From a virus (taxonomy: Duplodnaviria > Caudoviricetes): 64,000 nucleotides of DNA. The position numbers and the translations under genes are program-made. Every line of letters starts with the position of its first letter. Positions within the stretch are counted from its first letter, which is position 1. This document shows positions 1 through 64,000 of this stretch, one piece after another. The stretch lies in IMG/VR virus record IMGVR_UViG_3300010429_001449; one strand, given 5' to 3'. A model generated the notes under the pieces. That model saw only the letters and a list, made by a program, of their open reading frames with translations, was not told the DNA's origin and searched no databases.

Positions 1-637
1 TTACAAAGGTGTAACCGTTGTCTATGGCATACACCCTGTGAAAACTGTCCATGATGAAATTGCCAGAGTGCCGATCCATAGCCCCCGTAATAAAATCGAA
101 AGCACAAAGCAAGTGCAGCCACGGATTGTCGTAGTCCTCGCGGAACTCGTACCCCGACTCTGCCCAGTCAACGGCAAGAGGCGAGAGCACCCACGCCTGG
201 AGAGAACCGAAGCCGAGACCTAAAACTTCTCGCCCAACAGTCGGAGGAACAAGATTGAAACCCAAGGCGCGATCAAGGGCGTAGGCGGCAAGCTCTCGTT
301 CGGGAGATGTGACGCGACTGTCGGTACATTCACGGTAGTAGGACGTTTCTTCTATAGAACGCACGGTCTTGAACACGGCGCATTGCGTTGTAACAACACC
401 TACCTTGTTACCGCCGTTGAAGATTACTTTCCACGGTCTGTGGATTCCGCGCCCTATGATATCCAGTTCGTCTATCGGAGCGGTACGGAGAAAACGACAC
501 ATATCGGCGTGATCGAGCGGGGTTAGTGGTTTACGGCGATTGCTCCACTCCGCGCCAATATCTTTCGTCTTCCGGAGAAGCGCGTCTGTTGTTCCCCGGA
601 GCATAAGCTGAAACGTGTTGCTCAGCGTTGTTCGCAT
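1..637 (-). CDS. PI3/PI4-kinase-like (protein-kinase-like fold) protein, 3'-truncated by the window edge; absent from the supplied ORF track
   Basis: Hand translation from ATG at 637 is open to position 1: ...AVFKT...ERELAAYALDRALGFNLVPPTV...GSLQAWV...FDFITGAMDRHSGNFI...VYAIDNG. This gives the catalytic DRHxxN and metal-binding IDNG motifs. Confidence 0.8.
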   Translation of the reverse strand, partial: MRTTLSNTFQLMLRGTTDALLRKTKDIGAEWSNRRKPLTPLDHADMCRFLRTAPIDELDIIGRGIHRPWKVIFNGGNKVGVVTTQCAVFKTVRSIEETSYYRECTDSRVTSPERELAAYALDRALGFNLVPPTVGREVLGLGFGSLQAWVLSPLAVDWAESGYEFREDYDNPWLHLLCAFDFITGAMDRHSGNFIMDSFHRVYAIDNGYTFV

Positions 638-643
638 GGGAAC

Positions 644-1372
644 TCAGTACTGCTCGGTGCCGTATGGCTGCCGTTCCTCTAGTAATTCGTACGAATGGGT
701 GTGTCCTTCTGTCTCGTCTGTAGCCCCGACTTTGTTGATGAAGTGGGCGTGATTTCCGTAGAAGTCCGTGATTCCCCGCAAGACATTGCGTTCTTTGTCA
801 ACGATAAGGACACACTTGTGGCTGTGTTCCGGCGATTTGAGTCCGGACGACATCGAACTCTTGGCCTCAAGCCTCTTCTCCCCAGCTTGAGCGTTAGGAA
901 CCAATCCCCAGAAATTGAGAGGGACTACTTCAGGATGCGTAGCCACGCCCTCAAAGACAGTCTCCTGTCTTGTGTTCCCAACGTCGGCGTCAAGCGTCGG
1001 CTGCGCGTGCGCGGGCGGAGCCAGCGTCTGCTCATCGGAAGTCTTTGCCAATTCCTCGGCATCAACAGCAATGGCCCGCTTGAACAACACAAGGTTGCCC
1101 ATCGCGCTGACAAGCTCCCATCCTTCCTGCCCCGCCTGATCCATCGCCTTGGCGAGATCAATAGGATGAAAGCTTGTCAACGAAACGGCCTTGTGCTCAA
1201 ACGTCTTGCCTAGACCCGTAACGGCATTGGCGGCGGCAAAGGCACGCCCTTCATCACCAGTGCGCTTGTGCGTGTTGTTCCACACATGCGCCCACTGCCT
1301 CTGCTTTTTGTCCGACAACCCGCTCTTTACCCGTTCCGGCAAACTACTCGTGTCTTTCGGGTCGTATGGCAT
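644..1372 (-). CDS. ChaB-domain protein with His-rich C-terminus, probably head-associated
   Basis: N-terminus MPY..SSLPERVK..LSDKKQRQW..VWN....GDEGRAFAAANA is ChaB-like. The C-terminus has HSH, HAH and HTH motifs. Confidence 0.7.
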   Translation of the reverse strand: MPYDPKDTSSLPERVKSGLSDKKQRQWAHVWNNTHKRTGDEGRAFAAANAVTGLGKTFEHKAVSLTSFHPIDLAKAMDQAGQEGWELVSAMGNLVLFKRAIAVDAEELAKTSDEQTLAPPAHAQPTLDADVGNTRQETVFEGVATHPEVVPLNFWGLVPNAQAGEKRLEAKSSMSSGLKSPEHSHKCVLIVDKERNVLRGITDFYGNHAHFINKVGATDETEGHTHSYELLEERQPYGTEQY

Positions 1373-1601
1373 CTCAAAACTCCTACTTCCTTAAGCACTT
1401 GTCCAGTTTTCCCGTTTTGGCTGTTTGCCACAACCATAAGCAGAGCTTCGACTTACAGAAAAAACAGCTAGGAGAAAACTGGACAACTTTCCAACACGTC
1501 GCATTACAGAATGTCGTATGTTGTTTGACACCAACGACTTGTGACTTCTTGTTTGTCCAGTTTTATCACGTTTTTGCCGTAAGAGGTTTGCACTACTACA
1601 G

Positions 1602-2003
1602 TTACGGAATCATCGGGCGCGTTGGCGACGCGGTGATAGCGTCGGGATTTACCTGTGTGCTTGCCTTCGGCTTGGGGTCTTGCGGATGCGCCCAAGCACG
1701 AATCTGACCAGGGGCCAGACGAACCTGTCCGCCTGTCCTGGCTACCGGGCCAACTTCAGAAGGTCCGATAGAGGCGAGGCCGGTTTGGATCGCAACAGCC
1801 GTGGGAATCATGTTTTCGTTGCCGCTGCGGGCAAACGTTCCCATGCCTCTCATTGCGGAGGCGACGCCGGAACCGGCTTTCCCGGCGTCGGGAAGCGACT
1901 CGTGCTTTTCGGCCTTCTGGATGTCACCAGAACGAGCACGCAAGGACTTTGCAACACGGCCTTGACCAGAACGAGCGTAGCTGCTTTTGCTATTCATCGT
2001 CAT
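1602..2003 (-). CDS. hypothetical low-complexity protein
   Basis: Fits the minus-strand operon; overlaps the upstream stop. Confidence 0.5.
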   Translation of the reverse strand: MTMNSKSSYARSGQGRVAKSLRARSGDIQKAEKHESLPDAGKAGSGVASAMRGMGTFARSGNENMIPTAVAIQTGLASIGPSEVGPVARTGGQVRLAPGQIRAWAHPQDPKPKASTQVNPDAITASPTRPMIP

Positions 2004-2370
2004 CTCCCGAATCTACAGGGACAAACTTGAAGCCGGGACATTGCGGAACGGGCCGCGAAGGAAAGTCCCGGCAAATTTGAGGCTGATTGTCGTGAATAAG
2101 GCACGTTGCCTTACCATCCTCATCGAACACTAGGAATTTGCAAGGGGCGTCGATACCAAACTCGACGCTCTTGTCGTCTTCCTTCACGAAAGCGCGGGGT
2201 CGTAATGACCACCACCTAAGCAAGTCTCTGATTGCCTCTACGTCGCCGCCAGCTACGCTGCACTTGTCGAAGCTCATACGCGCCGTAACACAACACGTGC
2301 CGCATCTGCGACACTCTCCGACGCGCTTTAGCTCAAGCTGTGGCGCAACTTGTGTGGCTTCGTTCGGCAT
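1990..2370 (-). CDS. YkgJ-family CxxCxxCC (Fe-S/Zn cluster) protein
   Basis: CRRCGTCC ... CKFL ... CLIHDNQPQICRDFP pattern. Confidence 0.8.
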   Translation of the reverse strand: MPNEATQVAPQLELKRVGECRRCGTCCVTARMSFDKCSVAGGDVEAIRDLLRWWSLRPRAFVKEDDKSVEFGIDAPCKFLVFDEDGKATCLIHDNQPQICRDFPSRPVPQCPGFKFVPVDSGDDDE

Positions 2371-2942
2371 CAGTAATAAACCCTGCTCTCGCCGGTCGGC
2401 AGCGCAGCAGGCCCGTCAAGACGCATTACGAACGAGTAATCTTTCAGAAGAACCGGATACGTGCCGTTCTGATCTTCCAGACCGAGCGCGTACACCCGCT
2501 TTTCTTCGAGAGTTGCTGGTTCTTCGGAGGGCCAGCGGTCAAAGGCCATTGGCCCGCACGAAATGCGACATTTGATCATGACTATCTTGTTGACCTTGCC
2601 GTTACGAGGGCCAAGATCAAGCATGGCTCCGTGAACACCCAACGGAACCCAATTAACGACCTGCACGCGGTCGCCAACGCGCAGCTTTCCGGGACGAATG
2701 TAACCGGGGGGTATCTCCGGTAGACCGTGATTCATCCATACACAGCCCGTCCGTTTAGATACCACATCGGCACTTCCGTTCCGCAGAGAGGTTGCCAACA
2801 GCCGCTGCAAGTCGTCTGTAACAGCGTAACCGCCAAGAAGAAGCTGCTCGCGGGCTTTGGCCATAAATGGATCGTGCGCTTGACCCAGACCTAAGCCTTT
2901 CAACAACCGATCTTCCGTTGCTTTGGCAAGGGGATGATTCAC
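2370..2942 (-). CDS. hypothetical protein
   Basis: Contiguous in the operon. Confidence 0.6.
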   Translation of the reverse strand: MNHPLAKATEDRLLKGLGLGQAHDPFMAKAREQLLLGGYAVTDDLQRLLATSLRNGSADVVSKRTGCVWMNHGLPEIPPGYIRPGKLRVGDRVQVVNWVPLGVHGAMLDLGPRNGKVNKIVMIKCRISCGPMAFDRWPSEEPATLEEKRVYALGLEDQNGTYPVLLKDYSFVMRLDGPAALPTGESRVYY

Positions 2943-2947
2943 TTGCG

Positions 2948-3181
2948 TTACTCTCTGATTTTTTGACTGCCCGCGATGCGTAGTCCGAGAGTGTCTTCCT
3001 CTCGACTCCTGCGCATGTCCGGATCGCCTACGACCTTCTTCTCCGGGAACAACTTCGTGACCTGCGTGCCTCTCACAGTGAACAGCTTGGCGAGATCACG
3101 CTTGACATCACGGCTGTTTCCTTGTCCGAAGTCTTCTGTCTTGTGCGACATCAGTGGTCTCCTTTTACTTCCTCGTCCCAC
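2948..3181 (-). CDS. small hypothetical protein
   Basis: Fills the gap in the operon; start uncertain. Confidence 0.4.
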   Translation of the reverse strand: MGRGSKRRPLMSHKTEDFGQGNSRDVKRDLAKLFTVRGTQVTKLFPEKKVVGDPDMRRSREEDTLGLRIAGSQKIRE

Positions 3182-4197
3182 CTGTCAGCGATTTGCTTGA
3201 CACGGCGGATTAGTTCCTTAACGGCTTCCAGGTCTTCGGAAGAGACGGCTATTTCAGCCGCCTTTCCTTCGGGAACGCCGCTTGTCTTGGTCACAGCCTT
3301 CTCGGCCACGGCTACTTCCAGAATACCCGCAGCCCTGCGGATGTTGGCTATGTCGCGTGGGGATACGAGGCGCGGAGACGACAAAACCTTGGCCGCTGTA
3401 ACAGGGTTGGCACTCCAACGGAAACGATGCGCGTGAGAATGCCCGCCGATGATGGAAGCGGAAGGGTCTGTCATACCATCAATGCTGCCCGCCGCGTAAG
3501 GAATCCGAACAACATGCTGGTGATTCTTGGCTACACTGGTCCGACACTTCAACATCGGGCCGTCGGCGTCGGTAGTAAGAGCCGCATCAATCTTGTGGAC
3601 GTGGCTATCCCCGTCCGCCTGGTCAGTGTTGCCTGTCACCTGAGAGGCGGGGCCGCTGGCAAGCGTGCCATAAGGTCCAGCCATCTCTGTTCCCTGCGCA
3701 GGATTTAGTAGACCACCGCCGAGCAGGGAACCGGTAGTGATCTGTTTTTCAAAAGGGAGGCCGATCTCCACGATTACGCCCTTGTCGGCGCAAACAGCCT
3801 TGTTGGTGTTCGGCTGAACCGGAACCCCTTTGAATTCGTAGGCAAAGAAATGCTCGACGATTCCGTGCGTCTTGGGCAGCCCCTCAACGCCGTCAATCCA
3901 TTTCCTGCAGTCCTCAACGTCCTTCCAGACGTTCTTTGAGAACCAAATCTTGTTAACTGCGATGTCGGCGACAGCATTGTGTCGCTGCGCCTCGCCAAGA
4001 GCACCTACGAAGTCGTTGCCATCGAAATCGACTGCTCGAACCGCCTTCATAACCTCGCCACACTGAGGGCAACCCTTCTGTGCGCCCAGCATGGAAGGAA
4101 AGCCTTTGGCCATTTCGGCAGCGCAGCAATCTTTCATCTCGCGCAGAGGCTGAAGAGCCACACGCCTGCCGAGACGTTCCAGCAATCCTGTACTCAT
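3151..4197 (-). CDS. hypothetical head-associated protein with a Cys cluster and HxH repeats
   Basis: GGAGG RBS before the ATG at 4197; CC..CPQC; HVH, HQH and HSHAH motifs. Confidence 0.6.
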   Translation of the reverse strand: MSTGLLERLGRRVALQPLREMKDCCAAEMAKGFPSMLGAQKGCPQCGEVMKAVRAVDFDGNDFVGALGEAQRHNAVADIAVNKIWFSKNVWKDVEDCRKWIDGVEGLPKTHGIVEHFFAYEFKGVPVQPNTNKAVCADKGVIVEIGLPFEKQITTGSLLGGGLLNPAQGTEMAGPYGTLASGPASQVTGNTDQADGDSHVHKIDAALTTDADGPMLKCRTSVAKNHQHVVRIPYAAGSIDGMTDPSASIIGGHSHAHRFRWSANPVTAAKVLSSPRLVSPRDIANIRRAAGILEVAVAEKAVTKTSGVPEGKAAEIAVSSEDLEAVKELIRRVKQIADRWDEEVKGDH

Positions 4198-4231
4198 GTG
4201 TTGACCTCCAAAAGAGTCACCTTCCGTAATC

Positions 4232-6289
4232 TTACTGCAAAAGCTTGTCCTGTCCAACTAATTTCTGAAGAAGGTTGGCAGGAATAGTTGGCGTGTTGGG
4301 AACAGGAGGCGTCCAAGACATAGGACGCGACGCCACACCGTTGGTCGGAGCCTTCATCTGCGTGGCCTTCATCAGTTTCGCCATTTGTGCCCGCATTACC
4401 GCTGCGGGCGTAGCTAAGGCGGGTATATGACTAGAATCAGCCTGCGACGGGAAGTTAGGAATGAGAGTTTCACGGTCAATGACCGGCATTCCTGACTTTT
4501 TATCGGGGCGAGCGTAGTACTTCTCAGCCGCCTCGTTCCAAGCAGCGTCCAACTCATCCTTTTCCGGAATCAAATCGGCTCGATCTACCTCACCCTCGAA
4601 AATGTCCTCGAACTTCCAATACAAACATCCGGAGAGGAGCGCGTCGGGGCCGTGGTCGTTGGCTTTCAGAATAGAACCGTCGCCGCGCCGACGATACGCC
4701 TTGAGTTGTTGGATGAGAAGTTGACAATCCTTGTTGATTTTGATGCGCCTGAACGTGAAGTATTTGGCTAGGTTCTGAATGCCGGGGGCTTTGTAGGTAC
4801 GGAAATCCACGGGTGTTATCGGAATACCGGAATTAGCCACATCTCTGACGCAGAACATATGAGAGCGGTCAGCCAGAACGCGGAATGATCCGTACTTCTC
4901 GTAGATGTCGAACAGAGATTGAACTACATAGCCGGTGCTCTGATGGTCGGCGTACAGTCCGTCGGCGACGTAGAGAAACTCGGGAAGGCGCAAGACAACC
5001 AACAGACACAGACTGTTTTCTGTCTCAGACCCCCAGTCCACGCCGACAACGGTCTCGATCACGTACTGCTTGTAGTCGGTCAGCGGGTCCACCAGGGCGT
5101 CGTCTACAAGCTCAGGAATGTAGATGGAACCTGAGACGTTCGGTCTTTCGCATTCAAATTCGACGGGGAAGACCATCGTGCCGACGTTGATTTTCTTCGC
5201 CTCGGAAATCTCATCGAATAAAGCCCATCCAGCACTTTTACGCGCCTGTCCATTGCATCCAGCCCATCCTATTTGTTGCTTTCTGCCCTTTTCGTCTGTT
5301 TCTTCGTGTCGCCGGGTAAGAAAGCACTGCCGACAGTAGAGCTTTGCTTCTTCTGAATCCGCTGTAACCGTCTCACTCAAACCGCGAGAACACGGCTGCA
5401 TTGTGTGGAAAACATTCCACTTGTACCGTTTGAAACCCTTGAGTTCGGCGTTGTCCCAAAACTCCTGGAAGACGCCGCCGGGAACGTGGAACGTAGACAG
5501 CATTACGACGATAGAATCGGTTTCGCTGAGCACCGTTTGGAGCGCGGCGCGAATCGTTTTATCGTCCGTGTCCAGCGAGTTGGCCTTGGCCTGACAGGTT
5601 TCGTCAGAAACAAGCACCGGCAAGTGTTTGCCGCGCACCTGCTTGTCTGTGGACGGAACAGCCTTGATGATTACGCCGGTCTTGAGCTTCGTTTCTTTGA
5701 CGCCCGGCTCGACAAGCAGAAGACCCTGCACAAGACCGGGGATGCAGTACCAGAAGTTCTTGGTGTAATCATAAACGACCTTCGCTTGTTCCTCGCCGCC
5801 CGCGATATCCAACGTGGACATCTGGCGATAAACAGCCAACAAGAAGATCAAGATGGACGCTGACAACGATCCCCCGCCGCCACGCGGCTTCCACAGAATA
5901 ACGCGCCTGCTGCGCAAGGACAAAATGTCCGAGATGAACTCCGCCATCGGGCGGATGCAAACGACGGGGCGCATCGTGGTTCCCTTGGGAACCTTGAGCA
6001 TCTTTTCGATAAAGGTCTTTACGGCTGTAATCTGCCGCTCTCGATACTCTTCGTCCGTCTCCTCTCCGATATCATCGCGCTCCCATCCATCCCCTTCGTA
6101 TGCGGGATCAGCGAAGGCGTCCGCGCCGATAAACCTGCCTTGAGCCTTTCCTCGCGGGAAAAGCAAATCGGGCATCCCGTAGTAACCAGGATGCCCGATT
6201 AAGAGTTTCACACGAACCTGTTGCTTTACAAGGAGCAGGTCTCTGACTAGGTTGCTGCGTTCGTCTTTGAATCGTCTGATTCGAGGCAT
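4232..6289 (-). CDS. terL: terminase large subunit
   Basis: Walker A-like WKPRGGGGS, Walker B RGKH..VLVSDE, coupling motif MLST, nuclease GVDWG..ADRS..NDHGPDAL. Confidence 0.85.
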   Translation of the reverse strand: MPRIRRFKDERSNLVRDLLLVKQQVRVKLLIGHPGYYGMPDLLFPRGKAQGRFIGADAFADPAYEGDGWERDDIGEETDEEYRERQITAVKTFIEKMLKVPKGTTMRPVVCIRPMAEFISDILSLRSRRVILWKPRGGGGSLSASILIFLLAVYRQMSTLDIAGGEEQAKVVYDYTKNFWYCIPGLVQGLLLVEPGVKETKLKTGVIIKAVPSTDKQVRGKHLPVLVSDETCQAKANSLDTDDKTIRAALQTVLSETDSIVVMLSTFHVPGGVFQEFWDNAELKGFKRYKWNVFHTMQPCSRGLSETVTADSEEAKLYCRQCFLTRRHEETDEKGRKQQIGWAGCNGQARKSAGWALFDEISEAKKINVGTMVFPVEFECERPNVSGSIYIPELVDDALVDPLTDYKQYVIETVVGVDWGSETENSLCLLVVLRLPEFLYVADGLYADHQSTGYVVQSLFDIYEKYGSFRVLADRSHMFCVRDVANSGIPITPVDFRTYKAPGIQNLAKYFTFRRIKINKDCQLLIQQLKAYRRRGDGSILKANDHGPDALLSGCLYWKFEDIFEGEVDRADLIPEKDELDAAWNEAAEKYYARPDKKSGMPVIDRETLIPNFPSQADSSHIPALATPAAVMRAQMAKLMKATQMKAPTNGVASRPMSWTPPVPNTPTIPANLLQKLVGQDKLLQ

Positions 6290-6301
6290 AGGAACATGCC
6301 G

Positions 6302-6676
6302 TTAGTCGACCTTCTCCTTGGCGGCCCATACAGACTCGTCAAGGTCTTTTATCGCTTTCTTTAGGTCAACCGCCGACTCTCCGCGTTCGAGAGCTTCTAC
6401 AGCCGCCGGAATCGGGACTTTGAGAAGGCGCATAGCCACTTCCAGCGCGTTTTTCTGCGCCCTTACGCCCTCCAAGGCCAATTCCAAGTTTGCCTTCACG
6501 TCGGGCGGAATACCTTCCTGCTTGAGCGCGAATTCCAAGGCATTTTCGACGCCACGGCTCACAATGTAACTACGTTGGAGCACGATCTTGGCGACATCCG
6601 GAATGTCACAGCCCGCAACAAGCAGAAGCAGGAAACACAGCGGAATCAACACGTAACGTTGCTTCAATCTGTTCAT
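6302..6676 (-). CDS. predicted lipoprotein, helical
   Basis: GAGGAG RBS; MNRLKQR + hydrophobic stretch + LVAG|C lipobox. Confidence 0.65.
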   Translation of the reverse strand: MNRLKQRYVLIPLCFLLLLVAGCDIPDVAKIVLQRSYIVSRGVENALEFALKQEGIPPDVKANLELALEGVRAQKNALEVAMRLLKVPIPAAVEALERGESAVDLKKAIKDLDESVWAAKEKVD

Positions 6677-6687
6677 TGCGTCGCTCC

Positions 6688-7035
6688 TCACGAGAACAAG
6701 GGCAAATTGATGCCGGTAGCTTGGCCTTCCGCCGGTATGAAGAACCGCGCAAGACCAAAATAGACCGGTCCGGGACCGCCCGAACCGGAAACACGTATGA
6801 GACTGCCGGAAACGGTAATCCACATGGCAGACACGCCATTCGCTTGAATTGTTGCCGTCTGCACATCGGTCCAAGTCGTCCCGCCGTCGGACGAGTATTG
6901 AACCTTGATCTGGATTGGACTCGTATGGAGATTCCGGAAGTAGTAAGCGCGAGGCCAGCCCGAGTTATCGGGCGTGTTCGCTAGAACAGCCTCCGCTCCC
7001 GGAACGTCAAGAACAACGCTTTGAGCAACAAGCAT
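6688..7035 (-). CDS. small beta-rich, possibly structural protein
   Basis: GAGG RBS; QYSSDGGTTWTDV motif; beta-strand pattern. Confidence 0.55.
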   Translation of the reverse strand: MLVAQSVVLDVPGAEAVLANTPDNSGWPRAYYFRNLHTSPIQIKVQYSSDGGTTWTDVQTATIQANGVSAMWITVSGSLIRVSGSGGPGPVYFGLARFFIPAEGQATGINLPLFS

Positions 7036-7044
7036 GAGCCACCT

Positions 7045-7467
7045 CTAGTCTTTGAGGTACTTTGCTACCCTGCGAAGATCGCTGGCAGCCTCCTCGATGG
7101 CTTCCTTGTGGACGCGCAGCAACTGCTTGGCCTGCGCCTTGTCGCCGGAATTCAACAGCTTCTGAACGTCATCAGAAGTCCGTTTGGCGTCGCGTACCTT
7201 AGCGCGTGACTCCGCAAGCGATGCTACGGCGGTGGTTTCCGCCAGATCAGCGGCGTCAATGAACAAGTCTTCAAGCTGCTCCAGCCTGCTGTGAGCACCA
7301 CGAAGATCATCCTTGCCGAACAACAAACCGACTTGCTCTAGGCCGTCTTCGATAAGATCGGCCATTTGATTGACCTTCTGGCCACGGGACATTCCGCTAT
7401 TAACGCCCGAGAGGTCGTTGAGCAAACCCTTGGTGAACGCCTGGGTAAGCGTTGTCTGAATACGCAT
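7045..7467 (-). CDS. hypothetical helical protein
   Basis: GGAG RBS; contiguous in the operon. Confidence 0.6.
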   Translation of the reverse strand: MRIQTTLTQAFTKGLLNDLSGVNSGMSRGQKVNQMADLIEDGLEQVGLLFGKDDLRGAHSRLEQLEDLFIDAADLAETTAVASLAESRAKVRDAKRTSDDVQKLLNSGDKAQAKQLLRVHKEAIEEAASDLRRVAKYLKD

Positions 7468-8209
7468 TTGGTGCTCCTAATGAGTTACGAAGACTTCGTT
7501 GTAACGGCGGTGCTTGCTGCATCGATTCGAGGGCAACAGCAGCAGGAACGCCGCTCTTTCGCATGGAGAACATTGCCTGAGTTTCAGCCGCAACTACCTC
7601 GCCTTTGCTCGGAGTTGTCAGTTGATGCGGCTGGCCGAGCCAGCCGGTAATCATCGTGTTGAACAACGCGGCCTTCTGCTTCGGGCTGTTCGTTATCTGC
7701 AAAGCCTTGCCCAGCTCTTCGTGCTCAACATCTTGGGGCACAATCAAACCCGCTGCAAGAGCCTGTTCTCTGTTTCTAGCCTGTTTGCGCAGTTCAACCC
7801 CGTAACCTCCCGCCAAATCACCCTCGGCAAATGCGCCCAGAGCCGAGCCTACGGCGGCTTCGCGGCGATCCTGAGCGTCGTAGCTGGCCCGCGCCGTCGT
7901 ATCAATGCCCTGGATACGACCTGCTTTGGACACAGGGGCATAAACAGGCTCCGGCGGAGCGAGACGCGCAGATGACGCGAACGCGGTCGGCTGTACAACC
8001 GGCAGAGGATCAAGTTCGCCTATGCGGTAGGTCAGCCAGTCCTTGAACAGACTTCTGAGTTCATCTACCGGACGGCCAAAAAGACCGCTCGCATCTGTCA
8101 GATCGATGCCTTTTTGAACGTAGATGGTTCCAACCATCTGAATGAAATCCTTTAAGGCGATTTCATTCAGAAGCTTGGCCAGGTTTTCGATGAACTCAGG
8201 TGTTGTCAC
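7400..8209 (-). CDS. hypothetical protein
   Basis: GGAG RBS; contiguous in the operon. Confidence 0.6.
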   Translation of the reverse strand: MTTPEFIENLAKLLNEIALKDFIQMVGTIYVQKGIDLTDASGLFGRPVDELRSLFKDWLTYRIGELDPLPVVQPTAFASSARLAPPEPVYAPVSKAGRIQGIDTTARASYDAQDRREAAVGSALGAFAEGDLAGGYGVELRKQARNREQALAAGLIVPQDVEHEELGKALQITNSPKQKAALFNTMITGWLGQPHQLTTPSKGEVVAAETQAMFSMRKSGVPAAVALESMQQAPPLQRSLRNSLGAPNAYSDNAYPGVHQGFAQRPLGR

Positions 8210-8218
8210 GCGGGACTC

Positions 8219-8758
8219 CTATACTTCGTTGGGGCGTCGGCCAAGACTCATCACCTTCGGCTCGGTGTTTCCTTCCGTCAGGCGCTGAATGCTCGCTACG
8301 ATGTGCTTGAGTTCCTCGATGTGCTGAACCTCTTCCTGCCGAATGTGCTCAAGGACTGTTCGCGTGGCCTCGTCGGGCGCGACGGTCTTCAAGGCTTCGT
8401 AAATGGAAACAGCCTTGACCTCATCGAGAATCGCGCCGTAAATGTAGCCGAGGAAATCCTGCGGGCCAACGGTGGGTTGTTCCCCTCCGGCGGGCATGTC
8501 CCTCGCTATGGCATCGTCACCGGGCGCGGGCGATCCGGCTACCGGCGGAGTTTTCGCTTGCAGCGCCATCGTAGCGTCTGTAAGGGCTGCCTGTGTGTCG
8601 TCTTGGCCCGCCGGTCCGAGCATCGGAACAATGGTCTCGGCCTTCTGGACAAGAGCTTGAACGGCCTGCTTCAGATTCTTGCTGATGGGATCGGCGTTTC
8701 TACCGTCCGCCAACTCATCAAGAATCGCACGCGCTTGCTGTGGCGTTATCTTCCGCAT
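8219..8758 (-). CDS. ferritin-like (rubrerythrin/EncFtn-type half) domain protein
   Basis: AILDEVKAVSIYE ... VLEHIRQEEVQHIEEL gives the E-x6-Y and EExxH di-iron ligands. Confidence 0.75.
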   Translation of the reverse strand: MRKITPQQARAILDELADGRNADPISKNLKQAVQALVQKAETIVPMLGPAGQDDTQAALTDATMALQAKTPPVAGSPAPGDDAIARDMPAGGEQPTVGPQDFLGYIYGAILDEVKAVSIYEALKTVAPDEATRTVLEHIRQEEVQHIEELKHIVASIQRLTEGNTEPKVMSLGRRPNEV

Positions 8759-8768
8759 GGATTGTCCT

Positions 8769-8951
8769 CTATTGCTGTTGTTTTCTTCCGAAGGGATCGT
8801 CCAGAATAGGCTGTATCACAGCCAAAGCTTCCTCGCGCCCCTGTCGGCCTTCTGGGAACCATTGATTAAAAATCTGCATCGCCTCTTGACGCAGTTCTTC
8901 TTCCCGTTTTTCGTCGGGAAGCTGTATATCGAAATTAGAAGCCTCGGCCAT
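8769..8951 (-). CDS. small acidic protein directly downstream of the 828-aa gene
   Basis: GGAG RBS; starts 2 nt after the upstream stop. Confidence 0.6.
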   Translation of the reverse strand: MAEASNFDIQLPDEKREEELRQEAMQIFNQWFPEGRQGREEALAVIQPILDDPFGRKQQQ

Positions 8952-8952
8952 G

Positions 8953-11439
8953 TTACTGCTCCTTTATGCCCAACTGTTCAGCAAGAACGCCTGCTATGCG
9001 TTTCTGAGTAGGCTCATCCACATTACGGAACAGGCGCACGTTGTTTTGTAGCCAAGAAAGCACATCTCTTTCGCTCCCGATTGTGCCTTCTCGCGCCGCA
9101 GCTTCAAATCTGCGCGAATCATCTTCAGAGAAGCGCAGTCTTTGGAACAAGCCACGCGCTGCGCGAAGAACGTCTTCTCCAAACTCCACACGCCTTCCGG
9201 TTGGTCTCCGTTCTCCGACCGGACGACGCTCTCTCGGAGGACGACGCGCCGGAAGTTCCCTTCGGCGCGGCGGCGTTGGCGCGGCTGTAGAGGCTGGAGC
9301 CGGGGCGGGAGGCGGCGGCGGTGTAGCCGGGGCTGGGGTCGGGGCGGGAGGCGGTGCGGGGGGTTCTGGCTCCGGAGTAGCCTCTGGCGGCGGTGGTTCT
9401 GGTTCCGGGCCTCGTTCGATAGCAGCCTTGGCGCGGTCTACCAACTCGCGATCTTCCGGACTCAAGTCGGTGCCTTCGAGCGCTGAAATGGCGTCGGTTA
9501 CTCTTTGAACATTACCCCGAGACCACTGCGTCTCGCGGGGATTCCGGCTGCGCTCCATCGAATCAATGTTGGTTGCGATAGCATTTATCGCTTGGCTGCG
9601 AGTCATACCGGCGGGCGTAGCAGCCGGGGTTGGCTCGGTCGGAGGCTCAGGCGCGGGCGGCTCGACTTCGGCGGCTGGCGGCGCGACTTCGGCGGTTGGC
9701 GGAGTGGCTGCGGCGGGCGCGGGGCCGAGAGGCAATACGCCCTGTACGCGGCGAGACGGCGGAGGAACAACCGGAGCACGCGGCTCACGCCCCACGGGCA
9801 ATTCACGGCTTTCCGGCGGACGAGCGCGGCCACCGGCAGTGCTTACGCCGTCTGCCTGCGATGCGTCTGGGACTCCTTGAATCTCGGTGTCGGATGGAAC
9901 CAAGGCTCGAACTGTGTCGAGATAAGAACGCGACTGCTTGCCGAAACGTGCGGCCAGCGCTGTCTTAGCGGCAGACAAGCGCAGCCAAAGTGCCTTCTCG
10001 TAAAGATTAGAGGCTTTTCGAGCTTTCTTGTAGTAGCTCCTTGCGGAAGCCTCCGTTACGCTGACCGCAGAGTTCATTATCATAAACGAAGACCCTGCGT
10101 AGACGGTACTGTGCCGATTCTGCGCAACCCACTCATCGATGCGCTGATTGAACGCATCGTCCGATTCATCAGCGCCACGAACCAAGCCGCCGCCCTCTTT
10201 GTCTCGGGGACGAACAGCGTCCTGGCGCAGCAAAGTATCATAGTCCGTGCCGGAAATGTAACGGCTGTTGTAGTGCAGCACGGACTCTCCCATCACGTCG
10301 ATGTACATTGACAAGGCCGCTCTGGTGTTGCCCGTCTTGCGAGCATCGGCAGACAAAGCCGCGCCACGGACGTTATACGTACCGAGACGCTCATCATCCG
10401 TGCCGATGTTTTCGTCAACAGACGTGAAGTACTTTTTCCAACCCTCAGCATCGCCGCCGCGCATCACGACATCGCGTCCCAAATAAGCGCTCTGCCTCCT
10501 AGCGCGTTCTTCTGGGAAAGCCTGCAAGTCTTCCTGCTTGGCGATTGCGGTGGTGTAATGAACCAAATCATCTCGAACACCCGTATAGATCATCGCCTCG
10601 CGTTGAAGTGCGAGAGCATTTTGCAACGCTTCTTGCTCTTTCGATGATTGGCCGCGTTGCTTGAACTGCTCGGCCTCGCCTATGAAACGCTGGCGCAGTT
10701 CTTCGCACTTTGCGAGATAGGCGTTGGCGTTCCTGACACCTTCGATGTTCTGTTCTCTCGCGCCAACACCCTGCATACCAGTTACGGTGGCGTTCAAACC
10801 TGCATCGTCCCAGTGCAACGATTGGTAGTCGCGCAAGTGGAACCACAAGGAGGCGTTCTTGTTGATGTCGTCCGCCATGAAAAACCGCTTGGTCAACATA
10901 CCGCCGGGCGTCACAAGACGCATAACGTCCTTGACGCTCATATCAGCCTCATTCAGGACGGCTTGCGCTTCGGCAGAGATTCCGGCCTTCCATGTTTTGC
11001 GCTCCCCGGCGTAAGCTCCGCCAGCGCCCCATTCTCCGCTCAGACCGCCTGTGGCCCGCTGGCCGATTGAAGGCAGACTGCCGCCGCGACGACCAGGACG
11101 GCCTCTATGACCGTGGTGGCCGCTGCCTTTGCCGCCCTTTTCGGTGTCCTCGGAACCGGACATCTCATCGGACGATACGACTTCTACTTCTTCGACTGGA
11201 TACTGCGGGGCCAAATCTTCCGGAGAAGATGCTCCCATCAAGGGGATATGACATTTCGGGCATTCCTTACCGCGTGCCGGAATACCGCGTTCGTGGGGCG
11301 ATTGATACCCGCACATCGGGCAATAATCAACCACGGCTCCGCCGTCCATCTGCGCGGGACCGCCCATACCACGCCCTTGTCCACGACCCTTGTCCAGCGA
11401 ATCAAACAATCGAGAACCGAAAGGATGCGGAACAGGCAT
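8953..11439 (-). CDS. large multidomain putative virion-internal protein
   Basis: N-terminal Zn ribbon (CPMCGYQSPHERG..CPKC), KGGKGSGHHGHRGRPGRRGGS motif as seen in phage head proteins, Pro/Ala-rich linkers; GGAGG RBS. Confidence 0.7.
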   Translation of the reverse strand: MPVPHPFGSRLFDSLDKGRGQGRGMGGPAQMDGGAVVDYCPMCGYQSPHERGIPARGKECPKCHIPLMGASSPEDLAPQYPVEEVEVVSSDEMSGSEDTEKGGKGSGHHGHRGRPGRRGGSLPSIGQRATGGLSGEWGAGGAYAGERKTWKAGISAEAQAVLNEADMSVKDVMRLVTPGGMLTKRFFMADDINKNASLWFHLRDYQSLHWDDAGLNATVTGMQGVGAREQNIEGVRNANAYLAKCEELRQRFIGEAEQFKQRGQSSKEQEALQNALALQREAMIYTGVRDDLVHYTTAIAKQEDLQAFPEERARRQSAYLGRDVVMRGGDAEGWKKYFTSVDENIGTDDERLGTYNVRGAALSADARKTGNTRAALSMYIDVMGESVLHYNSRYISGTDYDTLLRQDAVRPRDKEGGGLVRGADESDDAFNQRIDEWVAQNRHSTVYAGSSFMIMNSAVSVTEASARSYYKKARKASNLYEKALWLRLSAAKTALAARFGKQSRSYLDTVRALVPSDTEIQGVPDASQADGVSTAGGRARPPESRELPVGREPRAPVVPPPSRRVQGVLPLGPAPAAATPPTAEVAPPAAEVEPPAPEPPTEPTPAATPAGMTRSQAINAIATNIDSMERSRNPRETQWSRGNVQRVTDAISALEGTDLSPEDRELVDRAKAAIERGPEPEPPPPEATPEPEPPAPPPAPTPAPATPPPPPAPAPASTAAPTPPRRRELPARRPPRERRPVGERRPTGRRVEFGEDVLRAARGLFQRLRFSEDDSRRFEAAAREGTIGSERDVLSWLQNNVRLFRNVDEPTQKRIAGVLAEQLGIKEQ

Positions 11440-11491
11440 TTATCTAAACCTCCACTGGCAAACAACGTACAGAGCCGCTGCGTCTTAGCCC

Positions 11492-11520
11492 AATGTAAGA
11501 CAATTCGTGGGGGATGTCAA
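11492..11520 (-). promoter_or_regulatory. sigma70-type promoter, 17-bp spacer
   Basis: TTGACA-N17-TACATT. Confidence 0.55.
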
Positions 11521-11526
11521 CTCAAA

Positions 11527-11736
11527 TCAACCTCTCTTGTCTGACCGAGCAAGGATATCCTTCAGGGGGCGGCGGACGACAGTAACACGCCCGTCAGGAC
11601 CGATTTGAGGATCAAGAAAGAGTTTTGCGTCGCCGTTGAGTTCGACCGTCAAAGCATCTTCGTTTGCCTCTACGAATCCCGGCACAGGAAAAACAGCCGC
11701 CGGAGGGCGACGATTGTTTTGTTCTTGCTGTCTCAT
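11527..11736 (-). CDS. small partner protein, paralog A
   Basis: FP.P.F.E.NED.LT.ELNGDA.L.....GPDG......RPLK..LA, shared with 16774..16977; ATGA-coupled to the upstream gene. Confidence 0.8.
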   Translation of the reverse strand: MRQQEQNNRRPPAAVFPVPGFVEANEDALTVELNGDAKLFLDPQIGPDGRVTVVRRPLKDILARSDKRG

Positions 11737-14210
11737 TTCGACCGTCCTTCCAACAGAGTCCTGTCGAGCCGCTTCGTAAACTTATCTATGCGCTGACGAC
11801 TCGGCATTCCTTCTCTGAGATTGATCACGGCATCCCAATCAGTACCCATCATGGAAACAATACCCCACGCGCCTTTCTTGACTGACCCTCGCAAATGCGT
11901 CAAGTACTTCTCCTTCTCCTCGTCTTCCTTATCTTTGTCTTGGATAAAGTGCCGCACAGAAGCCCACCGAGCTTCGTAATAATTGTGGTCTTCAAGAAGC
12001 TGATCCAGTGTAGCTGCTAAATGCGTAGGAAGAGGCATCCTCAAGTCGGTGTATTCCCAGGCGTGATTAAGCTCCTGCGCTTGGGCAGTAAGCGCATCCT
12101 TCATCGTGCTAACATTTGCCCTATCTTGTTCGGAATCAACACTATCGGCCAAACGATCAAACATGCGTTCTACGAGAGACGTGAATCTGTCTCGGGCATT
12201 TTCGGCAATATGCTCACCGGCAAAGTCAAAGCCGCTTTTGGCCCATGTATAACCTCCGCGATCCAAGTTCGCGTGGCAAGTCATTGATTTTCGCCCGAAA
12301 GCCAGAGCCATCTGAGCTTCTCGAACCAACATGCTCCCGGCCCAGTGCGTGTCTTTTGCTCTTCCGGCCATAGATATCAACTCTGCTGTGATGTTTGATT
12401 TAGAATAGGTGCGTCGAATGGTAGCTACCTGCCCCTCGCTATCGCTTATCTCCGCAGTGTAAAACAGGCGTGGGTTAGCTCCACCAAATAAAGCGTAGGT
12501 GGTCACTGATACAGTAAGACCAGCGCCGCCCATAATACTCTCTAAGGTTTTGATAGACGGAGCGTAACCCATCGAGTCAAGCGTGGCTTTGATAACGTCA
12601 TCCGCTCCTTCTTGATAGTCGCCTGTAGCTTTCATGTCCTGAACAGCGCTCTCGAATGTAGCAGGCGACAGCCTCTGCGCAACGGCGTTCATACGAGCTT
12701 TTTCGGCTTCTAGCAACTGCTCTTGCTGCGCTTTTTCTTCAGAAGATAGTTCTGCCGGTTGCTGTCCGCCGTGTTTCAAGGCGGTCAAGAATGTACTCAC
12801 AACGTCGTCCGATACGTCCTTGTTGGTCGCATCCGCCGCGAGAAGGTTTCGATAAAGCTCATTAAGGTCTCCCGAAGATAAGGCGGAACCTTGTCGGTAT
12901 GTATCCAAAAGTTGGTTCATGCGGTTGTCTGAGATATCTCTGTAAAGACTAGCAGACCCTAACGATGCTGATTCCTCATCTTCTTCGCTAAGATCGCGGC
13001 TGCTAAGCGCATCATCCAAGTCTCGTAAACGCCCTCGGAGGTCGTCGTCGGGAAACTCGGACTCGAAGTCATAAACGGCGGCTTCTAAGTTATCTCGGTC
13101 ATCGCTGGTAAGGTAGCCTTCTGATTGATAGCGATCAACGTAGTATTCGATGCTGCCCATCAACTCAGTATATCGCTCGGTTTCTTCCGTAGAGGCGCCG
13201 GACACAGCGTCTTCGACAGAATCGGACACAAGAGCGTACAAATCCGGTGACGCATCCTCCAAAGAGGATGCTAAGGAACGAAGGCTGTCCTGATCACTGC
13301 GGTCGAGCGAGCCGTCGCGGGCAAAGGACTCTAACAGGTCTTGTATCTTGTCGAGATCATCCAAGCTCTCGTTCTCTTCGTACGCCTCTATCTGAGCCTT
13401 GACCTCATCCGTTATCAAGTTCGGATAACGTTTTTCGTAGCGGTCTAAACTCTCGTCAAACTGTTTCAAGTCTTCCGCGCTGGTTATGCCACTGAAATCT
13501 CCTGCGTTGATTCGGGCTAATTGTTCTGAGACTTGCTGCTTGAACGCTGTCGACAACGCCGCAGAGCGATCCGCACGAGCCATAACCGCGTTGCGGCTTT
13601 CTTCGCTCTTGATGTCCTCATAAGACCCTCGCCCAAGTACGCCGGGAAACCGCTCCGCCCAACTATCGATGATGCTGATTAGCCGGTTGTAATCGTCAGG
13701 AGTAACGAAGGCGTCTTCGTTTCCTTCTTTTAAGGAATTGAGTGCGGCGTAAATGGCGTTACCTTCGTCCTTTTCCGCTTGAGGAATGTCTTCCGAAGTA
13801 TAGGAACGCTCCGACGAAGGGCGTTCCTCCGCAGGAGCCGACGGCGCGGGTTCTTCGTCCGGCAAAGGATTAGCTTCCCTTACTGCCGCTACGTAAGATC
13901 GCTCACGTTCTTCCCATCCTTCTTGTTCCCGTTCGGCCAGCATCCTACTCGCAAGTTGCGCGGAAGTGGTAGGCTGTCCGGAAGCGTCTTTGAGGTCTTT
14001 TAGCCGATTCAAGTCTTCGGTCGAGAAAAGCTGATCACTAATAGCCCCGCCAGGCTCAACCAAAGCTAAACGTCCTTCGTCTCCGTGCCCTACGAACATA
14101 TAAGCACCGGTGCGTTCCGTGAACTTGCCTTCCCGGTCGTGCCAAGGATTCTGCTTCTCGACATTGCGAGATTTTTCGAGCGCAATGCTTACCCAGTCGT
14201 AAACACGCAT
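11733..14210 (-). CDS. large paralog 1: YDW/NPWHD leader, acidic helical middle, C-terminal GNAT-like domain
   Basis: MRVYDWV..LEKS..VEKQNPWHDREGKF; C-terminal AFGRKSMTCHANLDRGGYTWAKSGFDF. Confidence 0.75.
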   Translation of the reverse strand: MRVYDWVSIALEKSRNVEKQNPWHDREGKFTERTGAYMFVGHGDEGRLALVEPGGAISDQLFSTEDLNRLKDLKDASGQPTTSAQLASRMLAEREQEGWEERERSYVAAVREANPLPDEEPAPSAPAEERPSSERSYTSEDIPQAEKDEGNAIYAALNSLKEGNEDAFVTPDDYNRLISIIDSWAERFPGVLGRGSYEDIKSEESRNAVMARADRSAALSTAFKQQVSEQLARINAGDFSGITSAEDLKQFDESLDRYEKRYPNLITDEVKAQIEAYEENESLDDLDKIQDLLESFARDGSLDRSDQDSLRSLASSLEDASPDLYALVSDSVEDAVSGASTEETERYTELMGSIEYYVDRYQSEGYLTSDDRDNLEAAVYDFESEFPDDDLRGRLRDLDDALSSRDLSEEDEESASLGSASLYRDISDNRMNQLLDTYRQGSALSSGDLNELYRNLLAADATNKDVSDDVVSTFLTALKHGGQQPAELSSEEKAQQEQLLEAEKARMNAVAQRLSPATFESAVQDMKATGDYQEGADDVIKATLDSMGYAPSIKTLESIMGGAGLTVSVTTYALFGGANPRLFYTAEISDSEGQVATIRRTYSKSNITAELISMAGRAKDTHWAGSMLVREAQMALAFGRKSMTCHANLDRGGYTWAKSGFDFAGEHIAENARDRFTSLVERMFDRLADSVDSEQDRANVSTMKDALTAQAQELNHAWEYTDLRMPLPTHLAATLDQLLEDHNYYEARWASVRHFIQDKDKEDEEKEKYLTHLRGSVKKGAWGIVSMMGTDWDAVINLREGMPSRQRIDKFTKRLDRTLLEGRSK

Positions 14211-14219
14211 CGCCGCCTC

Positions 14220-16769
14220 CTAGAACAATCCTTGCTCGCCTTCTTCTTCCATCCTTTGACGGAAAGGCCCGGCGGCCTCGCGCAACGTCTTTCGCTCCAC
14301 TTTCAGTTTACCGTCAGGACCGATGGAAATGTCTATAGCCAACTGTTTATCTCCGCCCAAGTTCTCCATCGCCCAAGCCTGTTCTGCATCAATAAGTCCC
14401 GGAAACAAGAAGTCGGCAGCTTGACGCTTCTGTCGCGGACGTTCATCAACTACTTCCTTGCCGAACAAGTCCTTTTTCACGGAAAAAACTCCATCAAGAG
14501 AAGCTTGAACGGGTTGCGGCGACTTTTCTTCCGGCATTTCCGCCTGCGGAGACGCAGGCTTTGCCGGACGCCACTGCAACCGATGCCTGCGCTGGCGTTC
14601 TTCGCGCTTGCGCAGAGGCTCCAAAGTTCTAGCCAACATGTCGTCAAATCTTTTACGACCGGGAGTATCGGGAGTCAAATCAAGACGTGCCCCCCACGAT
14701 GAGCCGTAAGTCATGTAACGCCCTATGAGACCGTTTTTCAACGAGCCGCGCAAATGCTCTTCGAGATTCTGTCCGTAATGCCGCGCACGCGACTTGGTGT
14801 GAGGTTCCAGCGCCGCAACTATATCGTCTCGGTAGTCTTGCGGCAAAGTTATAACGAGATCGGAGAAATCCCACGCATGATACAGCGGGGGGCGACCTGT
14901 TTGAGGATCAACCGCAAACAAGGAATCGATTGTCTGGCGCAACGGCGTTACTTCGGCGGCAATCTCCTCCCGACTCTTACCTTTGGCCGACATAACTGAT
15001 TCCAAGGTAGTTACAAGATAACCAAGCCCCTGCTGAAAGTTCTGCGTGACATTCTCTCTCTCGTAATGGCTTTCAAAGTCAAAACCGATGTGCCCCCACA
15101 TATAACCTCCTCTGTCTATGTTGGCGTGGCACCTCATCTCTTTCCTTCCATTCTTAACGACCATATCCCCTTCCTTAGCCAACATGTGAGCATTAACCAT
15201 CTTGTCTTTGTACTCGTCTCTCGCCGTGTTCAAGTGAGCATCAACACGGTCTTTGAAATAATGGCGACTCATGTGCATAACTTCTTCTCCCTCAGAGTTT
15301 TGGATAGAAACAGTATAGTAGAGGTTAGGATTATCACCAGAAACGAGTCTATAACCTATGTGCGTCGTATGTCCCGGCGCGTCGTAGGCATAAATGTTCT
15401 CCAGAGCCGCTTTTGTAGGCGTCGGTCCTAATTCTCGAAGCGCCTGCTGAATCCGACGTAACTCCGCTCGGTATCCGCGCAGAGTCGGATCGAGACCCAT
15501 GTCTTGCGCGGCCCGCTCCGCGTTGGTGGTCTCTAGGTGAGCGTCCTTTGTGCGATCTTCTACTTCTCCCAGCACGTCTCGTTGAGAGAGTTCTTCCAAT
15601 AACTGCTCCGCATCTGCGCTCAGAGACGGAAGAGCAGAAACAGCAACGGATTCGGGGCGAACGGCACGCGCCAAACGTCTTTCCGCAGTCAGAAAGATAC
15701 CGCTAGATATAACACCGGGATACTGACTGGCAGCTTCGTCGAAAAACGAGATAGCATCGCGCACATCGTCGGCGTTCAAAGTCTCAGAAGACGAAATCAT
15801 ATCTCGATAATAACGATAACTTTCTTGCGTATCCGCTGGCAAATCACTGGTAGAGCTAAAGTACTGCACGTTAGTTTCTCCCGCGTCAAACTTAGCGAGC
15901 ATACGTTCAGCCGCGTCTCTCCAATGGAAATAGTAAACATCTAATGCCCCATTAACTTGCTCGTTAAGCTCATCGTATCGTTCCGTGAAGGCACGCAAAC
16001 CTTCCGGATCGTTGGCATAGTCCCCGTGTTGTATCTTAGTATCTTCTCGGTATATAAAGTTTGCCACGTCGTCTAGCAACGACCCCCCTGCTAATTCACG
16101 GAGTGAGTTATTTGCAGAGAGTCGTATCTTGGTATAAGGGAATTCGTCGAAAATACCGGGATTCTGAGCCTCAAGTCGCTGCGCGACATCGGCTGTTTGT
16201 CGTATGTCGCGGGTAGAATAATAAAGGGAGTCCACTAATCCTGCAAATTCGTTCCGCGTTTCGAGAGGCAAGCTGAAATAGTCCCCGGCGGGCGGTGCTT
16301 CTTCTTCTTCTCTTTCTTCTTCTGAGGGCGCTGCTTCAGCTTCAGGCTCGCCGACAAGTAGTGTTTCGCCTTGTGTCTCGCCCGGCGTCACGATTGTTAA
16401 CTCTTCGGCAGTCGTCGCTTCCAGAGGATTAGCCTCTCGAACAGCAGCCGCGTAAGCCCGTTCCCGTTCTTCCCATCCCTCTTGCTGCCGCTCCGCCAAC
16501 ATGCGCTGAGCAATCCTTGCCGAAGTTGTAGGCTGCCCATCGTCATCCTTGAGGTCTTTTAGGCGATTCAAGTCTTCATCGGAGAAAAGCCGGTCGCTGA
16601 TAGCCCCGCCAGGCTCTACGAGCGCAAGACGCCCCTCGTCCCCGTGCCCAACGTGCATGTAAGACTCGCCGCGACGCGCAAATTTGCCTTCCCGGTCGTG
16701 CCAAGGGTTCTGCTTGGAGACATGGCGGGACTTCAACAGAGCATATCCGAGCCAATCATAAGTACGCAC
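14220..16769 (-). CDS. large paralog 2: GNAT-like domain with the small partner fused at the C-terminus
   Basis: Likely GTG start at 16769 after AGAGGG; NPWHDREGKF; CHANIDRGGYMWGHIGFDF; tail FLFPGLIDAE..LGGDKQL..SIGPDGKLKVERKTLRE matches the partner family. Confidence 0.75.
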   Translation of the reverse strand: MRTYDWLGYALLKSRHVSKQNPWHDREGKFARRGESYMHVGHGDEGRLALVEPGGAISDRLFSDEDLNRLKDLKDDDGQPTTSARIAQRMLAERQQEGWEERERAYAAAVREANPLEATTAEELTIVTPGETQGETLLVGEPEAEAAPSEEEREEEEAPPAGDYFSLPLETRNEFAGLVDSLYYSTRDIRQTADVAQRLEAQNPGIFDEFPYTKIRLSANNSLRELAGGSLLDDVANFIYREDTKIQHGDYANDPEGLRAFTERYDELNEQVNGALDVYYFHWRDAAERMLAKFDAGETNVQYFSSTSDLPADTQESYRYYRDMISSSETLNADDVRDAISFFDEAASQYPGVISSGIFLTAERRLARAVRPESVAVSALPSLSADAEQLLEELSQRDVLGEVEDRTKDAHLETTNAERAAQDMGLDPTLRGYRAELRRIQQALRELGPTPTKAALENIYAYDAPGHTTHIGYRLVSGDNPNLYYTVSIQNSEGEEVMHMSRHYFKDRVDAHLNTARDEYKDKMVNAHMLAKEGDMVVKNGRKEMRCHANIDRGGYMWGHIGFDFESHYERENVTQNFQQGLGYLVTTLESVMSAKGKSREEIAAEVTPLRQTIDSLFAVDPQTGRPPLYHAWDFSDLVITLPQDYRDDIVAALEPHTKSRARHYGQNLEEHLRGSLKNGLIGRYMTYGSSWGARLDLTPDTPGRKRFDDMLARTLEPLRKREERQRRHRLQWRPAKPASPQAEMPEEKSPQPVQASLDGVFSVKKDLFGKEVVDERPRQKRQAADFLFPGLIDAEQAWAMENLGGDKQLAIDISIGPDGKLKVERKTLREAAGPFRQRMEEEGEQGLF

Positions 16770-16773
16770 GATG

Positions 16774-16977
16774 TTACCCTCTCTTCTTAGCAGCAAGAAG
16801 TTCTTTCAGCGGCCTGTCGGTAAAGACAAGTTGTCCGTCCGGCCCGCGTGTGATCTTCGTGTACAACGAAGCATCACCATTGAGTTCCAACGTCAAATCA
16901 TCCTCGTTGTCCTCAATGAACTTCGGGTAAGGAAACTCGGTGTGCGCTGTCTTATCCTTCGGGTTGGGGGCTGCCAC
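16774..16977 (-). CDS. small partner protein, paralog B
   Basis: Homologous to 11527..11736. Confidence 0.8.
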   Translation of the reverse strand: MAAPNPKDKTAHTEFPYPKFIEDNEDDLTLELNGDASLYTKITRGPDGQLVFTDRPLKELLAAKKRG

Positions 16978-19507
16978 GTCTTGTCTCCCGGAAAATGTGC
17001 TTGTCCAAACGTCGTGTGTACTTTTCGATGCGCTTGCGGCTCTCTGCGCCGTCGCGTAGATTCATGTGAGCGGCCCAGTGAGAACCGAGAAGGGCTGCTT
17101 TGCCCCAAGCCCCTGCCTTAACGGCACCTTGCAACTGGTCTATGAACTGTTGCCGCGCTGCGGGGCGATCTGCGGCATCCACAGAGTATTGTACCTCTTG
17201 CCAACGACGCTCGTAATAATTATCTGCTTCCAGTGCCGCGTGAACCTTCTCCGTATATTCTTTTGAAAGAGGCATTCTGTAATCGGCGTACTCCCAAGCA
17301 TGACTCTGTTGCTTCTCTGCCAAGTGCGTTGCGATAGAGCGCAGGTCTGCCGTTTCCTCTCTTGTTAATCCTGCTTGTCTCTCTACCGCAGTAAAGAGCG
17401 TGTCTATCGTTTGCGCGTAGTGGGTGTAAAACCTCTCCGCCACGTCTTCCGACACAAAATCAAAACCGCTCTTGGCCCAAGAGAATCCGCCGCGATCCAG
17501 ATTGGCGTGGCACCACATGGACTTGCGCCCGAATGCAATAGCCATCTGAGCTTCTTTGCTCAAGATGCCCCCCGCCCAAGCAGTGTTGCGGTACTTCGGC
17601 GACATATGAATCAAGGACGCATCTATGTTACGCAGCCCGTAACCTCTGGTTATCTCGGCGACTTCGTTGCCGTCTTGATCCCGTACGTAAACGACATAAC
17701 CGAGTGCCGGGCGATCCAAACCCCCGGTAAGCTCGTACCCTGACACGGACACAGTCAATCCTTCGCCGCCATATATCTGCTCTAACGAGGCTTTAGATGG
17801 AGCGTGACCGAGTTTTTTCAACATAGCCTCGATGGTTGACGGAGACTTTTTGTAGTATTCAGTGGTGTCTCGAGCGTAACTCTCTGCTGTTGCGGGCTGA
17901 TAGTGCTGCGCAACCCGTTCCAACTCCTGTTTTCTTGCTTCGGCGGCTTGCGCCTGAGCCGGATCAACGTCGGACGGAGGCTGCTGCCCCTGATAACGAA
18001 GAATGTTGGAGATGACTGCGTCTATTTCACCGCCAAGCTCGCGGTCGTCGCGGTCTGCCGCATGAACGACTTGCATAAGAGCCGTTACTTCTTCGGCAGA
18101 CAGCGCGTTACCGCTTGTGTAAGAATCAAATAGTCGGCGAGCCGACGTTCCTAAACTAGAGCGCAAAGCCTCATCGGCAGGACGTTCTTCTTCCTCTTCT
18201 TCGTCTGCGTCTTCGGTGGGCCCAGCATCTTCGCCAGCATCTTCGCCAGCATCTTCGCCAGCGTCTTCCGGCGCACTTTCCCACTCCAAAGCTTCCACGC
18301 TATCAGAAATAATCTCATTCAAGTTACCATAGTGATCCGTGATGTCCTCGTCTGGAAACTCCCGCCTGAAACGCGCTACCAAGTCTTGCAGTTCGCTTAG
18401 CTCTTCGGAGTTCAAGAGACGCGGACGACGACCTCTTCTTACGTAAGGATAGATTTCATCTACGATAGCGGAACGGCGTTCTTCTTGCTCGCTCTCGCGT
18501 GCCGCCTCCTCGCGGCCCTCGAAATCCAACGCACTTGCAACAGTGTCTCTCACATCAGACGCCAAATCCGGGTATTTTTCGCTCAATTCGCCATAAAGCT
18601 CCTCCAACTTAACCCCATTCTCTCTTGAGATTTCTTCGTACTCGCTAAACTCGTCCAAGATAGGCGATATACCTTCGTACAAGTGGAAAAGATCGCTTCC
18701 TTGCAGTCGGCGCACGCCTTCCCCCAACGTTCCTTCCGAGACAGCCGCAGGGTCTCTAGTCGCAAAGTCCTCCAAATTCTGCTGCAAACCGTCGAGAAAA
18801 GTCATGTTCAACGACTCTCCGCGCAGAACAGTGTTGATGCGTTCTTGCAAGTCGGAAACAAGCGCGGCCTTTCGTTCCTCGGATTGCTGCGCATGTTCTG
18901 CTATAAGCTGCCGCGTTTCATCGCTCTTGATGCGTTCAGCAATCTCATCAGGAACCGCCCCCGGATAATCCGTCTGGAAATAATCAACGATTTCAAGCAG
19001 ACGGTTGTACTCCGCCGGAGTCAAATAAGCACCTTCGTCATCCCGCGAGAGTGCGCTTATAGACGCAAAGAGCGTATTACCTTCGTCGCGCAGCGGTTTC
19101 GGTATGTCTCCCGCCGAATACTGACGAGAAGGCTCGGACGCCGCGCCTTCCCCCAGACCCTCTACCATCCTACGAATGGCTTGCCGTTCTCGGTCTTCCC
19201 AACCTTCAGAACTCCGCCCGCGCAATAGATACCGCGCAACTTGTGCAGAGCGACTCAATTCCTCTCCGGTCTTCCTCGCCCGCATCTCGGAACTTCTTAC
19301 AATACGCCTCAAGAGATTGCTGCCGGGCAACGACTCGGCGCGAAACCGCCCGCGCTCCATGACGGCTATAACAGGCGTGTCGTGGCTGACATAAAGCCTT
19401 GCGTTCTCACGAGATGTGAACTTCCCTTCATCGTCGTGATAGGGATTCTGCTTATCAATCTCGCGTGCCTTGGCCAGCGCTATGCCAAGCCAGTCATAGG
19501 GTCTCAC
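16952..19507 (-). CDS. large paralog 3: YDW/NPYHD leader and C-terminal GNAT-like domain
   Basis: MRPYDWL..LAKA..IDKQNPYHDDEGKF; CHANLDRGGFSWAKSGFDF; GAGGAGG RBS. Confidence 0.75.
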   Translation of the reverse strand: MRPYDWLGIALAKAREIDKQNPYHDDEGKFTSRENARLYVSHDTPVIAVMERGRFRAESLPGSNLLRRIVRSSEMRARKTGEELSRSAQVARYLLRGRSSEGWEDRERQAIRRMVEGLGEGAASEPSRQYSAGDIPKPLRDEGNTLFASISALSRDDEGAYLTPAEYNRLLEIVDYFQTDYPGAVPDEIAERIKSDETRQLIAEHAQQSEERKAALVSDLQERINTVLRGESLNMTFLDGLQQNLEDFATRDPAAVSEGTLGEGVRRLQGSDLFHLYEGISPILDEFSEYEEISRENGVKLEELYGELSEKYPDLASDVRDTVASALDFEGREEAARESEQEERRSAIVDEIYPYVRRGRRPRLLNSEELSELQDLVARFRREFPDEDITDHYGNLNEIISDSVEALEWESAPEDAGEDAGEDAGEDAGPTEDADEEEEEERPADEALRSSLGTSARRLFDSYTSGNALSAEEVTALMQVVHAADRDDRELGGEIDAVISNILRYQGQQPPSDVDPAQAQAAEARKQELERVAQHYQPATAESYARDTTEYYKKSPSTIEAMLKKLGHAPSKASLEQIYGGEGLTVSVSGYELTGGLDRPALGYVVYVRDQDGNEVAEITRGYGLRNIDASLIHMSPKYRNTAWAGGILSKEAQMAIAFGRKSMWCHANLDRGGFSWAKSGFDFVSEDVAERFYTHYAQTIDTLFTAVERQAGLTREETADLRSIATHLAEKQQSHAWEYADYRMPLSKEYTEKVHAALEADNYYERRWQEVQYSVDAADRPAARQQFIDQLQGAVKAGAWGKAALLGSHWAAHMNLRDGAESRKRIEKYTRRLDKHIFRETRRGSPQPEG
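18222..18268. repeat. 12-bp in-frame tandem repeat (EDAG x~4)
   Basis: ccagcatcttcg x3 plus a degenerate fourth copy. Confidence 0.9.
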
Positions 19508-19580
19508 CGGGTGAATCCTCCTCGCAGTAATCTTTCTCTATGTTACTAAAAGGCGGTGGGAGGTGCAAGGAGAAAGAAAG

Positions 19581-19667
19581 TGGTGGGCGCGGAGGGATTT
19601 GAACCCTCACGTCCTTTCGGACAACAGCTTTTGAGACTGCCGCGTCTGCCTGCTACGCCACGCGCCC
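19581..19667 (-). tRNA. tRNA-Leu(CAA)
   Basis: Cloverleaf; loop CTCAAAA; long variable arm; encoded CCA. Confidence 0.95.
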
Positions 19668-19686
19668 AGGTGAAGCTTCTGCACTT

Positions 19687-19714
19687 AGTATAACAGCGTG
19701 GGCGGGAATGTCAA
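19687..19714 (-). promoter_or_regulatory. repeated promoter TTGACA-N16-TATA(C/A)T, first of 14 copies (others at 20087, 24042, 27200, 28303, 30174, 36557, 41090, 43383, 45790, 47576, 51066, 52194, 62483)
   Basis: Consensus -35 and -10 boxes, usually with TG extension, in intergenic gaps; spacer counted as 16 bp in every copy. Confidence 0.9.
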
Positions 19715-19721
19715 GAGAAAA

Positions 19722-20066
19722 TCAAGAATCGAAATCGTCATCATCCAACAGCGGCAAGGGTAAGGGATCGCTCGGTAAGTTGGCAGCGAGGCGGTTCTTG
19801 ATTTGCAGCATTGCTATTCTTCCGTCGCCGACGAACGGATTAGTGCCGCTGCTGTAGACTTCCGCAACCGCAGCGCGAAGGGCTTCCTCTTCGGTCTTGA
19901 TTTCATACCGGTGCAGAGCAGTAGCTACTCCTGCGCAAGACAATAACCGCCTGCGCATACGCGCCCTGTCCTTTGTAGCGTATAAACGCACGTCATGATT
20001 CGGAAAAATAAGAGACCACGCCTCACCAGGGACAACACTACTCAACAAGCGTGGTAAGTCCAGCAC
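19722..20066 (-). CDS. hypothetical protein
   Basis: Follows the promoter at 20087; GGAGG RBS. Confidence 0.6.
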   Translation of the reverse strand: MLDLPRLLSSVVPGEAWSLIFPNHDVRLYATKDRARMRRRLLSCAGVATALHRYEIKTEEEALRAAVAEVYSSGTNPFVGDGRIAMLQIKNRLAANLPSDPLPLPLLDDDDFDS

Positions 20067-20156
20067 AGACTTAGCCCTCCTGCCCTAGTATAACAGCGGA
20101 GGCTAGAATGTCAAGTTAATCCATTGCTGTACAGCAACAAAGAATCTCTGTGTTCC

Positions 20157-21422
20157 TCGCGGAGAGAAACCGCCGCGCCTCAAAAAAGGAAAGAAAATCT
20201 CCACTATTCGCTTGACCTAGCGGCAAACGAGTGGTAAGATTCAGTGCGTGGAGATACAAAGAACAATCCAGATCGTTATAGAGCCGAGCGAAGAACTCGA
20301 AGATACCCTCGCGGTTTTTACGCAAGTGTGCAATCAGATTTCGCCAACGGCTTACAATGGCGGAGAGTTCCTGAGACACATTGATCTTCATCACGCTGTT
20401 TATTCCAGTATTAGGAACGTTCTGTCTAGTCAAATGGCATGTACTGCCATTCGCCTGACGGCGGGAGCTTACGTTGCTATCAAAAAGAACAGACACGATA
20501 TCACTAAGCCCGCTCGATTCCTAAAGCCAAGAGCGTTGTTCTTGATTGGCAAAAGAGGTCGAGACGCATCGTTCCGAAGAGACGGGCGGCTCTCGATCTG
20601 GACAGTACGCGGACGAAAAAAGTTGTCTTATTCCGTCCCCGAATACTTCAAGCCGATGTTGGCTTGCGCCAAAACGGTCGATAGCATCAACGTCGTCAAA
20701 AGGAACGGAAAGCTTATCGGCTTTGTGTCGATCACCATTGATGTGCCGGACGCCGTCGGCGTCCATCCCGTAGGGGTTGATCTCAACGAAACTAATCCTG
20801 TCGTTGCTGTCGACGACAGAGACAGGGAGTTGTTTGTTGCCGGTGCTGTTCAGAAAGAACGGAAAAGGCGAATCCGCAAGACCAGAAAACGTCTCCAGAA
20901 ACGGCTTGCTTCTCGAAAGGCAGAGGGAAAGTCCACGAAGTCTGTTGGACGAGTCCTCAAACGGCTGCGAGAACGGCAAAGCCGATCCACCAAAGACTTC
21001 TGTCACGTCGTATCGAAAAAGCTGGTGAACTGGAGTCCTAAGAACTCGGTTTTGGTCTTCGAGGATTTGTCCTTTGAGCAGGGAGATCAGGAGCACGGAA
21101 AGGCGTGGAATCGAAGGTTTCACGAATGGCCAAGAGGCCAGATCGTGGAAATGACGACGTACAAAGCGGAAGGAAAGCACGGAGTGGTTTTCATTAATCC
21201 CGCCTACACGTCTCAGTTCTGTTCCCGTTGCGGTTTATTTGGACGCCGTAATCGTCATTCTTTCGTTTGTCCTCATTGCCAGTTCCGTTGTCACGCTGAT
21301 CTCAACGCCGCCAAGAACATTCGTAATCATTTTGCCGTGCTACGGCATGGTGGGCTGCCGTCGATCAGCCCCGAAGCATCTTCGAGATGCAAGCCTCCGG
21401 CTTTAGCCGTGGGGTAATCGAC
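20157..21422 (+). mobile_element. IS200/IS605-family tnpB-only (IS1341-like) element; left end approximate
   Basis: Right-end hairpin aagcctccggctttagccgtgggg..tcgac at 21391-21422; upstream homology with the 63.2-kb copy begins near 20157; no tnpA. Confidence 0.75.
20248..21417 (+). CDS. tnpB: RNA-guided endonuclease TnpB
   Basis: RuvC motifs VGVDLN, VFEDL and HADLNAAKNI; Zn finger CSRC..CPHC; own promoter TTGACC-N17-TAAGAT with an apparently leaderless start. Confidence 0.95.
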   Translation: MEIQRTIQIVIEPSEELEDTLAVFTQVCNQISPTAYNGGEFLRHIDLHHAVYSSIRNVLSSQMACTAIRLTAGAYVAIKKNRHDITKPARFLKPRALFLIGKRGRDASFRRDGRLSIWTVRGRKKLSYSVPEYFKPMLACAKTVDSINVVKRNGKLIGFVSITIDVPDAVGVHPVGVDLNETNPVVAVDDRDRELFVAGAVQKERKRRIRKTRKRLQKRLASRKAEGKSTKSVGRVLKRLRERQSRSTKDFCHVVSKKLVNWSPKNSVLVFEDLSFEQGDQEHGKAWNRRFHEWPRGQIVEMTTYKAEGKHGVVFINPAYTSQFCSRCGLFGRRNRHSFVCPHCQFRCHADLNAAKNIRNHFAVLRHGGLPSISPEASSRCKPPALAVG

Positions 21423-22364
21423 TGGGCCTTTTCGATTAAATCTTTCGGGTATATCTGTCCCCTCGAAACATATCTTGAACCAATTACCTTCTACGCGGGC
21501 CTGAGCGGTCTCGGCTTCGAGCCGCTCCAATTCCTCCGTATTCAGAGGGGAGAATCCCTGCGTCCAATTGACTAGATTCACGAGTTGGTCTTCGTTGTCA
21601 ACACCTACAATGGCGCAATCGATGTCGTGCGAGAGGACGTAGCGCAAAGCCAAATGTGCCGCCGCGTCAATGGCGACGGGCAGCTTTTCCAGCATAGGAC
21701 CACGGGCCATTACCTTCATTGCTATAGCACCCATCCCTTTATCTACGAGCTTCGGTAGAAGCACGTGTTTGAAGGACGGCCCGTGGATGTCTGCCATGTT
21801 CAAGGCGAAAAGGCACGTATCAAAATGCGGGAAATAGTTGATGAACTCGCGGAGCAGGACGGGATCAGAGTGTCCGGTAACACCGATGTGATCAACCAGA
21901 CCCTGCTGCTTCGCCTTGTACATAGCCAAGACGACGCCCTTTTCGAGCGTTTTGAAGTCGCGGTCTTTCCATTGGAGGTTGTGCAACTGCCATAGATTCA
22001 CCCGCCGTCCCAGAAGGCGCATAGATTCTTCCAGAAGGCGCATAGAGCCGTCATAGGAACGTTCGTGCGTCTTTGTGGCTAGGAAGACCTCTGCTTCCGG
22101 TAATCCGCGCAGCGCCCATCCTAGACGCGCCTGCGACTCGCCGTAGCCGGGGGCTGTATCGAAATACTTGATGCCGAGATCGAGCGCCCTACGAATGATT
22201 CCGATAGCCTTGCCGCCGGATTTGCCGTACTGAAGGTAGCCTTGACCCCCCAAACCCAGACGTGTTACAGTCTCGCCGGTATTGCCGAGAGGCTTCAAGG
22301 GTATGTGCAAGGACGTTGGATCATCGGCGGGCAGTCCTTGCCGAACCCAGTCATAAAGACCCAT
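21327..22364 (-). CDS. aldo/keto reductase; C-terminus runs into the IS right end
   Basis: LGNTGETVTRLGLGG, YFDTAPGYG, FLATK, LWQLH, IGVTGH, AMKV motifs. Confidence 0.9.
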   Translation of the reverse strand: MGLYDWVRQGLPADDPTSLHIPLKPLGNTGETVTRLGLGGQGYLQYGKSGGKAIGIIRRALDLGIKYFDTAPGYGESQARLGWALRGLPEAEVFLATKTHERSYDGSMRLLEESMRLLGRRVNLWQLHNLQWKDRDFKTLEKGVVLAMYKAKQQGLVDHIGVTGHSDPVLLREFINYFPHFDTCLFALNMADIHGPSFKHVLLPKLVDKGMGAIAMKVMARGPMLEKLPVAIDAAAHLALRYVLSHDIDCAIVGVDNEDQLVNLVNWTQGFSPLNTEELERLEAETAQARVEGNWFKICFEGTDIPERFNRKGPVDYPTAKAGGLHLEDASGLIDGSPPCRSTAK

Positions 22365-22367
22365 CCA

Positions 22368-22952
22368 TCAACCTCCAGACAAGGCGGGAACGGGATCAAG
22401 CTCTTTCGCAGCCACGTCCTTCAACTGTCCCATCAGTCTAGCCTCAAGCGCCCGCAATTCCAAGAGATTCATGCCGCCGATATCTTCGCCGCTCGTAATG
22501 CGAACGCTGATGGCATTTTCCGTCTTCGAGGTCGCGCCTTCCACGACACCGCTCTTGATCAGGAAAGAGGCTTCTGCGGCCAAAGACCGGATAGCTTTGT
22601 CCAGAAACTGCGCCTTGTTGGCCCCTTTGTCTTGAAGATCAAACTGAGTCAGGGCTTCCGCCGTCAAATGTTGGAAACGCGCTACGACGCCGCCTTTCAA
22701 CACCGCATCGTCTGCCGCTCGAATACGCTCGCCCCAATTTTCTTCCAACGCTTTGAGGTCCGTGTCAACGGTGCTTTTAGAGACGCCGAGAGCGTTGGCT
22801 ATCTCCCGAACTGTCATGCCGCGCAGCCGATACGACAAAACCTCGCTGCGACGAAGCTCGATATCAGGTTCTTTGTTCGGGCGCGGATGATCCGCAGTAG
22901 CTTTACGCTTGGGCTGTTTCTTGTGCGCTGTTGGAGTTATGGCCTTTGCCAT
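22368..22952 (-). CDS. HTH protein, probable terminase small subunit
   Basis: RRSEVLSYRLRGMTVREIANALGVSKSTVDTDL HTH followed by helical region; first gene of the late module. Confidence 0.6.
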   Translation of the reverse strand: MAKAITPTAHKKQPKRKATADHPRPNKEPDIELRRSEVLSYRLRGMTVREIANALGVSKSTVDTDLKALEENWGERIRAADDAVLKGGVVARFQHLTAEALTQFDLQDKGANKAQFLDKAIRSLAAEASFLIKSGVVEGATSKTENAISVRITSGEDIGGMNLLELRALEARLMGQLKDVAAKELDPVPALSGG

Positions 22953-23014
22953 TTCACTTCTCCTCTCTGTGCTGCCATATCTATCTTAGCAACTAGGCGA
23001 TAACAGCGCAATCC

Positions 23015-23200
23015 CTAATCTACCGCCTTGAATATCTGTCCACACCAGCCACAACGATACCGAGAATCCGCGCCGAGAGGATCGAGAGACGCGCCGCAGG
23101 AGGGGCATACGTATTCAGAACGGGGACGCGGAGTCTTGCCGAGACCCAGAAGCCACGCCCCCGCGCAAACAAACAACAGAGTCTTCCAGAAGGCGGTCAA
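23015..23200 (-). CDS. small membrane-anchored Zn-ribbon protein
   Basis: Hydrophobic N-terminus; CPSC..CGWC. Confidence 0.45.
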   Translation of the reverse strand: MTAFWKTLLFVCAGAWLLGLGKTPRPRSEYVCPSCGASLDPLGADSRYRCGWCGQIFKAVD

Positions 23201-23850
23201 AGGGCGTTCCCGGACAGAATGTCGGTGCGAATGGCCATCAACAGCTTGCCCAGATGATTGTCGCCCTTGCCCTTCGTTGTGCCCCAGAACGTATCACCCC
23301 ATGTATTGCCTTCGCGCAGTTCGCAGGGATGTGTAGCAATCAACTTTCTGCTTAAGTCGGCGTGACGGGTGAACTTCTGTTTCAACAGCGCCTCCATGAC
23401 AGACAGGCGCATGTCATTCCAGCCCGGCCTCAACGTGAGATTCTGGCCCCGATGCTTTGCTTCGGCGGGACTGGACGCCGTTCTGATCCACTCTCGCATC
23501 TTCATATCATCGGTCTTAGCCGCCTGATAAGCGTGCTCGACCGTAGGGTACAACGCGCCTTCATACTCGACCGGCGCAGAGAAAAAGTTCGAGAGAAACC
23601 GGTGATCCCCCCGAAAAGACGTTATCGGGGGCGGCGCGTCCGCTTTGACAAGAGCAGTCTCCGCCACGGCAAGCTGGCGCGGACCAGTGCCTCCCTCGCC
23701 AAGCGGCTTAGTGAGCGTCACCGGCCAGCGACCCGTCTGAAAATACTGGAACGAACGACGTTCCAAAACACCTTCCCGACCGTTCCACGGAGTTCCGGGT
23801 TCGACCAGCGTAACGCGATCACCCGGCAACCACTTCGTCTTGTCGGCCAT
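23197..23850 (-). CDS. NADAR (YbiA-like) protein with N-terminal extension
   Basis: FLSNFF..YPTVEHAYQAAK..KF..H..L..T..L.EGN.WGD.FWG..G.N.LGKLLM.IR. Confidence 0.92.
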   Translation of the reverse strand: MADKTKWLPGDRVTLVEPGTPWNGREGVLERRSFQYFQTGRWPVTLTKPLGEGGTGPRQLAVAETALVKADAPPPITSFRGDHRFLSNFFSAPVEYEGALYPTVEHAYQAAKTDDMKMREWIRTASSPAEAKHRGQNLTLRPGWNDMRLSVMEALLKQKFTRHADLSRKLIATHPCELREGNTWGDTFWGTTKGKGDNHLGKLLMAIRTDILSGNAL

Positions 23851-23862
23851 AATCCGTTCTCC

Positions 23863-23922
23863 GCAAAAAATTATGCTTAAAACAGTGCAAAACTTCGCGC
23901 ACTTTTAAGCATAATATTTTGC
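23863..23922. repeat. AT-rich 20-bp inverted repeat
   Basis: gcaaaaaattatgcttaaaa ... ttttaagcataatattttgc (19/20 match). Confidence 0.85.
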
Positions 23923-23929
23923 TCAGAGG

Positions 23930-24016
23930 TGGCGGAAGGGAGGGGACTCGAACCCCTGGAACCTCTCGGTTCACCGCGTTTCCAACACGGCGCAATCGCC
24001 ACTATGCGACCCTTCC
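23930..24016 (-). tRNA. tRNA-Ser(GGA)
   Basis: Loop TTGGAAA; long variable arm; GCCA end. Confidence 0.95.
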
Positions 24017-24081
24017 GCATGAGTTCGCCTACAACAATGTTAGTATAACAGCGCGGGTAAGAATGTCAAGCGGTTTTCTTC

Positions 24082-25077
24082 TCATTTAGCGCGTCTTAGT
24101 TCAAACAAGTACTCAGTGAGTGGCGTCTCGTTGTAGGTTCTAATCGTCGATGTATCAGCGCGGTAACGACGTTGTTCTGTTTCGTGGATGATCACGCTTC
24201 CGAAACTGGCTAACGCAGTTTTCATGTCTCCGGCAGACACGATACCATCTGAGTTGTAACTGATGTAAACTAGAGGGGCTTTGGAGACTCTTACGACATC
24301 GACAAGAAACGCCAAGCACTTAGGGGCGACACAAAAAGCACTATGACATTCCGCCTTCCAGCCGCGTAGACCAGTCTTACCGGTTGGGTTGGGATTATCG
24401 TTACGTACAAATGTTTCGTAGAGATGATAATTCGGACCATACTGACGCCCTGTATAAGGCGGATCGATGTAGAGAATATCTTCGGCGGGAATCAAACCAT
24501 CCAAAAGAAGGGACAGGAGATCACGCCGATATACCTTAGCAGTGCCGGGAGTGTACACTTCAGGGCGCAATTCAAATCGATCCAATGCTCTAGTTTTGAA
24601 TCTCTTAAGAAACGCCGCTTGAACTCCGGTTGTGTTACTCGTGCGGCTGAGAGCTTCCAGTCCGCAATAGAGCAGATAGTCCCTGACTTTCTGATCGCGT
24701 ACCGTTTCAATCTCGGCGCGAACATGATCAATACGCCGGGCATTACTCGACGTGAAGTAGAGACGCGGAGGTTTAGACGCATCGCAAAAATGCGTGCAGA
24801 AGTACCCAGCTTTTCCTGGCAGCGCATTGAGGCGATCAATGTACGCTTGAGCCTCTGCTATTTGAGCGGGGGTGAGTCCGATACTTCCGTTGACGATGGT
24901 AGCAGGGAAGTACATTAAATCGTTGGCAATGACGCTGTAACCGTGTTGAGCCGCACACCTGCTTACCACGCCCGAACCACTGCATCCATCAAGAAAGATT
25001 TGCCCGGGAGGATCGGACGCGCCAATACGCTCGAACAACCAACTGGTCCACTTCGCCTTTGAACCGATGTAATCCAT
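24082..25077 (-). CDS. D12-class N6-adenine DNA methyltransferase
   Basis: YIGSK, DGCSGSG, YIDPPY, ISYN motifs. Confidence 0.9.
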   Translation of the reverse strand: MDYIGSKAKWTSWLFERIGASDPPGQIFLDGCSGSGVVSRCAAQHGYSVIANDLMYFPATIVNGSIGLTPAQIAEAQAYIDRLNALPGKAGYFCTHFCDASKPPRLYFTSSNARRIDHVRAEIETVRDQKVRDYLLYCGLEALSRTSNTTGVQAAFLKRFKTRALDRFELRPEVYTPGTAKVYRRDLLSLLLDGLIPAEDILYIDPPYTGRQYGPNYHLYETFVRNDNPNPTGKTGLRGWKAECHSAFCVAPKCLAFLVDVVRVSKAPLVYISYNSDGIVSAGDMKTALASFGSVIIHETEQRRYRADTSTIRTYNETPLTEYLFELRRAK

Positions 25078-25084
25078 GTTCTCG

Positions 25085-26180
25085 CTACTTACTGTTGGAT
25101 TTCTTCGTTCTGTTTATCCTCACGGCAGCTTGCAACTCACGCAGTGTTAATATGAATTGAGCGCGTGCGCTTTGCAAGTCAGATGCCGGAAACAAGTCGG
25201 GACATTTTGGGCGCAACAGATCGAACCAGAAACAGCCAAAACAACCGAGGTCATCTTCATCAAACCGTTGCTTGTACGCGCTCTTGAACGGCATAATATC
25301 GTCAGGCAGGGGAATCGTCTTGCCTGCCAGACAGCGGTTACATGCCTCGCGTTTCTTGTTGTTGGTTAGTTTGCTGACTACTTGATAAGCCAATGCCCAC
25401 GGAAGCGTACAACCGCCTTCCCCACGCACGGCTCTAAGGCTGTTCAACAACCAGAAGTTATCGGGCGGGTCCGCCAGCAAAGAAGTCACAGTCAAAGGGA
25501 CGGCGGCTATGCTAAGCTTTTGCCGCGCCTTTTCAGGCATTCTATGGTCTATCTGAGCCTCTCGCGTAGTAAAGGGCACGCCCAAGAAATCTGGCGAAAA
25601 AAAACTGCCGCAACACGGCTCGAAAATGTTTAGGAAGCTTGTTCCAAGACGCGCCCCACACGTTGGACGGCTCCTCATAGCCGATAATCATGCGGTAAGG
25701 CATGCCGCTGGCGTCTTTCCAGAACCACGCGCTGTCTTTCGTGTTACCGTCTTCGTCCGCCGCAAACATAAAACCTAGATTGCGCAGACCCATCGCGGGT
25801 CGCGCAGCCTGCTGACTGGCTTTATGCTCTGAAATTTCTTGATTTGAGCGGGGCGTCTGATACCAACCGTATAAACACGACAACGACGATTCGGCAGTGG
25901 GCAGGGACTCAGAATGAATGATGACGCTGTCGGCGAATAGCTTGTCGTTGTGTGGCCACTTGCCTTTAATCTCTATTAAAAAGAGCAAGAGCAAGTTGTG
26001 CAGAACGACCGAATCAGAGAAGTCGTAACCATACTGTCTGCACAATCCTTCCAGAAAAGGAAGTACAAACATCTCTACTGTCTTGCCTTCCGGAGCCAAC
26101 AACAATTGAAGCGACTGCTTGATTTCATCAATCCGCTGTTGACGTTCGGATAAATTCATGACGCCTTTCTGCTCACTCAT
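25085..26180 (-). other. two hypothetical CDSs (25085..~25540 and 25542..26180)
   Basis: Coupled to the flanking MTase genes; no recognisable motifs. Confidence 0.5.
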
Positions 26181-27064
26181 AGCGATATTTCCTTCAGAAG
26201 GGCCGCTACGACAGGGACGGTCATCGAGTTCGCCAACATTGCGTAGCGGCGCGTCCTACTGATGGATTCGGGAAACTCGAAGTCGGTAAAGCCAAACAAG
26301 CGGAGGCACTCCGTTACGGAAGGCTTGCGAAGTTGGCCTATAGCATGATTGACTGCCGCCACGTAACTAATGTACTCAGCGGAACTACCATTGCGGCAGA
26401 TAGTCTGTGTAACGCACGGAATGTAGTCATGCGTAAAATGAGCCAAACGCGCCTGCACCTTCGGCTTCGCCAAGAACGACTTTGTGACAAACAAGCTACT
26501 GTCAGCGTTACGATCCAGCACGGAGGCCAGCGGTGGATACGACGCCGTTCCAACAGGAAACTCAAAGTCCGGCGTGTCCTTGCCCACAATCCAGAGCCTG
26601 CGGCGGTTTTGCGGAAGACCGAAATCCAGAGAGTTCAAAACAGAGTACTTGACGTAATAACCCATCCGGCGGATTGTCCTTACAAGCCGCACGAGAGTCG
26701 CCTTATGCCGGAACACCAAACCTTCTACGTTTTCCGCAATGATCGTTTTGGGTCTGCTTTTTTCGACGATATCTAGGGCCTTCAGAACTACCTTTCCGCG
26801 CTCGTCGCAAAGTCCGTTACCCTTTCCTGCAAGCGAATAAGGTTGACAGGGGAAGCCGAAAACAAGCAAATCAACCGGCGGCGTCTTTGTGCCGTCAATG
26901 TCATAGACATTATCGTAGAATTTCCCGCACGCATGATTGGCCAAATAAGCAGTCTTGGCGTATCTATCATTGTCGCACGCGAACTCTACCGTATGCGGTA
27001 TCCCCAATACCTTGAGTGCCGCTTCCGGCGCTCCCATTCCAGAAAAAAGTGTTCCTACGCGCAC
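26177..27064 (-). CDS. C5-cytosine DNA methyltransferase
   Basis: LFSGMG, GFPCQ, ENV, PQNRRR, RLFGF, ANS motifs. Confidence 0.95.
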   Translation of the reverse strand: MRVGTLFSGMGAPEAALKVLGIPHTVEFACDNDRYAKTAYLANHACGKFYDNVYDIDGTKTPPVDLLVFGFPCQPYSLAGKGNGLCDERGKVVLKALDIVEKSRPKTIIAENVEGLVFRHKATLVRLVRTIRRMGYYVKYSVLNSLDFGLPQNRRRLWIVGKDTPDFEFPVGTASYPPLASVLDRNADSSLFVTKSFLAKPKVQARLAHFTHDYIPCVTQTICRNGSSAEYISYVAAVNHAIGQLRKPSVTECLRLFGFTDFEFPESISRTRRYAMLANSMTVPVVAALLKEISL

Positions 27065-27223
27065 AGAAAATCTCCAGACGAATGTTAAGCGACGCTATCT
27101 AATCCCACGGGAACTGTTACCGGCCACGCAAAGCCAGCGAAGTCTCCGCCCTTTGCTTTTCGGAACAGCCGTCGTTACTCGCCTAAAAGCATCACTCTTA
27201 TTATAACAGCGCGGCTAGAAATG

Positions 27224-27874
27224 TCAAGGTGTTTTCCGCAATTCGTTAGGAATAACTGGCCGCTGCAGCCAATGTTCATCAGTTTGAACGTGATTCGGTC
27301 GAACGTACTTGGCGAAGCTCAGCGCGTGAAACTGCCATAGGATTCTGTCGTGGAGGCGGAGCACGTAACCTTCTTGCTTGGACGCGCCGAAGACAGACGT
27401 GCCGGTGAAACAAGCTCGAACAGCGGCTTCTGTGTAAAGTCCTTCGTAGAGCACGGGAACGCACGCCAGGCCGATACTCGCGGCAAACGCTTTCGTGTCC
27501 GGCCACGAGAGGCATATGTTTTGAGCGTCGTACACCGCGAACACAAGAAAGAAAGACGGAAGGTCTTTGTAATGAATGGTGTGTGTAGCGTAAAGATTCT
27601 CGCCGCATATCCGCCAATCGTCGGGTATCTGACAGGCTATGCCCGCGTGCAGGTTTTTTAGCCAAGACCGCGACGCATGATGCTGACTATTTATCGAGCG
27701 GGCGTGAAGGTAGTCCCGGTAGAGGGACGAGCATTCTCCATCCATCTTCTCGCTAACGACAACAGACGCCTTATCGAAGCTGGTCATGGACGCCAAGACA
27801 CGGTCGTCCTTCGTCACCGTGCCGGACCACGGAACATGAGCAATCTTTGGAAACTTGTAACGTTCACTGTTCAT
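27224..27874 (-). CDS. RNA ligase family nucleotidyltransferase
   Basis: SEKMDG, GENL, EGYV, KYVR..HVQTDEHW; ATGA-coupled start at 27874. Confidence 0.9.
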   Translation of the reverse strand: MNSERYKFPKIAHVPWSGTVTKDDRVLASMTSFDKASVVVSEKMDGECSSLYRDYLHARSINSQHHASRSWLKNLHAGIACQIPDDWRICGENLYATHTIHYKDLPSFFLVFAVYDAQNICLSWPDTKAFAASIGLACVPVLYEGLYTEAAVRACFTGTSVFGASKQEGYVLRLHDRILWQFHALSFAKYVRPNHVQTDEHWLQRPVIPNELRKTP

Positions 27875-28296
27875 GTCTGCTCTTTTGCGACCGGCCATAC
27901 GTAAGGAAGCGCGGCTGGTTCCAACCAGCCGAATTGTCCGTACCACACAGGGTCTTTTCGCAACAGATTCGAGCGATGGCTTGCGTGGAAACTGTCATTG
28001 CCAATCCAAGGCGGCAGCACTCCCACCCCGTCGGTATGTTCGGGAGAAAGCCGTGAGTAACGAACGCCGTGGCAAAGAACACACGTCCAGAAAAACACGT
28101 TGTAGTAATCAGTGAGCGACTGTTCGTACCCGCGCCACATGCGCACCGCAGGATGATTCCGCCAGCCTGCCTTCGGGTTGCCCGATCTCAAACAACGCAG
28201 TATCTGCGCCGCCTCAACGACCTGCTTGATGCACCGTCGCTTATCCAGCACTTGAGCCGACGCAAGAAAGTCAGGGTAAGGAAGAAATGTCTGCAT
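27871..28296 (-). CDS. pyrimidine-dimer DNA glycosylase-like protein
   Basis: MQTFLPY..LDKRR..KQ.VEA.QI..HPAVRMW..SHRSNLLRKDP; ATG 7 nt after the -10 box (leaderless). Confidence 0.85.
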   Translation of the reverse strand: MQTFLPYPDFLASAQVLDKRRCIKQVVEAAQILRCLRSGNPKAGWRNHPAVRMWRGYEQSLTDYYNVFFWTCVLCHGVRYSRLSPEHTDGVGVLPPWIGNDSFHASHRSNLLRKDPVWYGQFGWLEPAALPYVWPVAKEQT

Positions 28297-28339
28297 ACTT
28301 TTATTATAACAGAGCAACCAGAATTGTCAAGACGAAGAA

Positions 28340-28960
28340 TCAGCCGTGCAGACGCATCGTAGCGCGTACCTTGGCGAGCACGAAATCTATGCTTGTTTCC
28401 AAGACCTGTTGACAGGCGCGGGCATAAACAGCCGCAGTCGCCTCTTTGTCGTCTAATGCGCTGTGCTTACTGCACCACCAATCTGCGTGAGTAATCGGCC
28501 AGCAAGCGATAGGGCCTTGTACCACGGCGGTTTGATGAATAATAGGTACGGCTTGACGGCATTCTCCGGCGGAGTCAATGTCTTGAAGGATATCCACCAA
28601 CGGTGTGCCGTTCCAAGCAAAGTCAGGAGTACACTTTTCCCAGAAGGCGCAGTTGGCGCAAACGTGCTCTCTCAGCGGAGGTTCTTCCTGCTTCTTCGCC
28701 GGAGTTTCATCCACCGGGTCTTCTTCAGGAACGGCAATGTTCGGCGGCACTCTCGGTCCGCGAGATATAACCGCGTAGTCTTTGCCAGTAGCCGGGTGCT
28801 TCAATTCAACACGAATGACCGTGTCTCCTTGTGCCTCAACAGTCACGACGGTAAAGCCTGCCTTGGCGTACGCGGCGCGAACGGCGTTAGGGTCGTAATG
28901 TCCTAGGTACTGCCATACGTACTGAAGGTCTCTGGCTATCTGTGCGGTCTGAGTATTCAC
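28340..28960 (-). CDS. hypothetical Cys-cluster protein
   Basis: CANCAFW..GECR..WP.T....WCSKH. Confidence 0.6.
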   Translation of the reverse strand: MNTQTAQIARDLQYVWQYLGHYDPNAVRAAYAKAGFTVVTVEAQGDTVIRVELKHPATGKDYAVISRGPRVPPNIAVPEEDPVDETPAKKQEEPPLREHVCANCAFWEKCTPDFAWNGTPLVDILQDIDSAGECRQAVPIIHQTAVVQGPIACWPITHADWWCSKHSALDDKEATAAVYARACQQVLETSIDFVLAKVRATMRLHG

Positions 28961-29216
28961 AACGACTTCCTTTCTCGCAGTCCTTCGCGGATCGTTTTCA
29001 GAAATCCACGCCGGGGCGCAGCGTAACGCTGCGTATTGTATGGCAACGGTCGCACTTGAAACGAATGACGATCTGTCCGCCTTCTACAGCGAACTTGACC
29101 TGGCCTGCGGGCACAGTCACCACTTTGCGGCAAGGAACACAAGTCAACGCACACGCATTGAGCGCGGCGGACTCCGGTATTGGTTTTTGATCGGCCACAA
29201 TCGATCTCCTTTCTGC

Positions 29217-30137
29217 TCAGGACCAAGACAACGCGAACTTCTCCGGCTCGCCGGAGTTGAGCACGTAGTCACACGTCTCCAAGACAATCTCCAGCGCTTG
29301 GAGATGCCAGTCGTAATTGTAGCCGTTGGCGTAACGGACCACTACGTAGAAGCACGGTTCTTCACTCTTTTCGCCACGCAGGGCTGCCGCCAAGCTTTTC
29401 ACTTTGCCGACCACGACACCGAGCAGTTGCGGAAATTCAGCCATGAAAAACGTGCCGGACTCTGACCTGTAACTATTGCCAATGTTGTCTGGCGCAGCCT
29501 CGCCGAGAGCCAGCTTCTGCTTCTCTTGACGGTCGGTGACTTGTTTCATAAACACGTCTCGGACTTCCTTCTCGTTGGACGGCCATTCGGCGGGATCGCC
29601 AAAGAGAGGAATATCCACCCGGATAACGTCGAAGTTGGGTTGTTCCGTAATGACTTTGCGGAAGTCGTCCAAGAGCGATTGAACATCCGCACGCAAAGCG
29701 ATCCATTCGCCTTTCGTGTAGATAAGATCAGATTCCTTTCTACCCCGACGGAACACGTCGTTCAGATCGCGCCCGACAATACGGCGAAGTACGCTGTTCA
29801 AACCGGTGTCGTTATACGAACTGTGCCAATAGCCTATCTTGAACATGTCGTGGTCAGGATATTTGACTGACGGGTTCTCGACTCTAACGCGCTTGGTTGA
29901 TACGACCTGCCCATACTCATCGAGACCCAGGCTGGCGTAAAGCTCTTTGCACCGGCGGTGCATCTCGTCCTTTTCCTCTTGCGAAAGGTCGTTGTACTTT
30001 CGACCTTGCTGGATTTCGTCGCAAATCTCGGTCTCTTTGTCGTCGGCGGCTTGCTTTAAGGCAGCCTCTGCGGCCATCACACCCGCAGGATCGCCGTCAG
30101 GAAAATGCTCCAAGTAAATGTCCAAGCCCATCGTCAC
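29217..30137 (-). CDS. phage hypothetical protein (MGLDIYL type)
   Basis: Follows the promoter at 30174; AGGAG RBS. Confidence 0.65.
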   Translation of the reverse strand: MTMGLDIYLEHFPDGDPAGVMAAEAALKQAADDKETEICDEIQQGRKYNDLSQEEKDEMHRRCKELYASLGLDEYGQVVSTKRVRVENPSVKYPDHDMFKIGYWHSSYNDTGLNSVLRRIVGRDLNDVFRRGRKESDLIYTKGEWIALRADVQSLLDDFRKVITEQPNFDVIRVDIPLFGDPAEWPSNEKEVRDVFMKQVTDRQEKQKLALGEAAPDNIGNSYRSESGTFFMAEFPQLLGVVVGKVKSLAAALRGEKSEEPCFYVVVRYANGYNYDWHLQALEIVLETCDYVLNSGEPEKFALSWS

Positions 30138-30174
30138 GCTCCTTTGAAAGAGAAAACCTCGCTCAACACCTCTA

Positions 30175-31062
30175 TTATAACGGATAACAACCCAGTGTCA
30201 AGTCCTTGTTAGGAAAAAAGCTCAAGAATTCGGCATGTGCATTTCTGCGCCCACCGCTGATTCCTCCTTGCCTTCGCGGACCGCTCAACTGCCAATTAAT
30301 CGGAGAGAGTGGCACAGCCTCGGACACATAACAAGGAACAGACAAAGCAGAAGCCAAAGAGACAACATCAAATCCGTCAGCGTATCCCGTCAATCCCGCA
30401 TAAGGAGGATCAAGATAAGCAGTCCCGTCTGGAATGGCCGCCAGAGATCGAACATCACAACACTGCGCTTTAACACCGCGCATCGATTCAACTAGCGCGG
30501 CCACTCTCCTTAAGAGTTCGTCGGGCATCGGCATCATCGGATTGACCGGATAACGCCGCGACGATGTTTCCGTTGGCGTCCAATAACTCCGAAAACTACA
30601 ATTACACCACTTGCCTTTGTCGATCCAAATCTGCTTCCCGCCAAACGCCCCTGCTTGAAGCAAGAGATACACATAGACTCTGTCTTCTTGTCTCGGAGCT
30701 TCTCTGGCAAGTCTCTCCAACACCCCCTGTACTCGCGTAACATCTTCCGGCAGCAATCGAAGAGTGCGCTCAAAGTCGCGCAGAGAAAACGTGCCGCGCC
30801 CTACGGATTGCCAGAACTCGCCCCATACGCCAGAGTCCACCATCACAATATCTGATGGCGAGACGCCGCGATTGACGGCCTCAATTGAGACCGCGCCTGA
30901 TCCACAACACAAATCCCACAGCGGGAGCTTGAGATCAATCTTATCCAAGATTGCAGCCGCAAGACGCACTTTAGCGCCTTGATAAGTGACCGCTGTATGG
31001 AGCTTAATTGCCACAGTTGTTATCGTCGGTAGTTTCCTGTGGAACGACCGGCTCTTCACCAA
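30175..31062 (-). CDS. D12-like adenine methyltransferase
   Basis: YQGAK, DLCCGSG, YLDPPY; start uncertain. Confidence 0.75.
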   Translation of the reverse strand: MVKSRSFHRKLPTITTVAIKLHTAVTYQGAKVRLAAAILDKIDLKLPLWDLCCGSGAVSIEAVNRGVSPSDIVMVDSGVWGEFWQSVGRGTFSLRDFERTLRLLPEDVTRVQGVLERLAREAPRQEDRVYVYLLLQAGAFGGKQIWIDKGKWCNCSFRSYWTPTETSSRRYPVNPMMPMPDELLRRVAALVESMRGVKAQCCDVRSLAAIPDGTAYLDPPYAGLTGYADGFDVVSLASALSVPCYVSEAVPLSPINWQLSGPRRQGGISGGRRNAHAEFLSFFPNKDLTLGCYPL

Positions 31063-31834
31063 ACAAGACGCCTACGCGGTTCGCCACGCGCAAGATCGGG
31101 GGCAGAGCGAGTCTTTGCACCTCTTGTCGCTTAACGACTAAGGCAGGGTTCCTGCGGGCCTCGTGCTTTTCGGGCAGGGCGTCGATCTCCTCGGCGGTGA
31201 AAGGCCGCTCGACCGTGCGCCGGGCGTAGTAAGAGCCGCGCTTGAACCAGTCCGGGTAGTCGTTCCAATTGATGCCTTTCTGATGGAGCATCTCGTGGAG
31301 GTCCGCTCCGTTCTTGCGGTCGAGTTGATTGTGCGAGTAGACGGACTGGGCCGCTGCCTGCAAGCTATTACGCACGGCGTCCTGTTCCCGCCACACAAAG
31401 ACGTTGGCGGCTTCTTCCAGGGTCGGGACGTTCCAGACGCGGCAATCGAAAGTCGGGCGGCGATTCGCGTAGTCCCTGAGCGGACTTTCGCAGACAATCT
31501 CGAAAAAAGCCAGCGTCGCCGTTGATGCCAGCGTCGATGTCATCTTCTGGATACGCCCGTCGAAGTAGATTTGGCTGTCCGGGTCCGGAGCATGCCAGCA
31601 CAACGTTATTTCGTCGGACTGCGTATAGCCGACGCAAGCAGCCGTTTCTTCTACTAGGAAGGCTGTCAGGGCCTTCATAGCGGCGCACATCATGTTATCG
31701 AAGGGTTTGTCCATCCCAGCAGTGAAACTGCTGAAACACCGACCGTCCAAACGGGCGAAAGCAGGCAGTTTAGGCATTAGACGCCGTTGAGCTTCCGCGC
31801 CTTCGTAAAGCTTCATCCTATCGTCAAGATTCAT
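31004..31834 (-). CDS. tRNA(His) guanylyltransferase Thg1-like protein
   Basis: RLDGRCFS, GYTQSDEI, GRIQK, FDCR, WREQDAVRNS. Confidence 0.92.
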   Translation of the reverse strand: MNLDDRMKLYEGAEAQRRLMPKLPAFARLDGRCFSSFTAGMDKPFDNMMCAAMKALTAFLVEETAACVGYTQSDEITLCWHAPDPDSQIYFDGRIQKMTSTLASTATLAFFEIVCESPLRDYANRRPTFDCRVWNVPTLEEAANVFVWREQDAVRNSLQAAAQSVYSHNQLDRKNGADLHEMLHQKGINWNDYPDWFKRGSYYARRTVERPFTAEEIDALPEKHEARRNPALVVKRQEVQRLALPPILRVANRVGVLFGEEPVVPQETTDDNNCGN

Positions 31835-32849
31835 GCGCCGTGTCCTCCAGCAACGAAAACGCCGTTATGAACGCTGCCGCGACTTGCGGCACAATGGCAT
31901 TGCCGTAACCGCGCAGTCGTCCCACGTGGGCGGAAACCCCATGAGCCAGCGGGAATGTGCCGGGTTCAACGCGCCGCGACTTTCCGTCCCGGCAGGGGAG
32001 CCAGTCAGCAGCAGACCAGAAACTTGATTCGGCAGCGAGTTGTTCACAGCCCCGTCGTGGTAGTTCTGATCTATACCTTTGCAGTCCCGCGTCTGCGGTG
32101 TCGCCCACCCCGCTAATGTCGCTACTTCCCGCAAATTTCCGCTCACCTTTCGTCCCGGGCGACTCGGGTGATTCAATCGCTTCTGGTAATCCATCGGGGG
32201 CAGTACATCCATCGCTTGTGGCGTAGGCCACCCAGTACAGTCGTTGCCGGATTTGCGGTGCGCCGACGCCAGCAGCCGGTAGATCGTTCGCCCTGCAGGT
32301 GTAGTGTGCGCCTTCCAAGTCAGCGAATACTCTATCGAGCCATCGAGCGTAATAGCTAAAGCCTTTGGAGTTAACGAGCTTTCGGGCGAGCTTGTTGGCT
32401 CGCGCATAGTCGCCTTTCCGAACCGAGTCAACGAAATCAGCCTCTTGCTGAGTTCCGACAACATCTGAGGATGCAACTTGCTCTCCGAAGATGATTTGCG
32501 GGCGGCACTCCTGGATGAGCCTGAACATTTCCGGCCAGAGATCACGCGAGTCTGCAACTCCTTTGCGTTTGCCTGCGACACTGAAAGGCTGGCAGGGGCA
32601 ACTTCCGGTCCACACTGGGCGGTCTTCGGGCCATCCAGCGAGGCGGAGTGCGTAATCCCATCCGCCGATTCCGGCGAACAAGTGGACTCGGTTGTGCCCG
32701 GCGAGGTCTTTTCCGGTGAGGTCTGTGATTGATCGTCCATCTATTGTCCCTTCCGTAATTTGCCCGGCCTTTTGGAGTTCGAGCAGCCAGGCGCAACAAT
32801 CCTTATCGATGTCGTTGTAAAATGTCATGGCGTATCGTCCCGTCGGCAA
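31824..32849 (-). CDS. C5-cytosine methyltransferase, alpha-type subunit (start likely 32828)
   Basis: LFAGIGG, GSCPCQPFS, GEQV, PQIRQR, and motif X GYGNAIVPQVA. Confidence 0.9.
   Translation of the reverse strand: MPTGRYAMTFYNDIDKDCCAWLLELQKAGQITEGTIDGRSITDLTGKDLAGHNRVHLFAGIGGWDYALRLAGWPEDRPVWTGSCPCQPFSVAGKRKGVADSRDLWPEMFRLIQECRPQIIFGEQVASSDVVGTQQEADFVDSVRKGDYARANKLARKLVNSKGFSYYARWLDRVFADLEGAHYTCRANDLPAAGVGAPQIRQRLYWVAYATSDGCTAPDGLPEAIESPESPGTKGERKFAGSSDISGVGDTADAGLQRYRSELPRRGCEQLAAESSFWSAADWLPCRDGKSRRVEPGTFPLAHGVSAHVGRLRGYGNAIVPQVAAAFITAFSLLEDTAHES
31865..32740 (-). CDS. alternative-frame beta subunit of the C5 methyltransferase
   Basis: WPTP and WATP repeats plus motif IX-like LNPAHSRWLMGFP, nested in another frame of 31824..32849. 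Confidence 0.7.
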   Translation of the reverse strand: MDDQSQTSPEKTSPGTTESTCSPESADGITHSASLDGPKTAQCGPEVAPASLSVSQANAKELQTRVISGRKCSGSSRSAARKSSSESKLHPQMLSELSKRLISLTRFGKATMREPTSSPESSLTPKALAITLDGSIEYSLTWKAHTTPAGRTIYRLLASAHRKSGNDCTGWPTPQAMDVLPPMDYQKRLNHPSRPGRKVSGNLREVATLAGWATPQTRDCKGIDQNYHDGAVNNSLPNQVSGLLLTGSPAGTESRGALNPAHSRWLMGFPPTWDDCAVTAMPLCRKSRQRS

Positions 32850-33397
32850 GATTCACACGACTTATCCTCAGAGAGGAAGAATGACTTAACAATCCCTTGC
32901 TCGCGCCCGAATATGACCAGAGCGAGCGGTTGAGGGAACCCATGAACACAACCCTTGAACTTTGGTCTGCCGCAAATGAGTCTAATCTCACCCTTCATAC
33001 ACCATTCATGCCACCAGCGCGTGTTTGTTCTGGCGGGAAGGAGGCAGACTGTAACCGCATTGCCTCTTTCATCGTAAGCCTTTTTGATGAACTTCTTCAT
33101 GCTGCTGTACGGCGGATTCATCCAGTTCACGCCGTCCCACGTCTTGTCCAGACAAGAGTTCTCCCTGCTCCAGTACTCGGCGCATTTGGTGTTGGCAGCA
33201 GAGGCGCAAACGTCTCGCGTGAAATGGAACTCCGCATCAACACAAGAGAATAGAGCGTCGGGGGTCTCCCACTCCTGATTAGCGCTCTTGAATCTATTCG
33301 AGTCAAAGTTACCCATCTGCACGACCGTCCTTTTCGACAAGCAAGGCTGCGCTACAACGGAGTCTAGCCGTCTCGCAGTAATCAGGCGAGATTTCAA
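32825..33397 (-). CDS. phage Dam-like N6-adenine methyltransferase (start likely ~33316)
   Basis: WETP, DVCA, WMNPPY, LLPARTNTRWW. Confidence 0.9.
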   Translation of the reverse strand: MKSRLITARRLDSVVAQPCLSKRTVVQMGNFDSNRFKSANQEWETPDALFSCVDAEFHFTRDVCASAANTKCAEYWSRENSCLDKTWDGVNWMNPPYSSMKKFIKKAYDERGNAVTVCLLPARTNTRWWHEWCMKGEIRLICGRPKFKGCVHGFPQPLALVIFGREQGIVKSFFLSEDKSCESCRRDDTP

Positions 33398-34415
33398 CAG
33401 CCACGTAATTGCGACCCGTCTGCAAACACGCTACGGCGGTTGTCCCGCTTCCCGCGAAGCCGTCTAGGATCACGCCGCCGACAGGAGCGATGCACGTTAC
33501 CAGATGTTTCACGACTTCAAGCGGTTTTTGTGACGGATGCCACATATCCAGTCCGCGCTGATCGTCCACAATATACGTATCGTGTCGATACTCTAAGTCA
33601 TCCCGTCCAGCCGAAGCCTGCCGAGGCTCTCGATCCAGAAGAATGTCGTAATCGTTGCCGAGCTTCAACAGTTCTTTCAACGGGCGGTAGAATCTGGGCG
33701 TCGGCAGACACCACGCGGGATCACCTACACGGGTCCATTTCATTACGAGGCGGCTGTTACAACCGAGCGCCTTGGCGATCTCTCCGCGAGACAGACCAGA
33801 GCGTTCCACGGCATCGCGCAGGAATACCGCAAGATTGGTGTGAAACTCGGTAGGCTGCTGAGGCAGGTAACGTTGACCTACGACAATGGCCTGAGTGCGG
33901 GGCAGCCAGCCCATGTAAGGACGTGCCGCGCCTTTGGGGAGATACATCGCCAGCGTACGCCGGTACATCAACCCCGCCCCGCGCAGCGTGTCAATGCAGG
34001 CGTCGAGATTGCGCATCGTCCAGAAAATGACGATGTGCCCGTTACGTTTCAGTCTGCCGCTCGCCTTGGCTAGGAACGCTTCCAGCAGCGCGACGGCGGT
34101 AGGCGTAGTCTCGTCTCCGTCAAAGCCCATGCCCTCTCCGTAAGGAGGGTCGATGAGAATGCCGTCCAGACTGTCTGGCGGCAGTTCATCCATCACGGAC
34201 AGACAGTCTCCGCAGACAATCTTGTTGAGCAGCGCGGGCGGAATTACCGCCTTTTCAGCAGACTCAATTCCCATTTGCCGTCCTTGTAGGCCGAACAAAC
34301 CTTGAGCAGATAGCCCAGTCTGTTGTACGCCGAGAGCATATGTCCCGGATACAAGAAGGCGCTGTGCGGCGTCTCTCCGTTTTGCGGAACAAACACGACA
34401 GACACGCCCATCCAC
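33309..34415 (-). CDS. N6/N4 methyltransferase with inserted XRE-type HTH (start likely ~34274)
   Basis: GDCL, IDPPY, HPSQKP, DGFAGSGTT; insert GLSRGEIAKALGCNSRLVMKW. Confidence 0.88.
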   Translation of the reverse strand: MDGRVCRVCSAKRRDAAQRLLVSGTYALGVQQTGLSAQGLFGLQGRQMGIESAEKAVIPPALLNKIVCGDCLSVMDELPPDSLDGILIDPPYGEGMGFDGDETTPTAVALLEAFLAKASGRLKRNGHIVIFWTMRNLDACIDTLRGAGLMYRRTLAMYLPKGAARPYMGWLPRTQAIVVGQRYLPQQPTEFHTNLAVFLRDAVERSGLSRGEIAKALGCNSRLVMKWTRVGDPAWCLPTPRFYRPLKELLKLGNDYDILLDREPRQASAGRDDLEYRHDTYIVDDQRGLDMWHPSQKPLEVVKHLVTCIAPVGGVILDGFAGSGTTAVACLQTGRNYVAVEISPDYCETARLRCSAALLVEKDGRADG

Positions 34416-35932
34416 TCGGTCTGTGACCGGTGCAGAATGTAGACCATGTCCGAACTCATGAAACTGTTGTCGTCAACGCCGTGAATGAACACGTCATTGG
34501 GGTGTTTGTCGGCCCACTTCGAGATGCGTTGCATCAGCGCGTATCCAGTCCACTTCCACTCGTGCCGTGTAAGCGGAAACTTTTTGCCGTCCATCTCGAA
34601 TTCGCCTTCTTTGATTTCATCGAAGAAGCGGCGATGGAATTCGTGCCAGACACGATGAACGTCCTCCGCCGGGGTCTCGCGCATGAGCGTGCGCCAATGA
34701 TCCTGCAACCAACGCCGTTCAATGTCGGAAAGGTCTTTCCACTTGCGCTCGCGTCCGAGTCCGCAAATCTTGCAGCGTTCCTGGACGCCCTTTCTGCAGT
34801 GCGAGAGTAGTTGCCACTTGTGCTTTTTACATGGTCGCTGCTTGGCGCACTTAGGGCAGAGGTATTGCGGGCCGCAGGCCGACCAGAACTTGTCCATCGG
34901 AGCCAACTTGTCCGGAGCGCAAAGCAACCGCCAGCCGTTCGCCTCCTTCGTGGCGTAATGCTGCTTGCTCCCGCCCACGACTTGAATCCTTATGGTTTTC
35001 TTGCCCATCAGTAGCTCGTTTCCGTCTCTGAGACAACAGGGAGTTCGGCGTCGTCGAAAATTTCGTGATAGTAGGCTTCTAGCATAAGCCAGACGGCTTC
35101 TTCATTACCGGAAGCCACAGCCGCCTTGTAGAACTCGTCCGCGTTCAAGCCAGACCCGTCATAGTAACACGGGCCATCCAAAAGATGACATTTATCCGTC
35201 ATCGATGTTTGTCCGGCGTACCTTGGAACAGGGCTGTGATAGCCCAAATCAGCAGGCAACACAGTCTCTACGCCACTAAGCGTAAACCGCAGGATCACGA
35301 ACTGCACTGCGCCCTTCGGTCCCCGAACGTACATCGATAGCCGCTGAGATTTGCCGCCGTCAGCGGGGCGGTTCTCTACGCTACGGCGAAGTTCGCCGTG
35401 CGCGGGCAAATCTTGTTCGACATGGACGACAGGAAACTCAGGAAGTGGTTGCAAGGTTTTCCATACGGACGTAGTTGGCGTCCGCATCCTCCAAACCGCA
35501 ATCGCCGCGCTCGCAGTGCTTGTCGCAGAATTGGATGTAGTACCCACCGTGTTCGTTAGCGTCGGCAGAGAAACCCTCACGAGAATACAACCGTTTCAAC
35601 CGGAAACGAACTGTCGCTGGCGCGGAGCAGCCCGGTTGATCGCACTTGCCCTTTTCCGCGTCTTTGACAGCGAGCGACAAGTCTTTCGGTTCGCCGTGCC
35701 CGCGCCCTTCGCGGGCATCGACATAACCAGCGTACAGAAGCTGCATCGCGGTTTCCATGTTGCTGAAACAGCACTCGCCGACTTTCACGCCCTTGAAGAA
35801 GAATGTGACGTGCGCCGAGACGCGCCACTCGTCGCCGGAAATCTCGGATTCTTTCCAGCGGTCAACAAGTTTGATCTCAATCCGGTCAACAAACTCGAAG
35901 TCGTGATGACGTTGATGATACGGATGTAACAT
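34244..35932 (-). other. three hypothetical CDSs (34244..35008, 35008..~35424, 35438..35932)
   Basis: Contiguous minus-strand ORFs; no confident family. Confidence 0.55.
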
Positions 35933-35951
35933 TGGGGTGCCTCAAACAAAG

Positions 35952-36518
35952 TCAAAACTTGACTTGAACAGTCTTCTTCTCCGCGTCGGCTACTTCGTAG
36001 TACGTCGCTGGAGTCAATCCCGCGAAATTCGCGGCTATGCTTGTCGGAAAACGCCGGATGAACAGGCGTTGGGCGTTCACCGCATCGTTGTAACGCATCC
36101 TCTCGACCGCGATCCTGTTCTCCGTGCCCGCCAACTCGTCTTGCAGCTTCAAGAAGCCCTCATTCGCTTTCAATTCGGGGTATGTCTCCTTAAGCAGCAA
36201 GAGACGCGATAGCGGGCCTTCCAGGACGTTTGACGCCTGTATCTGCTCAGAGGGCGTCTTGGCCTGGAAGTAAGCCGTTCTGGCATCGGCGATGTGCCCG
36301 AAAAGCTCCGATTCATGCTTGGCGTAACCCTTCACCGTCTCCACGAGGTTCGGAATCAGGTCGTAACGCCGCTTGAGGACGTTATCCACCTGTGCCCACT
36401 GATTCTTGACGGCTTCGTCTCGTGTAAGAGCGGCATTGTAAAAGCCTACGGCGCAACCGCCGAGCATCAAAAGCACCACCAGAACGAAACCCAATACGAT
36501 CCCTGCTGTCTTCATCAA
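35952..36518 (-). CDS. lemA: LemA family protein
   Basis: TM helix; WAQVDNVLKRRYDLIPNLVETVKGYA; YPELKAN; ENRIAVER.RYND. Confidence 0.95.
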   Translation of the reverse strand: MMKTAGIVLGFVLVVLLMLGGCAVGFYNAALTRDEAVKNQWAQVDNVLKRRYDLIPNLVETVKGYAKHESELFGHIADARTAYFQAKTPSEQIQASNVLEGPLSRLLLLKETYPELKANEGFLKLQDELAGTENRIAVERMRYNDAVNAQRLFIRRFPTSIAANFAGLTPATYYEVADAEKKTVQVKF

Positions 36519-36589
36519 AAGCTCCTTTCAAACTGAGAAGTGTTCTGCCTGCTCTTAGTATAACAGCGCGGAAAGATTTGTCAAGACAT

Positions 36590-37700
36590 TTATTCTCGCC
36601 GAATCAGGCGGTTCCACCATGATATTGACGTTTGTTCCGGCGCGGCCTCCCAGCACGTACCTTGCTTATCACTAAAATGCCTGACAGCCATGCACAGCGG
36701 TTCTTCTGAGTGTGTCGCGGCTAGAGTATTCGCAGACGCAAGACGGGCTATTAGCGCATCCGGCTCGCGCATCTTTGTGCAGAACCAAGTACCGGGCAGT
36801 TCACAGGTCTTTCTTACCCATCGGCAATCTTCGCACAGATGAACAGCTACCGGGACAGAAGGGTCGCTGCCAAACGTGCTTTTTTGCTCACGAACAAGTC
36901 TAGCCACGCGGAGAGCCGCATAAGACGCGGGCGGCGGTTGTTCAAGCATCTTCAACCACTGCCTTGCTTCGGGAGTATCTAGTCGCGCAAGGATTTTCTT
37001 TGCGTCGGCAAGGAAAGTGACCGCCAGAGCAAGCTCTTGTTCTGTTAGTTGCAAAGCACCTTCTAGCGCCTGTGCGTCAGCGCCATCGAGGGGCTTGCGT
37101 CGTCTCGCGGCGTCCCTTGCTGTAAGTTGTTCTTCCTGCATGGCAGTCTCCCTAATCGGCGGTTACGCTTTCTCCCTCGCGCCATTGCGCCTCGTGGTCT
37201 CCGAGGCGTCTGTCCATTGCCGTTGGTGTCTCGATGTTCAGGTGCGCATCGAAGACGATATCACAGTAGAACTTGAACCAGAACGCCCGCACCTGCGGAT
37301 CAGGATGTTTGTATCCCAGAATCTCAGCCGCGTGCATCAGGTGCAGGTGGAAGTGATGCGGTACTTCGTCCACGCACTTCAGGTAGGCCGCCGTGAGGTC
37401 GCGCATGTGATGGCATATATCCACGATACAATGCGTGTCTATGTCGCAAGCACGACCGTTATCGCCTTCCTCGCAGCCGGGACAGGACGGCCCTGTGAAG
37501 CTGCCCCCTTTTGGATAACCGGGGTTCTTAATAGCCGCCTTGTCGAAGGCGCTCAACAGGAAGCAGCGTCGCAGCCACCGCAGGAGTTTCTTTGAAACAT
37601 GATTCTTCGGAAGGCCGTCCGGCCCACGGCACGCCGTGATGAGGACGGACTGCTGCATGTACGTCAACTCCTGAACCCAATCCTGTAAAACCGATGGCAT
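36590..37700 (-). other. two hypothetical CDSs (36590..37141 and 37152..37700)
   Basis: RBSs present; lie between the TPM and LemA genes. Confidence 0.6.
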
Positions 37701-37715
37701 CTGTCCTGTTCCTGT

Positions 37716-38804
37716 CTACCACTTTCCAGAAGCCCCACCGCCGCCAAAGCCGCCGCCACGACCGCCGCCAAAGCCGCCGAAACCACCACTGCCCGACGAA
37801 CGCCTGCGGCGATCATCATCTTCCCGCCGTCTGCGGCGAGCACGTTCTTCTTCCTCCTCCTCACGGCGTCTACGTCTGGCACGTTCTTCCTCATCTTGCC
37901 GCTTACGAAGTTCTTCTGCGCGACGCGCAGCACTTGCTGCTTCATCGTCGTCTTTTTTAGGCTGCTCTTTCTGATTAGACTGCCCTATCAGAACATCAGA
38001 GTCACGACGCGCATGACGGGGTATAAAAAGCGCAGATGCGGCTGCGGCGGCTGGAGTGTATTTCCACGCAGCTTCGTCTATCTTCAACTCAGCGAGTCGT
38101 TTCTTTTCCTCGGCAAGACGTTCTTGTTCTCTCTTCTCCTCAGCAAGGCGTTCTCGCTTCCTCTTTCTTTTATCAAAATAGCTAAAGATACCGCTGCCGA
38201 TAAGGAACAAGACAAAAAGACCAGCAAAAATACCCAATGTAATAAGAATAACTTTCGCCTCCAATTCCTCTTGCTTTTTCCGTTCGGCCTTTATCTGCTC
38301 TAACCCGCCCAACGCAATCTTGTTGGCGTCCGCAATCCGCGAGGCGATATCGAGCGCGGCGTTGCGAATGCCGCCGCCGTAATCACCCGCCTTGAAGCGC
38401 GGAACCATCTTATCACGGCCTATCTGACCTACCAAACCATCAGGAAGTACGGATTCAAGACCATAACCAACTTCGATTCGATATTCTCTGTCATTGACAG
38501 CCACAAGAAGCAGAACACCGTTATCCTTGCCTTTCTGACCGAGCTTCCAGCCCTGCGCTACAGCGACGGAGTACGCTTCGATGTTCTGGCCGTTCAACGT
38601 ATCAACAGTCAGGACGATGAATTGCGCGGTCGTCTTCTGTTCGAGTTCTCTCAAGACGCCATTGATGTCGGCCTCGTCCTTTTCGTTGATGACGTTGGCC
38701 TTGTCCTCTACGTAGTTCTGCGGCTGCGGCAGTGCCTGCGCCAAGCAGAGAGAGGAACACACAAGGAATGCTGCTACCCACAAAACAAACTTCTTCATCG
38801 GCAA
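37716..38804 (-). CDS. TPM-domain membrane protein
   Basis: Signal peptide; WKLGQKGKDNGVLLLV; IEVGYGLE..LPD; TM helix; C-terminal GGFGGGGASGKW. Confidence 0.93.
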   Translation of the reverse strand: MPMKKFVLWVAAFLVCSSLCLAQALPQPQNYVEDKANVINEKDEADINGVLRELEQKTTAQFIVLTVDTLNGQNIEAYSVAVAQGWKLGQKGKDNGVLLLVAVNDREYRIEVGYGLESVLPDGLVGQIGRDKMVPRFKAGDYGGGIRNAALDIASRIADANKIALGGLEQIKAERKKQEELEAKVILITLGIFAGLFVLFLIGSGIFSYFDKRKRKRERLAEEKREQERLAEEKKRLAELKIDEAAWKYTPAAAAASALFIPRHARRDSDVLIGQSNQKEQPKKDDDEAASAARRAEELRKRQDEEERARRRRREEEEEERARRRRREDDDRRRRSSGSGGFGGFGGGRGGGFGGGGASGKW

Positions 38805-39074
38805 AGTCCTTTCGCTTTTTGCAAACGTGCCTTCTGCGATGATAGCACGGTCTTACTTGCCGCCTTAGTCTGCGGCGCAACTAGCTGAATCAATTTCCCG
38901 CCGCACTCAGCCTTATGCTTTTGCAGCCACTGACCAGAGATCGGTACTGTTCCCCAACTAAGACCTTCGCGCATCTCAAAAGATGGACATAAACATTTCC
39001 AACCTTTTTCGCAACACCAAACACCATCACCGTAACAGCGAGTATTCTTGGCGGCCCTTCTAACAGAAACGGAA

Positions 39075-39656
39075 TTAGACATTTGTTGTCCTTCTTAGTT
39101 GTTTTATCACACGCGCCAGCCATATCTTCAGCCAAGAGTGTGTCTCGACTGAGAGAGCGCGTTCAAGCGGTGGCAATGATCTTGGATCGTCCAAGTAACT
39201 TAAACCCGACGCCGCAGAGTCACGTACACCAGTATCTGGATGCGAAAGAAGTCCTTCTAGGAACGCACGACGTTCCTCACGCAAGGGGATGTTCTTATCG
39301 TCAAAACCGAGCGACTTGACACATTCACATGTCCAATCATGACCTTCATAACAGCCTCTGCACACGCTACTAACAATACGATACGTCGGGTCCAATCCAG
39401 CCACGCGCTCGTTGAGGGCGCGGAAGCTAAGAGGCTCCTGCATTGATTCTTCTGCCGCCTCCATTGCTGCCTCTGCCGGACGATGCAAGCCGGTAATCAC
39501 CTTGCCTTCCTCGTACTCCACTTTGCCGGGGAACCATTTTGCTTCCCAAGCTCTGGCAGCGGCAACGCAAGTTACTTCGTACACAACGACGTAGCTTCCG
39601 TCATCGCGCCGCCACTTCCAACCATCTCCTGTCAGTTCCCACTTTTCCAGCATCAA
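39075..39656 (-). CDS. hypothetical protein with C-terminal HEAT-like repeat
   Basis: LSHPDTGVRDSAASGLSYLDDPRSLPPLERAL. Confidence 0.6.
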   Translation of the reverse strand: MMLEKWELTGDGWKWRRDDGSYVVVYEVTCVAAARAWEAKWFPGKVEYEEGKVITGLHRPAEAAMEAAEESMQEPLSFRALNERVAGLDPTYRIVSSVCRGCYEGHDWTCECVKSLGFDDKNIPLREERRAFLEGLLSHPDTGVRDSAASGLSYLDDPRSLPPLERALSVETHSWLKIWLARVIKQLRRTTNV

Positions 39657-39750
39657 AATTCTACCCCAAAGACCTCGTCACCAATCGCCATAGCGGACCA
39701 CCCAAGAGGTTCCTTGGTTTGCTTGTTTCTACTGCCGTAGAATTCCATGA

Positions 39751-40113
39751 TCATCTCCCTGAACGCACGGCAAAGACTCGAGTGTAGACCGAGTGTGTGC
39801 GAGGGATGTAGTCCTCGTTGCCATAGTAGAAATCGAAGGCCCAGGCCGACGAGTCGTCCCGATGCTCAGCCCACACCCACCAACCAGTTGTCTTGAACGA
39901 CGGGTTAATATGCCGGGTAACAATTCCGGGTTGGTACAAGGTCTTTAACTCCTCACGAGTAGGCATTCGCCAGTTACCGCCCCAAGGGGCGCGAGATTCA
40001 ACCCAGGCAACGGCCTCGTTATAAGTCGTGGTCCTGTTAGGACCTACGAGCCATTCGAGACCCGTCGTCGTATCAAGGATCACTCCGCCTTCTTGCTCTT
40101 GAAATCTACACAC
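39751..40113 (-). CDS. single DUF1566 (Lcl C-terminal, CLec-like) domain protein
   Basis: GGAGG + GTG at 40113; ILDTTTGLEW..WRMPTREEL..AW.FDF..RVFAVR. Confidence 0.85.
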   Translation of the reverse strand: MCRFQEQEGGVILDTTTGLEWLVGPNRTTTYNEAVAWVESRAPWGGNWRMPTREELKTLYQPGIVTRHINPSFKTTGWWVWAEHRDDSSAWAFDFYYGNEDYIPRTHSVYTRVFAVRSGR

Positions 40114-41071
40114 CGTCGCCTCCCTTACGGCGCACGGCGAACACTCGTAGGCAGTCCGAAATCGTGCGACTGCTGTAGTTCTCGCTGCCAAAGAGGAAGT
40201 GGAAAAGCCAGGCCGACGAGGCATCCTTCGGTTCCGTCCAGACCAACCAGCCCGTCGTCTTGAACACCGTGTCCGTGTTCCGGTCTCCCTTGCCCTTCTG
40301 GTACAACTCCTTCAACTGTTCTCGCGTCGGCATCTGCCATCCGCCGCCAGCAACAGTCAGATTCTTTACCCACGATTCGGCGGTAGCGTAGTCCGTTTCT
40401 TCATCCGGACCAACCAACCATTCGAGACCTGTCTGTGTATCAAGGATTACTCCGCATCCTTGCTCTTGAAATCTACCCTTACGGCGCACCGCGAAAACTC
40501 GATCATTTAACCCGTTATCGTGGTAGAGGTCGTACTCCTTGTCACGGTAAAAATCATAGACCCATGCTTTATCCGCACCGTCCGGCTCTGCCCATACGCT
40601 ACGCCCTTGTATGCCAAACAACGGATCAATATTCCACGCAGTTCCTTCCATGTGCAACTTCCTAAGCTGCATCCGCGTCGGCATACACCAGCCGCCACCA
40701 GCAGAAGTCAGACTCTTCACCCACGACACAGCCTTGGGGTAGTCCGTGTCTTCATCAGGCCCAACCAACCATTCAAGACCGGTTTTCTTGTCGGTGATAA
40801 TTCCATCAGCATTCTGTGAAAATCGAGGTTCTGGTTCGGAAGCCGAGACTGCTTTCGCCCGCTCGGCCTTTCTCTTTTTCATCGCCGCCCGAAGAACAGT
40901 CTCGGCCTCTATGCCTCCAATGGACATCTGCCAGAGATGCGAAATCTCCCTCGGATTCCAGCCGTCGGCGACAAGACGATCCCACACGGGCTTGATTGCA
41001 GCATTGAATTCGTCCAAGGCCGCGAGACCTTCATCGCCGTAGGCGTTGTAGTCGTTGTAAAAGGATTTCAT
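40106..41071 (-). CDS. protein with two DUF1566 domains
   Basis: Two copies of D..TGLEWLVGP..GGGW.MPTR.QL..RVFAVR. Confidence 0.9.
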   Translation of the reverse strand: MKSFYNDYNAYGDEGLAALDEFNAAIKPVWDRLVADGWNPREISHLWQMSIGGIEAETVLRAAMKKRKAERAKAVSASEPEPRFSQNADGIITDKKTGLEWLVGPDEDTDYPKAVSWVKSLTSAGGGWCMPTRMQLRKLHMEGTAWNIDPLFGIQGRSVWAEPDGADKAWVYDFYRDKEYDLYHDNGLNDRVFAVRRKGRFQEQGCGVILDTQTGLEWLVGPDEETDYATAESWVKNLTVAGGGWQMPTREQLKELYQKGKGDRNTDTVFKTTGWLVWTEPKDASSAWLFHFLFGSENYSSRTISDCLRVFAVRRKGGDGV

Positions 41072-41155
41072 TTGCTTACCTCTACCCCTAGTATAACGGA
41101 GTCGGCGCGATTGTCAAGGCGTTTTTTCGGAGATTCGTTTATTTTTCTGCGGGGG

Positions 41156-41231
41156 TGGAGCTGCAGGAGGGATTTGAACCCTCGGCCTCGTCCTTACCAA
41201 GGACGCGCTCTGCCGACTGAGCTACTGCAGC
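41156..41231 (-). tRNA. tRNA-Thr(GGT)
   Basis: Loop TTGGTAA; CCA end. Confidence 0.95.
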
Positions 41232-41232
41232 G

Positions 41233-41793
41233 TTATTCTTCGCGTAGAGGCGGAATATCGTGGGACGCGCTCATCTTGGGAATCAGTTTCTTTGTTCCCA
41301 AGCGGACCTCAAACTGCGCGGCGAAAGGCGGATAGTCATGGTGTTTGTGGAAGAACGCGAGAAGGGGAAGGACGTGATCGACCAAACAGGGGTGTTTCGT
41401 GACTTGGACGTGTCTCGTGACGTAAAGAATTTCGGGAAGAAGCTGTGTGCTAACTAGGGTGTGGCACATCGCCTCGTCTTGACCGTAGTACGTCGCGCCG
41501 AGCACACGAACGCTGCGGAGAACGTACTGCGCCAGGGACAGGCGCAGATTGATATGCGAGATTGATGCGTGTTGCGGCATCTCCGCCGTCAGTTGGGCGG
41601 CGGCCAACATTTGTTGACAAACCTCGTTGACCACCTCATCGAGTAGCGGTTCCTCATACAACCAATGGACGAGCACGTTTCTGGCCGCCCGAGCGTCTGC
41701 GGGCAACAAAGATAATGCTGCCGCCGCTGCCGCATTAACGCCGGTCATAACGTCGCTGAGAGGCAATAAAGGCGACTGTTCGCTCTTTTTCAT
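41233..41793 (-). CDS. hypothetical helical protein, possible paralog of 41955..42521
   Basis: GAGG RBS; C-terminal FFHKHHDYPPFAAQF. Confidence 0.5.
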   Translation of the reverse strand: MKKSEQSPLLPLSDVMTGVNAAAAAALSLLPADARAARNVLVHWLYEEPLLDEVVNEVCQQMLAAAQLTAEMPQHASISHINLRLSLAQYVLRSVRVLGATYYGQDEAMCHTLVSTQLLPEILYVTRHVQVTKHPCLVDHVLPLLAFFHKHHDYPPFAAQFEVRLGTKKLIPKMSASHDIPPLREE

Positions 41794-41850
41794 GTCCTCG
41801 TCCTTTCGCCCACTCAGCATAGCACAAACAACAACCACGTCCAACAAAGA

Positions 41851-41938
41851 TGGAGCCGCCGGAGGGAGTTGAACCCTCAATGTGTCGTTAAACACGCCGA
41901 CTTACAAGGCCGGTGCTCTGCCCTTGAGCGACGGCGGC
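41851..41938 (-). tRNA. tRNA-Thr(TGT) with long variable arm
   Basis: Loop CTTGTAA; variable arm GTGT-TTAACG-ACAC; TCCA end. Confidence 0.85.
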
Positions 41939-41954
41939 TGAATCAAAAGACTTG

Positions 41955-42521
41955 TCAACCCTGTCCACCCCGCTTTTTATCCAATTCAGCAACAAACGGA
42001 GAGTGGTTGCGGTGTTTCCAGAAGTAGACCAGCAGAGCAGACAGCTTTTCCGCAGGATAACCGTAACGACTTGCTCTGGCCACGATCCAATCAACTTCCA
42101 ACATACGAGACAACAACCCAAGAGCGCAGCAAAGAAGGTGTTGTTGCATTGCTTGTTGCTCAATCGAAGACATTGAATCGCCGGACCACAAGAACTGTCT
42201 ATGATATTTCACGGCAAGGAGTGCTGTGTGAATGAAATTCTCAACGAGAACTGTGTACGTATCGTTGGCGTAATTCGCGGCAGCATCCTTCACGCATCTA
42301 CGCTGATACAAAGCCGCCTCCACTACAGCCAACGGCAGACTCTCGGTTGTGTGGCCGCCCCGCAAGACATAAACTGCAAGCACGTCTGGATTATCCGTGT
42401 CTTGCAGAGAAGACCTGTTCGCAGCGAAAAGGAACGAGAGCGCGGCGCACTCCAACAGGCGCACGCCGTCATCGATTTCCTTCTCTGACAACAACACCTG
42501 GTTTAGTACCGAGTCGGCCAT
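41955..42521 (-). CDS. hypothetical helical protein
   Basis: GAGG RBS; C-terminal YFWKHRNHSPFVAEL. Confidence 0.55.
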   Translation of the reverse strand: MADSVLNQVLLSEKEIDDGVRLLECAALSFLFAANRSSLQDTDNPDVLAVYVLRGGHTTESLPLAVVEAALYQRRCVKDAAANYANDTYTVLVENFIHTALLAVKYHRQFLWSGDSMSSIEQQAMQQHLLCCALGLLSRMLEVDWIVARASRYGYPAEKLSALLVYFWKHRNHSPFVAELDKKRGGQG

Positions 42522-42538
42522 AAAAACCTCATGCGAAG

Positions 42539-42614
42539 TGGAGCCGCCGGTGGGAATTGCACCCACAACCTCCGCTTTACGAAAGCGGCGCACAGCTATT
42601 CGTGCTTCGGCGGC
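42539..42614 (-). tRNA. tRNA-Thr(CGT)
   Basis: Loop TTCGTAA; T-loop TGCAA; CCA end. Confidence 0.88.
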
Positions 42615-42624
42615 TTTGATGTTG

Positions 42625-42713
42625 TGGCGGAAGGGGAGGGAGTCGAACCCTCAAAACCTTATTCAGGTTCGCCGATTTTCAAGACCGGTCGCGTACCGTT
42701 GGCGCACCCTTCC
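42625..42713 (-). tRNA. tRNA-Ser(TGA)
   Basis: Loop CTTGAAA; long variable arm. Confidence 0.93.
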
Positions 42714-43048
42714 GTTTTTGGCTCTCAACCAAGACCCCGCGCCTGCGGGCTTCCTCGATCACCGACCGGGCGCACTTTTGATTGAACGCCTCGTTCGGAT
42801 GCTCTATGTGTCCGTAGTGGCGCAGGTAATCCTTTGCTCCGGCAATCGTCCACGTCGTGTACATCGTACTGAGAACGCGCACGCCGCGCAACCGCGCCTC
42901 GTCAACAGTACTGATTACGTCTCCGGCGTGCGGCTGGCCTCGCTCGAAAAGCAAGAATTCGAGATTGTCGGGATGCTGCTTTCGCAATTTCTTGTCCGAC
43001 CGACCTACTTTTCTTCCTGCCTTGGCCATCAACCACGCCTTTCGTAGA

Positions 43049-43134
43049 TGGTGGGCACGGGGAGATTTGAACTCCCACCCGGTTTCCCGGACCAGACTCT
43101 CATCCTGGCGCGTATGCCATTTCGCCACGTGCCC
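43049..43134 (-). tRNA. tRNA-Leu(GAG)
   Basis: Loop ATGAGAG; long variable arm. Confidence 0.92.
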
Positions 43135-43138
43135 GTAT

Positions 43139-43223
43139 TGGTGGGCGAGGGGAGAGTTGAACTCCCACGGTCGTAGACCACTGCGTCCTAAGCGCAGCGC
43201 GGCTGCCTTTACGCCACTCGCCC
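43139..43223 (-). tRNA. tRNA-Leu(TAG)
   Basis: Loop CTTAGGA; long variable arm. Confidence 0.95.
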
Positions 43224-43233
43224 AAGAAAAGTC

Positions 43234-43376
43234 GAACGACTGGCCAACGTTTTTCCGCTCTCGCCGACACAGTCCCTTCCTTGCAAGTCAGGACTGCCGG
43301 AATCCTTGCGACCTTTAGGCCCTACGGTGCGTGTCGCTCGCCCGTCCGCTTGCCCAAGATTCACCGCAGCCGTTCT
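43234..43376 (-). ncRNA. candidate structured ncRNA (~143 nt)
   Basis: Starts at the predicted TSS; terminal helix GAACGGCTG/CAGTCGTTC; inner helices CGACAC/GTGTCG and CAGTCC/GGACTG. Confidence 0.45.
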
Positions 43377-43423
43377 AAACCTAGTATAACAGCGATACGT
43401 AAAATGTCAAGACACTTTTTCAA

Positions 43424-43455
43424 GTTTCAACCCACGCGCCCGTACGGGACGTGAC
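43424..43455 (-). CRISPR. solitary 32-nt type I-C-like CRISPR repeat; no array
   Basis: GTCACGTCCCGTACGGGCGCGTGGGTTGAAAC, matching the I-C repeat pattern (GTC..hairpin..TTGAAAC). Confidence 0.75.
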
Positions 43456-43475
43456 ATCCCGCGCCGCCAAACGTG

Positions 43476-44252
43476 TCAAAAAACGCCGCGTACTTGGCAG
43501 TACGGATAGATTTTCTTGAGGTCAGGCAGCCACTCCAATAGAAGGGCGAGGGGCGTCGGCGGCTGCAAGTTCATTGATTCGGTGAGGCAGTCGCCCGGTC
43601 GAAACGGTTGCAAAACCCACGGGGCGGTTGCGCGTATGTCTGCGAGGTAATGAGCAATGTTCTTCAAAGTACGTTTGCTATGAATGCGGTACGGACCGTC
43701 GGGATGATAGATGACTGTGGTACGAAGCTCTACGTCCTTCGCGTGTTCGAGTATCCGCGTCAACGACTTGCGAACGCACTGACTCACTCTGATACTGGAC
43801 GGCGCACCGACAAGCTTGTCGTAGCCGTCCTCCGGCTCGAAGCTCGTTTTGATATCGAGCGCTACGGAGTCTACCAGCTTGTCAGCCACGAGAGCGCCGA
43901 GCAGCCCGGCGTTTACGCCGTTGGTGGCCACGCGGATTTCCTTGCCCAGTTCTCTGAGTTTACGGCAGAACTTGCCGATATCCTGCCGCAGAGTCGGCTC
44001 GCCGCCGGTAATAACGATGCCGTTCGTCCATGTGTTCTTGCTGAGTTCCTCAAAGAGAAGGTCATGCGGAATAGCCTCCTCATTGATTTCGGCGGCAGTC
44101 TTATTCACAAGCTCCGCCGAATGGCAGAACGAACAACGAAGATTGCAGCCTCCGACGAATACGACGCTCGACAACCGCCCTGGCCACTCGCTAAGGTCGG
44201 AAGGGATGCAACCTACCACCGGAAAATGACAGTCTTGTTGTTCGTTGTCCAT
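43476..44252 (-). CDS. nrdG: anaerobic ribonucleotide reductase activating radical SAM protein
   Basis: WPGRLSSVVFVGGCNLRCSFCH, ITGGEPT, TNG, LDIK, ELRTT, LQPFRPG. Confidence 0.88.
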   Translation of the reverse strand: MDNEQQDCHFPVVGCIPSDLSEWPGRLSSVVFVGGCNLRCSFCHSAELVNKTAAEINEEAIPHDLLFEELSKNTWTNGIVITGGEPTLRQDIGKFCRKLRELGKEIRVATNGVNAGLLGALVADKLVDSVALDIKTSFEPEDGYDKLVGAPSSIRVSQCVRKSLTRILEHAKDVELRTTVIYHPDGPYRIHSKRTLKNIAHYLADIRATAPWVLQPFRPGDCLTESMNLQPPTPLALLLEWLPDLKKIYPYCQVRGVF

Positions 44253-44275
44253 GAGAACTCCTGAGAAAACGACTG

Positions 44276-44851
44276 CTATCTAGTTTGCCGCAACAGAGAA
44301 CCACAATTAGGACAAAGCAAATCATCTCCCACCACGCGCCAACCCGCGTCATAAGCGTGTCGAGCGCAGCGCAGGATCGCCTGCTGCGAATCAGCCATAG
44401 GCAGATAGGGATACGTAGTCGGCCACTTACTACCTATGTGCTGTGTGCGGCGAGAACAAATCGCGTGAACAACGCCTAGTTTATCGTACTGCTCTGTCAT
44501 ACTAGGCTTTTTGACTAACTTCAGCTTGGCGGCAATCGCCTGCACCTGTAAGCTGTACGCTGTCCAAGCCTCATCCTGTCCACGCTGATCGGCTTCAGCA
44601 CACCCCCAATAGAATAACGCCGCAGACTTGGCGTCTTTCAGATCGGGCAGACAACTATGAGCGATTCTTCCACTAAGCGCGTCCCGAACGTACCACATCT
44701 TCACTGCATAATATTCGGGAGAACTTCTTCTCGTATAGGAATGTACTGTTGCCAAGACCGTCTTTACCCCGGATTCTTTTGTCCAAACGCACAACATCCA
44801 AATGCCGTCGCTGCCGCGAATCCACTTAACGGGAACTTTTACGTGGAACAT
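44276..44851 (-). CDS. hypothetical protein
   Basis: GGAG RBS; C-terminal GW...LLCP.C. Confidence 0.55.
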   Translation of the reverse strand: MFHVKVPVKWIRGSDGIWMLCVWTKESGVKTVLATVHSYTRRSSPEYYAVKMWYVRDALSGRIAHSCLPDLKDAKSAALFYWGCAEADQRGQDEAWTAYSLQVQAIAAKLKLVKKPSMTEQYDKLGVVHAICSRRTQHIGSKWPTTYPYLPMADSQQAILRCARHAYDAGWRVVGDDLLCPNCGSLLRQTR

Positions 44852-44869
44852 ACCGTGTCTCCTAAAAAG

Positions 44870-44946
44870 TGGCTGGCCTCTCAGGGATCGAACCTGAAAC
44901 CTCCGCGTTCAAAGCGCGGCGCTCTTTCCTGTTGAGCTAGAGGCCA
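44870..44946 (-). tRNA. tRNA-Gln(TTG)
   Basis: Loop CTTTGAA; T1-A72 pair; GCCA end. Confidence 0.95.
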
Positions 44947-44947
44947 G

Positions 44948-45021
44948 TGGCTGGCGCTGGAAGAGTTGAACTTCCACGGTCCGGGTCAGAGCCGGATGCC
45001 CTACCGTTAGGCGAAGCGCCA
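44948..45021 (-). tRNA. tRNA-Gln(CTG)
   Basis: Loop CTCTGAC; GCCA end. Confidence 0.93.
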
Positions 45022-45027
45022 GTAGCA

Positions 45028-45447
45028 TTACAAAACACGACCTGCGTCATCAGAAAATCCTGCCAGAGCGAAGATCGCGGCGACAGCAATGTCGGCTAAC
45101 TCGCCACGAAACGCATGAATGTCATTCTCGCGCAGGGCGTCTTCCAATTCCAACACTTCCTCTTTGAGGACGCCGTAAGCCTCGTGGGGGCTAACAAAAC
45201 GTCCGTAGCCCTTCCGACTTAGCTGCTCCGCCAATTTTACGCACACGAGCGCCTTGGCCCGTTCCAAGTCCTTTTCCGGCACGTCCCGTCGCGTTTCTCT
45301 GTACTGGACAGTCTCGCCGAAACACTCGATGCACAAGTAAGCCCCGCAGGGCGTCAAAGCACAACGCGCTTTCTGCGAAGGTTTGCCGCAGCGCGGACAA
45401 ACCAGCGGATTCAAGCTGCCGCCGCTACCACAATCAGGGTCTGGCAT
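45028..45447 (-). CDS. MazG-like nucleotide pyrophosphohydrolase domain protein
   Basis: SPHEAYGVLKEEVLELEDAL..GELADIA. Confidence 0.7.
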   Translation of the reverse strand: MPDPDCGSGGSLNPLVCPRCGKPSQKARCALTPCGAYLCIECFGETVQYRETRRDVPEKDLERAKALVCVKLAEQLSRKGYGRFVSPHEAYGVLKEEVLELEDALRENDIHAFRGELADIAVAAIFALAGFSDDAGRVL

Positions 45448-45699
45448 TGAGCTTCATCTCCATTGTGTAAACGTCCTTCGGCTCGGACAGAACACCAGGC
45501 CACGAACCGTCTATCTCGGCCTGAACAACGTTCGCGTCAAGCCCCACATTGGCAGCGGCGTCGTACAATTCGCTGTCGCCGCTTTTTGCAGCCCGCTCCG
45601 CTAGAAACGAACACAGCCCCGCCAAAGCGTCAGCGAGCGCCTTCTGGCGGCGCAAGAGTCGTTCAAACTGAGTGGGCGACATGCCTATTCCTCGGAAAG

Positions 45700-45774
45700 T
45701 GGTACCCCCGGTGGGAGTCGGACCCACACCCTACCGGTTAAGAGCCGGTTGCTCTGCCTTCGAGCTACGGGGGC
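45700..45774 (-). tRNA. tRNA-Lys(CTT)
   Basis: Loop CTCTTAA; T-loop TCCGA. Confidence 0.92.
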
Positions 45775-45834
45775 ACATGACCTACTGTTATTATAACAGA
45801 CACCCCGCCAATGTCAAGGGTTTTTCTTTGAAAG

Positions 45835-45910
45835 TGGTGGGCGCGGAGGGAGTCGGACCCTCAATTGTCTCGGTTAAAAGCCGAGTACCCTACCGTTGGG
45901 TGACGCGCCC
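45835..45910 (-). tRNA. tRNA-Lys(TTT)
   Basis: Loop CTTTTAA; T-loop TCCGA. Confidence 0.92.
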
Positions 45911-45917
45911 AAGAAAG

Positions 45918-45993
45918 TGGTGGCTGGTAACGGAGTCGAACCGTTCCCTCTCGGTTTTCAGCCGAGCGCTCGTACCGACTAAGCTAACCAGCC
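45918..45993 (-). tRNA. tRNA-Phe(GAA)
   Basis: Loop CTGAAAA. Confidence 0.93.
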
Positions 45994-46006
45994 GTTGCAA
46001 TCGAAG

Positions 46007-46083
46007 TGGTCGACTCGCCGAGATTTGAACTCGGAGCCTGCTGCTCCGGAGGCAGCCGCTCTATCCAGTTGAGCTACGAGTCG
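46007..46083 (-). tRNA. tRNA-Arg(CCG)
   Basis: Loop CTCCGGA. Confidence 0.95.
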
Positions 46084-46115
46084 GCAAAGCTATTCTGTGC
46101 CGGATTATCAAAAGG

Positions 46116-46193
46116 TGGCGATCCCGAGAGGATTTGAACCTCCACTTGTCCTGATCCGTAGTCAGGTGCCATTTCCAGTTAGGCGACGGGATC
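46116..46193 (-). tRNA. tRNA-Arg(ACG)
   Basis: Loop CTACGGA. Confidence 0.95.
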
Positions 46194-46413
46194 GTTGTTG
46201 TTCTGTGCGTCTTTCTTGACGCCGTTCGTAAAAACAGCCCGATGGCAGGCGTCGCAAAGCCGTTTGTTGAGCCAGGGAGCTATTGTCGCCTCATCATCTT
46301 CGCCGACGCGCATCGTGAGAACTTGAACGAAAGACGATGTCGTTTGGCCGCAGCGTTCACAACGCGGACTCGGAGCGGTCGTAGTTACGTCTTGAGTCAT
46401 GTGTCTGCTCCAC

Positions 46414-46443
46414 AAAAAGAGCCGCCCAACGCGGCTGCTCTTT
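46414..46443 (-). terminator. probable intrinsic terminator
   Basis: AGCCGC-GTTGG-GCGGCT hairpin followed by CTTTTT. Confidence 0.55.
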
Positions 46444-46474
46444 CATACAGCATACACAAATCGGGCGATGATGA

Positions 46475-47462
46475 CTACGCTTTTGGCTCAAGCTCTTTCG
46501 CGCAGATCAGGTTGCCGGAGGCGCTGAACAACGCCTCGAAGCGACGCCCCGACGGGGTGTGGCGCACTCGAATCGTGCGACATTCCGCTCGGTCTGTTGA
46601 ATCTTCCTCAACAACGCAGTCGAGATCGGCGACATTATCGACAAGATCGGCGTGTTTGGACACGAAACCTTCCATCTCCTTCGCCAGCGCGTACAATGCC
46701 GCGTCGATGTTCTTGGCTGCTTCCGCCTGTTCCTGCTCCTTCTTCGCCGTCTCAGCGATCTGAACTTCCGTCGCCTTTAGCATTCGCTGGAGAATTTCTA
46801 TGACTTTCTGCGGCGATCCTTCCCCGTCACTGTATGTTTCTCCGCACGAAGTCCCGGAATCATTCTCGCCGATCAGGACGTGCTGACTGTCAACGTCAAA
46901 GGATTGTTCGACGCCTCCGTCGGGGCCGACCACTAAGCCAACCAACAACAGCCGCCGCGATACGGTGTTTCTTGTTCTTTGCACGTCCAGCAAGTTGGCC
47001 ACTCGGAGCTTTAGCACCATCTGTGCCGTTCTCTCTCCCACGTGCGACCCCATACTGATCGCCTTTTCCTTGGACAAATCCACGTCCTTCCTAAGAGCGC
47101 CAATCGCCGCGAGACGACCAAAGACACTCTGCAACTCATCCGCGCCCTTCTCGTTTTCCGCATTCCCGGTCATAACAACCTCCTTTAGTGTTGAACCCGA
47201 CGGCCCTTTGGCCATCTCCTACAAAATGTAACGGCTGCCCGTAAACACACCAGTGTTGCAGGCAGCGACCCGAGCTATTCACTGGGTAGGCGCAACTGAC
47301 CACGCCTGCCTCTTTCTCCTTCTTCGTGGGTTTCTTGACGTACTGATCGCACATGTCAGCGCAAAGCGACCGGGCTTTCACAACCCAGAAACCGCGCTCG
47401 TTCAACTCTCTGATGGCCGCCCGCAACTTCGGCGTTAATGTGTACGGCCTGCGTGATTTCAT
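46475..47462 (-). other. two hypothetical CDSs (46475..47215 and 47136..47462)
   Basis: ORFs with RBS; no recognisable family. Confidence 0.5.
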
Positions 47463-47484
47463 GCCGGAACCTCACGAAGGAAAG

Positions 47485-47558
47485 TGGCAGGGCCGTGGAG
47501 ACTCGAACTCCAGACAACCTGTTTTGGAGACAGGTGCGCTATCCCGTAGCCCGGCCCT
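47485..47558 (-). tRNA. tRNA-Trp(CCA) with atypical D-arm
   Basis: Loop CTCCAAA; normal T-arm; shortened D region lacking U8. Confidence 0.8.
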
Positions 47559-47616
47559 GCATCTTCCACACACTTAGTATAACAGCGTCGCCAAGATTGT
47601 CAAGCGGTTTTTTGCC

Positions 47617-48165
47617 CTACGAGCAAAAGACAGCGGCGGCGACAACCGTTGTCCAGACTCCTCTTTTATCGCCTTCTGCCGTCTGGCAGATGTTGCGCGT
47701 GCGAACAATCTTGCCGCTCATACGATAGACTTCCTTGCGCTCGTCGTAGTTCTTGGTGGAGTCGAATTCGATACCTAGGGTCGTCGCCAACATCGTAGCA
47801 GCAAGGTCTTCGGCATAATCGCCCGCCTTATCCTCGTTCTCGCCGAAGGAGTGATGTTCGCTCAAGTAGCCGTACTGTTCGCCTTCTGCCGGAACGGCCA
47901 GTCCGATTGCCGAGGCGATCATACGGTGCGGTTCGTTCGTTGCAGTGTCGGCCATCACGCAGAATACAATCTGGCCGGGAGCCATGCCTTTCAAGCCTTC
48001 GGTCGGCGAGACTATCTTGCAGCCTGGCGGAAAGATGCTGGAAACGCGCACAAGATTGAATGCGGCGATGCCAGCCTTGCGCAGCGCCAACTCGAACGAT
48101 TGAAGCTTGTCCTTATGTCGTCCAACGCCCTTCGTAAAGAAGACGCGAGCGGGGATGTGCGTCAT
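47617..48165 (-). CDS. pdaD: pyruvoyl-dependent arginine decarboxylase
   Basis: [25 protein letters not shown] (S-S autocleavage site), [16 protein letters not shown]. Confidence 0.92.
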
Positions 48166-48198
48166 GCGCGTTCTCCTGTCATTTCGGTTTTACAGGGG

Positions 48199-48372
48199 CT
48201 ATGAGGTGCGCGAAGCGTTCGCGGTTAGCCAGAACGAATGCGGGCCACGTTGAATGCTGTGTGTCACAGGCGCTTCCACGAGCACGAACTTGTCCACAAC
48301 GGGATCGAGTTCGTTCAAACGTATCTCCAGAACGTCTAGTTCGTCGAAGAATGGGAAGCAGTCGTAGATCAT
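48199..48372 (-). pseudogene. N-terminal remnant of a GT17-type glycosyltransferase
   Basis: MIYDCFPFFDELDVLEIRLNELDPVVDKFVLVEAPVTHS, then stops at ~57 aa. Confidence 0.7.
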
Positions 48373-48906
48373 CGCGCTGTTCCTTGAACGCGATGGTGAG
48401 GAACGTCCGCCAAACAACGCTCCATGAAGGAGTCGTCGCAAGCAGTGCAGAGGCCGAAACTACGTTCCTTTACGACAATTTTAGCGGTGCTTGGCTCCCC
48501 GCAACGAAAACAATGCTGCGCCAAATCCGCCTCAGATAAATCCGTCTGCGAGGGAAAACCCGCAGCCAAACCGCATCCGTCGATCCCACAAATGAATTCG
48601 CGCCGCGTTGCTGCCTCTTTGAGATGGGCGCATTCAGTACACACCCAGACAGCTACGTTCACAAACTTCCCGACCTTAAGTGTTGGCATTGGATTGGGCA
48701 TGTGCTACTCCTTCTCCTGCTCTTCCGGAGCCTTCGCGTCCTCGCAAGGGTACGGCGGCGTCTTCGCTTCTTCAAGCGATTTGTACGGACACATAAGGGC
48801 GCGGCCTATGTGCGCCGCGCACGTCCACGTTTCGGGCGTGTCTTCTTTCAGCTTTAGCTGCCAATCACAGAAACGCGCAAGACACACGACGAACGCTCCT
48901 CAAAAG

Positions 48907-48981
48907 TGGCTCCCCAGGGAGGACTCGAACCTCCAACCGTGCCCTTAACAGGGGCCTGTTCTTCCGTTGAACTACCGGGGA
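48907..48981 (-). tRNA. tRNA-Asn(GTT)
   Basis: Loop CTGTTAA; GCCA end. Confidence 0.93.
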
Positions 48982-49400
48982 GTAAAAACCGTTTGCCAAA
49001 CACGAACTACTTCTGTTGCGCCAATCGGAGAGCGACTCATACGCGCCTTACCCATACACTTGCGCGAGCAGAAATTCCTCGTCATGCCGCCGCGCAAGAG
49101 AGTGTTAGCCCACCGGCGGCTGAACTCATGCCCGCACACAGGGCACACCATCTCAACCATTTTGCGTCCGTGCTCCCTGTTGTGCTGCGCCGTATGTGCT
49201 CCGCGCTTCAACAGTTCCAGATTCTCTAGTCTGTTGTCGCGTCGATTGCCGTTCTTGTGGTGAATCGTCTCGTCATCTCCCGGCAGCACTCCGTGGGCAC
49301 GCCAGAAGACTAGATGATGCTCATAGCAGTAACGCCCGCGATATCTTTTGCCGGGATAATCGTCGGGGGCTAGGACGAGTTCGTAGGGACCGTTTCGCAT
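48972..49400 (-). CDS. HNH endonuclease with Zn ribbon; stop codon lies inside tRNA-Asn
   Basis: GGAG RBS; YEHHLV..IHHKNGNRRDNRLENL..H; CPVC..FCSRKC. Confidence 0.9.
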   Translation of the reverse strand: MRNGPYELVLAPDDYPGKRYRGRYCYEHHLVFWRAHGVLPGDDETIHHKNGNRRDNRLENLELLKRGAHTAQHNREHGRKMVEMVCPVCGHEFSRRWANTLLRGGMTRNFCSRKCMGKARMSRSPIGATEVVRVWQTVFTPR

Positions 49401-49410
49401 GACGGACTCC

Positions 49411-49527
49411 GAAAAAACAGGCGCAGACGGTTCAATGCCCCAACAGAAGTTGAAGTTACCGGACCTCGCGGCGTCGGTCGTCTGCGCTTGTTGATCGAAG
49501 GTCAAGATTCTGCTAAGACATTGAACA
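49411..49527 (-). ncRNA. candidate structured RNA or leader upstream of the HNH gene
   Basis: Promoter TTGACT-N16-TACAAT at 49534-49561; two interleaved helices of 19 and 14 bp; ends in a U-tract. Confidence 0.6.
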
Positions 49528-50977
49528 GGAGTCATTGTAGCACAGTTTCACAGAGAGTCAAGCGCCCTACTATTAGGCGACTGGGGAGTAGTAGCTGGCC
49601 GGACATTAAACTGATCGAACGACACCGAAAGGAAAGAACAGAACCTCGCCGCGCCAATTCATCTTGTCGCCCAAGCGACGCCAACGAAAAGACAGCAGGC
49701 TGTTGCTGGCGCTTTTCGTAGTGCCGTTCTTGCGGCGCAGCGTGTTTATCGTCAGAAAGTCGAAGCCGTCCATTCCGGAGGAATCACCGCCAAGCCGGAA
49801 CGAGAACAAGCTGAGTGTTACCGCAACCATCGGCGACCTTCCTTTTCGCTAATGAAGCTTGACTTCCCACAGCGCTTTCGACAACGTTCTCGACAAACGA
49901 GAGAGAATCACTATGACTCTGCGTCCTGGTCTGTCTCCTCCCACGCGGGCGGACCTTCGGACAAACCGCAGTAGGAATTCAGACCTATGACGGAGATGAG
50001 TTGATTCGCCAAACGCAAATCGGCGTCTTCCAAGTTCTTCTTTTCGCGCACGTAATTCGTCAGTGCCCATACGGTGTTCATTTGTCGCCATGTCAATGTG
50101 TGGCGGTAGTACCGAACCACGCATTGCAATACGCAGATCAAATCTCCAAAATTGTCCTCGCGGGAACGCCTTTGCTCCCACAAAACGGTCAGTTCTTCGT
50201 CCAGTTTGCGCCAATTCTCTGGATTGTTCGGCGCGTCTTGTAGCTCGTCCGGTAGCTCAGACATACCTACGCAACCCCGATACGTAAGCCAGTTTGCGCA
50301 CAAAGCCTATCGGCTGCGTTTCCAGAATCCTGCCGTCTATCGATACGCCTCCGCTTTTCAGCAGCGTGACAGAATCAATGCGCATTTCGGTGATTTCATT
50401 CTGCCGCGTCCAGAGGAAACGCCATTTCTCGCGCAGCGTCATGGACTCGACAGAGCGATTCATCTCAGCCAAGACGGTTGACCTCATCGTTGGGTATCGG
50501 TCCGTAAATTCCGCAGGTCTTGAATGCTGTCTCTTTCGAGATGAGCGTGATCGAGAATGGTTGTCCGAAAGATTCAATGTCTGCGTGCCAGCGCATTACG
50601 TGCCCCGTCACAAGGCCGCCGAGATGTTGCTTGTCCAGAACAAGATAATCACTATGATCTATCAAAGGAGACTCGACTGTGAGGCGCGGGAGTTGCATAT
50701 TAATCTACTCGAAGTCGCGCTGATGCGCCTTCAGCGCACGAATAAGGGCGGACAGGAACCGCCGAGCCGTGTTCTTCTGGTACATCAGATGTACCATCTC
50801 GATCAGCGCCTCGGCGGTTGCCTGTCCCGCCCGTTCTGCGCGTCCTTCTTTATTCCGCCTCGTTGTCAAAGAACCCAAGGCGCAGGTGGGAGAAGGCTTG
50901 TGGCCTGTGTCTGCGCTGGCTTCGTCTTGTAGACTCACCTACCACAGTCTCCCATTCGTCTGCGCCTGTTTTCAACT

Positions 50978-51053
50978 TGGTACCCTAGAGGGGATTCAAA
51001 CCCCTGCGCTCCAGCGTGAAAGGCTGGCGACCTAATCGCTAGTCCACTAGGGC
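50978..51053 (-). tRNA. tRNA-Glu(TTC)
   Basis: Loop CTTTCAC; T-loop TTTGA; ACCA end. Confidence 0.88.
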
Positions 51054-51109
51054 GTCACTGTTCCTAGTATAACGGAATCCCTCAGAATGTCAAGAGGGAT
51101 TTTCCGAAA

Positions 51110-51904
51110 TTACAGCCAAGTCGGCTTGGCAGAAGATGGCTTGGCCGTCTTCTTTTCGGGCTTCTTGGCTTTGCCGGTCAGCGCATCAACGACGGCCTGA
51201 GCATCATCCGGCAGAAGTGCCTCGCCCTGAGCAACAAATGTCTTGCTTTGCTGTGGCGCGGACGGGTCGTTGGAAACAACCGTGTTGCTCAAGCCACGGC
51301 TTGCCGAAGAGCGGTCGCCGCCCATACGGAAGCAGCACGCCGCCACGCTCGCGCCAGCGAAAGCGCTGCTTACACCCTTGCTAGTCGCGGCGAATGTCGC
51401 GGCCAGATCGCGCTTCGCGCCAAGCTTTTCGGCTTCCTCGAAGGCGTTCTGGTTCGCGCCGAGATAGATGAATTTCCAGTTGTACGTCCCTTCCTGAGTC
51501 TGGATCATCTGCTTCACGCGATCCCGCGTGTATTCGCTGCTGGAGTTCTCCTGGCCGTCCGTCAAGATGAAAAAGATCACCTGACTGGGCCGCTGTTCTT
51601 CCGGTGTCTTGTCCAGACGCTGCCCGACCTCATCGATGGTTTTGCCGACAGCATCCAGCAAAGCCGTCATGCCGCTCGGCACGTAGTCATCATCCTTTAT
51701 GACTACGTTCTGAATGTCCGCGCCGTCCAGCCTCTTGTCGAACTGCGTGTCGAAGAATGTAAGCGTGAGCTTCGCTTGACCCACGCACTTCTTCTGATCT
51801 TCGACGAACTGACGAAGGCCGCTCCGGGCCTCGACGATAACGTCATTCATCGAACCGCTCTTGTCCACGACACCTACGATTTCAGTGAGATTCGGGTTGG
51901 TCAT
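51110..51904 (-). CDS. vWA-domain protein
   Basis: MIDAS motif VVDKSGSM; MTALLDA; LTDGQENSS; WKFIYLGAN. Confidence 0.9.
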   Translation of the reverse strand: MTNPNLTEIVGVVDKSGSMNDVIVEARSGLRQFVEDQKKCVGQAKLTLTFFDTQFDKRLDGADIQNVVIKDDDYVPSGMTALLDAVGKTIDEVGQRLDKTPEEQRPSQVIFFILTDGQENSSSEYTRDRVKQMIQTQEGTYNWKFIYLGANQNAFEEAEKLGAKRDLAATFAATSKGVSSAFAGASVAACCFRMGGDRSSASRGLSNTVVSNDPSAPQQSKTFVAQGEALLPDDAQAVVDALTGKAKKPEKKTAKPSSAKPTWL

Positions 51905-52151
51905 CTTTTTTCCCTTTCTGGTAAGACCAATTTGCGAAACGACTGTTTGGCGCAGACTTAACGTCTTGCGCTTCAGTTTGCCGGGAAGCTGAACCGTCAC
52001 CGGACATTGTTACCTGAAACGACGTTCGGGCATCGATGTGCTCATCCAACAACCTCCGAACTACCTCAGACTTAGGGACGCCAAGCCTGTCGCACTCGCC
52101 TTTGATGAACTCAGTCTGTCGTCCCGTGAGCGTAATCAACCACTTCTCCAT
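51882..52151 (-). CDS. ribbon-helix-helix protein
   Basis: WLITLT..Q..FI....RLGVPKSEVVRRLLDEH; AGGAG RBS. Confidence 0.7.
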   Translation of the reverse strand: MEKWLITLTGRQTEFIKGECDRLGVPKSEVVRRLLDEHIDARTSFQVTMSGDGSASRQTEAQDVKSAPNSRFANWSYQKGKKDDQPESH

Positions 52152-52253
52152 CGCTGATCTCCTTCCTACCTGTAGATATCTACTGATATCTATAGTATAA
52201 CACTGGATATCCATTTGTCAAGTGATTTCCGGGAATTTTCATGAAAATCTACC

Positions 52254-53529
52254 TGACTTCTCCCACGACTGAAGTCGTGGGGTTCTCAGGAAAACGTTGC
52301 TGTTGCATCGCTTAACTCCTGAAGGCCCTGTCCGGGCCGCAAAGACAGTCCCGCCGCTAAAATGTTCTTGGCGGCATTAATGTCTCGACAATCTGTGTAC
52401 CCGCAAAAAGGACATCGATGCGTTCTCGTTGATAACGACTTCTGAACCATCTCTCCGCACGAGCTACATCTCTGACTCGTGTACGCGGGATTAACTCGTA
52501 TCAACTCGCGCCCAGCACCTTCCGCCTTGTACGCGAGCATTCCTACAAGCATCCCCCACGAAGCGTCAGTTATCGCCTGCGCGAAGCAATGATTCCGCAC
52601 CAGTCCCTTAATATTCAAGTCCTCTACAACAATCACGCCGTTTTCGTTGACGTAATGACGTGAGACTTTGTGAAGATGATCTTTCCGTCTGTTTGAAAGG
52701 CGTTCGTGGTGTCGAGCAAGAGTACGGACAGCCTTTCGTCTTCGGTTGCTCCCTTTGGTTCTTCTTGCAACTCTCCGTTGAAGCCTCCGCAACTTCTTCA
52801 AACCGCTCTTGAGATTGTGAGGATTCTCAGTATGGTTCCCATCCGAGTCCGTGACGAGGTATAGTAATCCTACGTCCAATCCCACGGCTTTATCCGTTGC
52901 GGGAAGAACGTCGTCTGGAAGCTCCGTTATGCACTGAACGTACCAGCCGCTCGGACGTTTGACGATCCTTGCTCTTTGAAACTTACCAGGAACAGGACGA
53001 TCTGGTTGCACCAACTTGATGTTACCAAGCTGTCTTCCACCCTTGAACACGTCGTCTTCTACCCGCTGTGTTCCGTCTCGAAACTCGAAGGAACTCCAAG
53101 AACGGTACGACTTGAATCGAGGTCTTCCAACCTTCTTCCCCGCTTTATGCCCTTCAAAGAAGAACTTGTAGGAGCGGTGAAGCCGCTGGAGGGTCGTATC
53201 TACAACCACGGCGGGAAGATCAGGCCATCTAGCCTTTCCGTGAGTCTTATCTTGCGTGAAATACGGAAGGTACTTTCCCGTCTGTTGGAAATGATCAATA
53301 AGCTCCTGAAGCGCAGCGTTGTACACCTGTCTTGATCCGTCCAGGAAGGACTGGAGCAGTGTTTCCTGCCTCTTGTTTGGCCTCAGTTTGTATTCTACTG
53401 TCCTTATCATCTCACTTCATTCTAGCAGGCATTTGACTATAAGGCAAGAGAAATTCCCAGATTTTCAGAGAATTTTTCTCACGTCGCCCTAACCCACGGC
53501 TAAAGCCCGTGGGCTTGCGGGCGACTTCG
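52254..53529 (-). mobile_element. IS200/IS605-family tnpB-only element
   Basis: Left-end hairpin AAGCCCACGGGCTTTAGCCGTGGG at ~53492-53516; right-end hairpin CCCACGACTTCAGTCGTGGGAG..GTCA at 52254-52282. Confidence 0.85.
52286..53410 (-). CDS. tnpB: RNA-guided endonuclease TnpB (divergent from the + strand pair)
   Basis: YKLRPN HTH; VGLDVG; VVEDL; CSSC..CPFC; RDINAAKNI. Confidence 0.96.
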   Translation of the reverse strand: MIRTVEYKLRPNKRQETLLQSFLDGSRQVYNAALQELIDHFQQTGKYLPYFTQDKTHGKARWPDLPAVVVDTTLQRLHRSYKFFFEGHKAGKKVGRPRFKSYRSWSSFEFRDGTQRVEDDVFKGGRQLGNIKLVQPDRPVPGKFQRARIVKRPSGWYVQCITELPDDVLPATDKAVGLDVGLLYLVTDSDGNHTENPHNLKSGLKKLRRLQRRVARRTKGSNRRRKAVRTLARHHERLSNRRKDHLHKVSRHYVNENGVIVVEDLNIKGLVRNHCFAQAITDASWGMLVGMLAYKAEGAGRELIRVNPAYTSQRCSSCGEMVQKSLSTRTHRCPFCGYTDCRDINAAKNILAAGLSLRPGQGLQELSDATATFS

Positions 53530-53740
53530 GATCGTCACCGGGATGGTTAGGCCGTTGTAGATGTCCGTTATGAGTTTCCACGGGATCGTCTTGATAGGGC
53601 CTTCGCCGCACTGCATTGTAAGACCTTCTTGCGAAGCAACGAGCTTGTACTTCATTGAGCCAACGAAAAGCATTCCGATTGGCGTTACGTTATTGTCGGG
53701 CGGATCGGCAGGCGCGGTCTTTTTCTCGCATAAAGCCACG

Positions 53741-54316
53741 TTAAGTCTCCTTTAGCCACGGGCCTCCGAAAGCCAAATCGATGATGGCTCCGTGCTCCAC
53801 GAATACGCGGCGGAAACCAAAGATGTTGCTGCCCCAGTAGATTAGTGCGCAGGCCATTGGAGCGCCCTTTTTCATCTCCGCGCCGCCAGACCAGAACTTC
53901 ACGCGGGTGTCCGACAAGAAACAAACGGCGCGGGCGCAAGGAAACACGAAGTTTTTCCAATGCGCTGTGTTCGTTGCGACAGGAACAAGCGCGATGATTT
54001 CGGAACGATGTTCGTCGTTTGCTACTGCGCAGCGGCGCAACCAATCCCGCACGTGCGTCCCGCGTTCCCGGTCGTAGCCGTAGGGCGGATTGACGTAGAT
54101 CGTTTTGAAGTTCCACGAGAGCGACAGCCCGTCTTGTTCTGGAAGACGGTATTCCGTTTCCGCGCCCACGGTAGAAAAGACGCAGGAGCAGGGATCGAGC
54201 AGTATCCTGCCGCCGAAGAATTGCCGCACGGACGCAACGTACTTTGGCGGAGTACACCAATGCTTGTTCAGGGACGTGGTTTGTCTACCGGCGGTCATAT
54301 TATACTCCATCGCCAA
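53741..54316 (-). CDS. phage Dam-like N6-adenine methyltransferase
   Basis: WCTPP, LDPCS, DGL..W, YVNPPY, LVP.ATNT. Confidence 0.88.
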   Translation of the reverse strand: MAMEYNMTAGRQTTSLNKHWCTPPKYVASVRQFFGGRILLDPCSCVFSTVGAETEYRLPEQDGLSLSWNFKTIYVNPPYGYDRERGTHVRDWLRRCAVANDEHRSEIIALVPVATNTAHWKNFVFPCARAVCFLSDTRVKFWSGGAEMKKGAPMACALIYWGSNIFGFRRVFVEHGAIIDLAFGGPWLKET

Positions 54317-55295
54317 AGAGCACGATTGCGGCGACGCCTGTTTCGCGCAGGATGCGCTCGCGGGCCTCTTCTGCAGTCGCTCGATTCAACTCTACGCCCA
54401 AGAATCGCCTGTTTAATCGAAGGGCGGCGATGGCTGTCGTTGCCGCGCCGCAAAACGGATCAAAGACCAGATCGCCCTCTCTGGTGGCCGCTTTGATGCA
54501 CTTGGTAGGCAAATCAACGGGGAAGGGCGCGACATGCGCCCCCCTATAAGGCTTCGTGGCCATCGTCCACACGTTTCTGCTGTTCTTTCGCCCGCCGGGC
54601 AACGTCGTATGATTCTCCCCGACGAAGGCGTAGTTGGCAACATTCGCTTTGTTTGGATGCTTCCGATGCGTCCCCCACGAAGTCGCTTTGCGAGCGTGCT
54701 GCTCTGCGTAGATGGCTTTCTCCGAAATAGCCATGTAGTCGTAATAGTACTGGGCGGCTTTCGACAGAAGAAAGACGTGCTCGTAGGCTTGAGTAGGACG
54801 GTTCTTAACACTTTCTGGGGTCGGATTCGGTTTGTGCCACACTACCGAGGACCGCAGGAACCAACCGTCCGCCCGCAACGCCTGTGCAACCAGCCAGGGA
54901 ATACCTACTAGGTCTTTCGCTTTGATTCCGCCCGGAAGCCGTTTCTTAGCGTACGTGTCTCCGACATTCAACCAGAACGTTCCGTCGTCTTTCAGCGAGC
55001 AACGAAACGCGGCGGCGCACTCCGCGATGCTTGTCGCATACTCTTGCGGGGACGCTTCTTGCCCTAATTGAGACGCGCTACCGTAGTCGCGGTGCGTCCA
55101 GTACGGAGGCGACGTAACAACGCATTGAGCAATGCCCGCAGGTAGCGTCGGTCCTACAACGCGAATGTCTCCGACTACAACGCAGCAGGGCGTCGCGGAC
55201 AGGTCGGTTATAGCAAACAAATCCTTGATCGTACTACCTTGGATCAGCATCTGTTTCTTCTCCCAACCCTTCTGCCGCAAGACGCGCACGAGCAA
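54300..55295 (-). CDS. N4-cytosine/N6-adenine (beta class) methyltransferase
   Basis: TSPPY, WHKPNP.PESV, H.APFP, DPFCG. Confidence 0.9.
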   Translation of the reverse strand: MLVRVLRQKGWEKKQMLIQGSTIKDLFAITDLSATPCCVVVGDIRVVGPTLPAGIAQCVVTSPPYWTHRDYGSASQLGQEASPQEYATSIAECAAAFRCSLKDDGTFWLNVGDTYAKKRLPGGIKAKDLVGIPWLVAQALRADGWFLRSSVVWHKPNPTPESVKNRPTQAYEHVFLLSKAAQYYYDYMAISEKAIYAEQHARKATSWGTHRKHPNKANVANYAFVGENHTTLPGGRKNSRNVWTMATKPYRGAHVAPFPVDLPTKCIKAATREGDLVFDPFCGAATTAIAALRLNRRFLGVELNRATAEEARERILRETGVAAIVLFGDGV

Positions 55296-56100
55296 CGTCT
55301 ACGTAAAACTGTTCTTTATCAATACCAACCGCACGTCGGCCAAGTTTCCGCGCCGCCAGCAACGTTGTACCGCTGCCCGCAAAGGGATCGAGCACAACGT
55401 CTCCTGACCGCGTAAACAAGCGAATGAACCAAGCGGGGAGCGACTCCGGAAACGCAGCGCTGTGACCTACATTCTTCGTCTCAGCGGCTAGATGAAGCAC
55501 GTTCGTGGGGTAAACCAATGATCTTCCGCACCAGTTATCCACTTTCTTGCCAAAACCACTGCCTACACGAGACTCGTCTCGGCGTTTATCAACTTCGCTG
55601 AGCGATTTCAGGCGGGCGTCGGCCCACTCCCCGACAGGCTCCATCACAGCGTCTTGGTACATGGCAAATTCGCGCTGTTTGTTGAACTGCAAACATCGCT
55701 CCCACGCATCGCGGAAACGATTGGGCCACTTGCCGGGATAACAGCTACGCTTGTGCCAGACGAATTCTTCCGTCCACAACCAACCCTGTTTCCTCAGCGC
55801 GAGGATCAGTTCCAGCACATAAGGATGCCGCTCGCCATTAATGGCTTTCTCTTTGATGTTCAAGATGAATGTGCCTGTCGGAGACAGAACGCGCAAGAAT
55901 TGTTCGCTCTTGGGCAAGAACCAAGCTACGTAGTCGTCAGGACGGACGCCCCCGTACGTGCGTTTTCTTGCGTCGGCGTAGGGCGGCGAAGTCATTATCA
56001 ACGAATAGACGCCGTCAGAGTGCGCTCTCAACACCGACTCACAATCGCCGCAATAGAGTTTAGCTGCTGCCACGCGATTCTCCTGCCTCCAAACAAACAA
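55234..56100 (-). CDS. N4-cytosine (beta class) methyltransferase
   Basis: GDC, TSPPY, HSAAFP, DPFAGSGTT. Confidence 0.92.
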   Translation of the reverse strand: MFVWRQENRVAAAKLYCGDCESVLRAHSDGVYSLIMTSPPYADARKRTYGGVRPDDYVAWFLPKSEQFLRVLSPTGTFILNIKEKAINGERHPYVLELILALRKQGWLWTEEFVWHKRSCYPGKWPNRFRDAWERCLQFNKQREFAMYQDAVMEPVGEWADARLKSLSEVDKRRDESRVGSGFGKKVDNWCGRSLVYPTNVLHLAAETKNVGHSAAFPESLPAWFIRLFTRSGDVVLDPFAGSGTTLLAARKLGRRAVGIDKEQFYVDVARARLAAEGLGEETDADPR

Positions 56101-56391
56101 TACTATTCCAACGAATCAAAGCATTCCGGTTCCGACGGCGGCGTTAAGACAAGAGCGCGACTCAGGAGAGCGTCTTTAACACACTTAGGACAGAGAAGCC
56201 GCCCGTCGGAGGTTTCCGCCCATCCCTCCCGAGCCATGTGTTCCGCCATAGCCCATGCAGTGCCGCCCACCCAATGCTCACGATCACCGGAATGGGAAGG
56301 CTTATTGCTGCAAGACGCGAGGTAGTGACCGTCCTTATCACGGACGTGCTTGTGCAAGTGTTTGCCGAGAAGAGTCTGGTTGTTCACCGCG

Positions 56392-56970
56392 TTACCCGTT
56401 CATACACATCGCTATGCCGACACCGTTGTCAAAGCGGAACCAAAGAACTTCGTTTTGCACTATGCGCCACTGCACGACGCCGAGGGCGTTCAAGAACGAA
56501 ACAATGCGCCCGGCGAACTTGATGCCTTTAATGCGTCTCGACGGCCCCATCGAATCCTTACCGCTGCCGCCACAACCAGAGCAAGACGCCTCGCCTGAAC
56601 CGACGTAACCGTCGCCGTTGCAACGCTTACATTCAATCTCTTGTCCGCATTCGGGGCATTCGTCGTCGCCTGTACCATCGCAGTCCGGACACCCCACACG
56701 ACCTTCGCCTGTACCATCGCAGACCCCGCAATCATCGGCGGTATCGGTGTCGGAGATTTCCCAGGGGATATTGCCGGGCGTCGCGTCGTTACCATCGTCG
56801 TGCTTGGCAAGCATCCTCTTCATGTCTTGCTTCGTGAGACGGGACGACTGCAACAGCGCAACGGGCGTATCTAGGCGGACAAGCCACGTTCCGTCTGTTA
56901 TGAACGTTCCGTCACTGTACAGCAAGACTCCATCACGAGCGTACTTGATCCAATCGAAAGACATGAGCAT
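56392..56970 (-). CDS. protein with DnaJ-type CxxCxGxG zinc fingers
   Basis: CGVCDGTG, CPDCDGTG, CKRCNGDG, CSGCGGSG. Confidence 0.75.
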   Translation of the reverse strand: MLMSFDWIKYARDGVLLYSDGTFITDGTWLVRLDTPVALLQSSRLTKQDMKRMLAKHDDGNDATPGNIPWEISDTDTADDCGVCDGTGEGRVGCPDCDGTGDDECPECGQEIECKRCNGDGYVGSGEASCSGCGGSGKDSMGPSRRIKGIKFAGRIVSFLNALGVVQWRIVQNEVLWFRFDNGVGIAMCMNG

Positions 56971-57383
56971 CTCCTATCCCGAACAACCACAATCGAAACA
57001 ACAAGGTTTCTTCCCGCCGCCAGCGCGGATTGCCCGTCCGCCGGTCAACCGACCGCAGCCGTAACACGGGCGCAAGTGCGCTATCCAACGAAAGAACGCG
57101 ACAACCTTGCGCCAACCTACAGGCTTTTGGGCGTAAAACGACATTACTTCTGAGAAGGTCTCCGCCATTATGCGCACGGACGCCCGTCCTTCCCCGATTG
57201 CTGTTGAAGCGAAGCAACAAATCTTTGACACTGCCGAAGCGCCGAATCAACGGCGCAATACTCGCATGGTACCATTCCCACCGAAGCATCACATCGGCAG
57301 TATTCCTTACGGAACTCAAGCCCGCCGCCATTGTTGGCGCGGATCGCCAAATCAATCGCGTCCAGTAAGCGGTCTAGCATGAC

Positions 57384-57860
57384 TCAAAACTCCTTCTCGA
57401 ACCAGACGTGTGCGCCGCCACTCTTGCAGCCGAACTTTCTTACCCAACCGACCAATCGCTCCTTGTCTGCGGCAACGACAGCGGAAAAGTACCATGCACC
57501 TCTATCTCTGAGAATATTCTCGAACGTCGTCAACAAGCTGTGGCCAAGGTTTCTGCCCCGATACTCAGGACGAACAAACAGCCCGTCCAGATAGGCCCAC
57601 GCGCAAGAGATTCTCTTGGCAAACAGAAATCCCACACGCTCAACCTTGTCGCTGCCTTCTTCGTAATTGTAAACAATCAGGACGATGTTGTTTGCTCTGT
57701 CCCGAACCCATTCCTCAACTTCCTCTCGAAGGTACCAACGGACCTTTTCATCTCCTCCGAAGTCAGGATGCCTGTTCATCTCCAGAATCGCGTCCACGTC
57801 AGCACCGTCACCTGCACAAGTTATGAGGAAGCGCGGCTCAGACATACGTAACCTCGTCAT
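57384..57860 (-). CDS. GNAT acetyltransferase
   Basis: Motif A LFVRPEYRGRNLGHSLL. Confidence 0.85.
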   Translation of the reverse strand: MTRLRMSEPRFLITCAGDGADVDAILEMNRHPDFGGDEKVRWYLREEVEEWVRDRANNIVLIVYNYEEGSDKVERVGFLFAKRISCAWAYLDGLFVRPEYRGRNLGHSLLTTFENILRDRGAWYFSAVVAADKERLVGWVRKFGCKSGGAHVWFEKEF

Positions 57861-57914
57861 CCTGACCTGCCTCTTTTACGGCGCGGTCGAGCAGTTCGCG
57901 TATGGTGGCGGTCG

Positions 57915-59625
57915 TCATTGTTTTGCTCCTGCGTGTACGGATGCCAGATCAATTGAGAGCTTTAGCATCTCTCCGAGACCCGCCGTGACCAGCGACGTGA
58001 AATGTTGTCGGAGCAACGCGGCGTGTTTCGGACAAAACCAGATTCGGCGAGGCGAATCAACAACGGTCATCCATCCGGCAGCCAGTCCGGCATCGTCTGA
58101 GAACGACTCGGAGCATCCATCGACACAGCATTTAACTTGCATCGTCGTCTCCCTTGTAATCATCTCCCACAGGGTAGATCACCGCACGATCAGAACAAAC
58201 CAGAGGTTGCACAACTGTATCAGGAACATCGCGCTGAACGCAGTATATGAAAACAGATTGGCGTTCACTCGCCACAGTCATAAAAACAGACCTCACAAGA
58301 CCGACATTTTTATCCGGCCACATCACTGTAACCGAGTAATGCTGTCCACATATGTGATATTCTGTACACGGACAGAACTTTACGTGCCACGGAACTCCCT
58401 TTGCCGTAAGCTTATTGTGGCGGTAATCGACAGGTTCCAGCGATCTTTCCCTGAACGCCATTACCAGAGCGCTCTTGATACTGTCTGCATAAGCCTCCGT
58501 AGGCGCAATGACTAAAACAGATTGGCCCCGACGCTGTATGATATCAATAAGCAAAGACGGAAGAAGCGAGTCGTCCCGAAGGAGAACAGTACAATCTGAC
58601 GCCAGAATGAATTCCCTGAGAGCGGTATTCAAAGCAGCCGTACTGCCTATCGAAAAAGTCGGCATTATTTTTGCCTTCAGAAAAGGTTTCCCTGTGAGTC
58701 AACCAGCCCTTCGTAGCCGCAATCCTCACACTTCGCGTGGACACTGCAACCATCGAAGCCGATCTCTCTTATCCGCATATGCCAACCGATCCGGCAACGC
58801 AGCTTCTTCGGGAGCAGCCACGGAAGAATTACGACGCCAACAGCGACAAGCACGAACAAAATCAAAAACAGGATCGGATTAATCATCAGTTACTCCTGCT
58901 ACTCCGCCGAACGCGAGAGAATCCACGGGATGTACCACTTATCCCAGTAGTACCTGAGAAGAAAAGCCAGCGTACCGACCAGCAACATCAGCAGCAAAAC
59001 CACAAGCTGTTCCTTCCATGAAGGTTTCTTCGTCGGCATAAGTGTCTCCTGAAAAAGGCGGCTGGACGGGACTTACGTTTCCCATCTTGGGCAGTAGCGA
59101 GCATCTTGTACCCTGGCCGTCGTTCGCTCATTACCGGAGCGTGCCCGTAGCCATCCCGGTCCGCCGGGCCGCAGCCGCCAGAATTGCTCAAGAGTTCGCA
59201 ATCTTCACTGCGAGCTTGACAATGGTATCCTCTAGCTGCCGGACGCGGCGATCCGCGTCTTCCGCAGCAGCGCACAGCTTGTCCGTGTCCTCCTTCTGAC
59301 GGGCGTAGCATTGCGCAAGTTGCGCGGCGGCGCTTTCGGCATCGTGCAGCTTGCCTTCCAGCAACGTCACTTCGTGCGCCAGCTTGTTAAGCTCAATTAG
59401 GCCGATCCATCCTTGCTTCTTCTTGTTGGCGTCAACACGAGCCATCAACGCCTTGATAGCTTCTGTTGCAGAAGAAGGGGCAGCGAAGGATTGCTCCTTG
59501 CACCAACCCTTCTCCTCTAAAAAACGCGGATCGATTGAGGCCAAGATTTCTTCGTAGTTCATCATTTGTGCTGTTCCTGAAGATACGCCACTGCTGAAAA
59601 CATCGTTTTGATCTTCGCGGTTCAT
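57915..59625 (-). other. several small hypothetical CDSs (57915..58163, 58132..58665, 58677..58886, 59188..~59625)
   Basis: Contiguous minus-strand ORFs. Confidence 0.45.
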
Positions 59626-59740
59626 CGGCTCTCCCGCTCCGATCCCGTTAATTGTCAAACCAGAACACAATGCGGACGTTCTTAGACCCGCCACACTCGT
59701 ACGCACGGTCAGTCCGTTTTTCGATCTTTCGCCCGTCATC

Positions 59741-60178
59741 TCAGTGAATCCAAAACCCTCTCGACTTGACCAGCCATTCGGAGAACGCCCCGAACTTGTC
59801 CAGAAAATCCGTGCGCGTGACAACAAGCGGCCACTTTCGGACAGCGGTATCGTCCTGTGTTATCGGGCCGTCCGCCTGTTTTGAGGCTTGGGTTTGCTCT
59901 TTCAGAGCGCACTTTTGAATCCGAACAAAGTTCTTGATGAGCCGCGCCATGATACGCGCTTCTTCGGCACTGACGTAGAATCCGTCGTTCGTCATGATAG
60001 GAGGACACGAAGACGGGTCTTTTGTGCCCCAGCACGGATCGTTGAGCGCGTAAAACTCAACAGCCCCGAAGACGGCGGGCCACAGATAATTGCACGCTTG
60101 CAGTGCTACGGGAAAGGAAAACGCGCCCAAGTAGAAGCCGCCAGCGGCCTTGTTTCTCGGAACGAAATCATATCCCAC
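59741..60178 (-). CDS. phage hypothetical protein (MGYD type)
   Basis: AGGAG RBS; flanked by direct repeats. Confidence 0.65.
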   Translation of the reverse strand: MGYDFVPRNKAAGGFYLGAFSFPVALQACNYLWPAVFGAVEFYALNDPCWGTKDPSSCPPIMTNDGFYVSAEEARIMARLIKNFVRIQKCALKEQTQASKQADGPITQDDTAVRKWPLVVTRTDFLDKFGAFSEWLVKSRGFWIH

Positions 60179-60193
60179 GGCAGAAGGCTCCTG

Positions 60194-60742
60194 TTAGTTG
60201 TCGAACCAGAACACAATGCGGACGTTCTTCGGCCCGCCGTGCTCATCGGCCAGTTTCTGGAGTTCGGGAAGCGTTTTCGTATAGAAAGCACCTGCCGCGT
60301 CCTTGTAGGTGATGGGCCAACGAATCGTTTCGTAGCCGGGCGCGTTTGTCCAACCACACCAACTATTTGGAAGCTCGCCTGTTTCTCGAAATCGCTGCGC
60401 AGCTTCCTTGTCGACCATGCCCTGCTTGGTCGTGGTCTGAGTCCAGTCGTAGGCCAACAATTCTTCGAGCGTCAACCACGAAAAGGAGTGCCCGTAGCCG
60501 CGCCAATGCTCAGCGGAGCTACGAACCTCATTCGACATGTCCGTAGGCACTCCTTTCTGATCGCTGATAGGAACAAAACCATCGCCGGTTTTGCACCCCG
60601 CAAAACCACTGCCGTTGCGAACGTCCGCTAAGATGGCGAACGCATCATAATTGCGCCAGTCGTACTCAACGTCAGGGCAGAACACCCAACAACCCTTAAT
60701 GGGGTCGAAGGTCTCTACGTACAGGTGAATGTCGCAACCCAT
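60194..60742 (-). CDS. phage hypothetical protein (MGCDIH...RIVFWFDN type)
   Basis: GGAGG RBS; RNY..FAILADVRN..HSFSWLTL.EL. Confidence 0.75.
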   Translation of the reverse strand: MGCDIHLYVETFDPIKGCWVFCPDVEYDWRNYDAFAILADVRNGSGFAGCKTGDGFVPISDQKGVPTDMSNEVRSSAEHWRGYGHSFSWLTLEELLAYDWTQTTTKQGMVDKEAAQRFRETGELPNSWCGWTNAPGYETIRWPITYKDAAGAFYTKTLPELQKLADEHGGPKNVRIVFWFDN

Positions 60743-60744
60743 CG

Positions 60745-61710
60745 TTATTCCGGCCTCCCTACCGTGACTTTACTTCCCAGCGACGCCAATCGTCGCTCCA
60801 TCACATTGATGGCGTCGGGATTGTCGTCTATCAAAATGACATCCCGCCCGTTTCTCGCAGCGGCTTCTCCAAACGTGCCGCTTCCCGCGAAAAAATCAAG
60901 CAGCAGGTCGCCCGGCCTGCTGTGAATCTTTACAATCCGCTCGACGATTCCTAAAGGCTTCTGTGTGGGGTAGCCGGTGCGCTCTGCGCCCTGCGTGGGC
61001 ACGATTGTATGCCACCACACGTCTGTCGGCGTTTTGCCTCTGGCGGCCTTCTCCGGGCCTACCAGACCAGGAGCCATGTAAGGGATTCGATCCATTTCAT
61101 CGTAGTTGAACGTGTAATTGTTCGGGTCTTTCGCGTACCAGAGGATGTTGTCGTGCTTGGCGGGCCATCGGTTCTTTGGCCGACCACCGTAGTCATACGC
61201 CCATATGATTTCATTGATGAAACACTCGCGCCCGAAAATGGCGTCGAGGGCTACTTTGGCGTAGTGGACCTCGCGGTAGTCAAGATGAAGGAAGAATGAG
61301 CCGTCCGGAGCAAGCAACCGCCACGCTTCCAACAGTCGGGGGCGAAGGAATGCCGTGAGATCGTCAAAGGTATCTGCAAAGCCGCCCGCATGAAGTTCCC
61401 GCTGCTTGCCGGTGTTGAACGGCGGATCAATGTAGATGAGATTGAACTCGCCGTCGTGGAACGTCCTCAACAACGGAAGGTTGTCGCCCTGGTAAATCTC
61501 GATGGTACTCACGTTCTGGGGCATCCTTGCTTGCAAACAATCCGAATTCGGTCGTCGTCCGGCGCACGAAACGGCACACGAACGGGTACGTAGCGGAATG
61601 AGTAACGCCATAACAACACCCGAAGGTATTTCACGAACAGCCAGACGTGTATTCGGTCGGGGAAGAGCAGCCACCAAATATAGGACGTGTGCTCTGCTTT
61701 CCGCCCGCAC
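60745..61710 (-). CDS. N6-adenine (beta class) methyltransferase (start likely ~61525)
   Basis: GDNL, YIDPPF, NEIIW, GYPTQKP, DFFAGSGT. Confidence 0.92.
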   Translation of the reverse strand: MRAESRAHVLYLVAALPRPNTRLAVREIPSGVVMALLIPLRTRSCAVSCAGRRPNSDCLQARMPQNVSTIEIYQGDNLPLLRTFHDGEFNLIYIDPPFNTGKQRELHAGGFADTFDDLTAFLRPRLLEAWRLLAPDGSFFLHLDYREVHYAKVALDAIFGRECFINEIIWAYDYGGRPKNRWPAKHDNILWYAKDPNNYTFNYDEMDRIPYMAPGLVGPEKAARGKTPTDVWWHTIVPTQGAERTGYPTQKPLGIVERIVKIHSRPGDLLLDFFAGSGTFGEAAARNGRDVILIDDNPDAINVMERRLASLGSKVTVGRPE

Positions 61711-61776
61711 ACGTCGCAGACGAAAGACCAGCGCAGATGGGGCAAGTCAACCGTCGTATTTACCAAGATGTTCTCC

Positions 61777-62445
61777 TCAGATGTGGCAATCCACGATAGT
61801 TAAAAGCGTGTCGTCAGGAAGCGACGCGAACAACTTGTCGAACTCGGCATTCCATACGGCGGGGTCTTTTTCGTTTTTCACGATAGTCCACCATCCCATC
61901 TCGCCGCGCTCAAACCATTCACCGTCTTTGACTACGGCAAAGGGCGTCCAGTTACAACAACGCGCTACGAAAGCTTCCTTCGTGGTAGTCTCATCGATAC
62001 CATAAACGAACGCACGCTCATCGGCAGAAAGCTGCAGCGCGTCTGCCCACCACTTTTCCGCCTTCTCTATTCGATCCTTTTTGAGCAAAGCCAGATCAAG
62101 ATCGCCCTTGCGGAGCGAGGAAATCTTCTCGCCGCGCTTGTTGACGAAATGATCCGCCCATCTACCGCCGACTGTCCACCAATCCCACTTGGACTCCGGA
62201 TTGTAAGTGCGCCACACGAACAACCCCTGATCGTCTATGCCGCCGCCGTTAGGCTCATTCCAATCGCGTATCTTTTCGTGAAGCGCATTCACGTCGGAGG
62301 GCGAAAGGCCGTAGTAAGACGCCATACACGCAATTTCAGCCGAATCAAGATGCTCCTTGTAAGGCTCTATTTGGATGCCTTCATCGTACGGCTCAAGCTG
62401 ACCCGCAACGTCGTCCCCAATCACCAATACTGCGAAATGACTCAT
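61777..62445 (-). CDS. phage hypothetical protein (MSHFAVLV...VDCH type)
   Basis: YNP.SKWDWW.VGGRW; follows the promoter at 62483. Confidence 0.75.
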   Translation of the reverse strand: MSHFAVLVIGDDVAGQLEPYDEGIQIEPYKEHLDSAEIACMASYYGLSPSDVNALHEKIRDWNEPNGGGIDDQGLFVWRTYNPESKWDWWTVGGRWADHFVNKRGEKISSLRKGDLDLALLKKDRIEKAEKWWADALQLSADERAFVYGIDETTTKEAFVARCCNWTPFAVVKDGEWFERGEMGWWTIVKNEKDPAVWNAEFDKLFASLPDDTLLTIVDCHI

Positions 62446-62506
62446 CTATCTGTCTCCTGAAAAGAGGTTTATCGTCACCTTTAGTATAACGGAATTACGG
62501 CATTTG

Positions 62507-63235
62507 TCAAGGGAGATTTCCCGAAATTTCAGCGAGGCGACTATTGGCGTAGGCGCACTGCTCGTCATTCAAATCCCATCCGATACCATTCCTGCCGTGT
62601 TTAACAGCGGCGGCGACGGTCGTTCCGCTGCCGACGAATGGATCAAACACAAGTTCCCCGACGGCGCTGCTTTGTTGAATAAGCAGTTCCATAAGTTCGA
62701 TGGGCTTTTCGGCGGGGCGGCGTCCTTTCTTGCCGTGCGGGACATTCCGTACCGGCAAAACGTCCCGGATTCCCAAGTCGTGGAGCCGCCGCTTTCCTTT
62801 TTCCAGAAGCACCACGAATTCATACGAGGCGCGGTAGTGATAGCCCATTCCTATCAGTATCTTGTCCCACACCAATGGCTTGTGATAATCCCACGCCGCA
62901 AATGCTTCTACGCGGCAGAGGTACTCGAAAGTCTCCCAGTCGCACATTAGGTAGCAATGGCGGTCTGGCCGCAGGATGCGGTGAAATTCGCCTAAAAGAG
63001 ACGGAAGAGCCTCATTCGGAACTTCGGCGAACCACTTGGAATCATCCCGCGACTCAACGTCACGATGCCCCCCAAGCCGCGTTGTTGTCCCGATTGACCG
63101 CCACTTATTGAGACTCGCGTAGGGCGGGTCCGTAACGATGAGGTCCACGCTTTCCGCAGCCACATGAGGGAGCGCCAATAGCGCGTCTTTTTGTTCAATC
63201 TGCCACAAATCTATTGCGGCGAGGGTATTCCCCAA
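62507..63235 (-). CDS. N6/N4 methyltransferase
   Basis: VTDPPY, VWDK, PAEKP, DPFVGSGTT. Confidence 0.9.
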   Translation of the reverse strand: MGNTLAAIDLWQIEQKDALLALPHVAAESVDLIVTDPPYASLNKWRSIGTTTRLGGHRDVESRDDSKWFAEVPNEALPSLLGEFHRILRPDRHCYLMCDWETFEYLCRVEAFAAWDYHKPLVWDKILIGMGYHYRASYEFVVLLEKGKRRLHDLGIRDVLPVRNVPHGKKGRRPAEKPIELMELLIQQSSAVGELVFDPFVGSGTTVAAAVKHGRNGIGWDLNDEQCAYANSRLAEISGNLP

Positions 63236-63333
63236 CCTTATTCGTGGGGAGAAGTCGCCGCCCTCAAAAAAAAAGAAGAAAAATCACCACCAACCGCTCG
63301 ACAACACTGTAGAGTGGTGGTAAAATCCAGTAC

Positions 63334-64000
63334 ATGGAAGTTCAGAGGACAGTCCAGATCGTTATAGAGCCGAGCAAGGAACTTGAAGATACTCTTATGG
63401 CTTTTACGCAAGTATGCAACAAGCTCTCCCCAACGGCTTACAACAATGGAAAGTTTCTTGGGCGTGTTGCTCTTCACTACGCGGCGTACACTATTGCCAG
63501 AGGCGTTTTGTCCAGCCAGATGACTTGCACGGCTATCCGCCTTACGGCGGGAGCATACGCTGCTATCAGAAGGAATAGGCGTAAAACAATCAAACCGATT
63601 TGTTTCAGGAAGCCGAGAGCTATGTTCTTGGTGGGCACACGAGGTAGAGACGCCTCGTTCCGAAGAGACGGGCGGCTCTCGATCTGGACAGTACGCGGAC
63701 GGAGAAAGTTGTCTTATTCCGTCCCCGAATACTTCAAGCCGATGTTGGCTTGCGCCAAAACGGTCGATAGCATCAACGTCATCGAAAAGAACAGAAAGCT
63801 GATCGGCTTTGTGTCGATCACCATTGATGTGCCGGACGCCGTCGGCGTCCATCCCGTAGGGGTTGATCTCAACGAAACTAATCCTGTCGTTGCTGTCGAC
63901 GACAGAGACAGGGAGTTGTTTGTTGCCGGTGCTGTTCAGAAAGAACGGAAAAGACGAATCCGCAAGACCAGAAAACGACTCCAGAAACGGCTTGCTTCTC
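63334..64000 (+). CDS. tnpB: TnpB, paralog of 20248..21417, truncated by the window edge; absent from the supplied ORF track
   Basis: MEVQRTVQIVIEPSKELEDTL...VGVDLNETNP; near-identical DNA to copy 1 from ~63655 onward. Confidence 0.93.
   Translation, partial: MEVQRTVQIVIEPSKELEDTLMAFTQVCNKLSPTAYNNGKFLGRVALHYAAYTIARGVLSSQMTCTAIRLTAGAYAAIRRNRRKTIKPICFRKPRAMFLVGTRGRDASFRRDGRLSIWTVRGRRKLSYSVPEYFKPMLACAKTVDSINVIEKNRKLIGFVSITIDVPDAVGVHPVGVDLNETNPVVAVDDRDRELFVAGAVQKERKRRIRKTRKRLQKRLAS

Follow-up and report, generated by a model that had tools for sequence, protein, structure and literature searches.

Proteins of the GNAT superfamily have a mixed alpha/beta fold (beta1-alpha1-alpha2-beta2-4-alpha3-beta5-alpha4-beta6-7), and competent members carry the acetyl-CoA pyrophosphate motif A, Q/R-x-x-G-x-G/A, at the beta4-alpha3 junction. 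In the TacT-TacA and AtaT-AtaR systems, a GNAT fold is paired with a small cognate partner gene; the toxins stand alone, are ~175 aa long and have an intact acetyl-CoA site, and the antitoxins are upstream DNA-binding proteins. GNAT domains have been described in polyvalent proteins of phages and conjugative elements, for which delivery from the capsid was predicted (Iyer et al. 2017, PMC5512222); ART domains, peptidase domains and head genes are associated with this GNAT family. The MuF polymorphic toxins are large phage-borne proteins with a variable C-terminal domain, and 89% of their genes have a small ORF directly downstream (Jamet et al. 2017, PMC5576092). Among proteins of the phage head, the T4 capsid-targeting sequence (CTS) is found on diverse internal proteins (PMC3012670), and giant phages have tandem paralog families of internal head or ejection proteins with N-terminal propeptides, whose incorporation needs a helper protein (PMC5694885).

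The array analysed here consists of three tandem paralogous genes on the minus strand of a 64,000-nucleotide stretch of Caudoviricetes DNA, referred to here as the window. At roughly even confidence, we read the array as encoding tagged cargo proteins that are probably packaged into the capsid and carry a predicted pseudo-GNAT domain that would bind a partner. The proteins resemble the GNATs of polyvalent proteins, including the Jera gp5 fusion, in their domain family and in the signature A-N-x-D-V-G-G-Y-A-W-A-R-x-G-F-D-F. In contrast to polyvalent and MuF GNATs, each array protein has one domain, a leader replaces the MuF or polyvalent backbone, the Q-G-x-G-x-G/A loop has been lost, and a partner of ~50 aa is present that is seen nowhere else in the family. 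With one recognisable domain per protein, and with payloads on separate leader-tagged proteins, the array differs from polyvalent proteins in the sense of two or more distinct effector domains per polypeptide. As in MuF toxins, a small ORF comes after a large phage-borne protein with a variable C-terminal domain (the genes of 67 and 69 aa that overlap the ends of paralogs 1 and 3), and the motif NPxHDxxGRF often follows MuF signatures; unlike the MuF toxins, the array is without a MuF domain, its C-terminal domain looks inactive, and the small ORF is fused in one paralog. Neither a MuF domain (Phage_Mu_F/minor capsid protein 2) nor a portal-binding domain was found in the paralogs with Pfam and PHROGs.

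Alt and the internal proteins of T4, together with the giant-phage ejection paralogs, likewise combine a short N-terminal tag on unrelated or fast-evolving proteins with tandem paralogs near head or packaging genes; however, the leader of the array has no sequence similarity to the T4 CTS, and its packaging is a prediction. The likeness to TacAT and AtaRT lies in a GNAT fold with a small partner gene, whereas the partner in the array is downstream or fused and matches no Pfam or PHROG family. It does not resemble an RHH/DUF1778-type antitoxin, having no Pfam match and being predicted to form a helix, a beta-hairpin and a helix when fused.

Architecture of the array and its N-terminal leader

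The three paralogs share a common build of leader, acidic repeat-containing middle and C-terminal domain. Paralog 1 (16952..19507, minus strand, 851 aa) has its leader at aa 1-33, its acidic middle at aa 46-540 and its GNAT-fold domain at about aa 545-851. Paralog 2 (14220..16769, minus strand, 849 aa) has the same order, with the GNAT-fold domain at nt ~14562-15464; the ORF list placed its start at TTG 16796, but GTG 16769 is indicated by homology and by P0009, the gene as called in the database (849 aa). Paralog 3 (11733..14210, minus strand, 825 aa), whose GNAT-fold domain occupies aa 530-825 (nt 11736-12623), has a mosaic make-up: over the first 118 aa it shares 79% identity with paralog 2, and the remainder is nearer to paralog 1. 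An earlier note, made from the letters of the window, had described three tandem paralogs of ~850 aa with a common leader and a CHAN.DRGG.W..GFDF block, and this description held, with the strings as quoted. A distant fourth paralog, P0008, lies in the same genome ~110 kb from the array. Downstream of the array, a neighbouring gene (8953..11439, minus strand) encodes a protein of 828 aa with an N-terminal zinc ribbon and Gly/Arg-rich and Pro-rich stretches; it is reported as context, with putative membership only, and has an orthologue of 958 aa at the matching position in the relative L012. Pfam and PHROGs gave nothing above threshold for any of the six proteins, including this neighbour and the N-terminal and middle parts of the paralogs.

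The array sequence was recovered identically, with no differences reported, in contigs of three anaerobic-digester runs, of which the depth-30 contig may not be independent of the window, and a syntenic relative was present in two other assemblies; the array is thus not an assembly artefact. Contigs of four runs showed no variant anywhere in the array, with a C5 tract discussed below covered, among the pieces listed, by the depth-30 contig only. Short identical array contigs were also seen in one metatranscriptome library, which is no proof of transcription.

The middles are 400-490 aa long with a net charge of -43 to -60 and a pI of 4.4 (paralog 1, aa 46-540) or 4.2 (paralog 3). Four repeat anchors, ~60-75 aa apart and each ending in [FYS]P[GND][LVD], were recognised in that of paralog 3; the middles evolve fast, and their repeat anchors are degenerate. 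The description of the middles as helical comes from the earlier reader.

The leader of ~33 aa is made up of a YDW helix and NP[WY]HDxxGKF. The pattern YDW[LIV]xx[AG]LxK followed by [HRK]Dxx(x)Gx[FT] forms the N-terminus of at least eight large ORFs of the genome; at least five leader-bearing large proteins lie outside the array and carry unrelated payloads, among them a PI3/4-kinase-like protein and an enzyme that adds CCA. The leader is therefore, as in the T4 CTS, a short N-terminal tag common to otherwise unrelated proteins of one phage. In IMG/VR, 89 of 96 matches to NPxHDxxGRF fell in the reading frame of an ORF of 150 aa or more; among 80 distinct long ORFs, the motif lay within 60 aa of the first Met in 25 and right after the MuF signature HPxCxC in 8. 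An XkdF-type prohead protease and ART-PolyVal are among the payloads that follow N-terminal copies. These matches confirmed the expectation that motifs of this type occur in MuF-linked and polyvalent-type phage proteins. No relevant literature was found on NPxHDxxG[KR]F, which PMC5512222 and PMC5576092 do not mention. The leader most likely directs its proteins into the procapsid, from which they would leave with the DNA; it would then be a portable targeting tag like the T4 capsid-targeting sequence.

The C-terminal GNAT-fold domain and its cofactor loop

The C-terminal domain of ~300 aa belongs to the GNAT superfamily at the fold level. Residues 530-825 of paralog 3 were modelled by AF2 with a pLDDT of 86, and in a structural search against 48,161 chains the best 50 matches were all GNATs (Z 7.2-9.9), the alignments spanning model residues 23-287; the best match reached Z 9.9 over 130 aligned residues (3.3 A). 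TacT2, TacT3 and AtaT were among the matches at Z 7.6-8.1, scores that dozens of other GNATs also reach. A helical insertion of ~120 aa precedes the last strand (model residues 263-268). The earlier assignment of the CHAN block to the beta5-alpha4 region of a GNAT fold was thereby borne out, and the Foldseek search that had been proposed as a check likewise returned a list dominated by GNATs (E ~1e-2). A sequence search against the PDB gave no match, and 50,697 cultured-phage records gave none either when searched by megablast and tblastn with the array, with paralog 3 and with the domain of P0008.

A profile of the domain obtained 1691 matches at E<=1e-3, many of them in proteins that are 1000-6000 aa long and contain the domain 2-8 times, and reached E values down to 1e-38 for distant family members in polyvalent-type proteins; the matched stretches in those proteins correspond to Pfam Acetyltransf_1 and lie beside ADPrib_exo_Tox and Peptidase_Mx. 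In cultured phages, the domain family is fused to a minor capsid protein in the TerL-portal-X-scaffold-capsid slot. Inspection of the translation of gp5 of Microbacterium phage Jera showed PF06152 at aa 14-353 and the family signature in the C-terminal part, and gp24 of Alteromonas phage R7M is a further fusion of this kind. The signature, G-x(7)-A-N-x-D-V-G-G-Y-A-W-A-[RK]-x-G-[FY]-D-[FW] with a C-terminal G-K-x-x-L-G-x-x-W strand region, is recognisable in the paralogs, which keep all of the invariant or near-invariant residues (G639, A647, N648, G652, G653, Y654, W656, G660, F661, G787 and W790), and their clade keeps the structural core A-N-x-D-x-G-G-Y-x-W-x-x-x-G-F-D-F. The view of the array as an undescribed system was thus too strong, since the GNAT domains of polyvalent phage proteins are described (PMC5512222) and match the profile; the family is known from phage proteins delivered from the head, and what appears to be new is an apparently inactive form with its own partner.

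The array clade departs from its family at motif A. An alignment of ~210 family domains, five of them members of the clade, gave a family motif of Q-G-x-G-h-[GA], in which, among the other members, Q (~79%), G (78%) and the central G (90%) are conserved, followed by a hydrophobic residue and G/A; Y635 (76%) and H609 (56%) are likewise conserved. In the array clade alone, the motif is replaced together with two to three other conserved residues: its five members have K/R, D/N and H/A/M/I/L at the Q, G and G positions, and A/V and A at Y635 and H609, respectively. As stated in the earlier note, motif A is degenerate in all three paralogs, reading R-N-T-A-W-A, K-D-K-M-V-N and K-D-T-H-W-A in paralogs 1, 2 and 3, respectively, whereas the corresponding stretch of P0008 (K-Q-G-Q-G-I-G) contains an intact motif, Q-G-Q-G-I-G. 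The relatives read K-D-S-I-W-A and K-D-T-L-L-C. Because the residues of the cofactor loop are replaced, the domain is probably a non-catalytic pseudo-enzyme that would act as a binding module instead of transferring acetyl groups. The departure is mild in paralog 1, which retains R-x-x-A-x-A, and the string [KR][DN][TS]xWAG common to paralogs 1 and 3 and P0007 could mark an altered ligand site that still works.

The partner module in split and fused form

Two small genes overlap the ends of their paralogs. For partner 1 (16774..16977, minus strand, 67 aa, GTG start), the overlap with the end of paralog 1 is 26 nt long and in the +1 frame, and GGGAGA lies 6 nt upstream of the start; the overlap contains the C5 tract, where one base less would join both frames. 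Partner 3 (11527..11736, minus strand, 69 aa) shares an ATGA overlap with the stop codon of paralog 3 and is preceded by GAAGGA. In paralog 2, the module is fused in frame as residues 793-840 (P0002 numbering; 14277..14420, minus strand). Pairwise BLASTP aligned partner 3 with partner 1 (56% identity over 54 aa, E 2e-19) and with the paralog 2 tail at residues 793-840 (40% over 48 aa, E 6e-10), and partner 1 with the tail of the orthologue P0010 (E 1e-8). Both the split and the fused forms recur in a related phage contig, where the fusion is kept as P0010. The proposal of one module occurring as two overlapping genes and one in-frame tail was therefore upheld, with the pattern kept in the relative. 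The proteins are not notably acidic, in disagreement with their earlier description as small acidic genes (pI 8.3 and 5.2).

The module of ~50 aa consists of FPxPGF, a GPDG beta-hairpin and then PLK. When fused to paralog 2, it was modelled by AF2 as a helix, a beta-hairpin and a helix with block-mean pLDDT values of 76-88, behind a linker of ~55-65 aa that is predicted to be disordered (pLDDT 30-50), and the free partner alone has a disordered model in the ESM Atlas (pLDDT 0.46). No match to an antitoxin or immunity family was obtained with Pfam and PHROGs.

The partner is restricted to the pseudo-GNAT clade: in a collection of 5.8 billion proteins, IMG/VR and the whole genome, it is known as three free genes and two fusions only, always with that clade. 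No homologue was recovered outside the clade, as a free or longer protein, in IMG/VR or the rest of the genome, at a sensitivity limited for a 50-aa module. P0008, with its intact motif A, has no partner. The clade was seen in two phage lineages, so the co-occurrence statistics are thin. These distributions and the recurrent fusion suggest that the pseudo-GNAT domain probably binds the partner module. In copies 1 and 3, an overlapping gene would supply the module at a 1:1 ratio, and in copy 2 a flexible linker would keep it attached.

Genome context and competing readings

A sigma-70-like promoter, TTGACA-N13-TGTTATACT (19687..19714, minus strand), lies upstream of paralog 1 and of a tRNA-Leu(CAA) gene placed between the two (19581..19667, minus strand; ARAGORN). 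This element occurs 14 times in the window, against 0.03 copies expected by chance, and 73 times on the minus strand of the genome; it serves tRNA and small-gene regions, and the copy ahead of the array is the last before an 80-kb block without any. Early or middle expression of the array would fit, since its promoter class is absent from that block, and the promoter argues mildly against late expression. In a quick look for a late promoter, GTGTTACACT was seen twice in intergenic gaps. The array stands at the head of the promoter-poor genome block, 5 kb upstream of the large terminase gene. T4-type protease, portal and capsid families gave no match in the genome, and the control genomes were equally silent.

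The proteins could instead be early or middle host-takeover proteins that stay within the infected cell and never enter the capsid. The leader would then have another task, for example oligomerisation, regulated proteolysis or localisation to a membrane or to a compartment of the phage. We consider this unlikely. A consensus promoter directly upstream, of a class absent from the 80-kb block, speaks for it, as does the location of the leader-bearing CCA-enzyme and kinase-like genes in promoter-rich regions, and the metatranscriptome contigs would fit within the limit given above; however, NPxHDxxGRF recurs beside MuF signatures, on ART-PolyVal proteins and on a prohead protease of the XkdF type, cultured phages have the GNAT family joined to minor capsid proteins, and the array borders on the genome's terminase side. 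If the proteins do enter the head, their role could be mainly a structural one in the internal head or ejection channel, where they would act in bulk, with the acidic repeats and the paralogy reflecting that role, the GNAT fold being vestigial and the partner an assembly chaperone. The tandem internal-head paralogs of giant phages, with propeptides and a required helper (PMC5694885), and the strong negative charge of the middles agree with such a role, which is nevertheless quite improbable in our estimate, given that no similarity to head or inner-body families was found in Pfam and PHROGs and that the GNAT core and helical insertion are well kept (34-42% identity) while the middles diverge between paralogs, which points to the domain as the selected part of the protein.

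The earlier note had proposed injected effectors with immunity, chaperone or completing subunits, immunity being named first. In a toxin-immunity pair, an active GNAT would acylate a host protein or aminoacyl-tRNA, and the cell that produces it would be protected by the small protein, as in GNAT toxin-antitoxin pairs or MuF polymorphic toxins with immunity genes downstream. Such pairs usually have a small ORF immediately behind the effector-like gene (89% in PMC5576092), TacT and AtaT are among the structural matches, and [KR][DN][TS]xWAG is conserved in one sub-lineage. Against these points, the glycines of the cofactor loop and nearby family-conserved residues are replaced, whereas P0008, in which they are intact, lacks a partner; two phages carry the partner permanently fused in cis, which would be odd for an immunity protein; the partner matches no antitoxin or immunity family in Pfam or PHROGs and is disordered when modelled alone; and TacT and AtaT score no better than many other GNATs. 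The immunity part of the proposal is thus unsupported, and we give the toxin reading a low probability. The preferred reading remains that of a modular phage cargo protein present in three diverged copies, each with a portable tag, a variable middle and a pseudo-GNAT domain that would bind its partner.

The clade is rare, being known from two phage lineages; the giant phage itself is uncultured, and the roles are predicted from sequence and models. A bolder extension, which we hold to be doubtful, is that NP-x-H-D-x-x-G-[RK]-F, which the YDW helix precedes in the array, is a general and portable capsid-loading tag of tailed phages read by MuF, portal or scaffold proteins, and that the dead GNAT, turned into a specific receptor for a co-evolving peptide, forms with it a packaged two-part binder or decoy acting at host entry. 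If such a general tag were true, injected cargo would be predictable from sequence alone; there is no general sequence-based way to tell which phage proteins enter the host with the DNA, and the leader is a testable candidate for such a tag. In the array, an enzyme fold of the polyvalent arsenal has apparently been turned into a non-catalytic module with a peptide partner, caught in both split and fused form, and the array thereby offers a compact case for how effector domains may become binders.

Organization of the gene array

The 268.8-kb IMG/VR virus record, whose bases 129158-193157 correspond to the window, has an estimated completeness of 77%, and its source is a giant phage. The minus strand carries nearly all long ORFs of the window, which also contains 18 tRNA genes. 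The earlier note described an array of tandem paralogs with small partner genes, and this observation was confirmed. In the direction of transcription, a consensus sigma-70-like promoter (19714-19687) comes first, followed by tRNA-Leu (19667-19581), paralog 1 (19507-16952; 851 aa), partner 1 (16977-16774; 67 aa), paralog 2 (16769-14220; 849 aa, including an in-frame partner module), paralog 3 (14210-11733; 825 aa), and partner 3 (11736-11527; 69 aa), all on the minus strand. A zinc-ribbon protein (8953-11439, minus; 828 aa) lies directly downstream, and the large terminase (6289-4232, minus) is located 5 kb beyond the array. The 828-aa protein combines an N-terminal CPxC...CPxC with a stretch rich in Gly, Arg, and His and with long segments rich in Pro, and its family search gave no match. 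The window DNA was present without reported differences in contigs from three anaerobic-digester metagenomes, and no match to it was found in cultured phages. Short contigs identical to 11459-11694, 16685-16835, and 19111-19436 occurred in an activated-sludge metatranscriptome library, a weak hint of transcription given that DNA carry-over is possible.

Paralogs 1-3 could be aligned end to end, with a highly conserved N-terminal leader, strongly divergent middle regions of pI 4.2-4.4 and net charge -43 to -60, and 34-42% identity over the C-terminal 300 aa. Paralog 3 is a mosaic, with residues 1-118 sharing 79% identity with paralog 2 and the remainder closer to paralog 1; its middle contains four anchors approximately 60-75 aa apart, each ending in [FYS]P[GND][LVD]. 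The small proteins and the paralog 2 tail were homologous (E = 2e-19 and 6e-10), in agreement with the proposed split and fused forms of the partner. A related 15-kb contig, present in both an ENA and a JGI assembly, shares synteny with the array, in the order aldo-keto reductase, P0007 (a 780-aa paralog) with an overlapping 70-aa partner, P0010 (an 823-aa paralog) with the partner fused, and zinc-ribbon protein (958 aa, zinc ribbon duplicated, same place downstream of the array). Because this contig holds both the split P0007 and the fused P0010, both arrangements of the partner are conserved, the fused one being orthologous.

Partner 3 starts at an ATGA overlap, and the start of partner 1 is a GTG in the +1 frame that makes this gene overlap paralog 1 by 26 nt; Shine-Dalgarno-like sequences precede both partners. 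Within 16955-16977 (minus), the overlap of paralog 1 and partner 1 includes a C5 tract (agCCCCCaa), confirmed in a contig of depth 30, and loss of one C would fuse the two frames. The tract possibly marks a recent frameshift split or slippage-prone expression giving both forms, or there is just an overlapping gene initiated at a GTG.

The GNAT domain, its cofactor loop, and the partner

The C-terminal domain had been called a GNAT, and structure prediction agreed: the AF2 model reached a pLDDT of 86, Foldseek returned mostly GNATs with weak E-values, and the top 50 matches of an exhaustive structural comparison were all GNATs (Z up to 9.9, approximately 130 residues aligned). Since the structural alignments span model residues 23-287, strand 263-268 represents the last GNAT strand, placed behind a helical insertion of approximately 120 aa. 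A family profile built from five domains and searched against 1.84 billion representatives (E <= 1e-3) retrieved 1691 proteins, many of them 1000-6000 aa long with 2-8 domain copies. Pfam GNAT models matched five of the seven family proteins tested, coinciding with the profile-matched stretches in at least two, and ADP-ribosyltransferase (ART) or peptidase domains adjoined the GNAT in two. This architecture is that of the polyvalent proteins, which contain GNATs, often beside ART, and for which capsid delivery has been predicted (PMC5512222). Some cultured phages encode a fusion of a family member with the minor capsid protein, located between the portal and scaffold genes; Jera gp5 carries PF06152 together with the family signature (the latter by inspection), and R7M gp24 is a second cultured-phage example of the fusion. 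The domain almost certainly has the GNAT fold and belongs to this family.

In an alignment of approximately 210 family domains, the family retains Q-G-x-G-h-[GA] at the beta4-alpha3 junction. Outside the clade formed by paralogs 1-3, P0007, and P0010, Q, G, and the central G were conserved at 79, 78, and 90%, respectively. An alpha3 Tyr (76%) and a beta4 His (56%) or Asn (18%) are also conserved in the family. The degeneration of motif A reported earlier extends to all five clade members, whose loop reads K/R, D/N, and H/A/M/I/L and in which A/V replaces the Tyr and A the His. All structural invariants of beta5-alpha4 and of the final strand are retained. Among the aligned domains, this loss was restricted to the clade. 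Judged from these residues, the clade domain is probably non-catalytic, with the caveat that [KR][DN][TS]xWAG, conserved in one sub-lineage, could be a remodelled ligand site. P0008, a fourth paralog of the same genome (821 aa; C1:256784-259249, L015:85-2550, minus; approximately 110 kb away, outside the window), retains K-Q-G-Q-G-I-G and has a YDW leader with a Cys/Gly-rich second element, an N-terminal half without assignment, and weak Pfam GNAT matches; P0011 (703 aa) is its orthologue from another metagenome. P0008 combines the intact loop with absence of the partner module; presence of the partner thus goes together with a degenerate site.

The partner was found only with the clade, in three cases as a free gene and in two as a fusion. 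When the natural fusion was modelled, the partner formed a helix, a beta-hairpin (block-mean pLDDT 76-88), and a helix behind a linker of approximately 55 residues (pLDDT 30-50). The ESM Atlas model of the free partner alone is disordered (pLDDT 0.46). Allowing for the difference between the two predictors, these models fit a peptide that would fold upon a partner surface, and it probably binds the GNAT-like domain. An immunity function, one of the roles that the earlier note had suggested for the partner, was unsupported.

The leader and the question of packaging

The leader reads YDW[LIV]xx[AG]LxK, then NP[WY]HDxxGKF or C-x-G-rich-C-[RKH]Dxx(x)Gx[FT]T, and it heads at least eight large ORFs in the genome, including a CCA-adding enzyme (PolyA_pol + HD) and a PI3/4-kinase-like protein. 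An aldo/keto reductase (21327-22364, minus; Pfam E = 3e-19), which has a syntenic counterpart in the related contig, starts with MGLYDWV..GL, a partial YDW leader without the second element. In P0007, an in-frame TAA replaces the Tyr codon of NPYHD in both assemblies (L012:4449-4451, same position in L013), and the gene call begins at an ATG 27 codons past it; this is either a genuine nonsense allele giving a leaderless protein or a case of read-through.

The pattern [HRK]D-x(2,3)-G-x-[FT] occurred within the first 70 residues of 18 of 157 proteins, nearly all family matches, and most of the 18 read NPxHDxxGRF or HPRDxxGRF. A DNA-pattern scan of IMG/VR for the NPxHDxxGRF-type motif gave at least 96 matches. 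Among the matches listed, 89 of 96 were in frame in ORFs no shorter than 150 aa, and their flanks were conserved. Distinct long ORFs among them numbered 80; the motif was at most 60 aa from the first Met in 25 of these and right behind the MuF HPxCxC signature in 8. Some contigs (L088, L070, and L080) carried 2-5 copies in neighbouring proteins, and payloads following N-terminal copies included an XkdF-type prohead protease, ART-PolyVal, and DUF3626. Many phage contigs (L018-L097) contain a fuller form, [hydrophobic]-x-K-[FAY]-N-P-[YNHW]-H-D-x-x-G-R-F-[TAS], and our literature search found no published description of the motif. By analogy, the leader may be compared with the T4 capsid-targeting sequence, a short tag on diverse internal proteins (PMC3012670), and with the propeptides that giant phages have on paralogous ejection proteins (PMC5694885).

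Expression timing may count against packaging. The promoter before the array is one of a class, TTGACA-N13-TGTTATACT (or -TATAAT/-TATATT), that has 14 copies in the window (19687-62510, minus; chance expectation 0.03) and 73 along the minus strand of the genome. Its -10 sub-variants cluster by region. A minus-strand pattern scan found none between genome positions 68.3 and 148.8 kb, a block that includes the terminase; the array opens this 80-kb stretch without copies of the class, directly after the last promoter of that type. The class is abundant elsewhere in the genome, and its place before the array may mildly disfavour late expression and, with it, packaging. The sequence CGTGTTACACT precedes a ribosome-binding site in two intergenic gaps of the block (genome C1 approximately 127563-127656 and approximately 78997-79050, both outside the window). 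It is a candidate late promoter that would consist of a -10 alone, similar to the -10 of the abundant class. On balance, virion packaging of the leader-tagged proteins is slightly favoured.

We regard the array as a variant of the polyvalent/MuF-type phage GNAT, in which each leader-tagged protein carries a single domain whose cofactor loop is probably dead and has a partner peptide of its own. Our reading of the array as a whole stands at roughly even odds.

Follow-up and report, generated by a model that had tools for sequence, protein, structure and literature searches.

Among the phage-borne elements described so far, the one closest to the locus reported here is RacrIC1, a single type I-C repeat located 11 nt downstream of acrIC5 in a Bifidobacterium pseudocatenulatum prophage and co-transcribed with it (PMC10651486), which restored infection under I-C targeting (Camara-Wilpert et al. 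2023, PMC10651486). In the survey tables of the same source, which cover solitary repeat units (SRUs) of viruses, the I-C type is very frequent (PMC10651486). Repeats of this type are built from a 2-nt 5' overhang, a 7-bp stem, a 5-nt loop, and an 11-nt 3' tail, and they are cleaved after nt 21, with recognition centred on U22-G23-G24 and the 3' tail, while the loop and the 5' end are reported not to be critical for Cas5c processing (PMC8524198). Cracrs, a related kind of viral element, have pseudo-repeats on their flanks and match a cas or toxin promoter of the host at nine or more PAM-proximal positions (Liu et al., bioRxiv 10.1101/2024.10.29.618823).

The locus considered here belongs to an uncultured jumbo phage represented by a 268,817-bp IMG/VR contig that is 77% complete by estimate, and our analysis centred on bases 129158-193157 of this contig (hereafter the window, 64,000 nucleotides, counted from its first letter). 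Nearly all window genes, along with 18 tRNA genes, are carried on the minus strand, and the phage is lytic-looking. Three of the four holder runs listed, none of them an RNA run, are anaerobic digester metagenomes, the fourth being a freshwater run with a small share. Elsewhere in the window, two neighbouring ORFs with Lcl C-terminal (DUF1566-type) domains (39751-41071, minus strand) have their own family promoter upstream and may encode surface-binding or tail-associated proteins, and an HNH endonuclease gene (48972-49535, minus strand) sits inside the tRNA-rich region. The features on which the argument draws are listed below in the order in which the minus strand is read, followed by the second repeat unit of the phage.

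45790..45817, minus strand: nearest upstream consensus promoter on the same strand as SRU1 (promoter scan)
43476..44252, minus strand: gene for a NrdG2-like radical-SAM activase, 258 aa (Pfam, NCBIfam, and homologue names)
43489..43504, minus strand: weak terminator-like hairpin inside the nrdG end, six pairs of which three are G-C, with a T-run that begins 5 nt past the stem
43456..43475, minus strand: linker of 20 nt from the nrdG stop to SRU1 (sequence)
43424..43455, minus strand: SRU1, solitary 32-nt type I-C CRISPR repeat unit GTCACGTCCCGTACGGGCGCGTGGGTTGAAAC (exact sequence and covariance model)
43435..43453, minus strand: repeat hairpin in the canonical I-C register, nt 3-21 (cmsearch alignment)
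43424..43434, minus strand: predicted 11-nt 5' handle UGGGUUGAAAC (after PMC8524198)
43411..43423, minus strand: A-rich 13 nt TTGAAAAAGTGTC between SRU1 and the -35 box (sequence)
43383..43410, minus strand: phage promoter TTGACA-N16-TATACT with TG before the -10 box, driving a leader and two tRNA-Leu genes
43049..43376, minus strand: transcription unit of that promoter, leader plus tRNA-Leu pair (ARAGORN, Rfam)
43224-43376, minus strand: leader of about 150 nt with no ORF and no Rfam or ARAGORN call, its fold not significant (z = -0.67)
43139-43223, minus strand: tRNA-Leu(tag) (ARAGORN, Rfam)
43049-43134, minus strand: tRNA-Leu(gag) (ARAGORN, Rfam)
Genome 208843-208874 (L054:5844-5875, outside the window), minus strand: SRU2, second solitary I-C repeat TTCGCGCCCCCTGCGGGCGCGTGTGTTGAAAC (covariance model)

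An Rfam search at the SRU1 site returned no match even at E values up to 10, and a custom covariance model was therefore built from real arrays. Scanning 185,579 species genomes with a degenerate pattern yielded 48 I-C loci spanning many phyla, with 580 exact pattern matches that fall into 21 distinct variants, and these 21 array repeats were combined with the published I-C structure (PMC8524198) into the model R1. Against R1, SRU1 scored 49.5 bits (E 1.2e-11) and SRU2 46.6 bits (E 8.9e-11), compared with 14.5 bits (E 0.36) for the best other match in the 269-kb phage. Given this distance from the background, SRU1 is a real type I-C repeat, and the contig has exactly two such units. As a plain 32-mer, SRU1 has a single occurrence in the window at up to three mismatches, and 0 of 100 shuffles matched. 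This bears out the preliminary description, made from the letters of the window, of a 32-nt I-C-like repeat lying in sense orientation 20 nt after the nrdG stop (43424-43455). Its accompanying statement that there is no second repeat holds within the window and fails for the genome, in which SRU2 is found 36 kb away from SRU1.

Both units are solitary. No second repeat was found within 36 kb of SRU1, either at up to 12 mismatches in Hamming scans or by the covariance model, and the same two approaches revealed no degenerate repeat downstream of SRU1 or SRU2. SRU1 hence lacks the two or more repeats at a regular spacing of about 66 nt that make a CRISPR array, and it has the marks of a solitary repeat unit, being phage-borne, in sense orientation, and on a contig with no Cas5d or Cas7 match. 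Searches for these two families covered the whole 269-kb contig (77% complete) and did match in control genomes, which extends the earlier statement that cas genes are lacking from the window; a Csd1 search had no match in the control genomes either. Since short-read assemblers can collapse arrays, a check of the assembly had been advised, and a single repeat might in principle stand for a collapsed multi-repeat array or for a chimeric join with host DNA. We regard such an artefact as extremely improbable: two contigs from other assemblies, one from JGI (sample 3300009838) and one from ENA, reproduce the junction at 100% identity, with unique phage sequence flanking the repeat on either side, and Logan contigs from two digester runs bridge SRU1 without joints or loose ends. 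The repeat is thus single-copy and not collapsed.

When compared with the published I-C architecture, SRU1 has the exact segment lengths, U22-G23-G24 present, and the UUGAAAC tail intact, and Cas5c cleavage is predicted between 43435 and 43434, after nt 21. Its stem of seven pairs around a 5-nt loop is imperfect: the second pair, counted from the cleavage site, is an A x C mismatch (nt 4/20), and nt 7/17 form a U.G wobble. Both irregularities involve letters that are rare at conserved positions of the 580 array repeats, namely A4 (2 of 580) and T7 (10 of 580). In the ViennaRNA minimum-energy fold (-11.2 kcal/mol), the register is shifted by one, a C is bulged, and U22-G24 are paired, a pairing that could hinder Cas5c. 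Folding energies of the repeat hairpin lie between -11 and -14 kcal/mol, which is ordinary for RNA of this composition (z = -1.1). The three substitutions that affect invariant or almost invariant positions (A4 and T7 in SRU1, and T1 in SRU2) are all confined to the first 7 nt, an arrangement with a chance probability of about 0.011, and this provides modest evidence that the part of the repeat facing Cas5c has been kept; the weakened stem of SRU1 is modest evidence pointing the other way. At the 3' end of SRU1, the end letters are repeated directly after the unit (TTGAAAC followed by TTGAAA, 43424-43429/43418-43423), and the end of SRU2 is duplicated in the same manner (GAAAC followed by GAAAC, L054:5839-5848); these recurring letters may be microhomology from the capture of the repeats, or chance.

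SRU2 differs from SRU1 at 6 of 32 positions. Its 7-bp stem is perfect, its conserved position 1 is changed from G to T, and U24 replaces G24, as in 1 of the 580 array repeats. Like SRU1, it is intergenic and on the transcribed strand. It lies between ORFs of 76 aa and 72 aa, in the 5' leader of the latter and 22 nt ahead of its ATG, with the Ro60 gene of the phage following closely and a DNA methylase gene 1.2 kb upstream. It is preceded by a degenerate family promoter (TTGACA-N17-TAAACC) about 80 nt away and, as at SRU1, by a weak terminator-like hairpin with a T-run. A scan for SRU2-type tails retrieved two chance matches and one terminal array repeat, itself degenerate, and nothing else. 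There is no known anti-CRISPR gene beside either unit: the neighbours of SRU1 are nrdG, a 191-aa ORF without a family, and tRNAs, and the small ORFs adjoining the units have no homologues elsewhere in the databases searched, those of 76 aa and 72 aa beside SRU2 matching the phage's own copies only, along with one weak, repetitive match. Of 17 viral records encoding a Ro60 protein 34-45% identical to that of this phage, one (G001) has an I-C-like solitary unit, and the genes flanking that unit have no counterpart here, from which we conclude that such units are sporadically acquired rather than inherited with the phage backbone.

I-C-like repeats, solitary or paired, occur in other viral records too. 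A distantly related 252-kb phage (IMGVR_UViG_3300037484_000235) carries an I-C-like solitary unit (L072:1481-1515, plus strand) with the tail UGAAUUGAAAC, a 5-bp stem, and a long loop; it follows a stop codon, precedes the next ATG by 3 nt, and has neighbours without a counterpart in the phage studied here. Another record (IMGVR_UViG_3300033057_000089; L002:816-916, plus strand) holds a viral mini-array of two I-C repeats around one 34-nt spacer, the second repeat having a 3-nt loop insertion.

The sequence behind SRU1 had been described beforehand as a copy of a recurrent TTGACA-N16-TATACT promoter, and this proved correct: exact TTGACA-N15-18-TATACT sites number 10 in the window versus 0 in shuffles, and with TATAAT-type variants included the family has about 15 members in the window and about 70 in the genome. 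Most family promoters have an A-rich flank upstream of the -35 box when 50-nt flanks are compared, and the 34 nt after SRU1 are identical to other family promoters at 21-26 of 34 positions, seed mismatches included, a level of similarity that reflects shared promoter architecture. The notion of a pseudo-spacer with a special role, or of a promoter-directed guide, found no support, given a promoter family of about 70 members, no second repeat, and no PAM-flanked target in the I-C loci examined; the stretch is the ordinary promoter of the next operon and has no special meaning. The close apposition of repeat and promoter is best explained by genome compaction. Across 69 promoters (ORFs of at least 80 aa, either strand), the median distance from a stop codon to the next -35 box is 20 nt, compared with 65 nt at SRU1 and 33 nt there once the repeat is subtracted, so that SRU1 looks inserted into a short gap. 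The packing of genes and promoters in this phage is extremely compact. At 12 of the 69 promoters, the upstream stop lies inside the -35 box itself (T-TGA-CA; for example at 36557-36584 and 47576-47603), and a stricter recount found nine real promoters among 12 minus-strand TGA stops inside TTGACA. The nrdG stop, too, is part of a TTGACA, which precedes the real -35 box by 69 nt and was considered as the remnant of a disrupted older promoter; this candidate was rejected because three such orphan boxes among 145 TGA stops are about what chance would give.

On its other side, SRU1 follows the nrdG TGA stop (43476-43478) by exactly 20 nt and lies inside the nrdG 3' untranslated region. The nrdG ORF has Radical_SAM and Fer4_12 Pfam domains, its best NCBIfam match is NrdG2 (TIGR02495; 122.6 bits, slightly below the 131-bit cut-off), its homologues are named by their sources as anaerobic ribonucleotide reductase (RNR) activase, and an NrdD gene is present elsewhere in the phage. 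Copies of this phage aside, no relative exceeding 36% identity was found for the protein. SRU1 shares its strand with all flanking genes, and only the weak terminator-like hairpin stands between nrdG and SRU1; if efficient, this hairpin would lessen read-through into the repeat. No consensus promoter was found within 250 nt upstream of SRU1, the nearest being 2.4 kb away, and read-through from this promoter (45790..45817) would probably supply any transcripts that include SRU1.

As a clue to the host, the repeat had been expected to point to a bacterium with a type I-C system and, through repeat databases, to its identity. The expectation of a type I-C host remains plausible, as I-C arrays occur in 35 of 131 genomes of the class Brocadiia (Planctomycetota), to which the phage gene for a pyruvoyl-dependent arginine decarboxylase points (PvlArgDC, 47617-48165, minus strand). 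With a chromosomal gene of a 'Candidatus Brocadiia bacterium' metagenome-assembled genome the phage gene shares 89% identity, and with the Brocadiia copies, present in 79 of the 131 genomes, 61-75%, mostly 66-75%. Cas5d was present in the one Brocadiia genome checked (Candidatus Brocadia carolinensis, G018); a literature search for I-C CRISPR in Brocadia found nothing. The repeat itself did not name a host: an array with the exact SRU1 repeat was found in none of the 185,579 species genomes, neither the exact repeat nor close variants were found among the JGI metagenome contigs scanned, and the Brocadiia I-C repeats differ from SRU1 at 6-7 positions. The closest array repeat, at 30 of 32 positions, belongs to Comamonadaceae bacterium UBA4962 (L017, L021), which is weak host evidence because the same I-C variants recur, nearly identical, across phyla. 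Finally, 662 spacers from the 48 I-C loci and 146 Brocadiia spacers gave no convincing match to the phage, the best being 26 of 34 without a TTC PAM.

Taken together, these observations make an RNA anti-CRISPR, one of three readings proposed in the preliminary description, the best available explanation of SRU1, although we hold this reading tentatively and with somewhat less than even confidence. The candidate, similar in layout to RacrIC1 (20 nt behind a gene here and 11 nt there), gains support because it is a genuine I-C repeat (49.5 bits, E 1e-11), because it is solitary on a contig without a Cas5d or Cas7 match, and because the phage has two copies, 6 of 32 positions apart, that are both on the sense strand and both intergenic. 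It is further supported by the intact state in SRU1 of the parts read by Cas5c (U22-G23-G24 and the UUGAAAC tail), the confinement of all conserved-position changes to the dispensable first 7 nt (about 0.011), the frequency of I-C arrays in the suggested host class Brocadiia (35 of 131 genomes), and a single-copy junction that is identical across independent assemblies. The reading is weakened by the absence of a promoter within 250 nt upstream and the weak terminator-like hairpin before each copy, by the mismatch and wobble of the SRU1 stem together with the pairing of U22-G24 in its predicted fold and the U24 of SRU2, by the absence of the exact array repeat from the species genomes and the JGI scan (the Brocadiia repeats being 6-7 positions off), by the lack of a known anti-CRISPR gene adjoining SRU1, and by the lack of close relatives of the phage in which conservation of the unit could show.

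Under this model, a type I-C repeat captured by the jumbo phage came to lie in the narrow space that separates the nrdG stop from the following promoter, and sense transcripts of nrdG would carry SRU1 at their 3' end. Cas5c of the host could then bind the hairpin and the UGG...UUGAAAC tail, perhaps cutting after nt 21, for which an RNA 5' end at window position 43434 is predicted, and Cas7 subunits might subsequently load onto the RNA downstream of SRU1. Cascade subunits would in this way be locked in useless complexes, and interference against the phage would be weakened. SRU2, upstream of the Ro60 gene, may have the same role, possibly against another I-C variant, and the promoter behind SRU1 would play no part beyond the next operon. 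The transcription of SRU1, its binding by Cas proteins, and the resulting inhibition are thus what we infer from the features above.

The most serious competitor, which we consider rather unlikely, is that SRU1 is a neutral scar, copied by recombination with a host CRISPR array, devoid of any present function, and slowly decaying; one such route would be recombination between a spacer and its protospacer, which would leave the repeat abutting phage sequence with the PAM replaced. An insertion of this kind fits the widened gap (65 nt against a median of 20, or 33 without the repeat) and the phage-native promoter sequence that begins exactly at the SRU1 3' end, and decay would account for two changes that are rare or absent in the 580 array repeats and that both weaken the canonical stem. 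The lack of a promoter of its own, and the occurrence of such a unit in one of 17 other Ro60-encoding phage records in an unrelated context, also speak for it. What a decaying scar explains less well is the pattern of conservation, as the 3' two-thirds read by Cas5c are unchanged in SRU1 and altered at one position in SRU2, all three conserved-position changes sit in the dispensable 5' 7 nt (p about 0.011), and both copies are in sense orientation, for which the chance is one in four if orientation is random. An origin by recombination is, moreover, compatible with later use as a decoy. That the unit is instead an RNA processing or stability element with no anti-CRISPR role, either stabilizing the nrdG 3' end or providing a Cas5c site that splits the mRNA from the tRNA precursor, seems quite improbable to us. 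SRU1 does lie exactly at the boundary between the mRNA and tRNA operons, SRU2 is in a 5' leader 22 nt before an ATG, and the hairpin is stable (-11 to -14 kcal/mol); against this, a generic hairpin needs neither the single-stranded GUC nor the UGGGUUGAAAC CRISPR flanks, the fold energy is ordinary for the composition (z = -1.1), and about 70 other junctions of the phage do without such a unit.

We likewise judge it improbable that the repeat and the following 34 nt or so form a crRNA-like RNA, whether of the Cracr or crlRNA kind or as a one-spacer mini-array, that steers the host Cascade against a rival phage or onto promoters, be they the phage's own or those of host cas or defence genes. Precedents exist in viral crRNA-like RNAs that repress cas or toxin promoters, I-C included (bioRxiv 10.1101/2024.10.29.618823), and in host crlRNAs that target promoters of defence systems (bioRxiv 10.1101/2024.12.27.630466), and a spacer-length stretch that includes the -35 box does lie between the repeat and the -10 box. 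This stretch is, however, an ordinary member of the phage promoter family that drives tRNAs, with neither a second or degenerate repeat nor a hairpin one spacer-length downstream. Its targets are no more convincing: its own copy is preceded by AAC where the PAM would be TTC, the three family promoters that do carry a suitably placed TTC agree with it at only 22-25 of 34 positions, the best of them being mismatched at seed position 2, and the 48 genomic I-C loci hold no 10-nt seed match (up to one mismatch) with an intact TTC PAM, the sole such match (one mismatch) having TTG in its place. In the particular form of a one-guide RNA that would load the host I-C Cascade and bring it either to host defence promoters or, for a timing switch, to early promoters of the phage itself, the idea appears very improbable; if it were true, the phage would reprogram the host Cascade rather than merely soak it up.

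Should the RNA anti-CRISPR reading prove right and SRU1 be active, RNA anti-CRISPRs of the I-C type would extend to an uncultured jumbo phage of anaerobic digesters, and a single genome would hold two diverged decoys that may cover two I-C variants of its host. The locus also offers a clue to that host, a bacterium with type I-C, possibly of the Brocadiia. No new principle is involved, since solitary I-C repeats are common on phages and one of them has been validated; this kind of element was already described, and the novelty is the second, diverged copy. Virus-borne mini-CRISPR arrays are also reported to exist, and are said to act in virus-virus conflicts with spacers matching rival viruses. 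Like SRU1, these are CRISPR repeats on a virus without cas genes, but they combine at least two repeats with spacers, where SRU1 is one repeat followed by the phage's own promoter. Cracrs share with SRU1 a repeat-like unit on a phage followed by a spacer-length stretch, and I-C Cracrs exist; SRU1 differs in having no pseudo-repeat pair and no target found in the 48 genomic I-C loci. The arrays of UBA4962 (L017, L021) resemble SRU1 at 30 of 32 positions, including the GTAC loop and the GGGTTGAAAC tail, and the A4 variant occurs twice there, whereas SRU1 lies outside any array and has T7 together with A4; their spacers gave no match to the phage. Many viral solitary units closely follow a predicted promoter, whereas SRU1 closely precedes one and lacks a promoter of its own, and SRU1 was not found in the text part of the SRU tables supplementing that survey (PMC10651486). 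SRU1 departs from RacrIC1 in following nrdG rather than an acr gene, in having a mismatch that weakens its stem, and in belonging to a lytic-looking jumbo phage that holds a second, diverged copy. Nonetheless, SRU1 and RacrIC1 are both single, phage-borne, sense-oriented I-C repeats that shortly follow a protein gene with no cas genes nearby, and the action proposed for both is the same, namely competition for Cas subunits.
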